Below the pieces are notes generated by a model that made no database searches, was not told the origin of the DNA, and was given only the letters and a program-made list of their open reading frames with translations. The position numbers were made by a program, and so were the translations under genes. Shown here one piece after another: positions 1-64,000 of a stretch of 64,000 nucleotides of DNA. The stretch's first letter is position 1, and the number at the start of each line of letters is the position of its first letter. Origin of the DNA: Erysipelotrichaceae bacterium (lineage in GTDB: Bacteria; Bacillota_I; Bacilli_A; Erysipelotrichales; Erysipelotrichaceae); assembly GCA_017473265.1 (NCBI GenBank), contig JAFULQ010000022.1, forward strand, positions 4,954-68,953, given 5' to 3'.

Positions 1-1456
1 TATCAATTTGTGCCAAACCATTAGTAATCTCTTTTTCACCATCAATAATTTGTTGTAATCCTTGATATGATTCTTTAACGCCACCTTCTACGAAAGAATC
101 TAATAATTTCAAAATACCCTTCAAAGATGAATTCTCATAAGATACTGCAATCAATTTCAAGAAATTATTATCCGATTGCAAACCCTTAATCTTAATTGCA
201 TTCAAATCAATTTTAGCTTGTACATCCGCAATCTCAATATCAGAAGCACCTTCAAGCTTCATTTGTATTATTTGCAGTTCATATTGAGCATTCTCAGCTT
301 CACACTCTACAATTTCTTGTAAATTTTTATTTATTTGTTCATTTACTGTTAAACTACCATCCGTTTTCGAAATAATTTCTTCCACACCTACGTAAATATC
401 ATACAGTGTTTTTGCCTGTTTAACCGTTTCATCAAAACTCTTTCCACTTTGTTGTTCAACAAGCTTTTTCGCTTCTTCTAATTGTTTTTGTCCCTCTTGC
501 AGTTTAATAACATTAGCTTCAATTTCTTTCAATCCATCCTCAAGCTTCTTTTCATTATCTTTAATCTCTTTTTCACCTTTTTCCAATTGTTTTTTCGCAT
601 CTGCCAATTGTTTTTTCGCTTGATTCAATTGTTTTATTGCTTGATTACTTTGTTTTTCTAATTCTTTTTCGCCTTTTTCGATTTCTTTTAAAGCTTCTTG
701 TAAAATTTCATCTTTACGATGATTTTGTTGTTCATCGATTACTTTTTGTAATTCAACTAATTGATTATCCACATGCGTTTGATAATCATCTGTAAAAGAA
801 ACTAAAGACTTAGCACCTTCTAATGTAAGATACATACTGGTATAGTAATCTGCTAAAAAGTCTTCATTATCTACAAATATAACAGCTTCCAAAGTTAAAT
901 TATCTAAATTCGAAGGTTCCTTTGTACTAGCCATATATTGACCAGTACGCACTGTACCAACAATAGTATATTCTTCATATTTTAGAGAATCTTTTACTTC
1001 ACCTTCTTCAAGATATAAGCGAACTACTTCACCTTCTTCATAAACAACACCAAAACTACTGGAACCTAAAGTTACAGCCTCTTGATCATTTTCAGGAAGT
1101 CTTCCACTTAACAATTCAAATTGATTAACATTGGTATCCAATTCTTGCACACGAGTCACAAAAATATTTTCTTTTTGTTCACCATACACATCCACAAACT
1201 TAGTCGCAAAAACATCTTCTACAACATCTGCTTTTCTAATTGTTTCTACATCTTCCTCATCAAAACCATACGACGAATATAACTGAACATCCATAAAATT
1301 ATATTCATCAAAATAAATATCAACACTTTTCTTCATAATGGAATGGGTACTTAATACACCAACCATAAAAGCAACACCAATAAATACCATTAAGAAGATG
1401 GTAAAGAAACGACGAATCGTTTTCTTAATTAAGCGTAACGTATCCTTATGGAACAT
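1..1456 (-). CDS. ABC transporter permease, FtsX/MacB-type, with a long coiled-coil extracytoplasmic region (partial; C-terminus lies beyond the window start)
   Basis: It is absent from the ORF track because it runs off the left edge. My minus-strand translation from ATG 1456..1454 gives [34 protein letters not shown] (an N-terminal TM helix). A K/E/Q-rich stretch follows (KQLNQAKKQLADAKKQLEKGEKEIKDNEKKLEDGLKEIE). The frame stays open to position 1. A TAATG stop/start overlap links it to the upstream ATPase gene. Confidence 0.75.
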   Translation of the reverse strand, partial: MFHKDTLRLIKKTIRRFFTIFLMVFIGVAFMVGVLSTHSIMKKSVDIYFDEYNFMDVQLYSSYGFDEEDVETIRKADVVEDVFATKFVDVYGEQKENIFVTRVQELDTNVNQFELLSGRLPENDQEAVTLGSSSFGVVYEEGEVVRLYLEEGEVKDSLKYEEYTIVGTVRTGQYMASTKEPSNLDNLTLEAVIFVDNEDFLADYYTSMYLTLEGAKSLVSFTDDYQTHVDNQLVELQKVIDEQQNHRKDEILQEALKEIEKGEKELEKQSNQAIKQLNQAKKQLADAKKQLEKGEKEIKDNEKKLEDGLKEIEANVIKLQEGQKQLEEAKKLVEQQSGKSFDETVKQAKTLYDIYVGVEEIISKTDGSLTVNEQINKNLQEIVECEAENAQYELQIIQMKLEGASDIEIADVQAKIDLNAIKIKGLQSDNNFLKLIAVSYENSSLKGILKLLDSFVEGGVKESYQGLQQIIDGEKEITNGLAQID

Positions 1457-2157
1457 TAGTATTCAATATCCTCTACATTCTTTGGATGTTCGTTAATAAT
1501 GACTTCTTCAATTTTTCCACTACGTACACGAATGATTTTCTCACCCATATCCGCTAATGCCGCATTATGTGTAATCATAACCACTGTCATATTACGTTCA
1601 TTTGACATATCTTGTAAAACCTTTAATACTTGTTTACCCGTTTTATAATCTAACGCTCCTGTTGGTTCATCACACAATAATAATTTCGGATTTTTCGCAA
1701 CTGCTCTAGCAATCGCTACACGTTGTTGTTCCCCACCAGATAATTGGGATGGGAAATTATTTTTACGTTCATCCAAACCAACTAGACTCAATACTTCATC
1801 CGCACTTAATGGATTTTTACAAATTTGTCTAGCTAATTCCACATTTTCATATGCAGTTAAGTTTTGCACTAGATTATAGAATTGGAAAACAAAGCCAATA
1901 TCATGTCTACGATACTCACACAACTCTTTTTCATTGGCTTTTGACACATCACGACCATCTACTTGAATTGTTCCACTAGTTAATGTATCCATACCACCTA
2001 ACAAGTTAAGAATCGTTGTTTTACCAGCACCAGAAGCACCTAAGATAACTACAAATTCACCTTTATCAATTTGAAAATCAACACCATCTAAAGCCTTAAT
2101 TTCAACTTCACCCATTTTATATATTTTCGATACATTCTTAAATTCAATAAATGCCAT
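1456..2157 (-). CDS. ABC transporter ATP-binding protein (MacB/LolD-like)
   Basis: Walker [13 protein letters not shown] signature LSGGEQQR and Walker B LLLCDEPT are present. It is coupled to the downstream permease. Confidence 0.93.
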
Positions 2158-2160
2158 ACA

Positions 2161-2793
2161 TTACCCCTCCAACAATTCAAAATTATGTTCAAGCATCATA
2201 AAACAACCACTAAAGTAGATTTGAATAACTTGAACCATCTCTTCTTTATCTATATTTTTCTCTAACAAACACTCTTTTACACCACTAAACAAACTCGCCG
2301 CATAACTTCTAGCTAACAAATTACAACGCGTTTGATTTTGTTCATTCACTAAATTTTTAGACACCATAAAACTAGAAATCAATTTCGCAAACCATTCATG
2401 AATCATTTGATGAATTTTCCCATGCATCATCATAATCATCAAAGACTTTGGATAATGATACGATAAATCAACCAACACAACCGCTAATTCATCTAAAGTT
2501 GCCATAATTACATCTAAAGAAACTTCTGACCAATCAAAAGATGAATTCACAAAATCAATTCTTTGATGTGTATGTTTCTCAATAACTACATTTAATCTAT
2601 CCAATACCGGTGCGATGATATAATTCACAATCTCTTCTTTACTTTTAAAATAACGATATAAATTCCCAACCGTCATTTGCGCATTACTCGCAATTCTTCG
2701 CATACTCGAATTACTAAAACCATGCTCAAAAATATCCTGAATCGCAGAATCTACAATCATTTGTTTCACATTGTCTTTCAGTATTTGTGCCAT
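2161..2793 (-). CDS. TetR/AcrR family transcriptional regulator
   Basis: An N-terminal HTH is present (SMRRIASNAQMTVGNLYRYFKSKEEI). I moved the start to ATG 2793 (MAQILKD...), which lies 9 nt behind an AGGAG, instead of the track start at 2829. Confidence 0.8.
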   Translation of the reverse strand: MAQILKDNVKQMIVDSAIQDIFEHGFSNSSMRRIASNAQMTVGNLYRYFKSKEEIVNYIIAPVLDRLNVVIEKHTHQRIDFVNSSFDWSEVSLDVIMATLDELAVVLVDLSYHYPKSLMIMMMHGKIHQMIHEWFAKLISSFMVSKNLVNEQNQTRCNLLARSYAASLFSGVKECLLEKNIDKEEMVQVIQIYFSGCFMMLEHNFELLEG

Positions 2794-2878
2794 AAAAATA
2801 AACTCCTGTTCACTATTAAAAGTATACACCTGTTCATTATTTAAAACAACAAAAAAAAGAACCGTGTTTCCACGATTC

Positions 2879-4537
2879 TTAAGAATGATAATTTGAACGA
2901 TAATTCTTAGCCGCTTCTGTTAATAAAGGAACAATTTGTTTCTTACGAGACATTACTTCTTTCAAGAATAAATATCCATCACGATGTTCACCAATATCCG
3001 CAAACGCCGCATTTGCAATAAATAACGCTGATCCAGAACTAATTAAATAAGAACCACTACCATCTACTACAGAGAAAATCATGACACAAATACCAAAGTT
3101 ATTTGATTTTGTAAAGTTATCCAAATACTCTTGAATTTGTTCACGAATCGGTAAAATATCATCAATTGACATAATATTAATTTGACCCAATGCCACTTTA
3201 TATTTTTCAATTTCAAAGATTTTCAAATCATTATAAACAATTTCTTCAATTGTCTTTTCCTTAATTGATGCACTAGCCGCTAATACTTGTAAAGCAAATG
3301 AATCTAAATCAACATCCGCAATACGCGCCAAATACTTCGCCATTTCAATATCTTGACTTGTACATGTTGGAGAATTGAAATATAAAGTATCCGAAATAAT
3401 CGCACCTAACATTAATCCAGCCATTGATTTAGGAATCTCTACATTCTTTTCACCATATAACTTCGCAATAATTGTACAACAACAACCAACCAATTCATTT
3501 CTAAACATTACTGGACTTGTTGTTTTAATACCCCCAATACGATGATGGTCCACGATTTCAACAATTTCCGCTTGCGCAGCACCATTAATACTTTGTTCCA
3601 TTTCATTATGATCAACCAACACCAATTTACGATTCGCATGTTTGAATAAGTGGTAACGAGAAATTAATCCAACTAAACAACCCAAATGGTCTAACACCGG
3701 ATAGCTTCTAAAACGAGAACGATTAATCGCCACTTTAACATCTTCAACATAATCATTAAAACGGAAAGCCGTTAAATTTTGAGTCATAATCAAACTTACA
3801 GGAATCGCTTGTTGAACAAGTTGCGCTGTTTGATACATATCCTTTTGCGTAATAATATATGCACAACCAACCTTCTTACACGCTTCTACCACTTCTGGAT
3901 TTGGATATTCCATACCTGTCGCAATAATTACCGAAGCACCACTACTCACCGCACGCAATTGTGTTTCACGTCTAGCACTTGTAATAACAATACGATCTTT
4001 ATAATCTTTATAATCTCTTTCCATACCCAAGAAAGACGCAATAAAGATACGACCATTCATATGATGCACTTCAGGCTCATAGACTAAACGGCCCTTTAAA
4101 ATTGTCGCAAAATTAGAAATTGGTGTTTGACGAATCAAATCATCTTTTTCTTTAGTTTCATTTACAATTGTATTTGTAATATCCGAAATAGTCGCCATTC
4201 CCAATAAATGACGTTTTTCATTCACAATAACAATAACTTTCTTTTTATTTGCACGCATGATTTTAATCGCTTCATGCAACATGCCATCAGGACCAATAGT
4301 TACAGCATCATCAAACTCAATATCACGTACACGAGTACGAATATCATAAACTAATGGTGGGGCATCTTCTTGGAAATAATCCAATACAAATCTAGTTTCA
4401 TTATTCACTTCACCAATACGAATACCAATCGCATTTTCACCTAATGTTTGTTTTAAATTCGCATACGCTAAAGCACTACAAATAGAATCTGTATCTGGAT
4501 TTTTATGTCCAGTAATATAGATAGCACTGCTAACCAT
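2879..4537 (-). CDS. CBS-domain family II (DHH) inorganic pyrophosphatase-like protein
   Basis: DHH motifs are present (GHKNPDTDS, LVDHN, VDHHRIG). A CBS/DRTGG-like insert lies between the DHH and DHHA2 parts. The product is 552 aa. Confidence 0.85.
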   Translation of the reverse strand: MVSSAIYITGHKNPDTDSICSALAYANLKQTLGENAIGIRIGEVNNETRFVLDYFQEDAPPLVYDIRTRVRDIEFDDAVTIGPDGMLHEAIKIMRANKKKVIVIVNEKRHLLGMATISDITNTIVNETKEKDDLIRQTPISNFATILKGRLVYEPEVHHMNGRIFIASFLGMERDYKDYKDRIVITSARRETQLRAVSSGASVIIATGMEYPNPEVVEACKKVGCAYIITQKDMYQTAQLVQQAIPVSLIMTQNLTAFRFNDYVEDVKVAINRSRFRSYPVLDHLGCLVGLISRYHLFKHANRKLVLVDHNEMEQSINGAAQAEIVEIVDHHRIGGIKTTSPVMFRNELVGCCCTIIAKLYGEKNVEIPKSMAGLMLGAIISDTLYFNSPTCTSQDIEMAKYLARIADVDLDSFALQVLAASASIKEKTIEEIVYNDLKIFEIEKYKVALGQINIMSIDDILPIREQIQEYLDNFTKSNNFGICVMIFSVVDGSGSYLISSGSALFIANAAFADIGEHRDGYLFLKEVMSRKKQIVPLLTEAAKNYRSNYHS

Positions 4538-4721
4538 ACCTACACCTCACTTATCTATCAAAATAGGTACAAACACTGTACCAAATAAATTTGTAATATT
4601 TAAAATATACAATACTTTTATAAAAAACTCTCTTAGTTTTTTTTATTATAACACAAGATAAACATAAAACCGTTTACGAATGCACACTTTTTTTATAAAA
4701 TTAAGAAAAGGAAGTGAGACT

Positions 4722-4991
4722 ATGGACAAGCTAGAACAAGCAAGAATTACCATAAACGAAATCGATCAAGAAATTGCGAAACTATTTGAAAAACGTATGC
4801 AAGCTGTTGAACAAGTAGCTTTATACAAAAAAGAACATCAAATGGAAATCTTCGATCCAAAACGTGAAGAAGAACTATTGAACAAAAATTGTGCATATAT
4901 TCAAAATGAACAATATTTACCATACTATCGTACATTTCAACAACACATGATGGATGTCTCAAAATCCTATCAAAAAGACTTATTAAAATAA
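4722..4991 (+). CDS. chorismate mutase (AroQ / CM_2 type)
   Basis: The protein is short and helical: MDKLEQARITINEIDQEIAKLFEKRMQAVEQVALYKKEH. I placed the start at ATG 4722 behind GGAAGTGAG. Confidence 0.8.
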   Translation: MDKLEQARITINEIDQEIAKLFEKRMQAVEQVALYKKEHQMEIFDPKREEELLNKNCAYIQNEQYLPYYRTFQQHMMDVSKSYQKDLLK

Positions 4992-5005
4992 CGGAGGTAT
5001 TACCT

Positions 5006-6238
5006 ATGAAATTCGTTCATAAAAATGCCAATATGACCCCTATTGTAGATACAGTATTTAAAGTCGTATCACAAGCCAAAGAAGCCAAACTAAAATACGG
5101 AAAAGAAAATGTTGTTGATGCGACGATTGGTTCTTTAACTGATGAAGAAGGAAAATTAGTTGCACTAAATACTGTATTTACCAGTTATAACAACATTGAA
5201 TCTTCTATTAAAGCTGGTTATGCCAATAGTTTTGTTGGCAATCCTAGTTACCGTAAACAAGTAGCGAATTGGTTATTTTCAGATATTCAACTAGATTTAC
5301 CACATACTGTAATTGCGACCCCAGGTGGAACAGGCGCAATTAGTACTACATTACAATGTGTATTATCTAAAGATGATATTGTACTATTTCCAGAAATTGC
5401 TTGGGGTTCTTATAAATTAATGGCACAAGAATATGGTTATCAACAAGAAACCTATCAATTATTTAAAGATGATCATTTCCATTTAGAAGATTTCAAAAAC
5501 AAATGTGAAACTATCATCCAAAAACAAAAGAAATTAGTTGTTGTTATTAATGATCCTTGTCACAATCCAACAGGCTATTCACTAACAAATGAAGAATGGA
5601 CACAAGTTATTGAGATTCTAAATACCTGTTCTAAACAAGGACCTGTCGTATTATTGAATGACATTGCCTATATTGATTACTCTTATAACTTAGATCAAGT
5701 GCACCAATACATGGAAAACTTTAATAATATCTCAGATGATATCGCTGTAGTTATTGCCTTCAGTTGTTCAAAAACATTAACTTCCTATGGATTACGTGTT
5801 GGTGCTGCTATTATTATGGCCAAAGATCAAAAAGATGTTCGAGAAATTGAAATTATTTTTGAAAAATATGCTAGAGCTACTTGGTCTAATATTGCTAATG
5901 CAGGTATGGAAAACTTTGTTAGAGTCACTCAAGACCATTATGAAGCCTTCATGCAAGAAAAAGCAGAATATATTGAACTATTAAAACAACGTTCTGAAAT
6001 CTTTGTTAAAGAGGCTAATGCATGTGGTTTACCAATCTATCCTTATAAAGAAGGATTCTTCGTAACCATTCAAATGCCAAATAACGAAATTAGAGAACAA
6101 TATCATCAAGCATTAATCAAAGAAAATATCTTTACTGTACAAGTAAACAAAGGAATTCGTGTAGCCGTATGTAGTATTAGTGTACAAACTGTTAAAGGAT
6201 TAGCTAAACGCTTTAAAGACATTTATGACAAACTATAA
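5006..6238 (+). CDS. class I/II pyridoxal-phosphate aminotransferase (aromatic/aspartate type)
   Basis: The motifs NDPCHNPTG and the PLP-lysine region FSCSKTLTSYGLRVG are present. It lies directly downstream of chorismate mutase. Confidence 0.85.
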   Translation: MKFVHKNANMTPIVDTVFKVVSQAKEAKLKYGKENVVDATIGSLTDEEGKLVALNTVFTSYNNIESSIKAGYANSFVGNPSYRKQVANWLFSDIQLDLPHTVIATPGGTGAISTTLQCVLSKDDIVLFPEIAWGSYKLMAQEYGYQQETYQLFKDDHFHLEDFKNKCETIIQKQKKLVVVINDPCHNPTGYSLTNEEWTQVIEILNTCSKQGPVVLLNDIAYIDYSYNLDQVHQYMENFNNISDDIAVVIAFSCSKTLTSYGLRVGAAIIMAKDQKDVREIEIIFEKYARATWSNIANAGMENFVRVTQDHYEAFMQEKAEYIELLKQRSEIFVKEANACGLPIYPYKEGFFVTIQMPNNEIREQYHQALIKENIFTVQVNKGIRVAVCSISVQTVKGLAKRFKDIYDKL

Positions 6239-7055
6239 AAAACTATTTCTTATTTTATTATGTACACTTACACTATGGCTATCCTATCCCAAAACTATTC
6301 ATGCGGATATTGGTCCTAAACCATCGGTAACTATTACCTTTGAAGGAGATATCCCAAAAGAATACTATGCGACCCTTTTATCTGAATACCGTTCTACTGG
6401 ACCAGATAGCGCATATGATGGAACCAATGCACGATATACTATTGAAGATGAGGAATATGCTATTTGGCAAAAATTTGTAAACTATGAAGACACTGACGGA
6501 TTTTATTTCCTACAAGAGTTTTGGAATTGTACAGATCAAACATCATTCCGTTGGGGATACTACCCTCCACAAACCTTTAAAGTATTAGTATACATTCCAG
6601 CTACGGATACTTTTATTGTTAGTGATATCTATGAATGCTATGCTTTTGAAACATATTATTCAATAAACTTAGATACTACAAATATCGTTAAAAACTACAA
6701 CTCAACTTGGGAAATCATTTCTTTAGTTGCTAGAATTGTATTAACCATTCTAATCGAAGTAGCTATTGCATGGATACTACAAATTCGTATTAAAAAAGAT
6801 TTGAAAACCATTATCATAGTGAATATAATTACCCAAATTGGATTAAATGTAGCCCTAAATATTATTAATTTCTTCAAAGGACAATGGGCATTTACTTTCT
6901 ATTATGCTTTATTAGAAATTGCTATTCTATTTATAGAAGCAGTCATTTATAAGAAAGCATCCATAAAAAAAGCAACCATCTATGCGATGCTTGCTAATAT
7001 AATTTCCTTTGTATTTGGACTATGGTTAGCCCATATCATTCCAGGAATCTTCTAG
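6225..7055 (+). CDS. membrane protein of unknown function (signal peptide, about 150-aa extracytoplasmic domain, 4 C-terminal TM helices)
   Basis: The leader is hydrophobic (LFLILLCTLTLWLSYPKTIHA) and the C-terminal half is hydrophobic. It overlaps the aminotransferase stop by 14 nt. Confidence 0.65.
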   Translation: MTNYKKLFLILLCTLTLWLSYPKTIHADIGPKPSVTITFEGDIPKEYYATLLSEYRSTGPDSAYDGTNARYTIEDEEYAIWQKFVNYEDTDGFYFLQEFWNCTDQTSFRWGYYPPQTFKVLVYIPATDTFIVSDIYECYAFETYYSINLDTTNIVKNYNSTWEIISLVARIVLTILIEVAIAWILQIRIKKDLKTIIIVNIITQIGLNVALNIINFFKGQWAFTFYYALLEIAILFIEAVIYKKASIKKATIYAMLANIISFVFGLWLAHIIPGIF

Positions 7056-7062
7056 AAATAGC

Positions 7063-8979
7063 TTAGGCTATTTCTTTTTTTATGCGATTTAATAAACCAC
7101 CGACTTTTAATGTTTCAATTTCACGATCATTCAAATCATGAGTAACCGTAAATGTACTATTCTTAGTCTTATTTTGTACTACAATTTCTTTACCAACCGC
7201 TAAATCATGCATATGTTCAACACACAATTCATCCAATAACGAAATACTTTCATAATCTTGCATATCTTTAAATAAACAAGGTACAATACCAGAATTAATT
7301 AAGTTTTGACGATGAATACGTGCATAACTCTTCGCAATAACCATTTGAATACCTAAATACATTGGTGCTAATGCCGCATGTTCTCGAGAACTACCTTGTC
7401 CATAGTTTTCTCTAGCAATAATAAAACCACCTTGATGTTCTTTACAACGATTTGCAAATTGTTCATCAATTTGTGAGAAAGCAAATTCACTAATTTTCTC
7501 AATATTGCTACGATACGGTAAAATTTTTGCACCAGCTGGCATAATATGGTCAGTTGTAATATTATCTTCAACCTTAATCATTACTTTTTTACAAATTGTA
7601 TCTTCTAAAGCTGTATTTACTGGGAAAGGTTTAATATTAGGTCCTTGCACCACTTCTTTTTCCCAATCACAATCTGCAGATAGTAACATACTATCATCAA
7701 TTGTATAACTATCCGGCATACTTACTTCTTCATATTCACAATCTCTAGCATCCGCAATATAGCCACACAACGCACTATACGCTGCTGTTTCAGGCGATAC
7801 TAAATATACTCCTGCACTCATTGTACCACTACGACCATAGAAATTACGATTAAACGTACGTAAAGATACAGCATTTGTTTTAGGAGATTGCCCCATACCA
7901 ATACATGGTCCACAGGTTGCTTCTAATAAACGAGCACCACTGGCAATAATATCACTTAAAGCACCACAATCCGCCAACATACGCAATACTTGTTTAGAAC
8001 CAAAAGATAACACCAAAGAGACATCCGGATGTACTTTCTTGCCTTTTAAAATATTCGCAACTGTCATTAAATCAGTAAATGAAGAGTTTGTACAACTTCC
8101 AATTGCCACTTGATCAACCTTCATACCCTTTAAACTTTCAATCGTTTTAATAGCATCAGGAGAATGTGGACAAGCAGCTAATGGTTGCAACTGAGATAAA
8201 TCAATAACAATCGTTTCATCATAAACAGCACCTTCATCCGCTTTTAATTCCACAAAATCACCTGCACGATTTTGTTTTGTTAAAAATTCTAATGTTTTTT
8301 CATCAGAAGGGAAAATAGAAGATGTGGCTCCTAATTCAGCCCCCATATTCGTAATCGTACTTCGTTGAGGAACACTTAAACAAGCTAACCCTTCGCCACT
8401 ATATTCAATAACCTTACCAACGCCACCTTTGACGCTCATAATTTCTAATACTTTTAAAATAATATCTTTAGCACCTACACCATGCGGTAATGTACCCAAT
8501 AATTGCACATTCACAATCTTAGGCATGACTAAAGAAAATGGTCTACCCGCCATAGCACAAGCTACATCCAATCCTCCAGCACCAATCGCTAAAGAACCCA
8601 TTCCTCCTGCAGTAGGTGTATGAGAATCAGAACCCAATAAAGTTTTACCAGGCTTCGCAAAACGTTCTAAATGCACTTGATGGCAAATGCCATTCCCAGG
8701 TTTAGAAAAAACAACACCATAACGATTCGCAACTGTTTGTAAATACTTATGATCATCCGCATTCTCAAATCCACTTTGTAAAGTATTATGATCCACATAA
8801 CTTACAGATACTTCTGTTTTCACTTTATCAATGCCCATAGCCTCTAATTGTAAATAGGCCATAGTACCAGTCGCATCTTGTGTCAACGTTTGATCCATTT
8901 TGATTTGGATTGGTGTACCCCTTTTCATTTCACCAGAAACCAAATGCTTTTGAATAATTTTTTCTGTTAGTGTTAACAT
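7063..8979 (-). CDS. acn: aconitate hydratase
   Basis: Aconitase family motifs are present: GSDSHT, IGSCTNSS and CGPCIGMGQ (Fe-S cysteines). The product is 638 aa. Confidence 0.92.
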   Translation of the reverse strand: MLTLTEKIIQKHLVSGEMKRGTPIQIKMDQTLTQDATGTMAYLQLEAMGIDKVKTEVSVSYVDHNTLQSGFENADDHKYLQTVANRYGVVFSKPGNGICHQVHLERFAKPGKTLLGSDSHTPTAGGMGSLAIGAGGLDVACAMAGRPFSLVMPKIVNVQLLGTLPHGVGAKDIILKVLEIMSVKGGVGKVIEYSGEGLACLSVPQRSTITNMGAELGATSSIFPSDEKTLEFLTKQNRAGDFVELKADEGAVYDETIVIDLSQLQPLAACPHSPDAIKTIESLKGMKVDQVAIGSCTNSSFTDLMTVANILKGKKVHPDVSLVLSFGSKQVLRMLADCGALSDIIASGARLLEATCGPCIGMGQSPKTNAVSLRTFNRNFYGRSGTMSAGVYLVSPETAAYSALCGYIADARDCEYEEVSMPDSYTIDDSMLLSADCDWEKEVVQGPNIKPFPVNTALEDTICKKVMIKVEDNITTDHIMPAGAKILPYRSNIEKISEFAFSQIDEQFANRCKEHQGGFIIARENYGQGSSREHAALAPMYLGIQMVIAKSYARIHRQNLINSGIVPCLFKDMQDYESISLLDELCVEHMHDLAVGKEIVVQNKTKNSTFTVTHDLNDREIETLKVGGLLNRIKKEIA

Positions 8980-9097
8980 AAAATCAACCCCTTAAATATT
9001 TCAATTATTATACCTCTTTTATTCCGGTCATATCAATATACAAAATATGACATTGAGTATATACTAAACTTGTAAATAAACAAGGAGGCAAATATAT

Positions 9098-9403
9098 ATG
9101 TCAATTAAACATCCAAATATAAATGAATTTAACGAATTAATCCAAAATGAAAAGGTATTAGTCGATTTCTTTGCTACATGGTGTGGTCCATGCAAAATGT
9201 TAGGCCCAGAACTAGAAAAATTAGCGAACAATGTAGAAGATGATGTTATCATCATCAAAGTTGATGTAGACCAATATCCAGAATTAGCGAATCATTATCG
9301 CATTCAAAGTGTTCCAACACTAATTCGCTTCAATAAAGGACAAATCGTTCAACAAGTTGCAGGATACAGACCTTATCCACAATTAGTAAATATGGTTAAA
9401 TAA
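9098..9403 (+). CDS. trxA: thioredoxin
   Basis: WCGPC active site; 101 aa. Confidence 0.95.
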   Translation: MSIKHPNINEFNELIQNEKVLVDFFATWCGPCKMLGPELEKLANNVEDDVIIIKVDVDQYPELANHYRIQSVPTLIRFNKGQIVQQVAGYRPYPQLVNMVK

Positions 9404-9429
9404 AAAATGATGCTTACGCATCATTTTTT
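9402..9429. terminator. bidirectional intrinsic terminator between trxA and the YitT-family gene
   Basis: The hairpin is AAAAAATGATGC-TTAC-GCATCATTTTTT, a perfect 12-bp palindromic stem flanked by A and T runs. Confidence 0.7.
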
Positions 9430-10272
9430 CATATTTTTCCACGGTTTAAATCCTTGTCCATGCACTTCTTGTACTTTAGAAATAATCATAAATGCTTGAT
9501 CATCAATAGCATTTACTGTTTCCTGTACTTTCGCTAAATCTTTTTGAGAAACAATAGACAACAAGGTTTTTTGATCTTTTTTATAATACCCCGTTTCTAC
9601 CTTCAACATCGTAACCCCTCTAGACAATTCATGAATAAACACATCACGCATTTCTTCAGTCTTATCACTCATTACCATAACTTGGAACTGACTTGTACCC
9701 ATAATTAAGATACGATTCATAATGAATGTCACAATCAACAAGAAAATCAATCCACATAAAATTCCACTTGTTGGCGCAAATGTTGTTTGAACTAACATAA
9801 TTGTCGCATCCATTACCCACATCGATAATCCCACCGGAATCCCAAATTTCTTTTCCAAAATTAGTGGTGGAATATCCATACCACCCGTACTTGCCCCAGA
9901 TTGTATAACCAATCCTAAGGCCAAACCGCACAATATACCAGATACAATAGCCGCTACTAATGGATCACTAGTTAAGACAAAGATTTCAGATACATTAGAT
10001 GTCATTTCTAAAAATACTGGATAAATCATTGTTGATAATAATGTAGTTAAAGCAAAACGCTTTCCCAAAAACAATAAACCAACAATAAACATAATTACAT
10101 TAATGCTTGTTACTACAGCATTAAATGGTAAATTAAAATAATGATTCGCAATTAAACTTAACCCCGTTGTACCATATGCTATAAATTCAAAAGGAAGAAT
10201 AAACATATTTACCGAAAAGGCCAATATCATATTACCAACAATAATTTTTAATAAATTCTCCCATTTTTTCAT
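9421..10272 (-). CDS. YitT family membrane protein (C-terminal DUF2179)
   Basis: It has a multi-TM N-terminus and a soluble C-terminal domain (VTMLKVETGYYKKDQKTLLSIVS...). Confidence 0.8.
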   Translation of the reverse strand: MKKWENLLKIIVGNMILAFSVNMFILPFEFIAYGTTGLSLIANHYFNLPFNAVVTSINVIMFIVGLLFLGKRFALTTLLSTMIYPVFLEMTSNVSEIFVLTSDPLVAAIVSGILCGLALGLVIQSGASTGGMDIPPLILEKKFGIPVGLSMWVMDATIMLVQTTFAPTSGILCGLIFLLIVTFIMNRILIMGTSQFQVMVMSDKTEEMRDVFIHELSRGVTMLKVETGYYKKDQKTLLSIVSQKDLAKVQETVNAIDDQAFMIISKVQEVHGQGFKPWKNMKK

Positions 10273-10375
10273 AATTCATCACCTTTTTTACTTCAAACCT
10301 TTATTAGTATAGCACAAATACGTTATCATTTATCCATTTTTGTGATATCATAAAAAAATATTAGGAGGAATATTT

Positions 10376-11707
10376 ATGCTTAATATTCTAAATATTTTTC
10401 AAAAAGCAATCTTAGAAAATACAATTGATAACAATTTATATACAATCCACGATGTTAAAAAAGGTCTTCGTAATGAAGATGGTACTGGAGTATTAATTGG
10501 TTTAACACGTATCGCTGATGTTGTTGGATATGAAAAAATAGACGGCAAAAAAGTTGATACCGAAGGTCAATTGTATTATCGTGGTATTTCTATTTTTGAT
10601 TTAACCCAAAATTTAGATAAACATAAAATTTGTGGTTTTGAAGAAATCTGTTTCTTAATTCTATTTGGACATTTACCAAATCAAGAAGAATTAGATATTT
10701 TTATGAAAGAACTACAAAGTTTATATACTTTACCAGATGGCTTTCTAGCAAACAATATCTTACGCTATCCAGGAATGAACATTATGAATAAAATGCAACG
10801 ATCTTTGTTGATGTTATATGATACAGATGAAAATGCAGATGATTGTAGTGTAGAAAACACCTTTAAACAAGGGTTATCTATTATCGCAAAAATGCCTGCT
10901 ATGCTAGCCTATGCTTATCAAGCTAAAGCACATGTTTTACATAATGAAAGTTTATACATTCATCATCCGGATACAAATGCAAGCATTGCAGAAAACATCT
11001 TGCGTATGATTCGTCCAGATTGTAAATATACAGAACTAGAAGCAAAGATTTTAGACTTATTATTAGTTTTACATGCGGACCATGGTTCTGGTAATAACTC
11101 AACCTTTACAAACATTGTTGTATCAAGCACCAATACAGATATCTATTCTGCTTTTTCTGCTAGTGTAGGTTCTTTAAAAGGCCCAAGACATGGTGGCGCA
11201 AATATAGCAAATAAGAATATGATGAAAGCTATCATAGATGAAATTGGATTAGATGCTTCGATTGAAGATATGAGAAACATCGCACATCGTTTATTAGACA
11301 AAGATTTCTATGATCAAAAAGGTTTAATCTACGGTATGGGACATGCTGTATATACTTTAAGCGATCCTAGAAGTGTTATTCTAAAACAACAAGCACAATT
11401 ATTGGCAAAAGAGAAAAACATGGAGAAAGAATTCTTATTCTATTCTCAATTTGAACAAGTTGCGAAAGAAGTTATCTACCAACGTAAAAACATTCATGTA
11501 TGTAGTAATGTTGACTTCTACAGTGGTTTCGTCTATGAAATGATGAATATTCCAGAAGATTTATATTCACCATTATTTGTCGCAAGTCGCTCCGTTGGAT
11601 GGCTTGCACACAACATTGAAAACAAATTATATTGTAATCGCATTGTACGTCCTGCAGGTAAATATGTAGGAGAAACAATGGAATACATTCCTATGGAAAA
11701 GAGGTAA
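10376..11707 (+). CDS. citrate synthase
   Basis: Motifs GPRHGGAN, GMGHAVY and NVDFYSG are present. Confidence 0.9.
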   Translation: MLNILNIFQKAILENTIDNNLYTIHDVKKGLRNEDGTGVLIGLTRIADVVGYEKIDGKKVDTEGQLYYRGISIFDLTQNLDKHKICGFEEICFLILFGHLPNQEELDIFMKELQSLYTLPDGFLANNILRYPGMNIMNKMQRSLLMLYDTDENADDCSVENTFKQGLSIIAKMPAMLAYAYQAKAHVLHNESLYIHHPDTNASIAENILRMIRPDCKYTELEAKILDLLLVLHADHGSGNNSTFTNIVVSSTNTDIYSAFSASVGSLKGPRHGGANIANKNMMKAIIDEIGLDASIEDMRNIAHRLLDKDFYDQKGLIYGMGHAVYTLSDPRSVILKQQAQLLAKEKNMEKEFLFYSQFEQVAKEVIYQRKNIHVCSNVDFYSGFVYEMMNIPEDLYSPLFVASRSVGWLAHNIENKLYCNRIVRPAGKYVGETMEYIPMEKR

Positions 11708-11712
11708 TTATT

Positions 11713-12708
11713 ATGCAAAAAGTAACACTATTTGAAGGCGATGGCATTGGACCAGAAATCACTAGAGAAGTGGTTCGCATTATCGATGCTTTACAACTAC
11801 CTATTGAATTTGAACCATATGACATTGGTAAAACCGCATTTGAAAACTGTGGAGAACTAATTCCACAAGCATCCTTAAATTCTATTAAACGCAATAAAAT
11901 TGCTTTAAAAGCACCAGTAACAACACCAATTGGACATGGTTTCCGTTCCGTAAATGTAGGACTACGCTTAGCTTTTGATTTATTTGCTAACATTCGTCCA
12001 GCAAAATCCATTCCGAATGTAAAAACACGTTATGAAGACATTGATTTAGTCGTTTTTAGAGAAAATACTGAAGACTTATACATTGGTTTAGAAGAAGAAA
12101 TTGATGAAAATACCATTCATGCGATAAAGAAAATTACACGTCATGCTTCTGAACGTATCATTCGTGCTGCATTTGATTATGCTGTTAAAAACAATCGTAA
12201 AAAAGTAACTTGTGTACATAAAGCAAATATCCTAAAGAAAAGTGATGGTTTATTCTTAAAGATTTTCAATGAAATCAAAGAAGAATACCCAACCATTGAA
12301 ACTAATGATTTAATTGTAGACAACACATGCATGCAATTAGTTATGAACCCAGAAAAATTTGATATTATGGTTATGCCAAACTTATATGGTGATATCCTAT
12401 CCGATTTAACTTCTGGACTTATTGGTGGTTTAGGACTATTACCAAGTGCAAACTTAAATGAAGAGTATGCAATCTTTGAAGCCGTACATGGTTCTGCACC
12501 AGACATTGCTGGACAAAACATCGCTAATCCTACTGCCTTATTATTAAGTGCATGTATGATGTTAGATCATATAGGTTATACAACTGAAGCAAACAAAGTT
12601 CGTCATGCAATTGAAGATGTTTATCAAAATACAACCATTCGTACAAAAGATGTAAAAGGAACTGCATCTACTACTGAATTCGCAAATGAAATTATTGCTA
12701 GATTATAA
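11713..12708 (+). CDS. icd: isocitrate dehydrogenase (isocitrate/isopropylmalate dehydrogenase family, short NAD-type)
   Basis: The NLYGDILSD motif and GSAPDIAG are present. It lies 5 nt downstream of citrate synthase. Confidence 0.85.
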   Translation: MQKVTLFEGDGIGPEITREVVRIIDALQLPIEFEPYDIGKTAFENCGELIPQASLNSIKRNKIALKAPVTTPIGHGFRSVNVGLRLAFDLFANIRPAKSIPNVKTRYEDIDLVVFRENTEDLYIGLEEEIDENTIHAIKKITRHASERIIRAAFDYAVKNNRKKVTCVHKANILKKSDGLFLKIFNEIKEEYPTIETNDLIVDNTCMQLVMNPEKFDIMVMPNLYGDILSDLTSGLIGGLGLLPSANLNEEYAIFEAVHGSAPDIAGQNIANPTALLLSACMMLDHIGYTTEANKVRHAIEDVYQNTTIRTKDVKGTASTTEFANEIIARL

Positions 12709-12737
12709 AAGAAAAGCCTTCTAAAAGGCTTTTTTTA
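12708..12737. terminator. bidirectional intrinsic terminator (icd / glycosyltransferase)
   Basis: The hairpin is AAAAGCCTT-CTAA-AAGGCTTTT followed by a T run. Confidence 0.7.
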
Positions 12738-13824
12738 TGTATTCTATAATAAGTTTTGCTCCACCACTATTTCCCAGTGCATCATGTATCATATCCTGCA
12801 CTCTATTCATACTCTCTTTCATACCCGTATCCATCATTACAGAACTTACTAAACTCTTTAATGCCTGCATATCATCTAATTTTTTACCAACACCTAGTTT
12901 TTCCACACACTCTGCATTCACAAATTGATCCGATGCAAACGGTATAACTACCATAGGTACTCCATATACAAGTGCTTCAGATACACTATTCATCCCACCA
13001 TGATTAACAAATACATCCGCTATTTTTAACACTTCTATTTGAGGAACACGTGTATAGATATGAATATTACTTGGAACAGATTTCAATTTTCGTATATCGA
13101 AATTTCCACAAGACAGAATCACATCTACATCTTCATTTTTAAAATCTTCGATACATTGATTAAAGAACGCTTTAGCCCCTTTCACAATCGTACCCAATGA
13201 AATGTAGATAATAGGTCTTGTTTTAACAAACAAAAATTCTTCATTCCTATCATAAATAGATGGTCCTAAAAATTTATACAAATCATTTGAAAAATCCTCT
13301 ATATATGGTTGATATTCCTTCAATGTATATACCAAATTCAATCCAGCCGGATTATATACAATTTCATCCAACCAATTATCGGTTTTCATAGAAATATCTT
13401 TCGCAATATCTTTAGTAAAAGCTTTATTAATCCATTTACACTTAAAAATAGATAACGGCCCTTTTTCAATAAATCTCTCCATTAATACTTTATTGGTGAC
13501 AGGTGCTGTAAACACACGAACAGCAGGTTTCTGATATTTTTCAGCTAAATGCTTACCAAGAAAAAAGAATTGTTCATAAATAATGCCATCAAAATGAGAA
13601 ATAATCTTTTCAGCACTCGCATATGCATGCTTCATCTGTTCAGCTAATTGCTTATGATTGTTATAACCACAAAATACAGCTCCACTAGCTTTTATTTTAT
13701 CTTCCCAATCATATGGCAACATATACGTTACTTCACAACCTTGCGCAATCAATTCCTGTACTAAACCAATGGTTGGTACCACATGACCATAGTATGGCAA
13801 ATTAATAAATAATAACTTCATCAT
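12721..13824 (-). CDS. GT1 family UDP-glycosyltransferase (MGT / YjiC-like)
   Basis: The C-terminal UDPGT signature region is present: HGGMNSVSEALVYGVPMVVIPFASDQ. Confidence 0.8.
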   Translation of the reverse strand: MMKLLFINLPYYGHVVPTIGLVQELIAQGCEVTYMLPYDWEDKIKASGAVFCGYNNHKQLAEQMKHAYASAEKIISHFDGIIYEQFFFLGKHLAEKYQKPAVRVFTAPVTNKVLMERFIEKGPLSIFKCKWINKAFTKDIAKDISMKTDNWLDEIVYNPAGLNLVYTLKEYQPYIEDFSNDLYKFLGPSIYDRNEEFLFVKTRPIIYISLGTIVKGAKAFFNQCIEDFKNEDVDVILSCGNFDIRKLKSVPSNIHIYTRVPQIEVLKIADVFVNHGGMNSVSEALVYGVPMVVIPFASDQFVNAECVEKLGVGKKLDDMQALKSLVSSVMMDTGMKESMNRVQDMIHDALGNSGGAKLIIEYIKKAF

Positions 13825-13881
13825 GATACCTCCATTCTATTTTTATTCTAACATAAAAAAAGGCATATACTGCCTTTTCAC

Positions 13882-14610
13882 TTAAACAATCAATGGTAAG
13901 ATATAACTCACCCATAACCAACTTAACGGTATAACTAATACCATCGAAACCACCATATCCGCTAAAGGAAAATCTTTAATCTTCATCATGCGTAATCCTG
14001 TCGCAATGACTAACAATCCACCACAAGCCTTAAAATCCGCAAACATACTTGCTGTTACATATGGCATAATTACACCAGATAAAGCAAATAAACTCAAAAA
14101 CACAATCCCTTGTGGAATGGCAATAGCACTAACTACCATACCCAATTGACTAGCAAAAATCGCAGCTGTAAAGAAATCCAAAACCGATTTAGAAATCAAA
14201 ATCGTAGGATCCCCACTTATACCTTCAACCAAACTACCATAAATACCCGTACCACTAGCACAAAACAAAACAATAATCATGACTAATGTTTGCATATACT
14301 CAGTTTCACTTAGTTCACTTTGATTCTTAAACACTCTAGAAATTCCTTTTTCTAAAAATTTAGCACCTTTTTGAACATAATCACTAACATGCAACAACAT
14401 CCCAATAGCAGTACCTACAATAATACTCATAACTACCACAGGCATATTTTGCATACCTACAATCGAAGGAATACCTATTGCAATTGAACTTAATCCAAAT
14501 AATAAAGTTAATTCATTTTTAATGCGAGTTGGAATATATTTACCAACTAAAACACCAAAGATACCACCAAAAAATACAGAACATATATTAATCGTTATTC
14601 CAATCGGCAT
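13882..14610 (-). CDS. DUF554 family membrane protein
   Basis: It is a polytopic membrane protein starting MPIGITINICSVFFGGIFG, which resembles YdfK/YqgA-type proteins. Confidence 0.75.
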   Translation of the reverse strand: MPIGITINICSVFFGGIFGVLVGKYIPTRIKNELTLLFGLSSIAIGIPSIVGMQNMPVVVMSIIVGTAIGMLLHVSDYVQKGAKFLEKGISRVFKNQSELSETEYMQTLVMIIVLFCASGTGIYGSLVEGISGDPTILISKSVLDFFTAAIFASQLGMVVSAIAIPQGIVFLSLFALSGVIMPYVTASMFADFKACGGLLVIATGLRMMKIKDFPLADMVVSMVLVIPLSWLWVSYILPLIV

Positions 14611-15697
14611 CTTCTTTTTCCTCTACTTCTTTTTGTTTCATCGCTTCATCAAACAAACGAATCAATTCTTTTTCATCCTCTGCTTCAATCGCATATGGAT
14701 GTAAATTTGCCATAGAATGAAACGATTGTAAAATACGATTCGCAACTTCCTTATTTTGATAATTCAAAACATATTGTGTACGCAATACCGTAATATTATT
14801 ACGCATCATTTGTAAAAATTGTTTAAATTCTGTTGTGATATACATATCTACTGCATATCCCTTTAATAAACGACAATAGATTAACTCACATTGCAACATA
14901 TATTTATGTACACCTGCAAAACCCACATTACGTTGTAACGCATTCTCGATTTCATACTCCACATCATTAAATTCATGCATACTCATCATACGAATGATTT
15001 TGAAATAAATAGCAGCCGCAACCATCTGATTTTGTAATTGATCATAAGAATACTCTATAAACCATTCTTCAGGCATATCTTTTAAAGCAACACCTCTTGC
15101 AAGTTGTGCTGTTACCATCATCTGTAACCAATATGCATGTAAAGCTTCTTTATTTTCTGAAATTGTATCAATAGTAAATCCATCATTTGATATCATTTGA
15201 AGATTTAATGGCAAACCATTTTGTAAAGTAAATATAAACCCACTAAATGCAATAATATAACAAGCTGTATCTACATATACACTAGTAGATAATAAACTAC
15301 AGCCTACTGCGATTAATGCTAATAATGAATTAAAAATACATCCTCCCCACAAATATAATTTAAAAGGCATATTCCCATCTTTTAACATTGGCGGAACCAT
15401 TAAACACTGACCTGCGGTTCCGGCTAAAGAAAAACGTTTATATTGAAGCTTTCCATCTACATTTATCCATACATGATTTCCAATTCGAAATGATAGAAAT
15501 TCATATCCACTCAATAATCCAAATACTAAATGTCCCAATTCATGAACAACCGTTTGTAATATATTGGATACATACATAGCTAACATTAAGCCAATCATAA
15601 TGGACAAAAAAGAGCCATTAGGAACCATAGCCATATAAATAAAAGCACAACCAACACCCAAAAACGTATTTAATGTGCGATAAATAAAATTATGCAT
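14588..15697 (-). CDS. membrane HExxH metalloprotease-like protein (M50/site-2-protease-like N-terminus plus a helical cytoplasmic C-terminal domain)
   Basis: HELGH sits inside a TM helix (TVVHELGHLVFG). A second motif, QNGLPLNLQMISNDG, resembles the M50 LPxxPLDG motif. The tail is acidic. Confidence 0.6.
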   Translation of the reverse strand: MHNFIYRTLNTFLGVGCAFIYMAMVPNGSFLSIMIGLMLAMYVSNILQTVVHELGHLVFGLLSGYEFLSFRIGNHVWINVDGKLQYKRFSLAGTAGQCLMVPPMLKDGNMPFKLYLWGGCIFNSLLALIAVGCSLLSTSVYVDTACYIIAFSGFIFTLQNGLPLNLQMISNDGFTIDTISENKEALHAYWLQMMVTAQLARGVALKDMPEEWFIEYSYDQLQNQMVAAAIYFKIIRMMSMHEFNDVEYEIENALQRNVGFAGVHKYMLQCELIYCRLLKGYAVDMYITTEFKQFLQMMRNNITVLRTQYVLNYQNKEVANRILQSFHSMANLHPYAIEAEDEKELIRLFDEAMKQKEVEEKEDADWNND

Positions 15698-15783
15698 ATC
15701 ATCAACTCCATATCTATTATATCAAAAAAACAGTTGAGACACACCTTACAATGCATCTTAACTGTCATAAACCTAATTCAAAG

Positions 15784-16527
15784 TTAATTTTGTTGATTAC
15801 GATAACGAGACAAGAAACGTTGTAAAGATTCTGTTTTTGGATTACCAAAAATTTCTTCAGAAGTTCCTTGTTCCGCAATCACACCTTGTTCCATAAATAC
15901 TACACGAGTACTTACTTCTTTCGCAAATTGCATTTCATGAGTAACTACAATCATCGTTAATCCTTCTTTAGCTAAGTCCTTCATAACATTAAGAACATCA
16001 CCAACCATCTCAGGATCCAATGCACTAGTAGGCTCATCAAACAACAATACCTTAGGATCCATACACAACGCCCTAGCAATCGCTACACGTTGCTTTTGAC
16101 CCCCAGATAATTGCATAGACCCTGCATACGCAAAATCCTTCATACCTACTTTATCTAAGTAAAACAAAGCCTTTTCTTCCGCTTCCTTTTTACTACGTTT
16201 CAAAACCTTCATTTGTCCAATCATACAATTTTCAATAACATTCTTATTATTAAATAAATTGAAATTTTGGAACACCATACCAATATGTGTACGATGTTGA
16301 TTCACATCTATCTCACCTTGTAATACATCTTTACCCTCATAATAGATAGCGCCCGCATCCGGCATTTCTAATAAGTTAATACAACGTAACAAAGTACTTT
16401 TACCACTACCACTTGAACCAATAATCGTAACAACTTCACCTTTATCCAAATGAAACTCTACATCATTTAATACTGCCAACTTACCAAAATGTTTCTTTAA
16501 ATGTTGAATATCAATTAAATGTCCCAT
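15784..16527 (-). CDS. amino-acid ABC transporter ATP-binding protein
   Basis: [17 protein letters not shown] and [11 protein letters not shown] are present. Confidence 0.93.
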
Positions 16528-16529
16528 AC

Positions 16530-17246
16530 CTAAGCACCTACTTTCCCAGTCGTATTTGCCATACGTTTTTCAATATAACCTAAAATCTTACTTGTAGGAT
16601 AGGTTAAGCACAAGTAAATCATCGCTACCACAAAGAATGTTTCTGTATATTTAAAGACACTTCCTGCAACAGAAGAACCTTGGAAATACAAATCATTAAC
16701 CGCAATAACATTCAACACAGAACTATCTTTAATATTTACAATAAATTCATTAATAATAGACGGGAACGAATTACGAATCGCTTGTGGAATAATAATATAG
16801 AACATTGTTTGTAAATGACTCATCCCCACAGAACGAGCACCCTCTGTTTGTCCTTTATCCACAGCTTGAATACCAGAACGAACAATTTCAGCCATATAAG
16901 CACCCGTATTAATGGAAATAATCACAATACCAGCCACAATCGGTGTCCAATTTAAACCAATACTCTTCAATCCATAATACATAAAGAATGATTGTACCAT
17001 CATTGGTGTTCCTCTAAAGAATTCAATATAAACCGTTAATACCCAATCAATAACCTTTTTACAAATTCTAGAAAATTTAGAACTACGAGGTTCAAGTGAA
17101 ATCGCACGAATCGCACCAACCACTAAACCAATCATCAAACCAAATACAGTACCCGTAATGGCTAATAATAACGTAATTTTAACACCACTGAAAAATAATA
17201 TAGAATACTTAGTAAATATACCCCACGCTGTTTCAATAAATTGCAT
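16530..17246 (-). CDS. amino-acid ABC transporter permease
   Basis: It resembles His/Glu/Gln/Arg-type permeases, with an EAA-like loop ([27 protein letters not shown]). Confidence 0.9.
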
Positions 17247-17248
17247 GA

Positions 17249-18061
17249 CTATTCCTCACTTGATGGTTGACGATTTGTCGCATCAAGCATCATGTTTACT
17301 CTATCATCTTCACTAATTGCATCTAATACACTTTGCACAGCTTTAAAGAAATCACCATCTCTAGTACCTTCTTTTAAACAAATAGAAACTGTTGTATCAA
17401 TATCAAATCCATAACCATCTTCAAAATAAACGATAGCTAAATCATCATTTGCTTGAGTAGCACCAATTGCTACTGGTAATTCAGCAGTAATCGCATCCAC
17501 TTCACCAGTTTGTAATGCATAAATCATTAATGGATATGTTTTTAATGGAGTATGATGATTCACACCAGGAATTTGATCAATAATATCATCATAGTTAGTA
17601 CCAATTTGACCAACAACATTTTTACCACTAAAATCAGTTAAATGTGCTTCACGATCCAATGCATCCGCTTTTCTAACAATCATAACCATTTCTGATTCAT
17701 AATATGGAGTAGTGAAATCCCCATTCATTTCACGATCCGGATTTGCCGTCATCCCTGCAATAATTGCATCAATATCATTCGCTTCTAACGCTGGTTGTAA
17801 ACCTTCCCAAGCAATCTTCTTAATTACTAATTCCTTCCCCAAAGAATCCGCAATTTTTTGAGCAATCATAACATCGTATCCATCCGCATATCCGCCACCA
17901 CTAATGGCAATACCATGTTCACCTTGTTCTAATGCTGTCCAGTTAAATGGTGCATAATCACATTCCATACCAACTACAAATTGATTGTCAGTATCCACAT
18001 TTCCACCACAACCTGCTAATAAAAATCCTAAAATCAATAATACCGCTAATAATCTTCTCAT
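17249..18061 (-). CDS. amino-acid ABC transporter substrate-binding lipoprotein
   Basis: I placed the start at ATG 18061 (MRRLLAVLLILGFLLAGC, a lipobox) behind AGGAGG. The track start at 18112 lies inside the leader terminator. Confidence 0.85.
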   Translation of the reverse strand: MRRLLAVLLILGFLLAGCGGNVDTDNQFVVGMECDYAPFNWTALEQGEHGIAISGGGYADGYDVMIAQKIADSLGKELVIKKIAWEGLQPALEANDIDAIIAGMTANPDREMNGDFTTPYYESEMVMIVRKADALDREAHLTDFSGKNVVGQIGTNYDDIIDQIPGVNHHTPLKTYPLMIYALQTGEVDAITAELPVAIGATQANDDLAIVYFEDGYGFDIDTTVSICLKEGTRDGDFFKAVQSVLDAISEDDRVNMMLDATNRQPSSEE

Positions 18062-18090
18062 CTTCTTATCCTCCTGTAGACTATTAATGA

Positions 18091-18296
18091 AAAAAGCCGT
18101 GCCATTAAGCACGACTTATACTTCAAAAAGAGTCATACATAATAGCGCCTCTACAAACGTAGGAGTGTTACAAGTATTTCCTGTAACCCCAAATAGATAT
18201 TTTGCCAAACATCTACTTTCGGCGATGATTACCTTTCCTCTAGTTCATTGCTTGCCAGCTCCCTAAAGTACTCTGATACACCGCTACCTCTATCGG
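18091..18296 (-). promoter_or_regulatory. probable lysine (L-box) riboswitch with an intrinsic terminator
   Basis: The minus strand reads GATAGAGGTAGCGGTGTATCAGAGTA...GGGAGC...CGCCGAAAG...TTGGGGT...TTGTAACAC...GTAGAGGCGCTAT. A GTCGTGC-TTAAT-GCACGGC hairpin and T run follow. The order of these blocks matches the B. subtilis lysC leader as I remember it. Confidence 0.55.
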
Positions 18297-18351
18297 TTTT
18301 TTTCTTGTATTTTATGTTACTCTTGTATTATAAAATTGTCAACACCTATTT

Positions 18352-19539
18352 TTAATGACAACCACAAGAGCATGTATGTTCGTGATGATCACAAACCAAA
18401 TTTGCATCATCCACTAAATGACAAGCTAAATATTCACGTACGCAAACATCTACATCACCACTTAAACCACGAATCACACGAATATTCTTTTCAGCTAAAG
18501 CATCAACAGCACCTTGACCAATACCACCACATAAAACAGTAGTTACTTGCCAATCAGCTAATTTAGATGCAATTGCACTATGACCAGCACCATCTAAAGA
18601 TAATTCTTGTTTATTCACAATCATACCTTCTTCGATATCATACACCATCATTGTACTAGCTTTACCAAAATGACCAAACACCTCATGATTTTCACAAGGA
18701 ATCGCAATACGTTCACTATCATTCAATAAAGCTTCTAACACTTTAACAGCTTTAGGTAATTGCACATCCAACTCTTCAAGTCTTCCTTCATCACATGCAT
18801 GGGCAATTTCAGGTTGAATTGGTAATTGTGCTAATACTTCAAGACCATTTTTACTAGCAATCTCTTCAATATGGCTTTCACCAAAAATATGCAATTTCTT
18901 ACCACAATCAGGACAAGCAAAATAACTCATATTTTCAACAATACCCAAAATAGGTACATTCATCATCTTCGCCATATTAATAGCTTTAGTTACAATCATA
19001 CTTACCAAATCTTGAGGACTTGTAACAATCACAATACCATCTACAGGCAATGATTGGAACACAGTTAAAGGTACATCCCCGGTTCCTGGAGGCATATCCA
19101 CAAATAAATAGTCAATATCACTCCAAATAACATCTGTATAGAATTGTTTTACCATACCTGCAATAACTGGTCCACGCCATACAACAGGTTTTTCTTCAGA
19201 ATCCAATAACATATTAATAGACATAACTTGTACACCCATTGCACTTGTATTAGGAAGAATTAAATTATCCATACCATAAGCAGGAGAAGTACAATTAAAA
19301 ATCTTAGGAATACTTGGGCCTGTAATATCAGCATCAATAATACCCACGTTATAGCCCTTCTTATTCATATTGATAGCTAATAAACTAGAAACTAGAGATT
19401 TACCAACTCCACCTTTACCACTAACAATACCAATTACTTTTTTAACACTACTTTTACTATTCAATTGTTCCTTTTGAATTCCTTTACGTTCACTACAATT
19501 CGCTGAACAATTTGAACAATCATGATTACATTCACTCAT
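18352..19539 (-). CDS. Mrp/NBP35-family Fe-S cluster carrier ATPase fused to a NifX/NifB-like (dinitrogenase FeMo-cofactor-binding fold) C-terminal domain
   Basis: A deviant Walker A (GKGGVGKS) and CPDCGKK are present. The N-terminus is Cys-rich (CNHDCSNCSANC) and the C-terminus is Cys/His-rich (CDHHEHTCSCGCH). Confidence 0.85.
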   Translation of the reverse strand: MSECNHDCSNCSANCSERKGIQKEQLNSKSSVKKVIGIVSGKGGVGKSLVSSLLAINMNKKGYNVGIIDADITGPSIPKIFNCTSPAYGMDNLILPNTSAMGVQVMSINMLLDSEEKPVVWRGPVIAGMVKQFYTDVIWSDIDYLFVDMPPGTGDVPLTVFQSLPVDGIVIVTSPQDLVSMIVTKAINMAKMMNVPILGIVENMSYFACPDCGKKLHIFGESHIEEIASKNGLEVLAQLPIQPEIAHACDEGRLEELDVQLPKAVKVLEALLNDSERIAIPCENHEVFGHFGKASTMMVYDIEEGMIVNKQELSLDGAGHSAIASKLADWQVTTVLCGGIGQGAVDALAEKNIRVIRGLSGDVDVCVREYLACHLVDDANLVCDHHEHTCSCGCH

Positions 19540-19620
19540 ATTTTTACCTCCAAAAAGAAATAATTCCTTATATATGTTACCACATTTATAAAATATCTAC
19601 CACAAATATAACTTTTATAG

Positions 19621-19649
19621 TTGAAAAACTATTTTTACTATGCTATTAT
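19621..19649 (+). promoter_or_regulatory. sigma-A type promoter for tRNA-Trp
   Basis: TTGAAA, then a 17-nt spacer, then an extended -10 (TGCTATTAT). It lies about 12 nt upstream of the tRNA. Confidence 0.6.
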
Positions 19650-19661
19650 ATTAAAGCGCTT

Positions 19662-19735
19662 AGGGGTATAGTACAATGGTAGTATATCGGTCTCCAAAAC
19701 CGCGGATGGGGGTTCGATCCCCTCTACCCCTGCCA
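19662..19735 (+). tRNA. tRNA-Trp (anticodon CCA)
   Basis: I folded the cloverleaf by hand. The acceptor is AGGGGTA/TACCCCT, the anticodon loop is CTCCAAA, the T loop is TTCGATC, and CCA is encoded. It is 74 nt. Confidence 0.93.
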
Positions 19736-19743
19736 TGTAAATT

Positions 19744-19771
19744 AAAGTTCCTGATATTCAGGAACTTTTTT
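19744..19771 (+). terminator. intrinsic terminator after tRNA-Trp
   Basis: The hairpin is AAAGTTCCTGA-TAT-TCAGGAACTTT followed by a T run. Confidence 0.75.
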
Positions 19772-19914
19772 ATTAATATTATTATTTCCTGTACAAATAA
19801 CACAAGTTATGAAAATTGACAAAAAGTCAACATTTTTACACACGGTTGTTGTTTTTTTATAGAAATTGCATATAATAATAGTACAGATAGCCCGTAAGGG
19901 TAGGGAAACACCGC

Positions 19915-20721
19915 TTATGCGGTTTTTTTCGTTTGCACAAGTTTTTTTACTATATTCTTATACTTTTTCCTATCCGTATCATTACGTAATATATTCTTCT
20001 CGATACTATAATATCGATATAATACCTCAAGACTATTATTGTGATAAACATAATTTCTGATTGGAACCAATCGTGTCAAAAAATCATCAAATGTTGGAAT
20101 GTCTGAATAACCTAATAAAGAGTCCAGCTTACCAAGTGTTAGAAAAATCTCTTTTTTCAATCTTAAATCACTTGTTTTATATATCGTAATTATTGAATTA
20201 AGTGATAATCTATCCAAGAAAACAAAAACACTTCCATATTGTAATAATTTACTTTTAAAACTATTTATTTCTTCCCTCATATGATTTTTGGCACTAACTG
20301 TAATATATTTGCTTATTATAAGATTTAATTGTAATTTTTGAATAAAATCATCAAATGCTTTTTCCGAATTAAGTGAATAGTAATTAGCAACTTTTTGTGA
20401 CACAACAGCATTAAAAATTGTTTCAAATCTTGAAATAGCATTATATAAATCAGGATATAAATTCCGTTCTTGCATGTATCTATCATAATATTCTTTGAAT
20501 TCAATATCCTTTTCGTAAACATGCTTATCATTTTCTTTTACAATTATTCCGCCACTTTTCTTAGCAAAAACATACTTAAAAGGAGTTATTACATTAATAT
20601 ACCCACATTTTTCAAGGATATGTTCAGCATCATGTTCAGAAACATCATTAAATATAATTCTCTTATCTGTTTTAAGATGTTCAATTTGTTCTTTAACTGT
20701 TTTGGGTTCTTTATATTTCAT
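19915..20721 (-). CDS. Abi_2 family (AbiD/AbiF-like) abortive-infection protein
   Basis: The N-terminus KTVKEQIEHLKTDKRIIFNDVSEHDAEHILEKCGYINVITPFKYVF is typical of the Abi_2 family. An extended -10 (TGGTATAAT, minus strand, about 20758-20766) and a GAAGGAAGAG RBS lie upstream. Confidence 0.8.
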   Translation of the reverse strand: MKYKEPKTVKEQIEHLKTDKRIIFNDVSEHDAEHILEKCGYINVITPFKYVFAKKSGGIIVKENDKHVYEKDIEFKEYYDRYMQERNLYPDLYNAISRFETIFNAVVSQKVANYYSLNSEKAFDDFIQKLQLNLIISKYITVSAKNHMREEINSFKSKLLQYGSVFVFLDRLSLNSIITIYKTSDLRLKKEIFLTLGKLDSLLGYSDIPTFDDFLTRLVPIRNYVYHNNSLEVLYRYYSIEKNILRNDTDRKKYKNIVKKLVQTKKTA

Positions 20722-20833
20722 GTTATTACTCTTCCTTCTAATTATTACTTTTAAATAATTATACCACGCTAAAAAAAGTGAATAGCTAAAGCATCCAATC
20801 TTTAACCATTCACTTCTTTTTTTATTTTCTATT

Positions 20834-21766
20834 TTATTTCTTAGCCTTATAAAACATTCTATTTTCTAAAGAGAAAATACGCGCCGTAAATTCCCCTTCT
20901 TGAACAGAATCCATTGCTTTACGCATCATTTCCATGCGTGCATCTAAATTATCAATCATATGCAACACTTCTGCTTCAGGAATCATTGGTAATACTGGAG
21001 AACCAAATTCATATTCCCCATGATGTGATAAAATCATATGACGCAACAATAACACAGACTCATCTTCAATTTGTAATTCCTCAGCCACTTTCGCAACTTT
21101 CGCTTGCATAATCGAAATATGACCTAACAATTTACCTTCCATCGTATATTCAGGAACTAAACCATCCGTTAATTCTACCATTTTACCCATATCATGAACT
21201 AAAATACCTGCAACTAATAAATCACGATTTAACATTGGATATAAATCACAAATGGAATTTGCAATACGTAACATACCTACTACATGTGTAGCTAATCCAC
21301 TTACAAATTCATGATGATTCTTAACTGCAGCCGCATGCTTAAAGAATTGTTCTTCATTTTCAATTAATAATGTACGAACTAATAATTGTAAATTCTCATT
21401 CGTAATACTATCTACTGCTTCCGCAACCTCTTTTTCTAAATCACTTCTAGCAATTAAGCCAGTAGTCACATAATCATCAAGATTATACATACTACTATCT
21501 GCCTCTTTTACATCCACTACACGCAATTGTAAAGCCCCACGATACTTAATAACTTCAGCCTTAACTAAAACCACACTACCTGGTTTTAATACTTCTCTTT
21601 GTACAGGTTTAATATCCCAAAGTTTTCCTTCAATAGTACCTGTGCTATCTTGGAAAGTCACAGATACATAAGGAGCCTTCGCAACCGTAACACCATCTTT
21701 AACTTGAGATACCAACATACAAGACTCTAGAGATTGTTGTTCCTTTAACTCATTAATCTTTATCAT
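20834..21766 (-). CDS. yhaM: 3'-5' exoribonuclease YhaM (OB fold + HD domain)
   Basis: It has an N-terminal OB-like region and an HD domain (GILVHDMGK, LSHHGEYEFGSP). The product is 310 aa. Confidence 0.85.
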   Translation of the reverse strand: MIKINELKEQQSLESCMLVSQVKDGVTVAKAPYVSVTFQDSTGTIEGKLWDIKPVQREVLKPGSVVLVKAEVIKYRGALQLRVVDVKEADSSMYNLDDYVTTGLIARSDLEKEVAEAVDSITNENLQLLVRTLLIENEEQFFKHAAAVKNHHEFVSGLATHVVGMLRIANSICDLYPMLNRDLLVAGILVHDMGKMVELTDGLVPEYTMEGKLLGHISIMQAKVAKVAEELQIEDESVLLLRHMILSHHGEYEFGSPVLPMIPEAEVLHMIDNLDARMEMMRKAMDSVQEGEFTARIFSLENRMFYKAKK

Positions 21767-23744
21767 ATTCTTGTTCCACTTCCTCTACTGCATTATATAC
21801 ATCATCATAATCAAAACCTTTAGATACTAAATAACGGAATACAGTATTACGTAACTTTGTACCCTCATACTTTTGACAATAACGCTTCCAAGCCTTTTGT
21901 GCTTGTTTCATTAAATTTGTATGTTCTACATCTTCATCTTTCTCAAATTCTAATAAAGACATAATTTCATTAACTGTTTCTGTTTCGTATCCTTGTTGAT
22001 ACAATTTCTTTTGTAAAGAAACCTTTTGCATCTTCATAGAACTATCCGTAGGCTTATCAAGCTGTTTTTGTGCCCATTTCACACCACGAGCCACTTCTTC
22101 CTCATGATCTTCATTCGCCAACTCATTTTCCACCGTTTCTTGTGGAATACCTTTTTTCACTAACGTACGAACAATCTTATGATTACCAACTTTTAAAGCA
22201 CGCATCGCTTCAATTTGAGAAATCATATATTGAGCATCATTGATATACCCTTTCTTTTCAAGTTTTTCAATGATTTCATTAATAGATTTAATATCTAATT
22301 CAGTTTCATTTGTTAGGAAATCATACATTTCTTTTCTAGTACGATCTTTAGAGGCAATCTTACGAATACATTGTAAATACGCTTTCGCATACTTTTCATG
22401 TACTAATAATTCTTCTAATTCCTTAGGCATAATCTTCGCATTAATATGATATTTCTTCTCCAAATATAAGTCCCAAGTAATCGTAACTTTTAATTCATCA
22501 CCTTGAGAACTTAAAAGCATTTCAATCATATCATCTTTCATACGCAATGCTTGAATATCATACACTTTTTGATACATATCAATCGCTTGTTGATATACAT
22601 TTAATACTGTTTGACCAAATACACGACTATCATAGATTTCTACTTTCTTAATCGCATTTTGATACATCTTTTCTTTATCTGCTTTATTCATTTCACTAAA
22701 TGCAATTAATTTATCCGCAAATTCTTCTTTTGTTGTAAATAAGAAACCAGTTTCATTTTCTAACACTAAATCCGTTAAAACATCATCAGGTCTAGCAAAA
22801 ACAACCAAACCACTCGCTAAAGCTTCAATAAATGTCATACCTTGTGTTTCAGATAAAGATGCAGATACAAATGCATCAGAAGCATGATAATACGAAGGAA
22901 TCATTGTATGTGGTTTACGATCTGTAAATACCACATAATCTTCTACATCCAAATTCTTAGCCATTTGACGCAATTCATCCAATTGAGGACCACCACCAAC
23001 GATAGCTAAACGAATCTTCTTTTGTAATTTCTTAATGATTGTAAATGTCTCAATAACAATATCAATACTCTTTTCAGCCGCAATACGCCCTACATAAACA
23101 AGTAAGAACTCATCATCCTTAACTCCCATTTCTTTACGCAAAGCCAAACGCGTTTCTTCATCTGTTTTTTCTGGTTCAAAACGTTCCAAATCTAATCCTG
23201 TAGGAATTACATGAATTTGTTTCTTAATGCCATACGCTTCCAAACGCTCTTTCGTTTTTGGACTAGGACAAATTAAAGCTGTACACTTTTCTCCATACAA
23301 TTTACTTAATGAATATACCGCACGTTTCGCAACTCTATCCACTGACTTTAAATTAAAGATATTTACATAGTGGGTATAATCTTCATACATTGTATGATAT
23401 GTACTTACCAAAGGAATAGATAAACGACTCGATACAATACGAGCAAAAATCCCCACACCAAACTCTGTATGTACATGAATGACATCCAAATTCATCTTTT
23501 TAATTTTATCTAACGCAGATAAATGAATTGGACTTGTTAAAACATAACCATAAAAACTATCTAATTCAATACCCGCTAAACGTAAAACACGTTCTTCCAC
23601 TAAATCTTTTGAAGCACTAGATTTTGTTGTAATCACATATACTTCATGTCCTTCTTTTTCCAACGCATTCTTCAATGTCACAATAGAAGAAACTACACCA
23701 TTAATATCTGGTGTATACGCATCTGTAAACATACCAATTCTCAT
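21753..23744 (-). CDS. GT4 glycosyltransferase (glycolipid synthase-like) fused to a C-terminal RecX-like domain
   Basis: I placed the start at ATG 23744 (MRIGMFTDAYTPDINGV) behind AGGAGG. GT4 motifs are present (EKSIDIV, ETQGMTFIEALASG). The last 250 aa or so resemble the long Bacillus-type RecX, with repeated helical units (KGYINDAQY, KKGIPQETV, QQGYETETV, SKGFDYDDV). Confidence 0.8.
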   Translation of the reverse strand: MRIGMFTDAYTPDINGVVSSIVTLKNALEKEGHEVYVITTKSSASKDLVEERVLRLAGIELDSFYGYVLTSPIHLSALDKIKKMNLDVIHVHTEFGVGIFARIVSSRLSIPLVSTYHTMYEDYTHYVNIFNLKSVDRVAKRAVYSLSKLYGEKCTALICPSPKTKERLEAYGIKKQIHVIPTGLDLERFEPEKTDEETRLALRKEMGVKDDEFLLVYVGRIAAEKSIDIVIETFTIIKKLQKKIRLAIVGGGPQLDELRQMAKNLDVEDYVVFTDRKPHTMIPSYYHASDAFVSASLSETQGMTFIEALASGLVVFARPDDVLTDLVLENETGFLFTTKEEFADKLIAFSEMNKADKEKMYQNAIKKVEIYDSRVFGQTVLNVYQQAIDMYQKVYDIQALRMKDDMIEMLLSSQGDELKVTITWDLYLEKKYHINAKIMPKELEELLVHEKYAKAYLQCIRKIASKDRTRKEMYDFLTNETELDIKSINEIIEKLEKKGYINDAQYMISQIEAMRALKVGNHKIVRTLVKKGIPQETVENELANEDHEEEVARGVKWAQKQLDKPTDSSMKMQKVSLQKKLYQQGYETETVNEIMSLLEFEKDEDVEHTNLMKQAQKAWKRYCQKYEGTKLRNTVFRYLVSKGFDYDDVYNAVEEVEQEYDKD

Positions 23745-23755
23745 ACCAAAACCTC

Positions 23756-24778
23756 CTAAACAACCTTCGTTTTCGAATTTTGTACTTTTATAAATACTAT
23801 GGCTCCTAGAATCATCAACAAATGATACGTTGTAAAACGCCATAAAACCATTACACTTGATACTTGAACACTCGACAACAGCATTCCAAACATCATCATA
23901 AAGACACTTTCCGTTCCACCACTCGCTCCTGGAATTGGAATAAAAGCATTCACATTCATTACAAATGATGTCAATGCAATCATTGTTACAAAATCTATTT
24001 TTTCAAAAGGAAAATCTAATGTCCATAAACAAAAGATTGGAATTGCATAATACATCAATAAGCGAAAGATATTAGCTAATACCACTTTAATAAGCAATTT
24101 CCCATTCGAGCGTAATACAGTTATCCCTTTTGAAAACTCGATAAGTTTCACTCTCATTTTTTCTCTAACTGATTCTTCATCTTTAACAATCTTAATTCTC
24201 GCTAAAAATGCAATTGCTACATGCAGAATCCAAGTATACACTTTCTTAGAAAATGTACAAAGAATGAGTACACCAATCACTATAGCATTCACTCCAAAGC
24301 CTAAAATTGCTAGCAAAAAAATAGAGTGATTCATAAAATAAGGTATTTTCCACACCAATAGAATTAAGGATACAAGCACCATAGTAATTTGATAAACAAT
24401 AAAATCAATAACTAGAATACTCGCAGAATGTTCAACCACTAATCCTTGCTTATGAAAAACAAAAACCTGTGCAATTTGTCCTCCACTACTACTTGGAGTA
24501 ATTCCATGAAAAAAGCTGGCGACTAAAGCATTCACAAATCCTTCTTTTAGTGAATAATCCTTCTTTACTATTTTAGCATATTGTTGCAGTATCCAACCAA
24601 CAATTAATTGGCAAAATAACACAACAAGAATTACAACCAAAACTTTACCAACATCTACATTGAGTAAAGTATTCATGATTTCTTCCGTATGATCTTTTAG
24701 TGCTAGCCACAAACCCCAGCCTGTAAAGATACAAACAATAACTGCATTTACTAAATAATTACGAATTAAACTTTTCAT
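23756..24778 (-). CDS. flippase-like / LPG-synthase-TM (UPF0104) family membrane protein
   Basis: It is an 8-TM-type protein with the conserved PIPGASGGTE motif. It sits between two GT4 genes. Confidence 0.75.
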   Translation of the reverse strand: MKSLIRNYLVNAVIVCIFTGWGLWLALKDHTEEIMNTLLNVDVGKVLVVILVVLFCQLIVGWILQQYAKIVKKDYSLKEGFVNALVASFFHGITPSSSGGQIAQVFVFHKQGLVVEHSASILVIDFIVYQITMVLVSLILLVWKIPYFMNHSIFLLAILGFGVNAIVIGVLILCTFSKKVYTWILHVAIAFLARIKIVKDEESVREKMRVKLIEFSKGITVLRSNGKLLIKVVLANIFRLLMYYAIPIFCLWTLDFPFEKIDFVTMIALTSFVMNVNAFIPIPGASGGTESVFMMMFGMLLSSVQVSSVMVLWRFTTYHLLMILGAIVFIKVQNSKTKVV

Positions 24779-25781
24779 TGTTTTCCAATACCTGCTTATA
24801 AACAGACTGTAATTGTTGTCCTATGAAATCAATACTTCTTTCTTGTGCTGTTTTATATCCTTCTTCTTTAACTGATGGTACACGTTTCTCTATAACATCC
24901 TGAATTAATTGAACAAAAACATCATTATTTGTTCCTTTATAACAATTTACTTGATCAAATAACCATTCATCATAAACACCAATATCACGTACAATCACAT
25001 TTTGATGACTCGCTAATGCTTCCAATACCACAATTCCTTCTGTTTCCTCATAGGACGGGAAGAAAAAGACATCACTACCACTAAAAGCTCCTTCAATAAT
25101 AGCCCCTTTAACATAACCAGGGAAAATAACATTATTTGGATGATTGCCTTGAACAATATCACGCACATGACTTGGTATCATCATATTGTTAATGGAACCA
25201 AACCAAATAAACTTATACTCTGGCATTCTTTTGGCTACTTCCACAAAATCAAGTATTCCTTTTCTTTCAAAAAACAACCCAACACACAAAACTACTTTAT
25301 CCTTTTCATCCAAGGAAAAATACTTGCGAAAAGCTTTTACTTTTTCTTCATTATAGCTAAAACACTGTAAATCAATTCCATTGGAAATTGCGTAAATTGG
25401 TTGTTGAAACCCATATCCTTCTAATAAACGCTTGGAATATGGGGTAGGTGTAATAATCAAATCTGCTTGTGAGTACAAATTTATCAAATGCTTTTTAAAC
25501 ATTGGTGCAATCGTATTGGAAAACACAAAGGAATTACGAAAATCCTCTTCTGTAGAATGTGCATGATAAATAACCTTTCGCCCTAATTCTTTGGCTTGTT
25601 TAATCATATGACTACTATTAGGACCTACCGTATTAATATGTAAAATATCATAATCATCACTAGGATCGCATGTCCATTCAATACCTACAGCATCTAATGC
25701 TGCTTGTTGATGTTTCAATGCTCTACCAATTCCAGAACCTGAAATCATCGATTCTCCTTCAAAATATAATAAAACTTTCAT
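24759..25781 (-). CDS. GT4 family glycosyltransferase
   Basis: GSGIGRA lies near the N-terminus, and the EX7E-like region reads PSYEETEGIVVLEALAS. Confidence 0.85.
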   Translation of the reverse strand: MKVLLYFEGESMISGSGIGRALKHQQAALDAVGIEWTCDPSDDYDILHINTVGPNSSHMIKQAKELGRKVIYHAHSTEEDFRNSFVFSNTIAPMFKKHLINLYSQADLIITPTPYSKRLLEGYGFQQPIYAISNGIDLQCFSYNEEKVKAFRKYFSLDEKDKVVLCVGLFFERKGILDFVEVAKRMPEYKFIWFGSINNMMIPSHVRDIVQGNHPNNVIFPGYVKGAIIEGAFSGSDVFFFPSYEETEGIVVLEALASHQNVIVRDIGVYDEWLFDQVNCYKGTNNDVFVQLIQDVIEKRVPSVKEEGYKTAQERSIDFIGQQLQSVYKQVLENNEKFNS

Positions 25782-26067
25782 AGAATCACCTCTTCATAAC
25801 TTATAACTTTACGATAAGCTCCTTAAAAACAAACTACTAATCACTCCATCAAATCGAAAGAAATTCTTAACAAAAAAAACCATATATACACTTTCACTAT
25901 ACACTATATTCCATCTTTAACCAACTGATACACTTTAAATTTTCTTTACTCATTTAATTTAGCACAAAAACAATAACCTTCAATGCACTGTAAACACTTA
26001 CATTAAAATTCACATATTTTTCCATAATTTCTTGATATTTTCAAGAATATTAATTGCTAGTATATAG

Positions 26068-26170
26068 TTGTACAAGAAGTTCCCATCCTTGTACAAGTTT
26101 TTCTCCTCAATAAATAAGATAAGTATTAAAGAATAAAATAGGAAAAGGCATATGTCTTTTTCTTTTTTTA
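26068..26170 (+). ncRNA. possible short C-rich sRNA (unit 0, weakest of three)
   Basis: TATAGT lies at 26063-26068. A self-complementary CTTGTACAAG pair forms a hairpin with loop AAGTTCCCATC. TCTCCTC follows, then a GAAAAG-GCATATGT-CTTTTT hairpin and T run at about 26142-26170. Confidence 0.3.
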
Positions 26171-26182
26171 TGTTTAAAACAA

Positions 26183-26237
26183 TTCACATCATTTCACACA
26201 ATCACACGATATTTCTGCAAACACTATCCTGTATAGT
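26183..26237 (+). promoter_or_regulatory. putative activator-dependent promoter of sRNA copy A (phased TTCACA repeats plus a -10)
   Basis: TTCACA occurs at 26183 and 26193 (10-bp phasing) and ATCACA at 26201. The -10 is TATAGT at 26232. The -35 is poor. Confidence 0.4.
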
Positions 26238-26242
26238 AATAA

Positions 26243-26380
26243 ATGTAAACAAAAAGTGTTTACATACGAATCTCTCCCTAAAATAATAATCCCCTATTAT
26301 TTGATTCGTATTATTCTATCCCCTAAAACAATATGAAACAAGAAAGGTAAAAGGACGAAAGTCCTTTTATCTTGTTTTCT
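26243..26380 (+). ncRNA. putative C-rich small RNA, tandem copy A
   Basis: A 5' hairpin ATGTAAAC/GTTTACAT is present. The stem ACGAATC...GATTCGT encloses TCTCCCT and an ATCCCC apical loop. The linker is TTCTATCCCCT. The terminator is AAAAGGAC-GAAA-GTCCTTTT inside AAACAAG/CTTGTTT. Confidence 0.45.
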
Positions 26381-26382
26381 CT

Positions 26383-26437
26383 TTCACATAATTTCACATA
26401 ATTATGCAACATTTCTATCGAATGTAAGCGCTATACT
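26383..26437 (+). promoter_or_regulatory. putative activator-dependent promoter of sRNA copy B
   Basis: TTCACA occurs at 26383 and 26393, and TATACT at 26432. These are exactly 200 nt from the copy A landmarks. Confidence 0.4.
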
Positions 26438-26442
26438 AAACA

Positions 26443-26579
26443 TATAAGCATATAGTAGCTTATACTATACGAACCTGTATCCCTGTAGATATCCCCCTTA
26501 TCTTTCAGGTTCGTAAAACTTCTATCCCCTTAAATTAAATGGAAAGTACCACATCCCCATGTGGTACTTTTCCTTTTTG
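26443..26579 (+). ncRNA. putative C-rich small RNA, tandem copy B
   Basis: A 5' hairpin TATAAGC/GCTTATA is present. The stem ACGAACCT...AGGTTCGT encloses TATCCCT and a TCCCCCT loop. The linker is TTCTATCCCCT. The terminator is GGAAAGTACCACAT-CCCC-ATGTGGTACTTTTCC followed by TTTTT. Confidence 0.45.
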
Positions 26580-26609
26580 TGGTATGATAAAGACAAGGAG
26601 AATCAATTT

Positions 26610-27143
26610 ATGAAAATATGTGCAATTATTGGAAATGGATTTGAAGAACTAGAAGCAATCGGTTCGATTGCCTTATTAAAAAGAAGCGGAATTGAAGTAG
26701 ACATTTTTTCTTTAGAAAAGGATATTGTTTTAGGTAAACATAACATAGCAATTACCAATGTATTACCACTAAAACAATGCCAAGAAAAAGATTATGATAT
26801 GTTGCTATTACCTGGTGGCCCTCATTATGAACAATTAGAAAATAATGTATACGTTATTGAGTTAATTCATAATTTCTACCAAAAGAAAAAAGGTATCGCC
26901 GCTATTTGTGCTTCCCCAACTATCTTAGGAAAAATGGGATTACTGCAAAATAGAAACTATACCTGTTTTACGAGTATGAATGAAGACTTCAAAGGCACAT
27001 TCTTAGACCAATATGTGGTTAAAGATGATTTTATTATCACTGCTAGAAGTGCTGCCGCATCCATTGACTTTGCTTTTGAAATTATTGAATATTTACAAGG
27101 CAAAGAGCAAAGAACAAAAATCGAAGAACAAATTTACTATTAA
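26610..27143 (+). CDS. DJ-1/PfpI family protein
   Basis: I placed the start at ATG 26610 (MKICAIIGNGFEELE) behind AAGGAG. The track start at 26559 lies inside the upstream terminator hairpin. The nucleophile-elbow Cys is present in AAICASP. Confidence 0.85.
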   Translation: MKICAIIGNGFEELEAIGSIALLKRSGIEVDIFSLEKDIVLGKHNIAITNVLPLKQCQEKDYDMLLLPGGPHYEQLENNVYVIELIHNFYQKKKGIAAICASPTILGKMGLLQNRNYTCFTSMNEDFKGTFLDQYVVKDDFIITARSAAASIDFAFEIIEYLQGKEQRTKIEEQIYY

Positions 27144-27170
27144 AAAAATGTGACACAAGTCACATTTTTT
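27143..27170. terminator. bidirectional intrinsic terminator
   Basis: The hairpin is AAAAAATGTGAC-ACAA-GTCACATTTTTT. Confidence 0.75.
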
Positions 27171-27639
27171 AGTTTCCAGCTCTGAAATTTTCGTATGCTA
27201 CATATGCATTAGAAATTTCTGTTACTAAAGCATCGATAGTAGCTTGATCTACTGTATATACGACTTCACTATCCTTACGAATGCTAGCTGTACCATTATC
27301 ATATACATATAAATAAACAATATCAGCACCCTTTTGTAAAACAACACGTGCAATTGCATTTCCTGCTGTTCCACCTTCTGTAAATGTCATACCATTTACT
27401 GCATTTTGAATAGCTGTATAGTAAGAACCATCAATCTTACTTAAATCAGAATATAACCATTCTGTATTTCCATCTTGTAAGAATGTGTTATAAGCAGCTT
27501 TCATACCGTTAGCACCATATTCATTCATTAATGTTACATATGCAGCACTATCAAATGTATCTTTTTTATCATTTGTATCTGCACAAGCCACTAAACTAAA
27601 AACTAATAATAAACTTAATAAACCTTTAACTAATTTCAT
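27169..27639 (-). CDS. lipoprotein of unknown function
   Basis: I placed the start at ATG 27639 (MKLVKGLLSLLLVFSLVAC, a lipobox) behind GGAGGAA. Confidence 0.7.
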   Translation of the reverse strand: MKLVKGLLSLLLVFSLVACADTNDKKDTFDSAAYVTLMNEYGANGMKAAYNTFLQDGNTEWLYSDLSKIDGSYYTAIQNAVNGMTFTEGGTAGNAIARVVLQKGADIVYLYVYDNGTASIRKDSEVVYTVDQATIDALVTEISNAYVAYENFRAGN

Positions 27640-27706
27640 ATATTTTTCCTCCACAAAAAAAGATTATATGCTTATTTTTTAAAACATACAATCTCTTTTT
27701 CAATTA

Positions 27707-28087
27707 TTATAATTCTTTTTTCCATAAGCCATGTAAGTTGCAATATTCATACACAGCTACTACTTTTTCATTCACTACAAATCTTGCTTCAGGTTCAACG
27801 TTTGGTTCTAAATATTTTACTTGGAAACCATTTTCTGTTTCAACGATTACAAATTGAATGAAATGTTCTTCAACCATTGGATGATCCACACTACCAATTC
27901 TTACAATCACTTCATTTCCTTCAACTCTTACTGCTGGAACATGCTTTTCTTGAGCCGCATCAGTTGTATTTGCTACTAATTCAGTCATTGGCTTTCCACA
28001 ACATACTACAGGAACCTTTGAATCCACTACTTTTACAATAATATTTCCACATACATCGCATCTATAAACTTTTAATTCTTTTTTCAT
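27707..28087 (-). CDS. dfx: desulfoferrodoxin (2Fe superoxide reductase)
   Basis: The N-terminal desulforedoxin site is CDVCGN...CCGKPM. The centre II ligands are EKHVP, HPMVEEH and CNLHGLW. Confidence 0.9.
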   Translation of the reverse strand: MKKELKVYRCDVCGNIIVKVVDSKVPVVCCGKPMTELVANTTDAAQEKHVPAVRVEGNEVIVRIGSVDHPMVEEHFIQFVIVETENGFQVKYLEPNVEPEARFVVNEKVVAVYEYCNLHGLWKKEL

Positions 28088-28225
28088 ATTTTTTTATCTC
28101 CTTTGGGCAATTCCCTTTATCTACTTTAATTATATTCCTTCTTATATACTTTACAAGCAATATGCTCATCTTTGTTAATATCACACAATTCAAAAATTAT
28201 TTTTTTAAATTTTTAAAATATCCTA

Positions 28226-28254
28226 TTGCATATTAAAAATCACCGTGCTATAAT
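28226..28254 (+). promoter_or_regulatory. sigma-A promoter of the tRNA-fMet/tRNA-Phe pair
   Basis: TTGCAT, then a 17-nt spacer, then an extended -10 (TGCTATAAT). Confidence 0.7.
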
Positions 28255-28290
28255 AAGTAAGCACTTGAGGGAAAGACTTAAGGTATACAT

Positions 28291-28368
28291 CGCGGGGTAG
28301 AGCAGTCTGGTTAGCTCGTCGGGCTCATAACCCGGAGGTCGTTGGTTCAAATCCTTCCCCCGCAACCA
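28291..28368 (+). tRNA. initiator tRNA-fMet (anticodon CAT)
   Basis: The C1xA72 mismatch is present (CGCGGGG...CCCCGCA), as are three G-C pairs next to the anticodon loop CTCATAA. The T loop is TTCAAAT and CCA is encoded. The T stem GTTGG/CCTTC has two U-U mismatches (see findings). Confidence 0.85.
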
Positions 28369-28370
28369 AT

Positions 28371-28446
<76 letters not shown>

Positions 28447-28458
28447 TTGAGTTAAATT

Positions 28459-28488
28459 AGCACTTATCGAAAGATAAGTGCTTTTTTA
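28459..28488 (+). terminator. intrinsic terminator after the tRNA pair
   Basis: The hairpin is AGCACTTATC-GAAA-GATAAGTGCT followed by TTTTTT. Confidence 0.8.
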
Positions 28489-28530
28489 TTTCTATAAGAA
28501 TATGGTATACTAGTATACGAGGTGAACGAT

Positions 28531-28962
28531 ATGTTTAAGATCTATAACAAAGATGCACTAACACGCAATGAACGTTTTCAAAACGCTTGTGTTGTAGGTA
28601 TATTAACAACTTTAGGATTAACAATTGCTTACGGTATTCTATCAAATGTTCTATTCTTAGAATTACAAATTCTTTATATGGCAATTGGATACCTAATTGG
28701 TATGTCTATTCAAAAAGCAGGACGTGGTGTACAAGTTCGCTTTTCCGTATTAGGTGCAATTTGTGCATTTGTTTGTTTCTTTGTTGGAGATATCATTAGT
28801 ATCTTTGGTTTTTCAGCATTATTCACACCTAGCATGTATGGTATTGTATTACGTTCTGTAATATCTATGTGGTTAGGTGGAATGGATTTTTCTACACTTT
28901 TATCTTTAGCCTTTAGAGTAATAGGAATTTATTTTGCTTATGTCTATGCAAGAATCGTTTAA
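28531..28962 (+). CDS. small polytopic membrane protein, unknown function
   Basis: The ATG at 28531 lies behind GAGGTG; the track uses the GTG at 28522. It has four hydrophobic helices. Confidence 0.65.
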   Translation: MFKIYNKDALTRNERFQNACVVGILTTLGLTIAYGILSNVLFLELQILYMAIGYLIGMSIQKAGRGVQVRFSVLGAICAFVCFFVGDIISIFGFSALFTPSMYGIVLRSVISMWLGGMDFSTLLSLAFRVIGIYFAYVYARIV

Positions 28963-30058
28963 TATGTTTCGTAAAACTTGGATTGATATCGATTTTGATG
29001 CTTTAGAATTCAACCTAAAGCATTTTCGTCGTGACAATAAAGAACTAATTTTCGTTGTAAAAGCCAATGGATATGGTCATGGAGATTTAAAGGTAAGTAA
29101 ATTTGCATACCAACATTGTGATATTAATTGGATTGCCGTTTCTTCATTAGATGAAGCCTATCACATTCATAAACATGTACCTGAACTTAATATCCTAGTT
29201 TTAGGCTATACCGATTATCAATACATTCCAATCGCGATTGAAAATAATATTACATTAATTATTCCATCTTTAGAATATGCACAAAACTTACCTGAAACAA
29301 GTCATGGATTACATGTGCATATTAAAGTAGATACAGGTATGAATCGTTTAGGTTGTAAAACTGCAAATGAATTACAAGAAATCATTAATATTTTATTATC
29401 TAAGGGTGTATTTATTGATGGTATTTTCTCTCATTTTGCTTGTAGCGATCAAAAAGATGGAGATATGAGCAAAAAGCAATATAACCAATTCAAAGAAATG
29501 GTTATTTCTTCAAATTATAACTTTCCAATGGTTCATATTGCTAATACAGATGGTAGTTATATAAAAGATGATTTCTGCAATGCCAAACGTGTGGGATTAG
29601 GCGCCTATGGATATAGTGCCTTTGAAAACCTAAAACCATGTCTTTCTTTAAAAACACAAGTCATTGCCATTAAAGAAATTGAAAAAGATGAATCTGTAAG
29701 TTATGGCGCTGTATATCACGCCAATAAAAAAGAATGGATAGCAACCATTCCTATTGGATATGCCGATGGTTGGTTAAGAAGGAACGAAGGACGCACAGTC
29801 TATGTAAACAACACTCCAGCAACCCTTATTGGACGCATATGCATGGATCAATGCATGATCCGTTTAGATGAATATGTACCAATTGGTACTGAAGTAGAAT
29901 TAATTGGACCAAATATGCCAATTACAACGATTGCCAACGAAACACAAACCATACCATATGAAATCATTACAACATTATCTGATAGAATTCCTAGAATCTA
30001 TCATTACAAAAATGAAATCATCGGTCATTGTTTAACCAGATTCCCAAGTGTTGATTAA
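28940..30058 (+). CDS. alr: alanine racemase
   Basis: The PLP-lysine motif VVKANGYGHG is present, along with the C-terminal YGAVY and PIGYADGW. The start is ambiguous (TTG 28934, or ATG 28940, 28946 or 28964). Confidence 0.9.
   Translation: MSMQESFNMFRKTWIDIDFDALEFNLKHFRRDNKELIFVVKANGYGHGDLKVSKFAYQHCDINWIAVSSLDEAYHIHKHVPELNILVLGYTDYQYIPIAIENNITLIIPSLEYAQNLPETSHGLHVHIKVDTGMNRLGCKTANELQEIINILLSKGVFIDGIFSHFACSDQKDGDMSKKQYNQFKEMVISSNYNFPMVHIANTDGSYIKDDFCNAKRVGLGAYGYSAFENLKPCLSLKTQVIAIKEIEKDESVSYGAVYHANKKEWIATIPIGYADGWLRRNEGRTVYVNNTPATLIGRICMDQCMIRLDEYVPIGTEVELIGPNMPITTIANETQTIPYEIITTLSDRIPRIYHYKNEIIGHCLTRFPSVD
29999..30058. repeat. direct repeat copy 1 (the functional 3' end of alr)
   Basis: It is 55/60 identical to 32213..32272 by my hand alignment. 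Confidence 0.9.
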
Positions 30059-30067
30059 AAAGTAAAT

Positions 30068-30089
30068 GAGGTGAACAAATGTTCACCTC
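30068..30089. terminator. hairpin terminator between alr and the convergent CWB2 gene
   Basis: The hairpin is GAGGTGAAC-AAAT-GTTCACCTC followed by a T-rich tract. Confidence 0.65.
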
Positions 30090-30093
30090 TTAT

Positions 30094-32106
30094 TTATTCT
30101 TCACCAATACTGTCTAAACTATCATAGATTTCTTCATCAGATGAAAGACCAAATACCGTACGAACTGCATCATTAGTAATTAATGCTGATCCACCAATCG
30201 TAAATCCGATTGCAAGTTCTCTTTCCATGATATAATCTCTAGCTAACTTATTATTCTTTGTAGAATCAGTAAGAATTAATGGCGCTCTCAAAATATAAGC
30301 CAAAGGACCTGCGCTCAATCCATCAGGGAAATTCTTCGCATATGCAATAACCGCCGCATCAATGTCGTCGAAATATTTTTCAGCAACCTTAATACTTGTT
30401 TCATAGCGATCCTTACCAGCATAACGCTTTACAGTACCCCAATTCATACACTCATACTCTACTTTTTTACTTACTGCACTTGTGCCACCAATAATACGAA
30501 TCTCTGCACCAACATTGGCTTGCAAATACTCTTTTTGCGCCTTGCTCAATGTTTTTCCAACTAACAAAATTGGTTTACCTAAAGCACTTACACTTAAACT
30601 ATCCGCAAAACCAGTACCCGTACACACAAGAATATGATTCGCTTTAACAGGAACTTCATTTAAAATCATTAAATTTGTTTCATAACGATCTTTACCAGCT
30701 AAACGTTTTACATTATAATTACGATCTTTTAAATACTGATCAATTGTTCCAGAAACAGCATTTTCACCACCCAAAATATATACATTAGCACCTTCACTAG
30801 TATTTTCGTCAATATATTCTACTAAATCATTAATCACAGTAGTCTTACGATTCGTCATCAAAATTGGCGCTCCATAATATGCAGCCAAATAACTACCAGC
30901 TAAAGCGTCTGCATAATTTTCCCCATTCGCAATAATTACTGTATTAGGTCTGCCAAATATAGCATGCATGAAATCCGCTGTAGCAAATGCCGTTGCATAA
31001 CGATTATCACCCGCCAAACGGAATACCGTTGTAATATTTTCTACAACTTCAATATTGCAAGTTGCTTTTATTCCATTATTTGTTGTAGCTGTAATTACTG
31101 CACTACCAATTGCATGAGCTCTCATCCATCCATATTCATCCACAGTAACAATATCCGTATTACTTGATGTAAATGTTACTTCAGCCTCAATTGCTATATC
31201 ATCAACAAATACATCAAAGAACAGTGGATATTCATCACCAACTTCAAGCCTTACTTTACTAGAATCAAATACAATCGCAGTAGGATCCTTTTTCACTAAA
31301 TTAAACGCACAATCATTAAAATTTGTAGTACTTGCATCAACAACTTTACAGTTTTCGCCTTGGTCTGTAATATAGATTTCTGTAAGTTTCCAAGTACCTT
31401 CTTCTGCTTCATCTCCAAATATTTCAAAATTAACAGGATATACATTGTTAGAAATATCAGTTTCATCAAAGTAGTCGCGTTTATATACTTCATTACCACT
31501 AGGTGATTCCAAAACAACATCAATATATTCTATTTTATTATCATCTGTAGCTTCAATAAAAAACGTATTTTTTTGACCAATTAATAAATCCTTCTTATCA
31601 ATAGAAACACCATGAAAAACAGGTTCTGTAACATCTGCGTTATCACCACCAGAGAAAGTAAAGTTATACGCATTCAGATTCATATATTTAGTTGTTAAAT
31701 CAGATTCTTGTTCCACTTCACTATGATTCACAAATAAGTAATTATCTTGAGCATCACAAAAATAAGCATAATGCCATTTCCACATACCATTTTGAAAAGT
31801 ATCATCTGTTTCAATATTTAGTGTATACACACCTTCTGGATTACCATTATCATAATTAGCAGAAAAACCAATTGAAGCTCCAGTAATTGGCATAAAAAAC
31901 TCTACATAAATATAATTAATATGGTTTAAAGAATTATTTACATGAAAAGTATAGGATACCGTATCACCAGCAACCACTTCCGTTTTATTGACACTCATAC
32001 CACTGTACACAATGTCATTAACTTCTTCCGCATGAATCGATGGATTTACATTGATTATAGAGCACGCAAGAACTAATGCCATTAACAATTTAAATATTTT
32101 CATCAC
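30094..32106 (-). CDS. secreted cell-wall-binding (CWB2) surface protein with a Big_2 domain
   Basis: A signal peptide is present (MMKIFKLLMALVLACSIINVNPSIHA). Two related N-terminal beta-rich modules follow, then a Big_2-like segment (VTFTSSNTDIVTVDEYGWMRAHAIGSAVITATT). Three CWB2 repeats close the protein (RLAGDNRYATA, RLAGKDRYETN, RYAGKDRYETS). Confidence 0.85.
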   Translation of the reverse strand: MMKIFKLLMALVLACSIINVNPSIHAEEVNDIVYSGMSVNKTEVVAGDTVSYTFHVNNSLNHINYIYVEFFMPITGASIGFSANYDNGNPEGVYTLNIETDDTFQNGMWKWHYAYFCDAQDNYLFVNHSEVEQESDLTTKYMNLNAYNFTFSGGDNADVTEPVFHGVSIDKKDLLIGQKNTFFIEATDDNKIEYIDVVLESPSGNEVYKRDYFDETDISNNVYPVNFEIFGDEAEEGTWKLTEIYITDQGENCKVVDASTTNFNDCAFNLVKKDPTAIVFDSSKVRLEVGDEYPLFFDVFVDDIAIEAEVTFTSSNTDIVTVDEYGWMRAHAIGSAVITATTNNGIKATCNIEVVENITTVFRLAGDNRYATAFATADFMHAIFGRPNTVIIANGENYADALAGSYLAAYYGAPILMTNRKTTVINDLVEYIDENTSEGANVYILGGENAVSGTIDQYLKDRNYNVKRLAGKDRYETNLMILNEVPVKANHILVCTGTGFADSLSVSALGKPILLVGKTLSKAQKEYLQANVGAEIRIIGGTSAVSKKVEYECMNWGTVKRYAGKDRYETSIKVAEKYFDDIDAAVIAYAKNFPDGLSAGPLAYILRAPLILTDSTKNNKLARDYIMERELAIGFTIGGSALITNDAVRTVFGLSSDEEIYDSLDSIGEE

Positions 32107-32212
32107 AAAGTTTCCTCCTATATTTGTATTTTTATTATATCAAACATATAAAAACATAACTACATACATGACTGTAAATTTCTTGTTAATTATTACACGC
32201 GTTATCAACAAA

Positions 32213-32272
32213 TATCATTATAAAAATGAAATCATCGCTCATTGTTTAACTAGGTTCCCAAGTGTCGATTAA
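32213..32272. repeat. direct repeat copy 2 (relic of an alr 3' end, including its stop codon)
   Basis: In the alr frame it encodes YHYKNEIIAHCLTRFPSVD*. It has 5 differences from copy 1, and 4 of them are synonymous third-position changes. Confidence 0.9.
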
Positions 32273-32274
32273 GA

Positions 32275-32305
32275 AAAACATCCAGTATAAATCACTGGAT
32301 GTTTT
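32275..32305. terminator. bidirectional hairpin terminator after the relic alr end
   Basis: The hairpin is AAAACATCCAGT-ATAAATC-ACTGGATGTTTT. Confidence 0.7.
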
Positions 32306-32837
32306 ATTTATAATCTGCCCAAAACTTTTTAGAATAATCATCGACTGTTTCATTATTCTCTATTGTCACTCTACGATATAAATAATCTAAATTAACAGCT
32401 TCTAAAAACATAGCTATTTCATTTCTTAATTTCTCTTCTTCATCTTTTCTATAACCAATTGCACAAGAAAGTTCTCCAATCATACAGAAATCCTCAGATA
32501 AATGCAAATCACCCACTCCAATGCTTGGATTGGACACCTCGCCAACCATTCCCGGATGAAATATAATAGGAGAAATATCATGAAATACCGAACGATGATA
32601 CGTATATTTTTCAAGAATATCTAGTACTTCTTCATATGCTACATCTTCACTAGATAATTTATAGGTTTTACTTTTAATTATACGACTTGTTTCACCCGTA
32701 ATTGTAGTAACGGAAACACGAAGTTCTAAAGAATCATTACTATTCCTTTCAATTCACTCGCGCAAATTCATTGGACGATACTTATATCCTACAAAAAATA
32801 ACAACACACAAACAAATACCAAGATCCATTTTTTCAT
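32304..32837 (-). pseudogene. membrane-anchored protein of unknown function interrupted by one in-frame TGA (codon 28)
   Basis: ATG 32837 gives MKKWILVFVCVLLFFVGYKYRPMNLRE. A TGA follows at 32756..32754, and the same frame continues as IERNSNDSLELRVSVTTITGETSR... into the track ORF 32304..32549. I verified the frame by coordinate arithmetic (81 and 207 nt). Confidence 0.6.
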
Positions 32838-32861
32838 ACCATCACCTACTAATATTATAAC

Positions 32862-32888
32862 AAAAAAAGGCTCGATTACTCGAGCCTT
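32862..32888 (-). terminator. intrinsic terminator of the PFOR gene
   Basis: On the minus strand the hairpin is AAGGCTCGA-GTAA-TCGAGCCTT followed by TTTTTTT. Confidence 0.8.
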
Positions 32889-32894
32889 AAGATA

Positions 32895-35800
32895 TTAGTT
32901 TTCAGCCAATTTAACTAAACGGTTGTAACGTTTTTCAGCATCTTTACGACATCTTTCGAACATTTCGTAAGCTGTTTCATTACCTTTTAGTTTCAATAAT
33001 TGAGCATAACGTGTTTCGTTCAATAAGAAGTTATTGAATTCATCGAAGTTAGGCGCTTTAGAGTCGATAGTTAATGGTTGTTCTTTACGTGGGTCGAAAC
33101 GATATAATGTTACATAACCGCACTTAACAGCATTAGCTTGAACTCTTTGATGGTTAGCTAAACCACCTTTGATACCATGGTTAGCACATGGAGAGTAAGC
33201 AATGATTAGAGATGGTCCATCATAGCTTTCAGCTTCTTTAATAGCTTTTAATGTTTGAACTTTGTCAGCACCCATAGCGATAGAAGCAACATATACATGT
33301 CCATAAGCCATAGCGATTTGTCCTAAGTCTTTCTTAGCAGTTGGTTTACCACCAGCAGCGAACTTAGCGATAGAAGCTGCTTGAGAAGATTTAGAAGATT
33401 GTCCACCTGTGTTAGAGTAAACTTCTGTATCTAATACTAATACATTAACATTTAAGTTATTAGCTAATACATGGTCTAATCCACCGTAACCGATGTCATA
33501 AGCCCAACCGTCTCCACCAACGATCCATACAGACTTACCTACTAAGTCACGTTCGTAGTCTAATAATTCCTTAACTGCTTCATTTGCACTAGCCTTAACC
33601 CCATCAACGATAGGTTTAACTAATTCTCTTTGAGCATCACGGTTATTACCAGCTTCTAAGTACTTAGCAAATACTTCTTTTAATTCTGGTTCAACAGTTT
33701 CCATGTTGTCTTCCATAACCTTCAAGATTCTAGCTTCCTTGAAGTTTTGAGCCAATGCCATACCATAACCGTATTCAGCATTGTCTTCGAACAATGAGTT
33801 AGCCCAAGCAACACCATTACCATCTTTATCGTTAACGAATGGAGTAGATGGAGTTGATGAAGAGTAAATCATTGAACATCCAGTAGCATTAGCTACCATC
33901 ATATCTTTACCAAATAATTGAGATACTAATTTGTAATATGGAGTTTCACCACATCCTGGACAAGCACCAGATACTTCAAAATAAGGCATTAAGAATTGAG
34001 AACCCTTAACAGTGTCTGTTGAGAAGTATTCTGTCTTGTAAGGAACTTCTTTGAATAAGTAGTCAGCAAGAGGAACTTGATCAAGTTTAGCGTTAACGTC
34101 AACCATTTCAAGAGCCTTAGCGCCTCTCATACCTGGACATTCAGTAACACATAATCCGCAACCTACGCAGTTGTCAGGTGAAACTTGAACGCGGAATTGT
34201 AATCCTTCAACGCCTTTACCCATAGCAGGTTTTGTCTTGAATTCCATTGGAGCATTCGCAACTTCTTCTTCAGTTAATAAGAAAGTACGGATTGTTCCAT
34301 GAGGACATACATAAGAACAGAAACCACATTGGATACAGTTTGCAGGATCCCATGTAGGAACTTGAACAGCAATTGTTCTTCTTTCTTCATAAGCAACGTT
34401 ATTACGGATAGAACCGTCTAATAAACCATACTTAGTGAAAGCACTAACTGGCATATCATAACCTTCTAAGTGGTTAATTGGAGCCACGTGTTTATCAAAG
34501 TATTCATCACCAGTTAATTTTCTACCAGAATCATATGGTAAGTTAGCCCATTCTGGTTTAACTTCGATTTCAACTAATCCACCCTTACCAGAGTCGATAG
34601 CATTGTAGTTCGCTTGAACTACATCTTCACCCTTCTTAGAGTAAGATTTGTAAGCAGCCTTCTTCATTAATTCAACAGAAGTTTCATAAGGCATGATTTG
34701 TTCGTTCAATGCGAAGAATGCAGATTGAAGAATTGTATTAGTTCTTCTACCCATACCGATTTCACGAGCGATATCTGTAGCATTAATGATATAGAATTTA
34801 GCTTCTTTCTTAGCTAATGTAGCTTTTAAGCGATTTGGTAAGTGATCTTCTAATTCATCCTTAGAGAATGTTGTATTCAATAAGAATGTTCCACCTTTCT
34901 TAAGATCTTTAACCATATCATATTTGAAGATATAAGCATCTAAAGAACAAGAAATAAAGTCAGCATTGTTAATATAGTAAGTAGAACGGATTGGAGAATT
35001 ACCAAAACGTAAGTGAGAACGAGTTACTCCACCAGCTTTCTTAGAGTCATAAGCAAAGTAAGCTTGTACATATTGGTCAGTATTATCACCAATAATCTTA
35101 ATAGAGTTCTTGTTAGCACCAACAGTACCATCAGAACCTAAACCATAGAATAAGCAAGAAGTATAATCTGCTTCAACTTCAAAGTTAGGGTCTACATCTA
35201 ATGATAAGTTAGTAACATCATCAACGATACCGATTGTGAATTCATTCTTAGGTTCATCTTTAGCTAATTCATCATAGATAGCTTTGATTTGGTTAGGAGC
35301 AGTATCCTTAGAACCTAAACCATAACGGCCACCAGTAATTACTAATTCTTTACGATCTTTTAATGCATCTAATACATCTAAGTATAATGGTTCACGTCCA
35401 CCCATTTCTTTTGTACGGTCTAATACAGCAATTTTCTTAACTGTTTCAGGCAATACAGCTGTTAAATACTTAACAGAGAAAGGACGATATAAATGAACTT
35501 TTACTAAACCAACTTTTTCACCATGAGCTACTAAAGTATCAATAGTTTCTTTAATTGTTTCAGTAACTGAACCCATAGCCACGATAATACGATCTGCATC
35601 AGCAGCACCATAATATGTGAAAGGAGCATAGTCACGGCCAGTAACTTTAGAAATTTCAGCCATGTATTCTGCTACGATATCAGGAACTTTAGCGTAGTGA
35701 GAGTTTTGAGCTTCTCTTCCTTGGAAGAAAATGTCATCATTTTCAGCACCACCACGAGTAACAGGATTGCTATGTGGGTTTAATGCGCTAGCTTTATAAG

Positions 35801-36404
35801 AAGCTAATGCTTCTCTATCGATTAAACGTTTGTAAACTTCATAATCCATAACTTCAACTTTTTGAATTTCGTGAGATGTACGGAATCCATCGAAGAAATG
35901 AATAAATGGAGCGTGAGCTTTAATAGCTGCTAAGTGAGCAACACCACCTAAGTCCATAGCTTCTTGAACAGAGTGAGATGCCAACATACAAACACCAGTT
36001 TGACGGCATGCATAAACGTCTTCATGATCGCCAAAGATATTTAAAGCACGTCCAGCAATAGCTCTAGCTGCCACGTGAATAACACCTGGTAAGCATTCAC
36101 CAACCATCTTATAGATGTTTGGAATCATTAATAATAAACCTTGAGATGCTGTAAATGTAGTAGATAATGTACCACCTTGTAAAGCACCATGAACAGCCCC
36201 AGCAGCTCCACCTTCAGATTGCATTTCGCAAACTTTTACGATGCTATCAAAGATATTTTTGCGCCCTTGAGTTGCCCATTCATCAACAACTTCAGCCATA
36301 GTTGAAGATGGTGTAATAGGATAAATAGCAGCTACTTCAGTAAATGCATACGAACAATGCGCAGCAGCTGTATTACCATCCATTGACATAAATGTTTTTG
36401 TCAT
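32895..36404 (-). CDS. nifJ: pyruvate:ferredoxin (flavodoxin) oxidoreductase
   Basis: It is a 1169-aa single-chain PFOR. Two 4Fe-4S motifs (CIQCGFCSYVCP, CVGCGLCVTECP) and the TPP motif GGDGWAYDIG are present. Confidence 0.95.
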   Translation of the reverse strand: MTKTFMSMDGNTAAAHCSYAFTEVAAIYPITPSSTMAEVVDEWATQGRKNIFDSIVKVCEMQSEGGAAGAVHGALQGGTLSTTFTASQGLLLMIPNIYKMVGECLPGVIHVAARAIAGRALNIFGDHEDVYACRQTGVCMLASHSVQEAMDLGGVAHLAAIKAHAPFIHFFDGFRTSHEIQKVEVMDYEVYKRLIDREALASYKASALNPHSNPVTRGGAENDDIFFQGREAQNSHYAKVPDIVAEYMAEISKVTGRDYAPFTYYGAADADRIIVAMGSVTETIKETIDTLVAHGEKVGLVKVHLYRPFSVKYLTAVLPETVKKIAVLDRTKEMGGREPLYLDVLDALKDRKELVITGGRYGLGSKDTAPNQIKAIYDELAKDEPKNEFTIGIVDDVTNLSLDVDPNFEVEADYTSCLFYGLGSDGTVGANKNSIKIIGDNTDQYVQAYFAYDSKKAGGVTRSHLRFGNSPIRSTYYINNADFISCSLDAYIFKYDMVKDLKKGGTFLLNTTFSKDELEDHLPNRLKATLAKKEAKFYIINATDIAREIGMGRRTNTILQSAFFALNEQIMPYETSVELMKKAAYKSYSKKGEDVVQANYNAIDSGKGGLVEIEVKPEWANLPYDSGRKLTGDEYFDKHVAPINHLEGYDMPVSAFTKYGLLDGSIRNNVAYEERRTIAVQVPTWDPANCIQCGFCSYVCPHGTIRTFLLTEEEVANAPMEFKTKPAMGKGVEGLQFRVQVSPDNCVGCGLCVTECPGMRGAKALEMVDVNAKLDQVPLADYLFKEVPYKTEYFSTDTVKGSQFLMPYFEVSGACPGCGETPYYKLVSQLFGKDMMVANATGCSMIYSSSTPSTPFVNDKDGNGVAWANSLFEDNAEYGYGMALAQNFKEARILKVMEDNMETVEPELKEVFAKYLEAGNNRDAQRELVKPIVDGVKASANEAVKELLDYERDLVGKSVWIVGGDGWAYDIGYGGLDHVLANNLNVNVLVLDTEVYSNTGGQSSKSSQAASIAKFAAGGKPTAKKDLGQIAMAYGHVYVASIAMGADKVQTLKAIKEAESYDGPSLIIAYSPCANHGIKGGLANHQRVQANAVKCGYVTLYRFDPRKEQPLTIDSKAPNFDEFNNFLLNETRYAQLLKLKGNETAYEMFERCRKDAEKRYNRLVKLAEN

Positions 36405-36450
36405 ATTTGCCTCCTTATAGTCAAATTCTTACTTATATATTATAAAACAT

Positions 36451-36481
36451 CGACTTCTGATTAACAATAATCAGAAGTCAA
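36451..36481 (-). terminator. intrinsic terminator of the alcohol dehydrogenase gene
   Basis: On the minus strand the hairpin is TTGACTTCTGATTA-TTGT-TAATCAGAAGTCGA followed by a T-rich tract. Confidence 0.7.
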
Positions 36482-36507
36482 CTTTTTCACAACTTTATTG
36501 TATATTT

Positions 36508-37704
36508 TTACCATTCCTTCATTAGTGAATAAATAAATTTAGCATAATCCTCTTTTTTCCATACAACTGGTGTTGGATACAATGGAACCGCTTCCTTATA
36601 TGCCCAATTTACCATTTGATCAATATCTGATTCACAAATACAAGTAGGATACACAGAAATACCCATTTTTTCTTTCAATTCTTCTATCCAAGCAATAAAA
36701 GCTTCTGCTTTTTCCTTAATCGTTCCACCACTACACATATTACATACATCCGCTAAATCTGCCAAATACTTGTATACATGTTCACCATAAGCCCTCATCA
36801 CATGTGGCAATAAAATACCCATAGCCTCACCATGCGCCATACCATATAATCCACTTAACGTATGTCCAATCGCATGCACATTTCCTACACAACCTCTAGT
36901 AAAGGCTCTACCAGCATAGAACGCCGCCTTTTGCATCTTGCTTCTAGCATCTATATTATTTCCATCTTCATAAGCTTTATACAAGTAATCATATACCAAA
37001 CGAACCGCTTCCTTCGCTAAATCATTTTCCAATTTTGTATTATACATCTGATTGGTATACGCTTCTACTGCATGACTTAGTGCATCTAAACCCGTAATTG
37101 CAGTCACCCCTTTGGGTACACTTACTGTTAATTTCGGATCCAACACAGCATATTTAGGCATCAAACAATTATCATTAATAGATGCTTTATGATGCGTACT
37201 CGCTTCTGTAATAACAGCAGCTACTGTAGTCTCGCTTCCTGTACCACTAGTAGTCGGTACAGCATACAAATTAGGAATATTCTTCAATACTCGATACAAT
37301 CCTTGTAATTGCGAAATACTCTTTTTAGGTTTAGCAATTCTCGCCCCAATAGCTTTCGCACAATCCATAGGCGAACCACCACCAAAAGCAACCAAACTAT
37401 CACAATTATTATCTATATACATCTTTACTCCATTTTCTACTTCTGTATCCAATGGATTCGGACTCACTTCACTAAATACCACATAAAATAATTGCAATTC
37501 ACTCATTTTGTCTAACAACGGTTGTAAATATCCATTCTTAAATAAAAACAGATCCGCAACTACCAACACTCTACGATTTCCATTTTTATAAATAACTTCA
37601 GGTAATTGTAAAATACTATCTTCCCCTTCAATGACTTTAGGCATACCCCAAGGTATAACATACATAGCCATTTTCATAATATAATGAAATACACGCACAA
37701 ACAT
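36508..37704 (-). CDS. iron-containing (group III) alcohol dehydrogenase
   Basis: GGGSPMDCAK and a His cluster (HAIGHTLSGLYGMAHGEA) are present. I placed the start at ATG 37704 (MFVRVFHY...) behind GAAGGGGA. Confidence 0.88.
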   Translation of the reverse strand: MFVRVFHYIMKMAMYVIPWGMPKVIEGEDSILQLPEVIYKNGNRRVLVVADLFLFKNGYLQPLLDKMSELQLFYVVFSEVSPNPLDTEVENGVKMYIDNNCDSLVAFGGGSPMDCAKAIGARIAKPKKSISQLQGLYRVLKNIPNLYAVPTTSGTGSETTVAAVITEASTHHKASINDNCLMPKYAVLDPKLTVSVPKGVTAITGLDALSHAVEAYTNQMYNTKLENDLAKEAVRLVYDYLYKAYEDGNNIDARSKMQKAAFYAGRAFTRGCVGNVHAIGHTLSGLYGMAHGEAMGILLPHVMRAYGEHVYKYLADLADVCNMCSGGTIKEKAEAFIAWIEELKEKMGISVYPTCICESDIDQMVNWAYKEAVPLYPTPVVWKKEDYAKFIYSLMKEW

Positions 37705-37783
37705 TTGAATTCCCCTTCCAAACATATTAAGTATACCCTATTTACAATAATTTAGGTTATAATAAATACATGAGGTGAAGCAC

Positions 37784-38617
37784 ATGAAAACAAAAATCGC
37801 AATTATGTATGACTTCGATAAAACTTTATGTACGAAAGACATGCAAGAATATAGTTTCATTCCACAATTGGGTATGGATGCCAAAGAATTCTGGCATAAT
37901 GTATCCATTCAAACCAAAGAACACAACATGGATTCTTGCTTATCCTATTTATATTACATGATTCAACAAGCCAAAGAAAAAAATCACCCGATTACTAGAG
38001 ATGATTTCGTAAAACTGGGACAAGATATTGAATTTTTCCCAGGTGTATTGGATTGGTTTAGTCGCATTAATGAACATGGTAAAAAACAAGATGTTGAAGT
38101 AGAACACTTTATTATTTCAAGTGGACTAAAAGAAATTATTGAAGGTTCACCCATCGCCAAAGAATTCAAACGTATCTACGCTTGTGAATTTCATTATGAC
38201 AAGAATAACCACGCAGACTGGCCAAGCATGGCAGTCAACTATACCAATAAAACCCAATTCCTATTTAGAATCACTAAAGGAACATTGGATATTTGGGATG
38301 AAGCCGTCAATGAACAAATCGCAAACAATGAACGTTACATTCCTTATGCAAATATGATTTATCTAGGAGATGGAATGACCGATGTTCCATGTATGTCACT
38401 TGTAAAACGCTATGGTGGACACTCTATTGCTGTATATGATACAAAAATTGATACTTGTAATAAGTTATTGCAAGACAATCGTGTAAACTTTATTGCCAAG
38501 GCGGATTATGCAGAAAATTCCGAACTAGAAAGGTTAGTTAAACGTCTAATCAATAAAGTATCACATGATTTTGAATTAGAAAATTTACACAATCAACAAT
38601 TACAAAATACCAAATAA
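37784..38617 (+). CDS. HAD-superfamily hydrolase
   Basis: The DxDxT motif (MYDFDKTL) and GDGMTD are present. The ATG at 37784 lies behind GAGGTG. Confidence 0.75.
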   Translation: MKTKIAIMYDFDKTLCTKDMQEYSFIPQLGMDAKEFWHNVSIQTKEHNMDSCLSYLYYMIQQAKEKNHPITRDDFVKLGQDIEFFPGVLDWFSRINEHGKKQDVEVEHFIISSGLKEIIEGSPIAKEFKRIYACEFHYDKNNHADWPSMAVNYTNKTQFLFRITKGTLDIWDEAVNEQIANNERYIPYANMIYLGDGMTDVPCMSLVKRYGGHSIAVYDTKIDTCNKLLQDNRVNFIAKADYAENSELERLVKRLINKVSHDFELENLHNQQLQNTK

Positions 38618-38648
38618 AAAATTAGCATTTCTGCTAATTTTTTTGTAT

Positions 38649-39275
38649 CTAGTTAAGTGCCACAAAAACATCTAATGGAGCACGTGTAAATTCATATTTA
38701 TTAATTGTAAAATGATTCGCATCGGTAAATTGACATTTTCCAAACGTAGAAAAATCTACATCCCCTTCAAAAGATAATAAGACATTTTCAGTATCTTCAT
38801 ATACCAAAATCTTTCCATCCATTTGATCTCCATTTAAAGAATATACTTCTATTTCATATTTAGCATTTCTTAAGACATTAATACAATAATCAACATCATC
38901 AGCTGTAACAAACCATTGTCCAACAATTTTTTCACGAAGACTCAAAGCATTTATAATTTCTTCTAAATAGCCATCATCTTTTCGTGTAGCTTTAGGAAAT
39001 AAGGAAGTCTCATAAAAATATGGAACACCATCTTCTATTTTATAATTAAATTTAGAAACATCAGTAACAATGACATCATCTTCAATAGTAGCATTAAAAT
39101 AAATAATTTGTTCATTTTCTGGATAAATTAACATGCTCGATTCATCAATCTTAAAAACAATACGTTGATTATTATCTTCCATAAATCCTTCAAATGTACC
39201 CATAACCAGTTTTTTATTATCTTGGCAACCACACAATAACATAGTCAATAGTACAAAAAGTAATATTTTCTTCAT
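38649..39275 (-). CDS. lipoprotein of unknown function
   Basis: The signal peptide and lipobox read MKKILLFVLLTMLLCGC. Confidence 0.7.
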   Translation of the reverse strand: MKKILLFVLLTMLLCGCQDNKKLVMGTFEGFMEDNNQRIVFKIDESSMLIYPENEQIIYFNATIEDDVIVTDVSKFNYKIEDGVPYFYETSLFPKATRKDDGYLEEIINALSLREKIVGQWFVTADDVDYCINVLRNAKYEIEVYSLNGDQMDGKILVYEDTENVLLSFEGDVDFSTFGKCQFTDANHFTINKYEFTRAPLDVFVALN

Positions 39276-39331
39276 ACAATCACCTCTATAATCAGTATAC
39301 TCTATATAAAAAAGATGAACAATTGTTCATC

Positions 39332-39811
39332 TTATTTAATATCTAAAATTTTAACTTCATATGGATCATCCACATGAACAGTAACAACGTCACCAATTCT
39401 ATGTTCAATAATAGCCATTGCTAAAGGTGTAGTATTTGATAACTTACCTTCTAATGGATTTGCTTCAACTGAACCTACGATTGTATAAGTATCAATTTCA
39501 TCAAAATCTAAATCATGTAAAGTAACTGTTGTACCTAAACGAACCGTACGATTAGCGCCTGTTTGAGGTTTAGCTTCTTCAATGATTTCAATGTTTTGTA
39601 ACATATGATCCAATTCACGAATACGAGCTTCAACTTGAGCTTGACGATCTCTAGCTGCATCATAATCCGCATTTTCACTTAAGTCCCCTTGTGCACGAGC
39701 TGCTTGTAAATCAGCGATTACTTCAGCACGAACCACATGAACTAAATTGTCATATTCTTTTTGTAACTCCGCAAGACCAACTTTAGTAACTTGCACTTTA
39801 TTTTTATCCAT
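39332..39811 (-). CDS. greA: transcription elongation factor GreA
   Basis: GDLSENADYDAARDRQ and the C-terminal FKBP-like domain are present. Confidence 0.93.
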   Translation of the reverse strand: MDKNKVQVTKVGLAELQKEYDNLVHVVRAEVIADLQAARAQGDLSENADYDAARDRQAQVEARIRELDHMLQNIEIIEEAKPQTGANRTVRLGTTVTLHDLDFDEIDTYTIVGSVEANPLEGKLSNTTPLAMAIIEHRIGDVVTVHVDDPYEVKILDIK

Positions 39812-39839
39812 GTTTTTTCAACTCCTTAACGTTTTAGTA

Positions 39840-40472
39840 TTATAGCACATTGCTATCAATTATACTACTAATTTTTGTCACCAATAAATCAATAGCAACT
39901 ACATTATGTCCACCCTCAGGAATGATAATATCCGCATGTCTACGACTTGGTTCAATAAACAAATTATGCATTACACGTACAGTTTGTATATATTGTTCAA
40001 CAACACTTTCAAGTGTTCTACCACGATCTCTAACATCACGTTTTAAACGACGAATAAAACGAATATCTGCATCTGTATCTACAAAGATTTTCATATCTAA
40101 ACGAGAACGTAACATTTCATCTTCTAATACAAATAAACCTTCTAATACAATGACATCACAAGGGTGAATTGTTTCTGTTTCTTTAGCACGAGTATGATTT
40201 ACATAATCGTAAGTCGGTTTTTCAATAGATTGTCCATTTGTCAAAGCATCTAAATGATCCACTAATAAGTCCATATCAAACGCAAACGGATGATCATAAT
40301 TCGTTTTTGTTCTTTCTTCCATAGGCAAATGATCTTGACACTTATAATAATCATCTAAACGAATGATTACTACAGATTGACTTTCTTCAAATACATTCTT
40401 TAAACGTTTGGCAATACTCGTTTTTCCACTAGCACTACCACCAGCAATCCCAATAATAATAGGCTTCGACAT
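39840..40472 (-). CDS. udk: uridine kinase
   Basis: The P-loop GIAGGSASGKTS is present. I placed the start at ATG 40472 (MSKPIIIG). Confidence 0.92.
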   Translation of the reverse strand: MSKPIIIGIAGGSASGKTSIAKRLKNVFEESQSVVIIRLDDYYKCQDHLPMEERTKTNYDHPFAFDMDLLVDHLDALTNGQSIEKPTYDYVNHTRAKETETIHPCDVIVLEGLFVLEDEMLRSRLDMKIFVDTDADIRFIRRLKRDVRDRGRTLESVVEQYIQTVRVMHNLFIEPSRRHADIIIPEGGHNVVAIDLLVTKISSIIDSNVL

Positions 40473-40488
40473 AAAACAACACTCCATT

Positions 40489-41562
40489 CTAATACAAATA
40501 TTTACTTACATTTCTTGCATGTTCTGCATACGTTTTTGCATAGTATACAGTACCATCACCATATACATCAGCCATAAAGTATAAATAATCACTTTCTGTT
40601 GGTTCTAATACTGCTTTAATCGCAACTTCACCTGGATTCAAAATTGGTCCAGGAGGAAGCCCATTAATATAGTATGTATTGTAATCAGATGCCATTTGAT
40701 AATTAGTCTCACAATCCATCCAATCATCAAATTCATATAATGCATAACATACCGTTACACTTGATTGCAATTTCATACCTCTATCAATACGATTCATAAA
40801 TACACCAGAAATCAACTTCATGTCTTTTTCTGAGCTACCTTCATATTGCACAATTGACGCTAAAGTCATTACTTCATGCATACTCATTTCTGTAGCCGCA
40901 ATTTGATCCGCATACTTATCTAAAATACTTTGTGTATGATTTAAGAAACGTTCAGTAATCGCTTTTGCACTTGTTTTTTCCAAGAACATATATGTTTCAG
41001 GGAATAAATAACCTTCTAAATATACACGTTGACTATTTAAACATTCTTCTGTAATAAAAGAATATTTTTTAGATAATTCAACAATATAGTCTTTATCATT
41101 CCATAAAGTTAATAATTCTTCTGCAGTAACATTGGTATTTTCTTCCATCTTTTTCGCAATATCCTTAGCCCACATACCTTCTGTAATTGTAATCATGACT
41201 TGTTCACTACCAGCTTTAGTAGAATCATTTAAATGCGCAACAATTTGTTTTGTATTCCAAGAAGTATCTAAAATAAAATTACCAGCTTTAATATTTGTTA
41301 ATTCTGATAATCTCATATATACCTTTGTCATAAGCGCATCATGAATAATACCCTCTGTTTCTAAACGAGATAAAACACTATCAATTGATTCACCACTTTC
41401 AATCACAAAATCTACCTCTTGTGATTGTTCACTCACAGGTGAAAGATTAGAAACATAATACGCATATGCACCACCAACAGCGCCTAATACAACAATTAGA
41501 AATGATAAAAGAACGATAAGAATCTTCTTACTCTTCATCTTCCTCATCCTCATTAAATGCAT
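40489..41562 (-). CDS. mltG: endolytic murein transglycosylase MltG (YceG-like)
   Basis: It has an N-terminal TM anchor and the YceG region EGYLFPETY. The start is uncertain (41562 to 41538). Confidence 0.85.
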   Translation of the reverse strand: MHLMRMRKMKSKKILIVLLSFLIVVLGAVGGAYAYYVSNLSPVSEQSQEVDFVIESGESIDSVLSRLETEGIIHDALMTKVYMRLSELTNIKAGNFILDTSWNTKQIVAHLNDSTKAGSEQVMITITEGMWAKDIAKKMEENTNVTAEELLTLWNDKDYIVELSKKYSFITEECLNSQRVYLEGYLFPETYMFLEKTSAKAITERFLNHTQSILDKYADQIAATEMSMHEVMTLASIVQYEGSSEKDMKLISGVFMNRIDRGMKLQSSVTVCYALYEFDDWMDCETNYQMASDYNTYYINGLPPGPILNPGEVAIKAVLEPTESDYLYFMADVYGDGTVYYAKTYAEHARNVSKYLY

Positions 41563-41779
41563 TTAATACTTCTTCAACCATATCCCATTCTTCTTGAGTT
41601 TCAATTGGGAATAAATGACCTTCATCATCATAAATAGATGCGAAAACATCTCCATCTTCAACTTCTGGATCATAATACAATACATACTTCTTTGTACTAT
41701 CATCTGGTTCAAAAGTTAATAAGATTTCCATTTCCTTTTCAACACCATTTTCATCAGTAATATACAATTTTTTATCCAT
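41528..41779 (-). CDS. DUF1292 (YrzB-like) protein
   Basis: It is an acidic 83-aa protein (ITDENGVEKEMEILLTF...). Its position is conserved between ruvX and mltG. Confidence 0.8.
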   Translation of the reverse strand: MDKKLYITDENGVEKEMEILLTFEPDDSTKKYVLYYDPEVEDGDVFASIYDDEGHLFPIETQEEWDMVEEVLNAFNEDEEDEE

Positions 41780-41820
41780 GATTTATCCTCCTTTATAAAA
41801 CAGGGGATTTTACAAATCCC

Positions 41821-42237
41821 CTACTTCTTACTATCAAGATATCCTTGTAAAATTTGTACCGCAGCCATTTGATCAATAATTTGTTTACGTTTCTTACGAC
41901 TCACATCATGAGAAATCAATAACTTTTGAGCCGCAACCGTTGTCAAACGTTCATCCCACATAACAACAGGAACATCACATTGACTTTCAATCATTTCCTT
42001 AAACTGTAAACAAATCTCACCACGAATACCAACATCACCATTCATATGTTTAGGCAAACCTAAAACAATCGTTTGAATACGATGCTCTTTAATTAAAGGT
42101 AAAAGTTTTTCCAATGCTGTTTCATAATCATCATCTTCAAAACGGATAGTCGTCAAACTAGACGCAAACCAACCCAAAGAATCACTGGTCGCAATACCTA
42201 AGGTACGACTACCTAAATCCAATCCCATGCACTTCAT
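41821..42237 (-). CDS. ruvX: Holliday-junction-resolvase-like pre-16S rRNA nuclease RuvX/YqgF
   Basis: GLDLGSRTLGIA and GLPKHMNG are present. Confidence 0.88.
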   Translation of the reverse strand: MKCMGLDLGSRTLGIATSDSLGWFASSLTTIRFEDDDYETALEKLLPLIKEHRIQTIVLGLPKHMNGDVGIRGEICLQFKEMIESQCDVPVVMWDERLTTVAAQKLLISHDVSRKKRKQIIDQMAAVQILQGYLDSKK

Positions 42238-42494
42238 TATTTTTGTTCCAAAAATACTCTAACGAGTTCCTCAATAATCTCATGACGCTCAACAGTTTGA
42301 ATCACACTACGCGCATTTTTGTAACTAGAAATATATGCAGGATCATTTGAGATTAAGTATCCAGCAATTTGACTGACTGCATTATACCCACGTTCATTTA
42401 ATGCTTCTTCTACTAAGGTTAATACATCCTTAATATTTTGTTTGCGAATCTCTTCAATATTAATCGCTAATGTTTCCGTTGGTTTTTTTGCCAT
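42237..42494 (-). CDS. IreB/UPF0297 family protein (YrzL-like)
   Basis: It is 85 aa and contains ALNERGYNAVSQIAGYLISNDPAYI. It lies downstream of alaS, as in Bacillus. Confidence 0.8.
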   Translation of the reverse strand: MAKKPTETLAINIEEIRKQNIKDVLTLVEEALNERGYNAVSQIAGYLISNDPAYISSYKNARSVIQTVERHEIIEELVRVFLEQK

Positions 42495-42537
42495 ACATAA
42501 TCCCTCCTTTTACCTTATTATTTTATCAAATACAAGA

Positions 42538-45153
42538 TTAAATTCCAACCATCTCACGAACGGATTTTGCAATTTCATCAAGTTTTGTAATATCTTTACC
42601 ACCAGCTTGGGCAATATCAGGTCTTCCGCCACCATTACCACCAGCCATTTGCGCAGCTTTCTTCGCTACATCACCAGCTTTAATACCTTTGGCAATCATA
42701 GCTTTAGAACATCCAACAACAAATACTACTTTATCATCAGAAACGTTTGTTAAATAAACAAATCCGTTAGTTAATTTGTCACGTAATTGTTCTACCATAC
42801 CTTTTAATGAAGAAGAATCCGCATCTTTTAATTCAACAAATAAGTATTGGTTACCATCAACTGTAACAGCTTGATTTACCATTTCATCTACTTTAGCTAC
42901 TAATAATTGTTGATTCAATTGACCATTTTCTCTTCTTACTTCAGCTAATTCATCAATCACTTGTTGAACTTTATTTTCAACATTTAAAATAGAGTTCATT
43001 TTTAATTTTGATGCAATAGTTTTTAATGTATTTTCTTTTTCTAATAAATCTAAGTATGCTAACATACCTGTTTTACAAGTAATACGACGCACACCAGATC
43101 CAATACTTTCTTCAGATTGAATTTTGAATACACCAATTTGTTGAGTATTCGCAACGTGTGTACCACCACATAATTCACTAGAAGCAGTTCCCATCTTAAC
43201 TACACGTACTTTTTCATCATATTTTTCATCGAACAATGCCATAGCACCAGTTTTCTTAGCTTCTTCAATATCCATAACTTCAGTTACTACATCATGGTGT
43301 TGATAAATGAATGTATTTACTAAATGTTCAATTTCTTGTAATTGGGCATCTGTCACTTTTTCAAAGTGAGTAAAGTCAAAACGACCATATTCATCACATA
43401 CATAAGAACCAGCTTGTGCTACATGAGTACCAATGACTTGACGTAATGCACTTTGTAATAAGTGTAAACTAGAGTGATTTGATTTAATTTTTTCACGACG
43501 AGCCACATCAATCTTACATGTTACTACATCATTAAGTTTTACATCACCTTCAACATGATGTAAATGTTGTTTATGAGGTGCTTTCTTAACATCTTTTACT
43601 AAAATTTCTTTATCACCAGCTACTAATACACCAGTATCCGCAACTTGTCCACCGCTTTCAGCATAGAAAGTTGTTTGAGAAAGGATAATATCTCCTTCAC
43701 CATGAATTTCATCTACTTGCACACCATCTTTGAATAATCCAATAACAGTAGCTTCACATTCTGTTTGTTCATATCCTAAGTATGTACTTGGAGTTACGAA
43801 GTTCATTAAATCTGCAGATTGACTAGACATAGATTGAACAGCATCTCTAGCACTTCTAGCTCTTTGACGTTGTTTTTCCATTTCTACTTTGAAACCTTCA
43901 TGGTCAATTGTAATACCATGTTCTAAAGCGATTTCTTCTGTTAATTCTACTGGGAATCCATATGTATCATATAATTTGAATACATCCGCACCAGCTAATA
44001 CATTACTTTCATTGTTCTTTAAGTAACCTTGTAAAATACGTTCACCTTCTTGTAATGTAGAATGGAAACTTTCTTCTTCAGATTTCACTAATTTTTGAAT
44101 TAAATCTACTTTTTCTACTACATATGGATAGAAGTCTTTCATAATATCAGCTACAACTGGTACTAAACGATACATGAAAGCCCCCTTAATATCCAACTTC
44201 TTACCAAAACGAACTGCACGACGTAATACACGACGTAAAATATATCCACGACCTGTATTTTCAAACATCGCACCATCAGCGATTGCGAATGTTACTGTAC
44301 GAATGTGGTCCGCAATTACACGGTAAGCCATTTTGTTTTCTCCACCATATTTTTTATCTGTGAACTCTTCTGTTGCACGAATAATAGGTAAGAATAAATC
44401 TGTATCAAAGTTTGTTTCTCCACCTTGTACTAAAGAAACTAAACGTTCTAATCCCATACCTGTATCAATATTCTTTTGAGGTAATTCTTTATAATCTTTA
44501 CGATCAACACCCTCTTTTGCATCATATTGAGAGAATACAACGTTCCATACTTCGATATAACGATCATTATCCATTTCTTCGAAGAACAAACGTTCACCTA
44601 ATCCTTCAGGATCATATTTTTCTCCACGGTCATAGAAAATTTCACTATCTGGTCCACATGGTCCTTCACCAATTTCCCAAAAGTTACCTTTTGTACGTAA
44701 AATATGAGATGGATCTACTTTACAAACTTCAGTCCAAATCTTATATGCTTCATCATCATCTTCATAGATAGTTACATACATTTTTTCCTTATCAAAACCA
44801 ATCCATTCTGGGCTTGTTAAGAATTCCCAAGCAAATGGAATTGCTTCTTGTTTAAAGTAATCCCCAATAGAGAAGTTACCTAACATTTCAAAGAATGTAT
44901 GGTGACGAGCTGTTTTCCCTACATTTTCAATATCGTTTGTACGAATTGATTTTTGCGCATTTGTAATACGATTACAACGAGGTTTTTCACTGCCATCAAA
45001 ATACTTTTTCAAAGCAGCTACACCAGCATTGATCCATAATAATGTTGGGTCATTATGTGGAACCAAACTAGCACCTGGTTCAACCATGTGACCTCTTTCT
45101 TCGAAATACTTTAAGAACATACTTCTAATTTCAGAACCTGTTAATTGTTTCAT
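42538..45153 (-). CDS. alaS: alanine--tRNA ligase
   Basis: I placed the start at ATG 45153 (MKQLTGSEIRSMFLKYFEERGH). HHTFFEMLGNFS, the editing-domain HSSLHLL and CGGTHV are present. Confidence 0.95.
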   Translation of the reverse strand: MKQLTGSEIRSMFLKYFEERGHMVEPGASLVPHNDPTLLWINAGVAALKKYFDGSEKPRCNRITNAQKSIRTNDIENVGKTARHHTFFEMLGNFSIGDYFKQEAIPFAWEFLTSPEWIGFDKEKMYVTIYEDDDEAYKIWTEVCKVDPSHILRTKGNFWEIGEGPCGPDSEIFYDRGEKYDPEGLGERLFFEEMDNDRYIEVWNVVFSQYDAKEGVDRKDYKELPQKNIDTGMGLERLVSLVQGGETNFDTDLFLPIIRATEEFTDKKYGGENKMAYRVIADHIRTVTFAIADGAMFENTGRGYILRRVLRRAVRFGKKLDIKGAFMYRLVPVVADIMKDFYPYVVEKVDLIQKLVKSEEESFHSTLQEGERILQGYLKNNESNVLAGADVFKLYDTYGFPVELTEEIALEHGITIDHEGFKVEMEKQRQRARSARDAVQSMSSQSADLMNFVTPSTYLGYEQTECEATVIGLFKDGVQVDEIHGEGDIILSQTTFYAESGGQVADTGVLVAGDKEILVKDVKKAPHKQHLHHVEGDVKLNDVVTCKIDVARREKIKSNHSSLHLLQSALRQVIGTHVAQAGSYVCDEYGRFDFTHFEKVTDAQLQEIEHLVNTFIYQHHDVVTEVMDIEEAKKTGAMALFDEKYDEKVRVVKMGTASSELCGGTHVANTQQIGVFKIQSEESIGSGVRRITCKTGMLAYLDLLEKENTLKTIASKLKMNSILNVENKVQQVIDELAEVRRENGQLNQQLLVAKVDEMVNQAVTVDGNQYLFVELKDADSSSLKGMVEQLRDKLTNGFVYLTNVSDDKVVFVVGCSKAMIAKGIKAGDVAKKAAQMAGGNGGGRPDIAQAGGKDITKLDEIAKSVREMVGI

Positions 45154-45175
45154 TGTTAAACACTCCTTTTTGTAA

Positions 45176-45361
45176 ATAAAAAACGTTCCTGTAAAAACAA
45201 CAGGAACGTTATTAACGCGGTACCATCCTGATTCATATCTTGCGATATGCACCTCAATTCACTATAACGTCAGTGTTAACGGGAACTATTAATTCCACTC
45301 CGAAGTAGCTTCCACAACCTATTTTGTGTGATTTGCACCAACCATCACATCTCTAATTACC
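45176..45361 (-). promoter_or_regulatory. T-box leader (Ala specifier GCU) with a terminator
   Basis: On the minus strand I see AGAGA, the distal loop TGGTGCAAA, GAA-GCT-A, the T-box AATCAGGATGGTACCGCG, and the terminator AACGTTCCTGT-TGTTTTT-ACAGGAACGTT followed by a T run. Confidence 0.85.
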
Positions 45362-45393
45362 CATATATCATGTACTTATCTTCATCATCGTTT

Positions 45394-46386
45394 TTAATCT
45401 TCGAAATTATACCACACATCTTCCCAACTGCCAACTGTTTTATTACGTTTTGAAAAGACAAAACTACGAATAATTAATTGAACTACCCCAGCAATAATTG
45501 GTGAAAACAACATTCCAAATATACCAAACAAACTTCCACAAATAAATAAGCTAATTAATGTAACAATTGGTTTTAAATGCATTACTTTTTTGAAGATAAA
45601 TGGCTGTATCCAATTGGATTCGATTTGTTGAAACACAAATACTAAAATGACTAACAAAAAGGGGAATTGTGGATATGTCATTAAACACAATAGAACAAAT
45701 ACTACAAAACCAAACAAAGGACCAAATATCGGAAATAAGTTACTCAATGCCAAAATAGCTGCCACAATAAAACTTTCTGGAAATTGAAAGATAAACAATA
45801 AAATACTAAATACCAAATATAAAAGAATTAAATCTAATAGCACACCTTTGGTATATTGAAAAATAATTGAATCTGCAGTTTTGATAAAATTAGTATCCAA
45901 CTTTATATATTTTGTAATACTCTCCAAATCAAATGAGACAAAAATCGCACAAGTAAAAATAAAACCTAATTGTTTTACTGATTCCATCATACTACTGGTC
46001 TTTTCTACCACCATACTTGGTACAGATAGTAACCAATCATCAGGAATCCACTCTTTCACAATCAAAAACAAACTAGGAATATCAATCGTAATTTGTTGGT
46101 ACCACAGAATTAATTTTGGTATCCCATACCACAATAACAAGATCAATACTAACGCTATACAAACATAGACTACCATTACTTGTACAATACGTTTATTACT
46201 AGGCACTCTATGAATATACACTTCTAAGATTAATGCTAGTAGAAAACCATAGACTAATTGCATAAGTATAGATAAAAGTGAAATCACTGTATTCCATATA
46301 CCCATACTTTGTAATAATAGAACACTAAAATATATAGTAACGATAAATAAAAAAATGAAGGAAAGATGTCGAAAGTATTCTTTCAT
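45394..46386 (-). CDS. AI-2E family transporter (PerM/UPF0118)
   Basis: It is a polytopic membrane protein of 330 aa containing LSNLFPIFGPLFGFV. Confidence 0.8.
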   Translation of the reverse strand: MKEYFRHLSFIFLFIVTIYFSVLLLQSMGIWNTVISLLSILMQLVYGFLLALILEVYIHRVPSNKRIVQVMVVYVCIALVLILLLWYGIPKLILWYQQITIDIPSLFLIVKEWIPDDWLLSVPSMVVEKTSSMMESVKQLGFIFTCAIFVSFDLESITKYIKLDTNFIKTADSIIFQYTKGVLLDLILLYLVFSILLFIFQFPESFIVAAILALSNLFPIFGPLFGFVVFVLLCLMTYPQFPFLLVILVFVFQQIESNWIQPFIFKKVMHLKPIVTLISLFICGSLFGIFGMLFSPIIAGVVQLIIRSFVFSKRNKTVGSWEDVWYNFED

Positions 46387-46407
46387 AGAAAAAAGCCCAT
46401 TAGGGCT

Positions 46408-46572
46408 TTAAAAATTATCGGCAAACTGCGAATATTTTCGCATCATTTTTCTTCTTGCCTTTTTCATATCATAATACAAATCATAGATTTCATCCTCTTT
46501 AGAAATTGTTAAAACAACACCAAGGACAACACCTACACCCAATAACATTAAAGGCTTATTTAACATCATCAT
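46408..46572 (-). CDS. small (54-aa) single-TM protein, below the ORF-track size cut-off
   Basis: AAGGAGTGGTG lies 5 nt upstream of ATGATGATG. The translation is MMMLNKPLMLLGVGVVLGVVLTISKEDEIYDLYYDMKKARRKMMRKYSQFADNF. The terminator AAAGCCC-TAAT-GGGCTTT plus T run follows directly. Confidence 0.5.
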   Translation of the reverse strand: MMMLNKPLMLLGVGVVLGVVLTISKEDEIYDLYYDMKKARRKMMRKYSQFADNF

Positions 46573-46608
46573 TGATCACCACTCCTTCATAAGTAGTGTG
46601 TACAATAA

Positions 46609-47355
46609 TTATTTTTTTATCCACTCTTCTTTTAAAATTGAATACGTACATAAATCCATAGCACCATACAAATCATGACGATACGATTTACGCATACAAC
46701 CTTCATATTGCATACCCAACTTTTCCATAATTCTCTGACTGGCTATATTCCCTTCAAAATGAGAGGCAATCACCATATCTACATGTAAATAGCTAAAACA
46801 CTTATCCACAATGGCATTCGCTGCTTCAAAGCCATACCCTTGATTCCAATAGGCTTCTTGAATGGCATAACCTATTTCCATAGCTACGCAAGCTCTTTGT
46901 ACAAAACGCAAACTCATATGTCCAATCACTGTACCATCCAACAAACAAATGCTATAACAACCTGGATCATTGATCATTTGTTGTAATTTTTTAGCCAAAT
47001 CTTGAGGATTTGTGATTGGTGCATAGCCATCTGTTAACGCTACATTCGGATTGCTTTGTAAAATCCATTCTGCTTCATAATCTTCTTTAGCAGTATGACG
47101 CAAATACAAACGCTTTGTTTGTACTAGCATATAGCGCATTGCCATTTCTTTCATACGATATGAAATCGCATCTTCAAGAATTGGCATAGGAAATTGTAGA
47201 TTGATGCGTAATATCGCAATACAATCGTCTTCATAATAATGCCAACGATCCACCATCACATACATATCATCTGTCGTTTGTACATCAATATACCAATCAG
47301 ATAATTGATATTGCGTTTGTAATTGTTGAATATAGTCTCTAATCTTCTTCATCAT
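46609..47355 (-). CDS. GNAT family N-acetyltransferase (RimJ/RimL-like C-terminal domain with an N-terminal extension)
   Basis: The acetyl-CoA binding region is WNQGYGFEAANAIVDK. Confidence 0.75.
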   Translation of the reverse strand: MMKKIRDYIQQLQTQYQLSDWYIDVQTTDDMYVMVDRWHYYEDDCIAILRINLQFPMPILEDAISYRMKEMAMRYMLVQTKRLYLRHTAKEDYEAEWILQSNPNVALTDGYAPITNPQDLAKKLQQMINDPGCYSICLLDGTVIGHMSLRFVQRACVAMEIGYAIQEAYWNQGYGFEAANAIVDKCFSYLHVDMVIASHFEGNIASQRIMEKLGMQYEGCMRKSYRHDLYGAMDLCTYSILKEEWIKK

Positions 47356-49534
47356 CTATCCACCGCATTTGTTCTAACATTCTTTGTTGTAACGTTGTTT
47401 TACGCACATAAAAATCCTGTGCTTGAATACCATACATAAAAGCTTCTGGTTCTCCTAATAACACCAAAGACTTTTTAGCACGCGTAATACCGGTATAAAT
47501 CAAACGTTTTTGTAACATCATGCCATATTCTTTAACAATTGGCATAATGATAATTGGATACTCACTACCTTGTGCTTTATGCACCGAAATACAATAAGCA
47601 TGGGTAATATGCGAAAAAGTATCTGGTCCATATTCTACAAATACCCCTTCAAAATCCACAATCATTCTTGGCTGATTGGTTTCACTTTCTTCAGGATAGA
47701 TAATTTCTACTAAAATACCAATATCCCCATTAAATACATAATCATCCGGTTGATTTTTTAATTGTAAAATCTTATCTTGTTCTCTAAATAAACGATATCC
47801 TACTTGTAATTCACGCTTATATTCACTAGCAGGATTAATCGCTTTTTGTAACGCTACATTTAAGGCATCCACCCCAGCAACACCACCATATTTAGGCGCT
47901 AACACTTGAATACTGGTTTTAGAATACCCACGATCCAACGCTTCTTGTACTACATGTAAACAATAGTTTTTTACATCAAACTTATTACAATTATAGAAAC
48001 GAACATCTTGTAACTGTGGTATTTCATTACAAGCATCTTGTTGAATTTGGTGTGCCAAATTCACAATATCAGAACCTTCTTTTTGTCTAAAGATTTTATC
48101 TAAACGTACATATGGGAAATATCCTGATTCCATAAAGTCTTTTAATACACAACCAGGCGAAACAGAAGGCAATTGGTTTTCATCCCCAATTAAAATAATC
48201 TTCTTAAAATGTTCACCCGCTAATAATAAATGATAGAACAAATATTGATCCACCATGGAAAACTCATCCACAATTAGAATATCCACTAACAACGGATCTT
48301 CTTGATTTTTACCAAAGGTATTTGTCTCCAAATCCCATCTTAACAAACTATGAATCGTACTCGCTTCATGACTGGTTAATTCACTCAAACGTTTTGCGGC
48401 TCTACCAGTTGGCGCACATAGTGCTAATGTACTTGTAGGATACAAACGCTTGCATAAATTGACCATAGCTTTCACAACTGTTGTTTTTCCCGTGCCAGGC
48501 CCACCAGTAAGAATCATACATTCATTTTCAAATATCTTTTCAATCGCTTCTCTTTGTTTTTCTTCATAAGAAATTGCATATTCCTCTTGCACCAATTCTA
48601 AATGATGCAACACATCTTTTTTATCAACTACAGCTAATTGCTTTTGAGGAAACATCGCTAAATATCCTGCAATATAACTTTCCGCATCATATTGACTAAT
48701 ATGATAGACACGATTTTCTTCAATCACTAGTTTTCTAGCCATACCTAAAGTCATAAAGACTTCATCAAAATCATAGTCCAAACCTTTAAATTTCTTATCT
48801 AATACATCTTTTAACTCATCTACGGTGATATAACTATTACCTGTGGACATACAATATTCCATTACAAAGGATACACAAGCTGCTTGCATACGGTATGGAT
48901 GATCCATCTCAAATCCCATAGATAACGCAAACTTATCTGCTGTTTGAAAACCAATACCATCCACTTCTTCTACCATACGATAGGGATTTTCTTTCAGTTT
49001 TCCTAGCATATCCTTACCATAAATCGCTTGTAATTTCATTGCTTGCTTTAGATGTACACCATGCAATGTAAAGAAACGCAATACTTCTTCATCAGAAGTT
49101 TCTCTTTGTCTAATACCTTCAATTAGCGCTTCTTTTTTCTTTGCTGTCATTTTAGGCACACTATCCAAACAATCAGGATCATCTTGAATTTTCTGTAAAA
49201 TATTGGTACCCAAAGTATCAATTAATACTTGAGCCATCTTTTTCCCAATCCCAGGAAAGGTATGACTACTTAAATAACCTACTAAAGAATCCGAATCATC
49301 CAACTCCACTCGTTCAAATGTTTGAATTTGAAATTGCATTCCATAACGAGGATGTTCCTTATATTCTCCATGTAGTCTAAATAAAATATCAGACGGTAAC
49401 TGAGGCAGATACCCAGTTACCGTCATTAATTTGTCTTCTTCTTCATAAAGGCGAAAACGACGTACTGTGTATCCAGAATCATCATTACGAAATAAAATTG
49501 TATGAAACTTTCCTTTGATACACTCCATTGTCAT
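47339..49534 (-). CDS. recD2: RecD2-type ATP-dependent DNA helicase
   Basis: Walker A GGPGTGKTT, DEFSMVD, and the C-terminal SVHKAQGSE and YTGITRAK are present. Confidence 0.9.
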   Translation of the reverse strand: MTMECIKGKFHTILFRNDDSGYTVRRFRLYEEEDKLMTVTGYLPQLPSDILFRLHGEYKEHPRYGMQFQIQTFERVELDDSDSLVGYLSSHTFPGIGKKMAQVLIDTLGTNILQKIQDDPDCLDSVPKMTAKKKEALIEGIRQRETSDEEVLRFFTLHGVHLKQAMKLQAIYGKDMLGKLKENPYRMVEEVDGIGFQTADKFALSMGFEMDHPYRMQAACVSFVMEYCMSTGNSYITVDELKDVLDKKFKGLDYDFDEVFMTLGMARKLVIEENRVYHISQYDAESYIAGYLAMFPQKQLAVVDKKDVLHHLELVQEEYAISYEEKQREAIEKIFENECMILTGGPGTGKTTVVKAMVNLCKRLYPTSTLALCAPTGRAAKRLSELTSHEASTIHSLLRWDLETNTFGKNQEDPLLVDILIVDEFSMVDQYLFYHLLLAGEHFKKIILIGDENQLPSVSPGCVLKDFMESGYFPYVRLDKIFRQKEGSDIVNLAHQIQQDACNEIPQLQDVRFYNCNKFDVKNYCLHVVQEALDRGYSKTSIQVLAPKYGGVAGVDALNVALQKAINPASEYKRELQVGYRLFREQDKILQLKNQPDDYVFNGDIGILVEIIYPEESETNQPRMIVDFEGVFVEYGPDTFSHITHAYCISVHKAQGSEYPIIIMPIVKEYGMMLQKRLIYTGITRAKKSLVLLGEPEAFMYGIQAQDFYVRKTTLQQRMLEQMRWIDDEED

Positions 49535-49543
49535 TTTTCCTTT

Positions 49544-50257
49544 CTATAACATCATCAATAGCATAATGGAAATACCATTATACAAAGCATGTAAAAGTAT
49601 ACCCGAAATCATTTGATCGGTACGATGATACAAATTCGCAAACACAACACCCATACCACCATAAACAATTACAAATGCTATATCTAAAAAATTACCAGTA
49701 AATACTGATTCATATACATGTAAAAATCCAAATAAGAAAGAGGATATTACATATGCTTGTATCATATTTTTACTACTAAACCATCTAAAAAATCCGCCTC
49801 TAAAAATACCTTCTTCAACAATTGGTGCAAATACCACTGCACTAAATGAAACATAAAATGGATATTTAAAGAACATTTCTTCAATGGCTAATTGATTGGC
49901 ACTATTATCTAATCCAGTAATTAACATAATAATTAGTGATAATACAATATTAATCACAATCAAAACTACTACATAAATAAGTACATATCCTACATTTGTA
50001 ATCGGATCTTTCTTAAACTCCAACCAAGATTCTTTATATACTGGCCATAACAAAATCACTGTTGTAACCAATACAATGGCAGTTAGTGCAATAGCCATCG
50101 CAACCGGCATACTCTCTTCTTTTGTAAACAATTGCCATAGTCCCATTAAAAGCATAGGATATACATACGCATATCCTACAAAATAATGCAAACAAGCAAT
50201 TAATAAACGCTTTTTAGATATTGGCGATTCAAACAACTCAATATCTCTATTCACCAT
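49544..50257 (-). CDS. CPBP (CAAX) family intramembrane protease
   Basis: EEGIFRG, FGFLH and HALYN are present. The ATG at 50257 lies behind AGGAG, inside the mnmA 3' end. Confidence 0.8.
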   Translation of the reverse strand: MVNRDIELFESPISKKRLLIACLHYFVGYAYVYPMLLMGLWQLFTKEESMPVAMAIALTAIVLVTTVILLWPVYKESWLEFKKDPITNVGYVLIYVVVLIVINIVLSLIIMLITGLDNSANQLAIEEMFFKYPFYVSFSAVVFAPIVEEGIFRGGFFRWFSSKNMIQAYVISSFLFGFLHVYESVFTGNFLDIAFVIVYGGMGVVFANLYHRTDQMISGILLHALYNGISIMLLMML

Positions 50258-51395
50258 ACAAAGTCTCCTGAATCTTTGTCGCAATATCCACGCCATCACG
50301 ATAAATCACTTCAATGACACCGCCACCTAAGCAAACATCACCTTGATAGAATACCGCTTGTTGACCTGGTGTAACCGCTGGAATTCCTTGAGGATACGTA
50401 CAGTTAATATTACCATCCTCTAATACTTCAATGAACACTGGATGATCTTTTTGACGATATCTAAACTTCGCACAACATGCATATTTCCCTTGAGGAACAT
50501 CATTTACTAACCAGTTCATTCCACTAACTAAACAACAATCACTCACTAACCAAGGATTATCTTCATGTGCAGCCACATACAATTCATTGCGTTGTACATC
50601 TTTACCCACAACAAACCATGGACCACCAACACCACCGATATTCAACCCTTTTCTTTGACCAATTGTATAATACAAGACACCCTCATGTTGTCCTAATACT
50701 TTCTTACTTTCTACATCAATGATATTGCCACTTTTAGCTGGTAAATAATTTTTCAAGAACTCTCTGAAATTACGTTCCCCAATAAAACAAATTCCTGTAG
50801 AATCTTTCTTTTTCGCAATAATTAAATCCAATTCAGCCGCAATTCTACGAACTTCTGGTTTATCTACTTCCCCTAATGGGAACAATGTTTGACGTAATGC
50901 TTCTTTTGAAATTTGACACAAGAAATAACTTTGGTCTTTATTGGTATCATGTGCTTTCAATAAGAAACTTTCATCTTCTTGATGATCCACTTTCGCATAA
51001 TGTCCTGTAGCCACCATATCAAATCCTTTAGACTTCGCAAAATCAAAGAAACTAGAGAATTTAATATACTTATTACATAAAATATCTGGATTTGGTGTTC
51101 TGCCCTTTTTATAATCTTCTAAAAAGCTTGTGAATACATAATCCCAATATTCTTTAATAAAATCCACACGTAATAATTCTAAACCTAATGCTTCAGCTAC
51201 TGCTTTCGCATCATTATAATCCTTCTCTTGTGGACAAATATCATCATCAATTGTAGGGTTCCCCAAGAAATCCTGATTGGTTGTACTATCCCAGTTACGC
51301 ATAAATGCACAAGTTACATCATAACCTTGTTGCTTTAATAAATATGCCGCAATCGCAGAATCGACACCACCAGATAACCCAACTAATACTCTCAT
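50247..51395 (-). CDS. mnmA: tRNA 2-thiouridine(34) synthase MnmA
   Basis: The PP-loop GLSGGVDSA is present. The catalytic Cys context is ILCNKYIKF...GICFIG. Confidence 0.93.
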   Translation of the reverse strand: MRVLVGLSGGVDSAIAAYLLKQQGYDVTCAFMRNWDSTTNQDFLGNPTIDDDICPQEKDYNDAKAVAEALGLELLRVDFIKEYWDYVFTSFLEDYKKGRTPNPDILCNKYIKFSSFFDFAKSKGFDMVATGHYAKVDHQEDESFLLKAHDTNKDQSYFLCQISKEALRQTLFPLGEVDKPEVRRIAAELDLIIAKKKDSTGICFIGERNFREFLKNYLPAKSGNIIDVESKKVLGQHEGVLYYTIGQRKGLNIGGVGGPWFVVGKDVQRNELYVAAHEDNPWLVSDCCLVSGMNWLVNDVPQGKYACCAKFRYRQKDHPVFIEVLEDGNINCTYPQGIPAVTPGQQAVFYQGDVCLGGGVIEVIYRDGVDIATKIQETLYGE

Positions 51396-51826
51396 GCTAA
51401 TCCCTTTCTAAGTTTTCCACATGTTTCAAAATTAGGACAATCCGCATTACATGAACAATCTGCCAAAGCTTGTAATTCTCTTGGAATAAAGATTTCAATC
51501 TCTTCTTCATCATAACCTACTAAAAATTGACGCTCATCCACCATAATTGGACGCTTTAATACACTAGGATTTTGTTGAACAAAATGAATCAACTCCGTTG
51601 TACTCATTTCATCTATATCAATATTATTATCTTTAATAATTTTTGAACGTTTAGATATTAAATCATCCGTACCATTTTCACTTCTTCTAAGTAACATACG
51701 TAATTCCTTTTCATTTAACATCATTGTAAAAATATTTTTCTCAACAAATGGAATATTGCGATCCTTTAACCATTGTTTCACTTTTCTACAAGAAGCACAT
51801 CCAAATGAAGTATATACTAAAATCAT
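51392..51826 (-). CDS. spx: Spx/ArsC-family redox regulator with a Cys-rich C-terminal tail
   Basis: MILVYTSFGCASCRKVKQWLKDRNIPFVEKNIF aligns with Spx (CxxC). The start at 51826 lies behind AAGGTGGTG. An ATGA overlap links it to mnmA. Confidence 0.8.
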   Translation of the reverse strand: MILVYTSFGCASCRKVKQWLKDRNIPFVEKNIFTMMLNEKELRMLLRRSENGTDDLISKRSKIIKDNNIDIDEMSTTELIHFVQQNPSVLKRPIMVDERQFLVGYDEEEIEIFIPRELQALADCSCNADCPNFETCGKLRKGLA

Positions 51827-51904
51827 ATAAACACCACCTTTGGATATATTATAACATAACAAAACCATTTGACATTCTTTTTCTTTGTGTTAAATTATTA
51901 TTAA

Positions 51905-52106
51905 CAACATTGAAGAAATAAAAGTAATTTTTAGAGAACTTGTAAAAAGAGAGTGGATGGTTGCTGAAAATTCCACCAAGTACTAAAAGTGAATTGGGAT
52001 TTTGGAGTTGACTCGGTTACAGCCGTTATCTGTTTAAGGACCTTTATGGTTGAAATTGGGTGGCACCACGTTTGTTTATAACGTCCCTTGTTGGGACGTT
52101 TTTATA
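51905..52106 (+). promoter_or_regulatory. T-box leader (Trp specifier UGG) with a terminator
   Basis: The upstream promoter is TTGACA (51869), a 16-nt spacer, then TGTTAAATT. I also see AGAGA, GAA-TGG-G, the T-box AAATTGGGTGGCACCACG, and the terminator AACGTCCC-TTGT-TGGGACGTT followed by TTTT. Confidence 0.85.
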
Positions 52107-52124
52107 TTTTTAGGAGGTACAAAT

Positions 52125-52319
52125 ATGCAAGGAAAACAATTAGAAAAAAGTATGTACAATAAAAAATTAGATGGTGTATGCGCAGGTATTGCACATTATC
52201 TAGATATCGATCCAACGGTTATTCGTTTAGTTATGGTATTATTCACATTAGGTGGTGGTGCTGGATTATTGTTATATTTAATTGCCGCAATCATCATGCC
52301 TAGAAGTACAGAATTTTAA
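52125..52319 (+). CDS. PspC-domain small membrane protein
   Basis: The ATG at 52125 lies behind AGGAGG. KKLDGVCAGIAHYLDIDPTVIRL is followed by a TM helix. Confidence 0.75.
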   Translation: MQGKQLEKSMYNKKLDGVCAGIAHYLDIDPTVIRLVMVLFTLGGGAGLLLYLIAAIIMPRSTEF

Positions 52320-52334
52320 TAGGAGGAAACCATC

Positions 52335-53324
52335 ATGAAAAGAATGTTAAGTGGTATTAAACCAACAGGACAATTAACTTTAGGAAACTATATTGGAGCT
52401 TTACGTAATTTCGTAAAATACCAAGATGATTATGAAATGTTTGTATTCATCGCCAACTTACACTGTGTAACCGTATACCAAGACCCAAAAGAATTACGTA
52501 AAAATTTAAAAGATGCGATTGCTTTATATTTAGCTTGTGGACTTGATCCAGAAAAATCTACAATTTTCTTACAATCTGATGTTATGGAACAAGCACAACT
52601 TGGTTTCTTATTAACATGTACTACCTACATGGGTGAATTGAATCGTATGACACAATTCAAAGATAAATTAGCGAAACAAGAAAAGAACATTACAGCTGGT
52701 TTATATGTATATCCTTCATTAATGGCTGCGGATATTTTAGCGTATGATGCAGACTATGTACCTGTAGGAGATGACCAAAAACAACACGTAGAACTAGCAC
52801 GTGATTTAGCTGAACGTTTCAACAATCGTTATTCTCCAACATTTACTGTACCAGAACCATTAGTAGCTAAAGTTGGTGCTCGTATTATGTCATTAACAGA
52901 ACCTACTAAGAAAATGAGTAAATCAGATGAAACAAATAAAGGATGTATCTATTTATTAGATGAAATTCCAGTAGCTCGTAAAAAAATCATGGGTGCTGTA
53001 ACAGATATGCTTGCGAAAGTACAATATGATAAAGTAAACCAACCTGGTATTTCTAACTTATTAGAAATCATGTCTTCATTATCTGGTGAACCAATTGAAG
53101 ATATTTGTGCAAGATTTGAAGGAAAAGGTTATGGAGAATTCAAAAAAGCTGTAGCTGATGTTGTATGTGATACATTACAACAAATCCAAGACAGATATCA
53201 TGAAATCATTAACAGTGGTCAAATTGATAAAGTCTTAGAAGATGGCGCAAATAAAGCAAGATATATTGCTCATAAGAAATTAATGAAAGTTCAAAAGAAA
53301 ATTGGTATTGAAATTAGAAAATAG
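52335..53324 (+). CDS. trpS: tryptophan--tRNA ligase
   Basis: The class I motifs GIKPTGQLTLGNYIG (HIGH-like) and KMSKS are present. Confidence 0.95.
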   Translation: MKRMLSGIKPTGQLTLGNYIGALRNFVKYQDDYEMFVFIANLHCVTVYQDPKELRKNLKDAIALYLACGLDPEKSTIFLQSDVMEQAQLGFLLTCTTYMGELNRMTQFKDKLAKQEKNITAGLYVYPSLMAADILAYDADYVPVGDDQKQHVELARDLAERFNNRYSPTFTVPEPLVAKVGARIMSLTEPTKKMSKSDETNKGCIYLLDEIPVARKKIMGAVTDMLAKVQYDKVNQPGISNLLEIMSSLSGEPIEDICARFEGKGYGEFKKAVADVVCDTLQQIQDRYHEIINSGQIDKVLEDGANKARYIAHKKLMKVQKKIGIEIRK

Positions 53325-53327
53325 TCC

Positions 53328-53819
53328 TTATAAAGGACTATTTTTTAGTAAATACTGATTCGCTTCTTCTCTAGTCGTAAATATATAAACATCTTTATTA
53401 CATGTTTGTAATAATTCCCATATCATTGGACGTTGTTTATTATGGAAACTTTGGATGAATTGTAAAAACTCTTCATCATCCTCTTCTTCAATCCAAGGAA
53501 TATCACTACGCTTCTTTCCCTTGCGACTTCTTACACCTTCAATACACACTTCAGTAGGATAATCTAAGAAAAAGATGGTGTCACAATGTTGTATGCGCCA
53601 TTCCATTGTAGAAGCATAGTTACCATCAATAATCCAAGAAGGTTGTTGAAGAATATTATCTAAACGATTTTTAAATACTTCACTAGAAACCGTTGTCTTA
53701 TCCGCATTCCAAAATAAATTATCTAAATGATATAAAGGAATCTCTACTTGTTCATGTAATTTTCTAGCAAAAGTACTTTTACCAGAACCAGGACAACCTA
53801 TAATCAAAACTTTTTGCAT
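53328..53819 (-). CDS. P-loop NTPase (adenylate-kinase / topology-modulation-like)
   Basis: MQKVLIIGCPGSGKSTFARKL is present. The start at 53819 lies behind AAGGTGA. Confidence 0.75.
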   Translation of the reverse strand: MQKVLIIGCPGSGKSTFARKLHEQVEIPLYHLDNLFWNADKTTVSSEVFKNRLDNILQQPSWIIDGNYASTMEWRIQHCDTIFFLDYPTEVCIEGVRSRKGKKRSDIPWIEEEDDEEFLQFIQSFHNKQRPMIWELLQTCNKDVYIFTTREEANQYLLKNSPL

Positions 53820-53857
53820 ATCATCACCTTCTAGTTTGATTATAACAAAAAACACAC

Positions 53858-54778
53858 TTATTGTGTGTTTTTCATCCATTCTACAATATCATTCATAACA
53901 TATTCAGGAATATGTCTTTCTACATTATATTCATTTTTCGCTTTCGTTATATCTTTAGAAATATATGATACAAAAGCATGATTTAAACCTTCATATAACT
54001 TAAAGGAAACATTTTCTTTACCATCACAAATTTGTTGATACAATTTATAATCTTTTTCAACAGATACTTGAAAATCCGCATCACCTTGTAAAATTAAGAC
54101 TGGTTTTTCTGTATTTCTTAACAATTCATCCGTTGGATAGTTCATCATTTCCTTAAAATAATAGGCCGTTGTCCCATTACCTAATGAAGTCTTCTTCGCT
54201 TCTTCATCACTCATGCTATCCAATTTTGTCAAAGTATCTTCTATCTTTTTCGTTGATTTATCCAAAATCCAGCGAGTCAAACGATTGGAATTGGCTTTCA
54301 TATCATCAAATTGTCCCAACATGATTTCATGTAAGTTTCTAGCACTTCCTGCCATAATAATCAACCCTTTAGCATCCGCAGCTAGATCAATACGAGGAGC
54401 TAACATACCACCCATACTATGACCTACAATATAGACATCTTTAATACGTGTATCTTCTTTTAATACTTCCACTGCTTTTATAGCATCATCAACTGTTTCT
54501 TGTTGAACCGTAATGACTTCTTTAGAACGAACCATTTTCAATCCATGCGCAAAGGAACGCTTATCATAACGAATAGAAGCTACACCTAATTTCGCTAAAC
54601 CTTCAGCCAAATCTTTAAATGGAGTTAACTTTTGAATTCTTTCATCCATATTACTAGAACCAGAACCATGAACAAACACAACTGCACTACAAGGCCAATA
54701 ACTTTCATCAGGTAAAGTAAATATACCATTTAAGGGATAACGTTCATCAGCTATAATTACAACTTTTTCTTCTAGCAT
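53858..54778 (-). CDS. alpha/beta hydrolase
   Basis: The nucleophile elbow GHSMGG is present. The start at 54778 lies behind GAGGAG. Confidence 0.8.
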   Translation of the reverse strand: MLEEKVVIIADERYPLNGIFTLPDESYWPCSAVVFVHGSGSSNMDERIQKLTPFKDLAEGLAKLGVASIRYDKRSFAHGLKMVRSKEVITVQQETVDDAIKAVEVLKEDTRIKDVYIVGHSMGGMLAPRIDLAADAKGLIIMAGSARNLHEIMLGQFDDMKANSNRLTRWILDKSTKKIEDTLTKLDSMSDEEAKKTSLGNGTTAYYFKEMMNYPTDELLRNTEKPVLILQGDADFQVSVEKDYKLYQQICDGKENVSFKLYEGLNHAFVSYISKDITKAKNEYNVERHIPEYVMNDIVEWMKNTQ

Positions 54779-54779
54779 A

Positions 54780-55427
54780 TTACTCCTCTTTATCTTTCTC
54801 ATATTTTACATAATACATATAAGAATAAACCACAGGTACAAATACCATTACAATTAAACAAATTAACATAGGAACCATTAAACCTAACATTCCTAATACC
54901 GCAGATAAAAATCCAGCAATCATCCAACAAGGGCCAGCAAAACGATGCGTCTTATTCCAGTTTTCTTCACTATTTAACGTCCAAGGAATTTTGATGCCTA
55001 CTGTATAACTTTGTTTACATTTAGGTAAATAATTACCAATCACCATAAATAATAATCCCATAAAAATCGGCATAATCGCATTGATATCTATTTGCATACC
55101 TAAAACAGTACCATACGTAATATATCCCAACAACAAAGAAATTACTGGACAAATCCATAAGACCAATTTCCATAGTTTATCTGCAATATTTTTATTCTTT
55201 GGATCTGCCAATGTTCCAAGTGTGCAAAGCCATTGCACACCCACTAAAATTAAAGGTAAAACAACAATCGCAAACAATTTTGAACTATAACCATCAATTT
55301 CTCCTTGCATATTCCAATGCGTTGGAATTTGATCAGGTAATTGATCCCACAATCCAAAACCAATCAACATAGGAATTAAAATAATAAATGATGTCACAAT
55401 TAACAACCCTCTATACTTCTTCAACAT
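54780..55427 (-). CDS. SdpI/YhfL-family membrane protein (DUF1648 + SdpI domain)
   Basis: QLPDQIPTHWNMQGEIDGYSSK and the WNKTHRFAG region are present. It overlaps the ArsR-type gene by 17 nt. Confidence 0.75.
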   Translation of the reverse strand: MLKKYRGLLIVTSFIILIPMLIGFGLWDQLPDQIPTHWNMQGEIDGYSSKLFAIVVLPLILVGVQWLCTLGTLADPKNKNIADKLWKLVLWICPVISLLLGYITYGTVLGMQIDINAIMPIFMGLLFMVIGNYLPKCKQSYTVGIKIPWTLNSEENWNKTHRFAGPCWMIAGFLSAVLGMLGLMVPMLICLIVMVFVPVVYSYMYYVKYEKDKEE

Positions 55428-55695
55428 GAGAATCCTCCCCTTTCAACTCACTAATCCATAGCATAATATCTTCTAATACCGACGTATTTAACTCATAATA
55501 AATAAACTTTCCTTTTCGAGTATCACGAATTAATTCCGCTTCCTTTAATACAGATAAATGTCTAGAAATTGATGCATTCGTAACATCAAATTTTTCAACA
55601 ATTTCACCAGCAGATAAACTCTTCTCTTTTAACATATTCAAAATTTCTCTACGAATTGGATCCGCTAATGCTCTTAATGTTTTCTGCATTCCCAT
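55411..55695 (-). CDS. ArsR/SdpR-family transcriptional repressor
   Basis: The winged HTH reads LADPIRREILNMLKEKSLSAGEIVEKFDVTNASISRHLSVLKEAELI. Confidence 0.85.
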   Translation of the reverse strand: MGMQKTLRALADPIRREILNMLKEKSLSAGEIVEKFDVTNASISRHLSVLKEAELIRDTRKGKFIYYELNTSVLEDIMLWISELKGEDSHVEEV

Positions 55696-55706
55696 TTCAT
55701 CACCTC

Positions 55707-55733
55707 ATTTAACATTTAACCTAATTGTTAAAT
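55707..55733. promoter_or_regulatory. candidate operator upstream of the ArsR/SdpR-like gene
   Basis: ATTTAAC-ATTTAAC-CTAATT-GTTAAAT: a direct repeat plus an inverted 7-mer, 12 nt from the start codon. Confidence 0.3.
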
Positions 55734-55790
55734 ATATTATAACATACATTCTATTGTATGCAAACAAAAAGACGATATTTTAAATATCGC

Positions 55791-57122
55791 CTATTCACCA
55801 CTAATTGATAAACTTGTAAACAAGATAGATGGAGCGCTTGCACTAGATAATGCATCCTCTAAATCACTACCCACTACTTCTACTTCTTTCATCATCTCTA
55901 AGAAATTACCAGCTACAGTAATTAAGTTAACTGGTTTTACAATCTTACCATTTTCAACATAATACCCGGCTGCCTGTAATGAGAAATCCGTAGTAATTGG
56001 ATTCAATCCTGCATGTAAACCATTGATTTCATCAATAATCAAGCCACAATCCATTTGTTCAACCAACGCATCAAATGACACATCACTTGGTTGGATATAG
56101 AAATTGGTTGGATGAATCCCTACACTACTTGCATAACCACTCTTAAAGCCATTACCTGTTGAAGTTGTGTTCATTTGTGCCGCAGATTTTTGGTTATGTA
56201 AGAATAATTTTAACACGCCATTTTCTACTACTGTTTTAGTATAAGAAGTTACACCTTCATCATCAAATGGAGTGCTATTAATTCCATCTTTCTTTAAAGG
56301 ATCATCTAAAATCGTAATCTTTTCATCAAAGATCATTTCATTCATCTTATCTTTTAATTTACTAATTCCTTTATACACTTGTTCTCCATCAAACAACCCA
56401 GTAAAAGCTCCCAACAAAGAACTCATCGCATTATTTTTAAGAATCACTTTATATTTACCCGTTTTTACTTGTGTCGCATTCAATTTTGAACAAACTTTTT
56501 CTTTTAGTTTTTCAACATATTCATCAATTGGACATTCATCAAAACTATGCATAACCTTAATTTCATATGCACTCTTATTGTCATTATTTTCTTGTGCCAA
56601 TACAGAAGAATAGAATACAGTATACGATTCTTGTTTATGCAAATCCATACCCAAAGAATTGTAAATTTGCGTTTGTACTTGTTGCGTTTCCATTAAACTA
56701 CCCATCACTTGTACAATACGTGGATCACTTTGTGCTAATTTGCTTTCTACTTCTTTTAAATATGCTATTTTTTCACTCGCATCCACATTTACTAATTGGT
56801 TTTCGGTTACTTCTACACTAGGATATTCGTTATCTCCTGCATAAATGAAAGATGGTTCATCTAGTTCTAATGATTTCGCATTTTCCATTAACATTTGTAA
56901 ACAAGTATCAATATTATCATCACTATCTTCTTCTACGAAACAATAGCCCATTTTACCATTGTAAATACCACGAATAGCCATACCACCACTTTGGGCAATT
57001 GTTAAAGCATCTACTTTTTGAGCAAACACTTCAATTGATTGTTTTTCTGATTTTTGAATATACACTTCAATCGGATCAATTTGTAAAGCTTTCGCTTTTT
57101 CCATTAATTTAGAAATATTCAT
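55791..57122 (-). CDS. pmbA: TldD/PmbA family metalloprotease, PmbA-like subunit
   Basis: It is 443 aa and paired with tldD through an ATG/stop overlap at 57122. Confidence 0.85.
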   Translation of the reverse strand: MNISKLMEKAKALQIDPIEVYIQKSEKQSIEVFAQKVDALTIAQSGGMAIRGIYNGKMGYCFVEEDSDDNIDTCLQMLMENAKSLELDEPSFIYAGDNEYPSVEVTENQLVNVDASEKIAYLKEVESKLAQSDPRIVQVMGSLMETQQVQTQIYNSLGMDLHKQESYTVFYSSVLAQENNDNKSAYEIKVMHSFDECPIDEYVEKLKEKVCSKLNATQVKTGKYKVILKNNAMSSLLGAFTGLFDGEQVYKGISKLKDKMNEMIFDEKITILDDPLKKDGINSTPFDDEGVTSYTKTVVENGVLKLFLHNQKSAAQMNTTSTGNGFKSGYASSVGIHPTNFYIQPSDVSFDALVEQMDCGLIIDEINGLHAGLNPITTDFSLQAAGYYVENGKIVKPVNLITVAGNFLEMMKEVEVVGSDLEDALSSASAPSILFTSLSISGE

Positions 57123-58504
57123 TATTCTCTACCTCCAACAATCATTTGACTTACACGAATCGCTGGTTGACCAACATCCGTTGGAATAGAACCACTACTA
57201 GAACCACACATACCTTGCGCACGTTTTAAATTATTGCCTACTTTATCAATCTTTAATAATGTTTCTGCACCATTACCAATTAAACTAGCACCTTTAACTG
57301 GTTTTGTAATCTTACCATCTTGAATTAAATATCCTTCTTGTACCGCAAAGTTAAAATCACCAGTAGAAGGATCTACACTACCACCACTCATACTCTTACA
57401 ATATAAACCATATGGTGTATCCGCAATCATTTCTTCCAATGTATCTTCACCATTTAGAATAAAGGTATTTGTCATACGAGAAGTTGTTTCATATTTATAA
57501 GATTGACGTCTACTATTTGAAGTAGATGGCATACCCATTCTTCTACCATTTAACGTATCAATCATATATCCTTTTAAGATACCATTTTCAATTAATAGAT
57601 TACGTTTTGTAAAATTACCTTCATCATCCACATTACTAGAACCCCAAGCATTAGTGATTGTACCATCATCCACAGCACTTACTTTGCTACTCGCAATCTT
57701 TTCTCCTAATTTGCCACTAAATACAGACTGATTTTTCGCTACAGAAGATGCTTCTAAAGAATGTCCACAAGCCTCATGGAAAATAACGCCACCAAATCCA
57801 TTATCAATAATAACTGGCATATTTCCACTTGGACATTCATCGGCATATACTAATGTTTTCGCAATACGTGCAGCTTCTTTACCTGCTTCATATGGATTCA
57901 TTTCACTATAGAACTCAAAACCTTTACTAGCCCCTGGTCCATAGAAACCTGTTTCCATTTTGTCACCATCAATCGCAATGACTTGAATAGCTAAACGAGT
58001 ACGAATACGAGTATCTTGTACATATTTACCTTCTGTATTACTAATCGCTACTTCTTGTTTTTCATCTAAATAACGAACCATCACTTTTTGAATCACAGGA
58101 TCATATTCACTAGCACCTTGTGTTGCTAATTTAGCCACTTTAATCTTTTCTTCACTAGAAACATTTGTAGGATCCATTAAAATAGGATGTTGATTTTCAT
58201 ATACAACTTCAATCAATTCCTTACAAGATACTTTCTTTTCTTCATCATAAGAAGCAGATAAATCCTTAGCCATCTTACGTAAATTATCCATACTGGTATC
58301 ATTAGAATACGCATATACACTCTCTGTGCCATGATAAATACGCATACCAATACCATATACAATACCACTATTGGCTTGTTCAACTTGACCATTCAATAAA
58401 CCATAAGAATGTGTTGTTTTCTTTTCTTCAAAGATTTCCGCAAAATCTCCACCCGTAGATACACACACATCTAAGATTTCTTGTAATTGTTGTTTTTCTA
58501 ACAT
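57122..58504 (-). CDS. tldD: TldD metalloprotease
   Basis: The zinc site HEACGHSLE is present. I placed the start at ATG 58504 (MLEKQQLQEILD) behind AGAGGTG. Confidence 0.88.
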   Translation of the reverse strand: MLEKQQLQEILDVCVSTGGDFAEIFEEKKTTHSYGLLNGQVEQANSGIVYGIGMRIYHGTESVYAYSNDTSMDNLRKMAKDLSASYDEEKKVSCKELIEVVYENQHPILMDPTNVSSEEKIKVAKLATQGASEYDPVIQKVMVRYLDEKQEVAISNTEGKYVQDTRIRTRLAIQVIAIDGDKMETGFYGPGASKGFEFYSEMNPYEAGKEAARIAKTLVYADECPSGNMPVIIDNGFGGVIFHEACGHSLEASSVAKNQSVFSGKLGEKIASSKVSAVDDGTITNAWGSSNVDDEGNFTKRNLLIENGILKGYMIDTLNGRRMGMPSTSNSRRQSYKYETTSRMTNTFILNGEDTLEEMIADTPYGLYCKSMSGGSVDPSTGDFNFAVQEGYLIQDGKITKPVKGASLIGNGAETLLKIDKVGNNLKRAQGMCGSSSGSIPTDVGQPAIRVSQMIVGGRE

Positions 58505-58596
58505 AATGTTCACCTCTAAATAGTATTGTACTACAAAATAGGCTTTCTTCCTAAGAATAAGACGCAAATTTCCATAATCTATAGTGGAGGAAATTT

Positions 58597-59367
58597 ATGT
58601 ACACCACCTTACTCTATGCTTTTTTAGGAACGATGTTTCCCTTTATTCTTACTACCATTGGTTCTGCATTAGTTATATTTTTGAAAAAACCACCCAACAA
58701 AAGTTTTGAGCGCGTATTATTAGGCTTTGCCTCTGGGGTTATGATAGCCGCAAGCATTTGGTCTTTATTATTACCTGCCATAGAAAGTGCACAAGCACAA
58801 GGAACACATGGATGGATTGTGGCTAGTTTAGGATTTTTGTTTGGCGGTATTTTTCTATTACTCACAGACTTTTTATTAGACAAATTCAATACATTTAAAA
58901 CACCCAAACAAAAACGTAATTTTCTATTTTTCTTTGCAGTAACGATGCATAATATTCCAGAAGGCATGGCAGTCGGTATTGCTTTTGCTCTAGCACTAAA
59001 TTCAACCAATATAACACTTGCAAGTGCTATCGCTTTATCCATTGGTATTGCATTACAAAATCTACCAGAAGGCATGGCCATTTCTTTACCACTCTATCAA
59101 AGTGGATATCCTAAATGGAAAGCCTTCCTACTAGGTTCTTTAAGTGGTATTGTAGAACCTATTATCGGAACACTTACTGCTTTTTGTTTTTATCAATTAC
59201 AAAGCTTTTTACCCTGGTTATTATCCTTTGCGGCTGGAGCGATGATTTATGTCGTTTGTGAAGAACTAATTCCCGAAAAAGAAGGAAAAGACAAATGCCA
59301 TCGTAAAACCATTGGGGTAATGCTTGGCTTTACCATTATGATGATATTGGATGTTGCCTTAGGATAA
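58597..59367 (+). CDS. ZIP family metal (zinc) transporter
   Basis: HNIPEGMAVG and QNLPEGMA are present. Confidence 0.88.
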   Translation: MYTTLLYAFLGTMFPFILTTIGSALVIFLKKPPNKSFERVLLGFASGVMIAASIWSLLLPAIESAQAQGTHGWIVASLGFLFGGIFLLLTDFLLDKFNTFKTPKQKRNFLFFFAVTMHNIPEGMAVGIAFALALNSTNITLASAIALSIGIALQNLPEGMAISLPLYQSGYPKWKAFLLGSLSGIVEPIIGTLTAFCFYQLQSFLPWLLSFAAGAMIYVVCEELIPEKEGKDKCHRKTIGVMLGFTIMMILDVALG

Positions 59368-59389
59368 TTTTCTATTTATAATTAAGCAT

Positions 59390-61939
59390 ATGAAAAAGAC
59401 AGTAATCGGAATTGTAGCGCACGTAGACGCAGGAAAAACAACATTATCAGAAAGTATCTTATACCTAACAAATACCATTCGTAAAAAAGGTAGAGTGGAT
59501 CATAAAGATACCCATCTAGATTATGATAACCAAGAAAAAGATCGTGGAATAACGATCTTTTCAAAGCAGGCTCGATTCAATTATTTAGATACACAATTCA
59601 CGTTAATTGATACTCCAGGACATGTAGACTTCAGTAGCGAAATGGAACGAAGCCTACAAGTTTTAGACTGCGCAATTCTAGTTATTAATGGTTGTGATGG
59701 TGTACAAAGTCATACGGAAACCATTTGGAAACTACTAAAACACCATCAAATACCAACCATTGTATTCATTAACAAAATGGATATTAGTTATCTAACCAAA
59801 GAAACTATTTTAGAACAATTACACAAATTAGATATGAATATTGTAGATATCACAGAATCATACGCAGAAGCCTATGATACCATCGCAACCAATAGCGAAG
59901 AACTATTAGAAAAAGTATTATCAGAAACAATTACCGTAAAAGATATCCAACAAGAATTCAATCAATTACATGTATATCCATGTATCTTTGGTAGTGCTTT
60001 AAAAGAAGATAAAGTAGACACCTTACTTGAAACATTAAATGAATTAACCATCCAAAAACAATATCCACAAACTTTTGGTGCTAAAATCTACAAAGTCACT
60101 CATGAAGACAATAAACGTTGGGTACATATGAAAATTACTGGTGGTACTTTAAAAGCAAAAGAGATTATCAACGAAGAAAAAATTGATCAAATTCGTTTAT
60201 ATAACATGGATAAATACGAAACCGTAACTGAAGTATCTGCAGGTGATGTTTGCACCGTATCTGGACTTACTTTACAAGCCAATGATGCATTAGGTTATGA
60301 ATCCAATAATACACCAATCCTATCAAGTTATATGAAATATCGTATGGTATTACCTAAAGATTGTGATGTACAAACAATGTTACGTAATTTACAACTTCTA
60401 GCAGATGAAGATCCTGAATTAAAAATCTCATTTGATGATGATGTTAAAGAAATCCATCTACAATTAATGGGTGAAATTCAAATCGAAATTCTTAAAAATA
60501 TCATCAAACAAAGATTCAATGTCGATGTAGACTTTGACCATGGTAGTGTAGTTTTTATGGAAACGATTACCGAAGCAGTAGAAGGTGTTGGACACTTTGA
60601 ACCACTTAGACACTATGCAGAAGTTCATTTGTTATTAGAACCTCTTCCTAGAGGCAGTGGACTTGTATTTGATACCAAATGTGATGAAGATCGTTTAGCT
60701 AAAAACTGGCAACGATTAATATTAACTCACTTATATGAAAAGAAACATAAAGGTGTTTTAACCGGTTCTACCATTACCGATATGAAAATCAGTTTAGTAT
60801 CAGGTAAAGCACATATCAAACACACTGAAGGTGGCGACTTTAGACAAGCAACCTATCGTGCAGTAAGACATGGTTTACGTACAACAAAATCTTTACTATT
60901 AGAACCATATTATCAATACAAATTGGTTATCCCTTCTAGTTATTTATCTAGAGCTATTTATGATATTGAACAAAGAAATGGTACATTCACTATTGAAGAA
61001 AATGATAATGATTTATGCATTCTAACAGGAAAAGCTCCAGTAAGAAAACTAGCGAACTATCAAATGGAAGTTTTAAACTACTCTAAAGGATTAGGCAAAT
61101 TAACTTGTTCTTTAGATGGTTATGATAAATGTGTAGATGCAGAAGAAATCATTACTACTATTAACTATGATTGTGATAATGACGCTGAAAACCCTTGTGG
61201 TTCTGTCTTCTGTGAAGGTGGTGCTGGATTCTATGTGCCATACAACGAAGTTGAACAATATATGCATCTAAAAATGACATATACTAAACAAGCCCCAGAA
61301 CGTATAATCAGTGCACAACCACGCAAATACAATATTTCTGATGAAGAATTAAAACGTGTAGTTTCTAGAATACATGGTCCTGAAAGACCTAAGAAAGTAA
61401 TAGAAGCCAAGAAAGTAAAAGCAGAAGTAAAAACACCAGCAAAACCAGTAACTATCAAAAAGAAATGTGTATTGGTTGATGGATATAACATTATCCATTC
61501 ATGGGAAGAATTAAAAGAACTAGCTAGCCATCAATTAGACGCTGCTAGAGACAAATTAATAGATTTACTATCTAGTTATCAAGCCTATAAAAAATGTCTA
61601 CTTATCGTCGTATTTGATGCCTACAAAGTAAAAAGCCACGTAGGTTCTCAACACTACAATGGCAACATTCATATTGTATTCACAAAAACCGCACAAACAG
61701 CAGATGAATACATTGAAAAAACAGCTCATGAACTAAGTAAAGACTATCAAATCACAGTTGCGACTAGTGATGCTTTAGAACAATTAATCGTCTTTGGACA
61801 AGGTGCAGTACGTATTTCTGCTAGAGAATTCGAAAGAGAAATCAAATACTTACACACATCCAACACCAAAGAATACCAAAGCAAACAAACAGGTGGACAC
61901 TATCCACTACAAGAATTACGGAAATTAAACGAGGAATAA
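59390..61939 (+). CDS. Tet(M)/EF-G-like translational GTPase fused to a C-terminal YacP/Rae1-type NYN ribonuclease domain
   Basis: G1 is AHVDAGKT, G3 is DTPGH and G4 is NKMD. The body shows Tet(M)-like blocks (LPRGSGLVFD, LLLEPYYQYKLVIPSSYLSRAIYD, ILTGKAPVRKLANYQ). A K/P-rich linker follows. The NYN motifs are VLVDGYNIIH, IVVFDAY, FTKTAQTADEYIEK, VATSDALEQ and GQGAVRISAREF. It is a single uninterrupted 849-codon frame. Confidence 0.85.
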   Translation: MKKTVIGIVAHVDAGKTTLSESILYLTNTIRKKGRVDHKDTHLDYDNQEKDRGITIFSKQARFNYLDTQFTLIDTPGHVDFSSEMERSLQVLDCAILVINGCDGVQSHTETIWKLLKHHQIPTIVFINKMDISYLTKETILEQLHKLDMNIVDITESYAEAYDTIATNSEELLEKVLSETITVKDIQQEFNQLHVYPCIFGSALKEDKVDTLLETLNELTIQKQYPQTFGAKIYKVTHEDNKRWVHMKITGGTLKAKEIINEEKIDQIRLYNMDKYETVTEVSAGDVCTVSGLTLQANDALGYESNNTPILSSYMKYRMVLPKDCDVQTMLRNLQLLADEDPELKISFDDDVKEIHLQLMGEIQIEILKNIIKQRFNVDVDFDHGSVVFMETITEAVEGVGHFEPLRHYAEVHLLLEPLPRGSGLVFDTKCDEDRLAKNWQRLILTHLYEKKHKGVLTGSTITDMKISLVSGKAHIKHTEGGDFRQATYRAVRHGLRTTKSLLLEPYYQYKLVIPSSYLSRAIYDIEQRNGTFTIEENDNDLCILTGKAPVRKLANYQMEVLNYSKGLGKLTCSLDGYDKCVDAEEIITTINYDCDNDAENPCGSVFCEGGAGFYVPYNEVEQYMHLKMTYTKQAPERIISAQPRKYNISDEELKRVVSRIHGPERPKKVIEAKKVKAEVKTPAKPVTIKKKCVLVDGYNIIHSWEELKELASHQLDAARDKLIDLLSSYQAYKKCLLIVVFDAYKVKSHVGSQHYNGNIHIVFTKTAQTADEYIEKTAHELSKDYQITVATSDALEQLIVFGQGAVRISAREFEREIKYLHTSNTKEYQSKQTGGHYPLQELRKLNEE

Positions 61940-61942
61940 CAA

Positions 61943-62851
61943 ATGAATACACTAACCTTTATTGGTGGTAATCAAAAAGAAATAAATGCTATTCTTTGGT
62001 TACCAGAAACAAAACCAAACTATATTCTACAAATCGTACACGGTATGACTGAGCATATTGGACGATACCACAACTTCGCAAAAGAATTAAATACATATGG
62101 TATAGGTGTAGTAGGATTTGACTTACGAGGTCATGGACACAATGACTCATTGCCTCAAATTGCTTCATTTAAAGAAGATGGTTGGCAAGCTTCATTAGAA
62201 GACATTCATGCTTGTAAACAAGCCATTATCAAACAATATCCAAATACTCCAATCTATATTTTAGGATTCTCATTAGGCTCATTTTTAGTAAGAGAATATC
62301 TAAGTCTATATCCTGAACATATAGCTGGAGCCATTATTGTAGGAACAGGAAAACAACCAAAAGCAATATTATCTATAATTAAAGCACTAGTAAAAAAAGA
62401 AATTCAAAAAAATGGTTTCAACCAAACAACATCACTAGTTAAAAAACTTTCATTTGAAACCTATAACCAAAAATTTAAACCAAATCGCACAGAAGCCGAT
62501 TGGTTATGTGCCGACAAACAAGAATTGGATAACTATCTAAATGATCCACTATGTCGCAAATACATTTCTAGTGGTCTATTCTATCAATTACTAGACTCTA
62601 TGCAAAAAACAGGAGAAAATAACATCTATACAAATTATCCTAACATTCCATATCTACTATTATCTGGAGAAAAAGATGCAGTAGGAGATTTTACAAAAGG
62701 TATTTTACAAGTTCAAAAAGACATGGAAAAACACCAATTACAAGTAGAAACGCATCTACTACCAAATGCTCGACATGATATTTTCCATGAAATAGACACT
62801 GGAACAACAAATAATGTAATTCAAATTATTCATCATTGGATTAAAAAGTAA
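61943..62851 (+). CDS. alpha/beta hydrolase (lysophospholipase / monoglyceride-lipase-like)
   Basis: HGMTEH, the nucleophile elbow GFSLGS and the C-terminal ARHDIFHE are present. Confidence 0.8.
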   Translation: MNTLTFIGGNQKEINAILWLPETKPNYILQIVHGMTEHIGRYHNFAKELNTYGIGVVGFDLRGHGHNDSLPQIASFKEDGWQASLEDIHACKQAIIKQYPNTPIYILGFSLGSFLVREYLSLYPEHIAGAIIVGTGKQPKAILSIIKALVKKEIQKNGFNQTTSLVKKLSFETYNQKFKPNRTEADWLCADKQELDNYLNDPLCRKYISSGLFYQLLDSMQKTGENNIYTNYPNIPYLLLSGEKDAVGDFTKGILQVQKDMEKHQLQVETHLLPNARHDIFHEIDTGTTNNVIQIIHHWIKK

Positions 62852-63017
62852 TATAAAAAAGCTGTAATATGGTCAACATTAAATTTAATACGACCACTAC
62901 TACAGCTTATTTTATTTCCCTTTATATTTTCTTCCCATTACCATAATCTTTCCATAACTAATAACATTTTGATGAGCCTTTTTAATTATCAAACATCGGA
63001 AATTTAGTTCGTTATAC

Positions 63018-63052
63018 AAAAAGGATATCAAATCCTTAGATTTGATATCCTT
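63018..63052 (-). terminator. intrinsic terminator of the second CWB2 gene
   Basis: On the minus strand the hairpin is AAGGATATCAAATC-TAAG-GATTTGATATCCTT followed by TTTTT. Confidence 0.7.
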
Positions 63053-63063
63053 AATTCATTTAT

Positions 63064-64000
63064 TTATTTTTTGAAAATAGCATCTTTAGCTTCATCAGTA
63101 ACTAACTTATTACCACCCAATACATAACCAGCTGTAATATTTTGGCTATTTGTATACTTAGCTGTAATACTGAAGTTAGCCTTTTGCCCATTTGTTAATA
63201 ATAATGGAGATTGTAATGCATACGCTAATGCTCCACCACTTAATCCATCAGGGAAATTAGTTGCTAATGCTACTACTGCATAACTTGGTTTTTCAAAATA
63301 CTTATCAGCTACCATTACTGATGTTTCATATCTTGATGATCCTGCTAAACGACTTACATTTTCATATTCTTTCTTCAATTCTTTTTCTACAGTCTTATTA
63401 ACTGCTCCTTCTCCACCAACAATAACTACATTGGTTTCTGGTAATGTTTCCATAAAGAATACTTTTTGTCTTGCCGTTAAGTTCTTACCAACTAATAACA
63501 TTGGTTGTCCTGTTGCACTTGCACTTAAACTATCTGCAAAATTCGTTCCTGTACATACTAGTAAATCATTATATCCTACACCACCAGCTCTTCTTAAAAT
63601 CGCTAAGTTCGTTTCATATCTATCATTACCAGCTAAACGCTCTATTGCAAATCCATTTAATTGTTTTTCTACTTTATCACTTACTGCAGCTGTTCCACCT
63701 AAAATAAACACGATTCCATCTGCTTTTAAGTTTGTCTTAATATAGTCAACTAATTTTTGGATATTCGCATCTTTCTTATCTGTCATTAAGATAGGTGCAT
63801 TTTGTTTACTTGATAAGTAAGAACCAGCTAATGCATCCGCAAAGTTTGTTCCATTTGCTACGATTACTGCATCAAATTTTTCTACACCCAATGTTAATTT
63901 TAATGCATCCGCTACTTTAAATGCTGTTTCATAACGAGAAGCACCAAATACACGAGTAACACCTGTACATACTGTACTACCTTCTGGTAGCTTAGAACCT
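63064..64000 (-). CDS. cell-wall-binding (CWB2) repeat protein, C-terminal part (N-terminus beyond the window end)
   Basis: The frame stays open upstream of the track TTG start through to position 64000 (...GSKLPEGSTVCTGVTRVFGASRYETAFKVADALKLTLGVEKF...). Three CWB2 repeats are visible (FGASRYETA, RLAGNDRYETN, RLAGSSRYETS). Confidence 0.8.
   Translation of the reverse strand, partial: GSKLPEGSTVCTGVTRVFGASRYETAFKVADALKLTLGVEKFDAVIVANGTNFADALAGSYLSSKQNAPILMTDKKDANIQKLVDYIKTNLKADGIVFILGGTAAVSDKVEKQLNGFAIERLAGNDRYETNLAILRRAGGVGYNDLLVCTGTNFADSLSASATGQPMLLVGKNLTARQKVFFMETLPETNVVIVGGEGAVNKTVEKELKKEYENVSRLAGSSRYETSVMVADKYFEKPSYAVVALATNFPDGLSGGALAYALQSPLLLTNGQKANFSITAKYTNSQNITAGYVLGGNKLVTDEAKDAIFKK

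Follow-up and report, generated by a model that had tools for sequence, protein, structure and literature searches.

What does the gap between the glycosyltransferase and DJ-1 genes of this Erysipelotrichaceae bacterium (GCA_017473265.1) encode: small RNA (sRNA) genes in their own right, or regulatory elements of some other kind? The Erysipelotrichales are common in gut and rumen and mostly uncultured, and to our knowledge almost nothing is known of their riboregulation. The DNA analyzed here, referred to as the window, is a 64-kb stretch of contig JAFULQ010000022.1 (positions 4,954 to 68,953, forward strand). From the sequence and its comparison with relatives, we consider it likely that the gap holds three independent, co-regulated sRNA genes, here named units C, A, and B, whose C-rich seeds would act in trans on Shine-Dalgarno (SD) regions.

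Three promoter-RNA-terminator units lie in tandem upstream of DJ-1

The array occupies positions 26009 to 26580 and is arranged in the order C, A, B. Every unit opens with two 10-bp-phased TTCACA(T)AAT repeats followed by a −10 box 39 nt downstream, and then encodes a predicted structured RNA, approximately 100 to 137 nt long, in which C-runs stay unpaired and which ends in an intrinsic terminator. The start sites, sizes, and independent transcription given for the units are predictions throughout. The features are as follows.

26009..26028, + strand: unit C promoter, repeats TTCACATATT and TTTCCATAAT at 10-bp phasing, of which the second is degenerate
26055..26063, + strand: unit C extended −10, TGcTAGTAT (spacing of 39 nt from the second repeat's start, shared with A and B)
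26070..26169, + strand: sRNA C, ~100 nt (predicted; fold, terminator, four orthologues)
26183..26202, + strand: unit A promoter repeats TTCACATCAT TTCACACAAT (repeat search, orthologue comparison)
26232..26237, + strand: unit A −10 box, TATAGT (sequence, orthologue comparison)
26244..26380, + strand: sRNA A, ~137 nt (predicted; fold, covariance model)
26383..26402, + strand: unit B promoter repeats TTCACATAAT TTCACATAAT (repeat search, orthologue comparison)
26432..26437, + strand: unit B −10 box, TATACT (sequence, orthologue comparison)
26444..26580, + strand: sRNA B, ~135 nt (predicted; Rfam, terminator, fold, covariance model)
26580..26588, + strand: DJ-1/PfpI extended −10, TGgTATGAT, directly 3′ of the unit B terminator (context, outside the sRNAs)

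In a repeat search, the promoter block came out three times (26009, 26183, and 26383, spaced by 174 and 200 nt) and the seed block twice, each as one repeat family. The landmarks of the first-pass annotation were all recovered at their positions, namely the paired TTCACA boxes at 26183/26193 and 26383/26393, ATTTCT at 26211/26411, TATAGT/TATACT at 26232/26432, and TTCTATCCCCT at 26314 and 26520. Three intrinsic terminators were located on the + strand (26140 to 26163, 26344 to 26373, and 26541 to 26572), at which each RNA would end, and the kilobase as a whole holds six terminator-like sites where 0.3 are expected from shuffles.

Unit C, previously put forward only as a possible third copy, proved to be real: it has its own degenerate repeat at 26009 to 26028 and its own extended −10 at 26055 to 26063, and it is conserved in four lineages. 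The repeat site is a perfect TTCACA-N4-TTCACA in the orthologues of L083 and L099, and TGnTAKTAT is kept in 4/4 orthologues. Its RNA is of a shorter type than those of A and B and consists of a hairpin (26068 to 26097, loop UUCCCAUCC), the invariant single-stranded motif UUUUCUCCUCA (26098 to 26108), an A-rich spacer, and a 3′ end formed by the terminator at 26140 to 26163 plus a T-run; compensatory changes occur in two pairs among the four orthologues.

In unit A, the promoter repeats are followed by a third, half-conserved repeat, CACACGATAT, and by the conserved ATTTCT at 26211, with no recognizable −35 in this promoter. sRNA A folds into a 5′ hairpin (26243 to 26265) and a long stem (26264 to 26272 with 26303 to 26311) that encloses an internal loop, UCUCCCU, and an inner hairpin loop, AUCCCC; the linker UUCUAUCCCCU (26314 to 26324) and the terminator (26344 to 26373) complete the RNA. 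The promoter repeats of unit B are near-invariant among orthologues, being identical in four of five, with one substitution in L090 and two in L084, and its −10 region reads GCGCTATACTA in five of six lineages and CCGCTATACTA in L084. sRNA B has the corresponding parts: a 5′ hairpin (26443 to 26464), a long stem (26469 to 26477 with 26506 to 26514), an internal loop UAUCCCU, an inner hairpin loop UCCCCCU, the linker CUUCUAUCCCCUUAAAU (26518 to 26534), and a terminator (26541 to 26572) with CCCC in its loop. The gene downstream of it (26610 to 27143) was assigned to DJ-1_PfpI by Pfam, and −10 boxes comparable to that of DJ-1 lie at the equivalent place in L082, L083, L090, L099, and L084.

Helices covary around constant C-rich single strands

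Against shuffles, the folds of A, B, and C reached z-scores of −7.7, −7.2, and −3.2, respectively. They contain a 5′ hairpin, a long stem around a CCCC-loop hairpin, an unpaired linker, and the terminator, and the same architecture was obtained in 24/24 copies by single-sequence folds run independently. The structure used was drawn by hand on two sequences and then extended by covariance-model-guided alignment. A consensus obtained earlier for the B copies with MAFFT plus RNAalifold was discarded, as a shift in the alignment had made its middle wrong.

Across 24 distinct copies, 94.8% of cells pair and double-sided changes occur in 33 of 35 pairs, a level reached by 0/500 shuffles, while slid controls pair at 40 to 53%; as the alignment was fitted to the model, these counts favor the structure, and many of the copies are recent paralogues that are not independent of one another. 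The long stem supplies a compensatory series (ACGAACC/GGTTCGT, GCGAATC/GATTCGC, and GCAGACC/GGTCTGC). The unpaired probability of C-runs outside the terminator stems is 0.71 to 1.0 in the 24 copies and at least 0.83 in nearly all cases, and that of the seed is 0.85 versus 0.46 RNA-wide. The single-stranded linker UCUAUCCCCUU is almost invariant among copies. The covarying stems of the initial description are thus upheld, in that helices covary while C-rich single strands stay constant.

The units form a multicopy family in two clades

Orthologous arrays were found upstream of DJ-1 in five related metagenomic lineages. C-A-B arrays precede DJ-1 homologues of 80 to 83% identity in L082, L083, and L099, a partial A plus B is present in L090, and B alone in L084. 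A second clade, very low in GC and Erysipelotrichales-like, carries up to six copies per 8.7 kb (L103). In the window, the neighboring genes are DJ-1 and desulfoferrodoxin, and in the other clade a D-lactate-dehydrogenase-like gene; these neighbors hint that the units may have a redox link.

A covariance model built from two B copies scored all B copies at 95 to 177 bits and all A copies at 29 to 41 bits, and it matched three copies in L092 and 14 in L103, L105, and L106 combined, all on the model strand. No further credible match turned up in the window or among other loci totaling 858 kb; one weak match at window positions 15264 to 15393 was dismissed as lying inside a 369-amino-acid open reading frame. 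Among 80 loci around homologues of the upstream glycosyltransferase (49 to 67% identity), neither the motif nor a covariance-model match was found, and synteny is not conserved on that side. DJ-1 homologues of approximately 60 to 66% identity (L086, L087, L101, and L102) are likewise without units. A metagenome pattern combining the promoter with two C-motifs gave no matches, while the pattern GATATCCCCC...TCTATCCCCTT gave eight, of which one was true (L092) and seven arose by chance in GC-rich coding DNA.

Rfam was searched at gathering thresholds, and no family reached its score anywhere in the window. The promoter-RNA-terminator modules are conserved in at least six lineages from two clades, and their repeats are essentially exclusive to the units, in agreement with the first-pass proposal of duplicated sRNA genes with activator-type promoters. 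We conclude that the units are a multicopy family spread through Erysipelotrichales-like gut bacteria and absent from Rfam 15.

Proposed pairing with SD regions and possible relation to RsaE/RoxS

The fold of each RNA would leave three or four C-runs unpaired, chief among them a near-invariant linker that reads UCUAUCCCCUU or, for unit C, UUCUCCUC. Such seeds would pair with G-rich SD regions of mRNAs encoded elsewhere and thereby prevent translation from starting or change the decay of the mRNA, as experiments have shown for RsaE/RoxS and LhrC. For RsaE/RoxS, pairing of unpaired UCCC/CCCC motifs with SD regions is established (PMC4409812, PMC6158497). Target prediction within the window returned G-rich SD candidates at aconitase, an Fe-ADH, and an SdpI-like protein, none significant against shuffled seeds. 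The best candidate was the ribosome-binding site of aconitase (7063 to 8979, − strand), which can form 10 contiguous pairs with the linker of unit B, a value that shuffled seeds equal (P ~ 0.4); citB is RsaE regulated in Staphylococcus aureus (PMC6158497).

The first-pass annotation had raised the possibility of a new RsaE/RoxS-like family, and RsaE/RoxS (RF01820) was indeed repeatedly the best Rfam match, yet far below threshold, at 18 to 28 bits versus a gathering score of 79. Unit B scored 23.9 bits (E = 0.15), and RsaE was the top match for 4/4 units at L103:2080-3380 (27.7, 22.6, 21.4, and 18.2 bits). No match was obtained for unit A at E ≤ 10 or for L082, L083, L090, and L092 at E ≤ 1. 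A literature search for RsaE in Erysipelotrichia found nothing.

These matches raise the possibility that the units are highly diverged RsaE/RoxS orthologues or paralogues, in a lineage that would reach Erysipelotrichales and would have gained a 5′ hairpin and been amplified; we regard this as possible but doubtful. The layout typical of RsaE (a hairpin whose apical loop is C-rich, a single-stranded C-region, a rho-independent terminator, and unpaired C-runs) is present in the 24 copies, and in the RsaE alignments the hairpin with the CCCC loop, the linker UCUAUCCCCUU, and the terminator fall at homologous positions, in register with the family consensus. Both are RNAs of about 100 nt with a compound stem and CCCC in the apical loop (PMC4409812), followed by a single-stranded UCCC/AUCCCCUU stretch and an intrinsic terminator, and the CCCC in the terminator loop of copy B is comparable to CRR4 of RoxS. 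The C-motif is duplicated along with its 3′ flank in both, so that the post-loop C-run motif recurs after the linker C-run, as AUCCCC(C)UUA here and CCCCUUUGUU in RoxS (PMC4409812). An upstream promoter element near −60/−65 is also shared, lying at about −61 to −42 here versus a response-regulator element at ~−65 in roxS, as are redox-linked neighbors (PMC4409812).

Against common descent stand the scores themselves (E-values of 0.04 to 4), the units and lineages without a match, and the fact that short C-rich hairpin-plus-terminator RNAs can converge in form. The units differ from RsaE/RoxS in carrying a further conserved hairpin at the 5′ end, its loop (AGAUAAUA) rich in A, U, and G, and the A and B types add an outer stem and a C-rich internal loop. 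Whereas RsaE is single-copy in the species studied, the units are multicopy and tandem. Transcription of RsaE/RoxS is under activation by ResD/SrrA and repression by Rex; inspection of the sequence here revealed no Rex-type inverted TTGTGAA-N4-TTCACAA operator. The host, moreover, belongs to Erysipelotrichales and not Bacillales, and RsaE has been described as conserved in Staphylococcaceae and Bacillaceae (PMC6158497).

LhrC1-5 of Listeria monocytogenes provide a second point of comparison; these are multicopy, LisR-dependent sRNAs whose expression needs a promoter element upstream of −53, and their five gene copies, with three UCCC sites, pair directly with mRNA ribosome-binding sites (PMC4132741). 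As an analogy of design, both systems consist of sibling sRNAs whose genes each carry a promoter and a terminator of their own, and both have redundant C-motifs, the three UCCC sites of LhrC being located in a loop, a linker, and the terminator loop (PMC4132741). LhrC was not among the Rfam matches of the units even at E ≤ 10, with no sequence or covariance-model similarity. Promoter element and host clade also differ, and the seed here is CCCC inside an 11-nt invariant block. The streptococcal csRNAs are likewise sibling sRNAs, some of them adjacent, with anti-SD-like C/U-rich single strands and direct-repeat promoters (TTTAAG-N5-TTTAAG) that depend on CiaR, an OmpR-type regulator; unlike them, the present units carry TTCACA-N4-TTCACA repeats and a different secondary structure, with no Rfam match. 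The best reading of these comparisons is that the units would work like RsaE/RoxS or LhrC, yet are demonstrable members of neither family.

A promoter signature largely confined to the units

The 20-nt box TTCACATNNTTTCACAYAAT occurs at only three sites in 64 kb with up to three mismatches, all in the sRNA gap. A relaxed form of the repeat gave 39 sites in the 1.05 Mb examined, 37 of them directly upstream of a unit, and the phasing, the sequence, and the 39-nt spacing to the −10 box are kept across both clades. Units C, A, and B are probably each transcribed from a sigma-A-type promoter with a good −10 and no −35. Activity of each promoter would require a protein, most likely a winged-helix response regulator of the OmpR/PhoB type, bound to the direct repeats (TTCACATAAT), of which two or three follow one another with 10-bp phasing at about −61 to −42 relative to the predicted start. 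The DNA sites of such regulators are tandem direct repeats of ~11 bp (PMC4415409); the 10-bp period here departs from the classical 11 bp and counts against this assignment.

We think it unlikely, though less so than the two roles weighed in the next section, that the repeats are instead a repressor operator, a UP-like or curved-DNA element, or promoter sequence that was simply co-copied. Paralogous duplication alone would copy promoter sequence, the A/T-rich repeats with their 10-bp period resemble intrinsically bent DNA, and there is no linked regulator gene: a tblastn search with the response regulator and kinase of L084 found neither a response regulator nor a histidine kinase in the 64 kb. 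The repeats are nevertheless specific to the sRNA genes, sit upstream of a promoter that lacks a −35 box, and are kept between clades whose proteins are ~50% identical while the flanks diverge. In L084, an OmpR-type two-component system adjoins the single unit; since the tblastn search of the window was empty, this adjacency is not a conserved neighbor and was set aside as a clue to the regulator.

Possible leader and sponge roles

The units could alternatively be cis-acting leaders or attenuators in which transcription from the upstream promoters passes regulated terminators to reach DJ-1 or, for the other clade, D-lactate dehydrogenase, with the C-rich loops sensing a factor. All units are co-oriented with the downstream gene, and some regulation by read-through is possible. 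Unit B ends 30 to 40 nt before DJ-1 in all six Erysipelotrichaceae lineages, including the window, and one copy lies just upstream of the D-lactate-dehydrogenase-like gene in L092, L103, and L105. Each unit has, however, its own conserved promoter and strong terminator, no anti-terminator pairing is evident in the folds, and a separate −10 box for DJ-1 follows the last terminator. The neighboring gene also differs by clade (DJ-1 versus a D-2-hydroxyacid dehydrogenase), DJ-1 homologues of ~60 to 66% identity do without units, and several copies lie downstream of genes or in gene-free arrays with no co-oriented neighbor (e.g., L103 2146-3349 and 6568, and L105 3069). A match to a riboswitch or leader family, named in the first-pass annotation as evidence that would count against sRNA genes, was sought in Rfam, and no such family came near threshold. 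A leader role is accordingly judged highly improbable.

It is equally improbable that the RNAs mainly sequester a protein or RNA that recognizes C-rich motifs and do not act on ribosome-binding sites: we know of no Firmicutes protein that binds C-rich RNA in such a role, and the 11-nt invariant stretch exceeds a typical protein-binding motif. Several motif copies per RNA in loops and linkers, with high gene copy number, do make up a titrating-RNA design, and one report places RoxS itself under the control of an RNA sponge (PMC8216469), but the identical design serves direct mRNA pairing in LhrC (PMC4132741).

Implications

The locus defines a structured, covarying sRNA family outside Rfam 15 whose seed, UCUAUCCCCUU, and promoter signature are both clear. 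Annotation pipelines could take the family up, and the promoter motif offers a way to trace the cognate regulator and the signal behind it. As the mechanism class, in which a C-rich seed acts against SD regions and sibling sRNAs answer to one regulator, is well established already, the result extends existing understanding and does not overturn it. A more speculative proposal, to which we give limited credence, places the units in an ancient RsaE/RoxS superfamily as its Erysipelotrichales branch, in which gene and promoter were amplified jointly into arrays of three to six or more copies; a dedicated response regulator for redox and central metabolism, in gut anaerobes that are abundant and for the most part uncultured, would then act mainly, perhaps solely, through the arrays. 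If the link to RsaE/RoxS is true, the only widely conserved Firmicute base-pairing sRNA would extend beyond Bacillales, and the arrays would be a natural example of sRNA dosage expansion by tandem amplification.

A tandem array of three units between the glycosyltransferase and DJ-1 genes

The 828-nt gap between the genes for a GT4 glycosyltransferase and a DJ-1/PfpI protein contained no credible open reading frame (ORF) upon an ORF search. It holds three alike units, C, A, and B, all on the forward strand, each running from direct repeats through a -10 box and a structured RNA to an intrinsic terminator.

Features of the glycosyltransferase/DJ-1 gap (window coordinates)
24759-25781 (-), GT4 glycosyltransferase gene (Pfam), one edge of the gap
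from 26009 (+), unit C, two direct repeats phased at 10 bp, TTCACATATT TTTCCATAAT; -10 box TGcTAGTAT
26140-26163 (+), unit C terminator
from 26183 (+), unit A, two direct repeats phased at 10 bp, TTCACATCAT TTCACACAAT; -10 box TATAGT
26344-26373 (+), unit A terminator
from 26383 (+), unit B, two direct repeats phased at 10 bp, TTCACATAAT TTCACATAAT; -10 box TATACT
26541-26572 (+), unit B terminator
26610-27143 (+), DJ-1/PfpI gene (Pfam), other edge of the gap

In all three units, the -10 box lies exactly 39 nt from the start of the second repeat, and no -35 box is recognizable. The 20-nt repeat block (≤3 mismatches) occurs at three sites in 64 kb, all within the gap, and the gap kilobase has six terminator-like sites against 0.3 expected. 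The coordinates quoted in the first-pass annotation were all correct when re-checked, and the shorter third unit that it had raised as a possibility, unit C, proved real, with its own repeats, -10 box, and terminator. DJ-1 has an apparent promoter of its own: an extended -10 box, TGgTATGAT (26580-26588, +), directly follows the T-run of the unit B terminator, so that the -35 region would fall within the terminator hairpin. A -10 box is found at the matching position in loci orthologous to this one.

Predicted RNAs share one architecture with exposed C-runs

RNAs A and B, predicted to be about 135 to 137 nt, gave fold z-scores of -7.7 and -7.2, respectively. Their predicted folds have a common architecture consisting of a 5' hairpin, a long stem enclosing a C-rich internal loop (UCUCCCU or UAUCCCU), an inner hairpin with the loop AUCCCC or UCCCCCU, an unpaired linker that carries UUCUAUCCCCU in both, and a terminator, whose loop in unit B is CCCC. 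RNA C (about 100 nt; z = -3.2) is simpler, with a hairpin of loop UUCCCAUCC leading to single-stranded UUUUCUCCUCA and a terminator. Unit C is kept in four lineages with UUUUCUCCUCA invariant and two covarying pairs.

A covariance model was built from two B copies only, using a hand-drawn structure. All B copies scored 95 to 177 bits and all A copies 29 to 41 bits, every match was on the model strand, and the search returned no credible match besides the units; the only other weak match in the window was rejected, as it lies inside a 369-amino-acid ORF. Covariation was computed on an alignment of 24 distinct copies, as well as on a 13-copy version. In the larger alignment, standard pairs filled 94.8% of cells, 33 of 35 pairs were changed in both partners, the observed pairing and double-change values were not reached in any of 500 column shuffles, and sliding the partners by 1 to 3 columns lowered pairing to 40 to 53%. 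This alignment was fitted to the model and therefore leans toward the structure, a bias answered by two independent checks. First, the long stem of B orthologues shows by eye a compensatory series (ACGAACC/GGTTCGT, GCGAATC/GATTCGC, and GCAGACC/GGTCTGC), together with a T-A to A-T swap between loci L099 and L090. Second, single-sequence folds of the 24 copies gave one architecture throughout; C-runs outside terminator stems were unpaired with a probability of 0.71 to 1.0 (nearly all ≥0.83), and the linker seed was unpaired at 0.85 versus 0.46 RNA-wide. Covarying helices combined with a near-invariant 11-nt single strand are the pattern that a base-pairing seed would be expected to show.

Promoter and RNA are conserved together in two clades

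Loci of DJ-1 homologues were surveyed by falling identity. The C-A-B array lies directly upstream of DJ-1 in L082 (83% identity), L083 (80%), and L099/L100 (82%); L090 (75%) has a partial A plus B, L084/L085 (73%) has one B-type unit, and the units are absent at loci with 60 to 66% identity, as well as from 80 loci around glycosyltransferase homologues. An ENA metagenome contig encodes the window glycosyltransferase without any sequence difference, and NCBI names the DJ-1 cluster Erysipelotrichaceae. Among these Erysipelotrichaceae loci, the repeats and -10 box of the B promoter are almost unchanged, while its flanks differ.

A metagenome pattern scan yielded a further locus, L092 (contig 24% GC), in which a GNAT gene and a D-2-hydroxyacid dehydrogenase gene flank three units in tandem; relatives of this dehydrogenase led to L103-L107. 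This second, low-GC clade is probably a deep, uncultured Erysipelotrichales lineage, since the best named relatives of the L105 GlpD-like protein (about 50% identity) are in Solobacterium and Erysipelotrichales. L103 has six copies across 8.7 kb, L105 has three, and L106 has five.

Copies in the low-GC clade (locus coordinates)
L103: 2095-3349, 4751-4913, 6513-6679
L105: 94-268, 1790-1952, 3014-3183
L106: 1-660

These copies, scoring 22 to 43 bits with the two-B-copy model, are without the outer long stem and retain the 5' hairpin (loop AGAUAAUAA), a GAUAU-CCCCCU-AUAUC hairpin, the linker UUCUAUCCCCUU, and the terminator. The middle L092 copy (1294-1438, -) is a variant with linker AAUCCCAUU rather than UCUAUCCCCUU and an additional hairpin ahead of the terminator, which suggests divergence of the seed sequence among siblings. 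RNA gene and promoter are amplified together in this clade, to as many as six copies per 8.7 kb. A D-lactate-dehydrogenase-like gene has one copy immediately upstream; a further copy begins directly after this gene in L105 and L106, and in L103 a copy comes after the next gene downstream.

Each low-GC copy is preceded by AAACATAATT TTACATAATT AAACGATAAT, the third repeat (ACGATA) being common to these copies and unit A. An extended -10 box, TGGTATATT, follows about 18 nt beyond, so the repeat-to-(-10) spacing equals that of the Erysipelotrichaceae group. A relaxed promoter motif, ACAYNWTWWNACAYAWT, had 39 sites in the 1.05 Mb examined, 37 of them directly upstream of these RNAs and the other two among 858 kb of unrelated loci. 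The promoter accompanies the RNA, and each unit is its own predicted gene. Flanking genes are not alike between clades, and copies are placed ahead of genes, behind them, or in arrays, which argues against an attenuator role for the units, although some read-through may occur.

Proposed regulation and targets

For units acting as separate sRNA genes, transcription would depend on a protein at the phased repeats (about -61 to -42), because a -35 box is missing. Head-to-tail repeats of this kind are bound by OmpR/PhoB-type response regulators (PMC4415409). In lhrC promoters, the element responsive to LisR is upstream of -53 (PMC4132741), and roxS has its ResD element near -65 (PMC4409812). Neither a response regulator nor a kinase is encoded in the 64-kb window. 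In L084 (1769-3685, -), an OmpR-type response regulator and a histidine kinase are divergent from the single B-type gene and followed by VTC, DUF4956, and Cthe_2159 genes; the regulator appears as two ORFs (Response_reg, 114 aa; Trans_reg_C, 119 aa), probably through a frameshift or assembly error. This pair, with no homologue in the window, was rejected as a clue to the cognate regulator, as it is not a conserved neighbor.

The C-runs would pair with G-rich Shine-Dalgarno (SD) regions, by analogy to RsaE/RoxS and LhrC, for which such pairing has been shown (PMC4409812, PMC6158497, PMC4132741). GGGG is present in several ribosome-binding sites of the window (aconitase, Fe-ADH, and an SdpI-like protein). 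In the short leader of aconitase (7063-8979, -), the SD AAGGGG is part of AUUUAAGGGG, a sequence perfectly complementary to the unit B linker, with 10 contiguous pairs. In S. aureus, citB is RsaE regulated (PMC6158497). Because shuffled seeds match as well (P ~0.4), aconitase is only a lead as a candidate target. Neighboring genes, and these alone, suggest a redox theme: DJ-1 and desulfoferrodoxin in the window and the NAD-dependent D-2-hydroxyacid dehydrogenase in the low-GC clade, paralleling the redox-related neighborhood of rsaE/roxS (PMC4409812).

Other features of the window

Matches at Rfam gathering scores were ordinary Firmicute features, consistent with the Bacilli/Erysipelotrichales assignment.

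45199-45397 (-) and 51901-52091 (+), T-box leaders
18135-18300 (-), lysine riboswitch
19662-19732 (+), 28291-28365 (+), and 28371-28443 (+), tRNA genes

A 696-aa protein (21753-23843, -) is an unusual fusion in which a GT4-type glycosyltransferase (Glyco_transf_4 and Glycos_transf_1) is followed at the C terminus by RecX helical domains (RecX_HTH1 and HTH3); its operon also encodes a second glycosyltransferase and an LPG_synthase_TM protein. An ORF of 156 to 161 aa (27169-27654, -) with a lipoprotein-like N terminus and no Pfam match recurs in locus L001, which equals the window at the motif sites checked; in L083 and L084, an ORF of similar size (157 to 159 aa), also lacking a Pfam match, adjoins the desulfoferrodoxin gene.

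Relationship to known sRNA families

No Rfam 15 family matched the units at threshold. RsaE (RF01820), which the first-pass annotation had named as a comparison, was the best sub-threshold family (unit B, 23.9 bits; all four L103 units, 18 to 28 bits), with loop, linker, and terminator in register. Because these scores fall far short of the 79-bit gathering score, unit A has no match, and the matches vanish in larger search spaces, RsaE membership is not demonstrated; the units would resemble RsaE/RoxS in action and may be distant relatives. In organization they are closest to LhrC1-5, which likewise comprise sibling copies with separate promoters (here putatively regulator dependent) and with redundant UCCC motifs placed in the loop, the linker, and the terminator loop. 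LhrC has no sequence similarity to them. A literature search for RsaE-like RNAs in Erysipelotrichia returned no report.

Promoter, RNA, and terminator of the units are conserved as modules, the helices covary, the C-rich seeds are exposed and conserved, and the organization is multicopy. The earlier reading of duplicated C-rich sRNA genes with their own promoters is supported to the extent that computation allows. The units are a new predicted sRNA family of a well-known kind, of note because the genes are amplified, in tandem and in multiple copies, along with a dedicated promoter motif, because a deep relationship to RsaE/RoxS is possible, and because the hosts are poorly studied gut bacteria.

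Follow-up and report, generated by a model that had tools for sequence, protein, structure and literature searches.

A translational GTPase fused to a Rae1-type NYN nuclease domain in an Erysipelotrichaceae bacterium: a possible ribosome-anchored mRNA endonuclease

The ribosomes bound by the tetracycline ribosomal-protection proteins Tet(O) and Tet(M) are non-rotated and have an empty A site, and structures of Tet(M) have revealed that its YSPVS loop dislodges tetracycline. As summarised by Atkinson (2015), it is the YYSPVS loop of domain IV that reaches the tetracycline site and displaces the drug. Rae1 of Bacillus subtilis is a stand-alone protein of 170 aa encoded in the cysS-mrnC-rlmB-rae1-sigH cluster; its mRNA cleavage was shown experimentally to be translation-dependent, and mutation of D7 and D81 abolished its activity (PMC10351889). 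Recent work has given this enzyme a central part in the quality control of bacterial ribosomes: mRNA at stalled and collided ribosomes is cut by Rae1, which hands these ribosomes over to tmRNA (Deves 2025; Tetreault 2026 preprint), and the preprint of Tetreault et al. (2026, PMC13622287) places it in collision rescue. Its ribosome binding is transient, and there is no ribosome-bound structure to explain how Rae1 recognises its target (Tetreault 2026, PMC13622287). Additional file 8 of Atkinson's 2015 paper (BMC Genomics) lists TetM-like/NYN_YacP fusion proteins with their sequences, and Matelska et al. also reported such fusions in 2017 (NAR). A sequence-only reading of the DNA analysed here had stated that no functional description of this architecture was known, and our literature search likewise found no functional study of it.

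Here, we have analysed a gene from an Erysipelotrichales-like source, located in a stretch of 64 kb (the window, meaning the whole stretch of DNA), whose nearest named relatives are found in Traorella (64%) and Thomasclavelia spiroformis (56%). The gene and its surroundings comprise the following features.

58597..59367, + strand: ZIP metal transporter gene, 22 nt upstream of the fusion gene (Pfam Zip, E 4.1e-32)
59354..59382, + strand: promoter-like TTGCCT-17-TATAAT, ending 7 nt before the ATG (consensus match only)
59390..61939, + strand: whole ORF of translational GTPase, post-domain-V module, tether and Rae1-type NYN nuclease (849 aa plus stop)
61943..62851, + strand: downstream alpha/beta hydrolase gene, with its GAGGAA ribosome-binding site overlapping the end of the fusion ORF
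63021..63052, no strand assigned: bidirectional terminator-like hairpin closing the transcription unit

The 849-aa ORF on the + strand starts with ATG and has zero internal stops; the closest in-frame stop upstream lies at 59360, with no canonical start between this stop and the ATG. The uninterrupted 849-codon frame described earlier was thereby borne out, and no stop or frameshift separates two genes at about 61280-61460. An artefact, in which adjacent GTPase and yacP genes were merged through a sequencing or assembly error, has a practically negligible probability: no supporting point was found, the frame is continuous, four independently assembled contigs encode an identical product, and hundreds of full-length co-linear homologues with 39-98% identity exist, some from finished genomes. 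On these grounds two merged genes were ruled out, and it is confirmed that a single protein covalently joins a translational GTPase to an NYN domain of the Rae1 type. Pfam finds GTP_EFTU, EFG_III, EFG_IV, EFG_C and NYN_YacP in it, and all motifs named before (AHVDAGKT, DTPGH, NKMD, LVDGYN, VVFDA, TADE, ATSD and GQGA.R.SARE) are present.

No Shine-Dalgarno sequence was seen before the fusion ATG and, given the promoter-like site so close to it, the mRNA may be leaderless; sites of the TTGCCT-17-TATAAT type are not enriched in the region. The overlap of the hydrolase GAGGAA site with the end of the fusion ORF makes co-transcription of these two genes probable. No Rfam RNA element or riboswitch matched in 57000-64000. 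The ZIP and hydrolase neighbours are not conserved in relatives, other loci showing different ones; there is no conserved operon partner, only a MATE transporter recurring at 5 of 16 loci, and neither ssrA/smpB nor other rescue genes were found as conserved neighbours of the family, which counts against a role in ribosome rescue.

Residues 1-582 make up a translational GTPase of the EF-G/Tet type that has all five domains and intact G motifs.

59402..60046, + strand: G domain, residues 5-219, with a helical G'-like insert (Pfam GTP_EFTU, E 1.1e-51)
59417-59440, + strand: G1 motif AHVDAGKT, residues 10-17
59552-59554, + strand: G2 motif, Thr55
59609-59623, + strand: G3 motif DTPGH, residues 74-78, including the catalytic His78
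59771-59782, + strand: G4 motif NKMD, residues 128-131
60077..60295, + strand: domain II beta-barrel, about residues 230-302 (all-beta in the AF2 model; EF-G fold match)
60365..60535, + strand: domain III, residues 326-382 (Pfam EFG_III, E 8.8e-11)
60545..60886, + strand: domain IV, residues 386-499 (Pfam EFG_IV, E 8.3e-17)
60584-60625, + strand: family-specific domain IV loop I, GVGHFEPLRHYAEV (near-invariant in the family)
60809..60853, + strand: domain IV tip motif AHIKHTEGGDFRQAT, residues 474-488 (alignments to Tet(O) and T. thermophilus EF-G)
60896..61132, + strand: domain V, residues 503-581 (Pfam EFG_C, E 8.1e-16)

The Pfam domains thus agree with the G1/G3/G4 motifs and five-domain similarity reported from the sequence, and the G1-G4 motifs, the catalytic His after DxxG and the domain II beta-barrel are those of the translational GTPase superfamily, although the Pfam EF-G_D2 match of domain II is weak and lies under the gathering cut-off. 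Conservation was read from a full-length co-linear alignment of the fusion with 145 family members (146 sequences), in which D13, G15, K16, T55, D74-G77, K129 and D131 do not vary and H78 reaches a conservation of 90% or more. The AF2 model (pLDDT 92.7) has an EF-G-like body, with a Foldseek match to the EF-G fold (E 1.5e-51). With EF-G the protein shares the overall fold, the G motifs and the domain IV tip His, H475 aligning with His573 of T. thermophilus EF-G; however, identity is only about 23%, the score for the EF-G equivalog (TIGR00484) is 259.9 bits against a cut-off of 659.4, and loop I, with 4 residues fewer, is unrelated to GGRGQYGH of EF-G. At the tip, H475, K477, H478, T479, F484 and A487 are at least 90% conserved and D483 is invariant among the 146 members. 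Judged by the domain IV signatures GHFEPLRHYAEV and AH.KHTEGGDFRQAT, this GTPase is a subfamily of its own. No other effector domain was found recurrently on the same chassis among the homologues; one apparent aminotransferase fusion (P0251) was set aside as a probable gene-call chimera.

The closest solved relatives of the GTPase part are Tet(O)/Tet(M) (PDB 4V6V, 3J9Y; Tet(O) E 3.5e-73), which have the same five domains, co-linear over fusion residues 3-582. This likeness favours a tetracycline ribosomal-protection protein in which the extra RNase domain adds a second resistance mechanism, an idea raised by Atkinson (2015); the top NCBIfam and PDB matches are ribosomal-protection proteins, and NCBI names some members as TetM/TetW/TetO/TetS family (P0004, P0016, H2). 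Yet the score of 378.1 bits for NCBIfam tet_protect (NF012153) is under half of the curated cut-off of 775, and that for Tet(M/W/O/S) (NF033148) is 286.5 bits against 1100. In the alignment, GLYYSPVSTPADFR of Tet(O) faces GKAHIKHTEGGDFRQ of the fusion, KAHIKHTEGG sitting where the Tet loop with YYSPVS aligns, so that YSPVS is swapped for the near-invariant tip motif AHIKHTEGGDFRQAT, which keeps the EF-G-like His; the earlier statement that the YSPVS loop of Tet(M) is missing agrees with this. After domain V, Tet proteins have about 25 further residues, whereas the fusion has a module of about 50 aa, a tether and the nuclease. The gene also lies off mobile elements: its GC content (33.1%) matches that of the window (32.8%), the family occurs in 2 of 72,556 plasmid records, both non-mobilizable, and it shows core-like conservation across Clostridia and Erysipelotrichia. 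From the distribution and composition, the gene is native, chromosomal, non-mobile and core-like across both classes. HMM cut-offs, loop sequence and genomic setting led us to reject assignment as a Tet resistance protein, as the sequence-only reading had also suggested, and we regard the dual-resistance explanation as very unlikely. Automatic annotation of some members as TetM/TetW/TetO/TetS, in a family abundant in gut Firmicutes, could inflate resistome counts.

Two further elements, a conserved module and a tether, follow the GTPase.

61136..61285, + strand: conserved post-domain-V module, residues 583-632, with NP.GSVFC..GAGF.V.Y.EV..YMH (pLDDT about 96)
61286..61468, + strand: tether, residues 633-693 (61 aa), K/P-rich in its second half (AF2 pLDDT <50 in parts)
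61340..61375, + strand: amphipathic helix within the tether, DEELKRVVSRIH; family consensus [DE]EL..IF.RTYG (AF2 helix 651-662)

The module of about 50 aa is present in 145 of 150 representatives and matches no Pfam family. It is probably a small metal-binding knuckle: C581, C595, C603 and C608 are the candidate ligands here, and across the family the usual C-H...C-x-H pattern exchanges with C...C...C...C, the form seen in our protein. A tether is found in every one of the 146 members; counted from after YMH up to the first NYN residue, it spans 57-144 aa (median 84), with 67 aa in our protein. The K/P-rich linker noted before exists, but it makes up only the second half of the 61-aa tether, which also holds the conserved helix (E653 in 127, I657 in 121 and G663 in 94 of the 146 sequences); disorder is predicted at 638-648 and 666-681 only (AF2 pLDDT <50).

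The C-terminal part corresponds to Rae1.

61469..61897, + strand: Rae1/YacP-type NYN endoribonuclease domain, residues 694-836 (Pfam NYN_YacP, E 4.8e-50)
61478-61480, 61616-61618, 61703-61705 and 61769-61771, + strand: active-site acidic residues D697, D743, D772 and D794 (alignment)
61898..61936, + strand: C-terminal tail HYPLQELRKLNEE, resembling the stand-alone Rae1 tail L..LE..RRG (aligned with four such proteins)

The assignment of the last 160 aa or so to Rae1/YacP stands on both Pfam (PF05991, 170.2 bits against a gathering cut-off of 24.6) and PDB matches, although the NYN domain starts at nt 61469 and not at about 61460. Residues 4-133 of B. subtilis YacP/Rae1 (PDB 5MQ8/5MQ9) align with E 2e-29, and the two share the NYN_YacP fold, about 45-48% domain identity, all four acidic residues and a similar C-terminal tail, helical at 841-848 in the AF2 model. 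In the alignment to 5MQ8, D697 corresponds to D7 and D772 to D81; none of the catalytic aspartates is absent, and D697, Y699, N700, D743, D772 and D794 are invariant in the 146 sequences. When set against 40 stand-alone Rae1 sequences, the fused NYN domains form a single clade, and no residue consistently separates the two sets, which suggests that generic Rae1 chemistry is retained. Unlike Rae1, which binds ribosomes only transiently, the domain here is the C-terminus of an 849-aa GTPase and is encoded elsewhere than in the rlmB-rae1-sigH neighbourhood of the stand-alone protein of about 170 aa. This canonical neighbourhood was seen in B. subtilis, C. difficile and Listeria, while neither a second NYN copy nor an rlmB/sigH/nusG neighbourhood occurs within the 64-kb window.

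These data bear on whether the GTPase might bring the NYN domain to rRNA or tRNA instead of mRNA, processing or destroying rRNA for its maturation or for the turnover or hibernation of ribosomes. The location of stand-alone yacP beside mrnC and rlmB led to the first prediction for NYN_YacP, a role in rRNA/tRNA maturation (Matelska 2017), and a ribosome-tethered nuclease would also be near rRNA. [quoted passage not shown]

By its domain order and its motifs (GHFEPLRHYAEV, AH.KHTEGGDFRQAT and SVFC..GAGF...YMH, also found in Atkinson's sequences), the protein is a member of the catalogued TetM-like/NYN_YacP fusion family, and the architecture is not new; the novelty implied before was overstated in view of the 2015 and 2017 reports. 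The co-linear architecture and the motifs GHFEPLRHYAEVHL, KHTEGGDFRQATYRAVRQGL, SVFC.HGAG, LLVDGYNII and VATSD are shared with the published fusions, among them proteins of Ruminococcus albus, Eubacterium rectale, Clostridium thermocellum, Desulfitobacterium hafniense and others in Atkinson's list. Distinguishing features of our copy are the short tether and the four Cys of the module. At 50% identity, Clostridia and Erysipelotrichia together hold at least 146 clusters of the family and, as all of these keep both parts, the whole GTPase plus NYN architecture is, on this conservation, under strong purifying selection. In a contig scan, about 17 fusion-family loci were recovered among generic G-domain matches. 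Two faecal contigs labelled 'Bacteriophage sp.' bear family members.

A stress- or phage-triggered toxin, shutting off translation in the manner of abortive infection with the GTPase targeting ribosomes globally and the nuclease destroying translated mRNAs, would resemble ribosome-dependent mRNases such as RelE, and Tetreault et al. speculate that Rae1 could defend against phage mRNAs (PMC13622287); the two phage-labelled contigs fit as well. We nonetheless hold it to be quite unlikely, as there is no antitoxin-like or defence-island context, neighbours vary, and a broad distribution of vertical appearance, together with native GC, is atypical of defence genes. PADLOC-DB 2.0 models returned 0 families for the fusion protein and both neighbours, and a known defence system was rejected on this basis.

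Complete nuclease-less homologues of about 650 aa (L015, L017, P0267, P0268) keep the subfamily motifs, and L015 and L017 end with the same post-domain-V module. Together with the very strong conservation of the domain IV tip, suggesting that the tip acts in the decoding centre, they point to a GTPase body with its own NYN-independent job, e.g., recycling or back-translocation on stalled ribosomes, the nuclease being a co-localised accessory. However, the NYN domain, its catalytic residues invariant, is retained in 146 of 150 representatives, and such a job would be compatible with a ribosome-anchored Rae1 rather than exclusive of it; as an explanation in its own right, we find it rather improbable. 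The existence of both the nuclease-less form and stand-alone Rae1, the latter seen in the genus Neobacillus, provides a Rosetta-stone-type link between this GTPase subfamily and Rae1. More tentatively, and with a low probability, the subfamily, with or without nuclease, may be the missing ribosome-state sensor of the Rae1 pathway, fused in Clostridia and Erysipelotrichia and acting in some Bacilli as a nuclease-less paralogue with stand-alone Rae1 in trans. The best 120 matches of a stand-alone Rae1 profile search were only from Listeria, Bacillus and Peptostreptococcaceae.

A role in ribosome surveillance, proposed from the sequence in preference to resistance, is upheld as the most plausible reading of the fusion. 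That it is specifically a ribosome-anchored version of the mRNA endonuclease Rae1, acting at stalled or collided ribosomes, has in our judgement about an even chance, given the sequence and the structural model. The GTP-bound GTPase would dock in the factor-binding site of a ribosome unable to move on; on geometric grounds this would most likely be either the rotated ribosome that trails in a collision or one that has stalled with its A site empty. With Tet(O)/Tet(M), binders of non-rotated ribosomes, as the closest relatives of the GTPase, the stalled-ribosome variant fits better than the trailing-ribosome one. [quoted passage not shown] The truncated mRNA would make the ribosomes substrates of tmRNA/SmpB rescue, and GTP hydrolysis would then free the factor. 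In this way, the transient ribosome association of Rae1 would be swapped for a built-in, nucleotide-controlled anchor. The earlier interpretation therefore stands for the fusion, its non-Tet nature and the surveillance role, but not for the implied novelty or for GTPase-gated entry of the nuclease into the A site: cleavage by Rae1 within the A site is superseded (Deves et al.; Tetreault et al. 2026, collision rescue), and in this protein the EF-G-like domain IV would itself occupy that site, with the NYN domain on a partly disordered tether of 57-144 aa.

SmrB/Cue2 and MutS2 (RqcU) offer a functional analogy only, in that a ribosome- or collision-recognition part is combined with a small nuclease-type domain acting on mRNA at stalled or collided ribosomes; MutS2, like the fusion, pairs an NTPase with a nuclease-type domain. 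Their folds (SMR domain, MutS-type ATPase) are unrelated, and they recognise the 30S disome interface, not the GTPase factor-binding site.

If this GTPase subfamily is indeed the ribosome-state sensor of the Rae1 pathway, it would be the first bacterial translational GTPase licensing no-go-type mRNA cleavage on stalled or collided ribosomes, and a fusion locked by a GTP analogue would be a tool showing the seat of the Rae1 nuclease on the ribosome. With a GTPase that can be locked by a non-hydrolysable GTP analogue as a handle, the fusion could help show how Rae1 finds stalled ribosomes. That nature widely combines Rae1 with an EF-G-like GTPase in one protein suggests the factor-binding site as the platform for docking.

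The fusion gene forms one ATG-started open reading frame of 849 codons at window positions 59390-61939 (+), with no internal stops. Its start is fixed by an in-frame stop at 59360, between which and the ATG no canonical start occurs, and four independently assembled metagenome contigs encode the identical 849-aa protein, so that the reading frame is not a sequencing accident. An uninterrupted GTPase-NYN fusion, as claimed in the sequence-only reading, was thereby confirmed, and the Pfam search proposed there found all expected domains, in order:

Residues 5-219, GTP_EFTU (E 1.1e-51)
Residues 326-382, EFG_III (E 8.8e-11)
Residues 386-499, EFG_IV (E 8.3e-17)
Residues 503-581, EFG_C (E 8.1e-16)
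Residues 694-836, NYN_YacP (E 4.8e-50)

Together with structure prediction, the following layout was obtained:

Residues 1-582, five-domain EF-G-like body
Residues 583-632, folded post-domain-V module of about 50 aa
Residues 651-662 (window 61340-61375), conserved amphipathic helix within a flexible tether, family consensus [DE]EL..IF.RTYG
Residues 694-836, Rae1-type NYN domain
Window 61898-61936, short C-terminal tail, like that of stand-alone Rae1

The AlphaFold2 model, with the family alignment as input, reached a mean pLDDT of 92.7 and a pTM of 0.75, pLDDT falling below 50 only at residues 638-648 and 666-681, and Foldseek matched the body to EF-G structures, both free and bound to the ribosome (E ~1e-51). 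As modelled, the NYN nuclease sits on a flexible tether; in family members, 57-144 aa (median 84) separate the YMH motif from the NYN domain. In the order of its acidic, hydrophobic, basic and Gly positions, the tether helix matches the C-termini of stand-alone Rae1 in alignment A2, e.g. EEVLKTFEKWRRG. Helix and Rae1-like tail are both present in the window protein and, by this resemblance, may represent a shared docking motif.

An exhaustive HMMER scan over 1.84 billion representative proteins revealed how strongly the GTPase-NYN architecture is conserved. The best 150 matches, which were taken for analysis, all scored at least 612 bits with 39-54% identity to the fusion protein, and among them the GTPase was found in 150, the NYN domain in 146 and the post-domain-V module in 145. 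In the 146-sequence alignment, conservation is complete or reaches at least 90% for the G1-G4 residues D13, G15, K16, T55, D74-G77, H78, K129 and D131 and for the NYN residues D697, Y699, N700, D743, D772 and D794. D697 and D772 correspond to D7 and D81 of B. subtilis Rae1, whose double mutation inactivates that enzyme (PMC10351889). This conservation implies that both enzymatic halves were selected to stay active, each with an intact active site as judged by these residues. Of the 146 fused NYN domains, 145 grouped in a neighbour-joining tree on one side of a split that held none of 40 stand-alone Rae1 proteins, sampled from Bacilli and Peptostreptococcales only, which is consistent with a single ancient fusion. 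One homologue of 873 aa, P0251, carries Aminotran_4 after the GTPase and the module, where NYN is expected; it probably arose as a chimera in gene calling or assembly, and would be of interest if it were a truly alternative effector.

The module (window 61130-61285, residues 581-632) matches no Pfam family. Most family members show C581-H582...C608-x-H610, and the window lineage has V582 and G610 with C595 and C603 gained, giving four Cys; H626, within YMH, is kept in 131 of 146 members. This pattern of swapped ligands suggests a small structural metal-binding knuckle.

Comparison with structures showed B. subtilis YacP/Rae1 (5MQ8/5MQ9), residues 4-133, aligning to the NYN domain with E 2e-29, reproducing every YacP/Rae1 motif named in the sequence-only reading. 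Tet(O) (4V6V) is co-linear with the GTPase part over residues 3-582 (E 3.5e-73), but its YYSPVS loop is replaced by AH.KHTEGGDFRQAT, so the reported absence of the Tet YSPVS loop holds. This motif and GVGHFEPLRHYAEV are near-invariant in domain IV and peculiar to the subfamily. The second keeps the His aligned with the tip His573 of T. thermophilus EF-G, whose domain IV loop I, in contrast, is four residues longer. Tetracycline resistance with an added RNase, as Atkinson proposed in 2015, is unlikely given the missing loop, HMM scores at half of the curated cut-offs and a gene that is native and chromosomal. Two homologous proteins (P0004, P0016) and a match in Agathobacter rectalis (NZ_CP143948.1, 24809-25660) are publicly annotated as 'TetM/TetW/TetO/TetS family tetracycline resistance ribosomal protection protein'. 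Such Tet-annotated members score far under the curated cut-offs and are a likely source of false positives in gut resistome surveys.

The GC content of the fusion gene is 33.1% vs 32.8% for the window, in which no second NYN copy was found. Its surroundings are as follows:

Window 55791-58567 (-), upstream pair of TldD/PmbA metallopeptidase genes, encoded on the opposite strand
ZIP transporter gene, after whose end the fusion gene starts at a distance of 22 nt
Alpha/beta-hydrolase gene, beginning 3 nt after the fusion gene, its ribosome-binding site overlapping the last codons of the fusion ORF
Window 63021-63052, bidirectional terminator-like hairpin, downstream
Window 63064-63891 (-), downstream gene whose product has three CWB2 cell-wall-binding repeats

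No Shine-Dalgarno sequence precedes the ATG at 59390 (window 59354-59392), and the best promoter-like match of the region, TTGCCT-17-TATAAT, ends 7 nt 5' of it; from these signals, the gene may yield a leaderless mRNA or be coupled in expression to the ZIP gene. The public assembly that covers this DNA (L087) annotates a 155-aa ORF on the opposite strand in place of the ZIP gene. In Thomasclavelia spiroformis, a MATE transporter gene lies upstream of the fusion gene and gltX lies downstream in convergent orientation. Across 16 loci no neighbour was constant, those of the window not being kept, and neither PADLOC defence models nor Rfam families matched in or around the fusion gene; translation shut-off of the abortive-infection type is thus without supporting context. 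A MATE-family gene adjoins the fusion gene in five of the 16 loci, the L001 copy assigned by a Pfam MatE match and the other four grouped with it by BLASTP:

L001, 8618-9949
L003, 2857-4200
L005, 12803-14104
L007, 6670-8091
L011, 10527-13357

This recalls a B. subtilis Rae1 target, the multidrug exporter operon bmrBXCD. The adjacency could be chance; MATE genes may be numerous in genomes carrying the fusion gene.

The closest named relatives, Traorella (64%) and T. spiroformis (56%), both belong to the Erysipelotrichales. Lachnospiraceae, Oscillospiraceae and Blautia carry more distant members, as do the organisms on Atkinson's list, namely Ruminococcus albus, Eubacterium rectale, E. eligens, Butyrivibrio, Clostridium thermocellum, C. 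cellulolyticum, C. phytofermentans and Desulfitobacterium. Only two of 72,556 plasmid records, both large and non-mobilizable, carry a family gene. Matches in phage records were confined to two unannotated human-faecal 'Bacteriophage sp.' contigs, both with module plus NYN at 37-40% identity, which represent either bacterial DNA that was mis-binned or copies genuinely borne by phages:

MT835563.1, 7221-7964
MT835514.1, 17028-17792

A contig labelled Barnesiella intestinihominis, a Bacteroidota species (L019, CAVJLG010000039.1), holds a full fusion gene, 46% identical over its best tblastn segment, and, convergent and 212 nt downstream, a second translational-GTPase gene of 528 aa, the two being recorded at 10001-12490 and 12702-14288. 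This reflects either bin contamination or transfer out of Firmicutes.

Complete homologues of about 650 aa without NYN belong to the same GTPase subfamily (also P0267 and P0268):

L015, 5144-7090, Neobacillus cucumis NZ_PGVE01000017.1
L017, 5788-7755, Clostridiales MAG SVGN01000009.1

They retain GHFEPL.HYAE and AH.KHT.GGDFR and terminate directly past the module (...SVFC..G.G..V.W.E...YMH), with no NYN domain in 10 kb of downstream sequence. Such complete proteins with subfamily motifs suggest that the GTPase body may have an independent role. Since stand-alone Rae1 occurs in other Neobacillus species (P0322, P0376), they could be unfused partners of Rae1, and this possible Rosetta-stone pair is our basis for a less likely reading, in which the GTPase subfamily would be the ribosome-state sensor of the Rae1 pathway.

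Rae1 turns collided ribosomes into sources of tmRNA substrates, associates with ribosomes transiently, and no ribosome-bound Rae1 structure exists (Tetreault 2026 preprint). The GTPase of the fusion would serve as anchor and sensor: on a ribosome unable to advance, its GTP form would occupy the factor-binding site, with domain IV in the A site, and the NYN domain, by virtue of the tether, would be able to reach mRNA just beyond the ribosome; GTP hydrolysis would then free the protein. To this general mechanism we would give an even chance; which ribosome state is bound is less certain. A trailing ribosome in a collision would fit best geometrically, because the mRNA entering it is the stretch exiting the leading ribosome, where Rae1 cuts; the target might instead be a ribosome stalled with its A site empty, as bound by Tet proteins. 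The sequence-only reading was partly supported in its interpretation: the A site cannot hold domain IV and the nuclease together, so the idea of a GTPase gating the nuclease's entry there is not supported. Processing of rRNA or tRNA, or ribosome turnover, is possible and was the historical prediction for YacP, but is at odds with present knowledge of Rae1 action.

Atkinson (2015) described the gain of a YacP-like NYN RNase domain by the Tet proteins of ten clostridial species and supplied sequences; fusions of TetM with NYN_YacP were later noted in some Clostridia by Matelska et al. (2017), who called their role unclear. A full-text literature search found no functional study of such fusions, a term search of the Tetreault 2026 preprint gave no relevant occurrence of a GTPase fusion of Rae1, and the introduction and discussion of Deves 2025 do not describe one. 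The window gene is therefore an additional member of a catalogued, experimentally untouched family. New here are how large the family is, that it stands apart from true Tet proteins, its near-invariant signature in domain IV, a module with a CHCH/CCCC ligand swap, a tether containing a conserved helix, members that lack the nuclease and a mechanism squared with the 2025-2026 Rae1 data. The fusion will be no surprise to translational-GTPase specialists, yet it is relevant to how Rae1 engages ribosomes.
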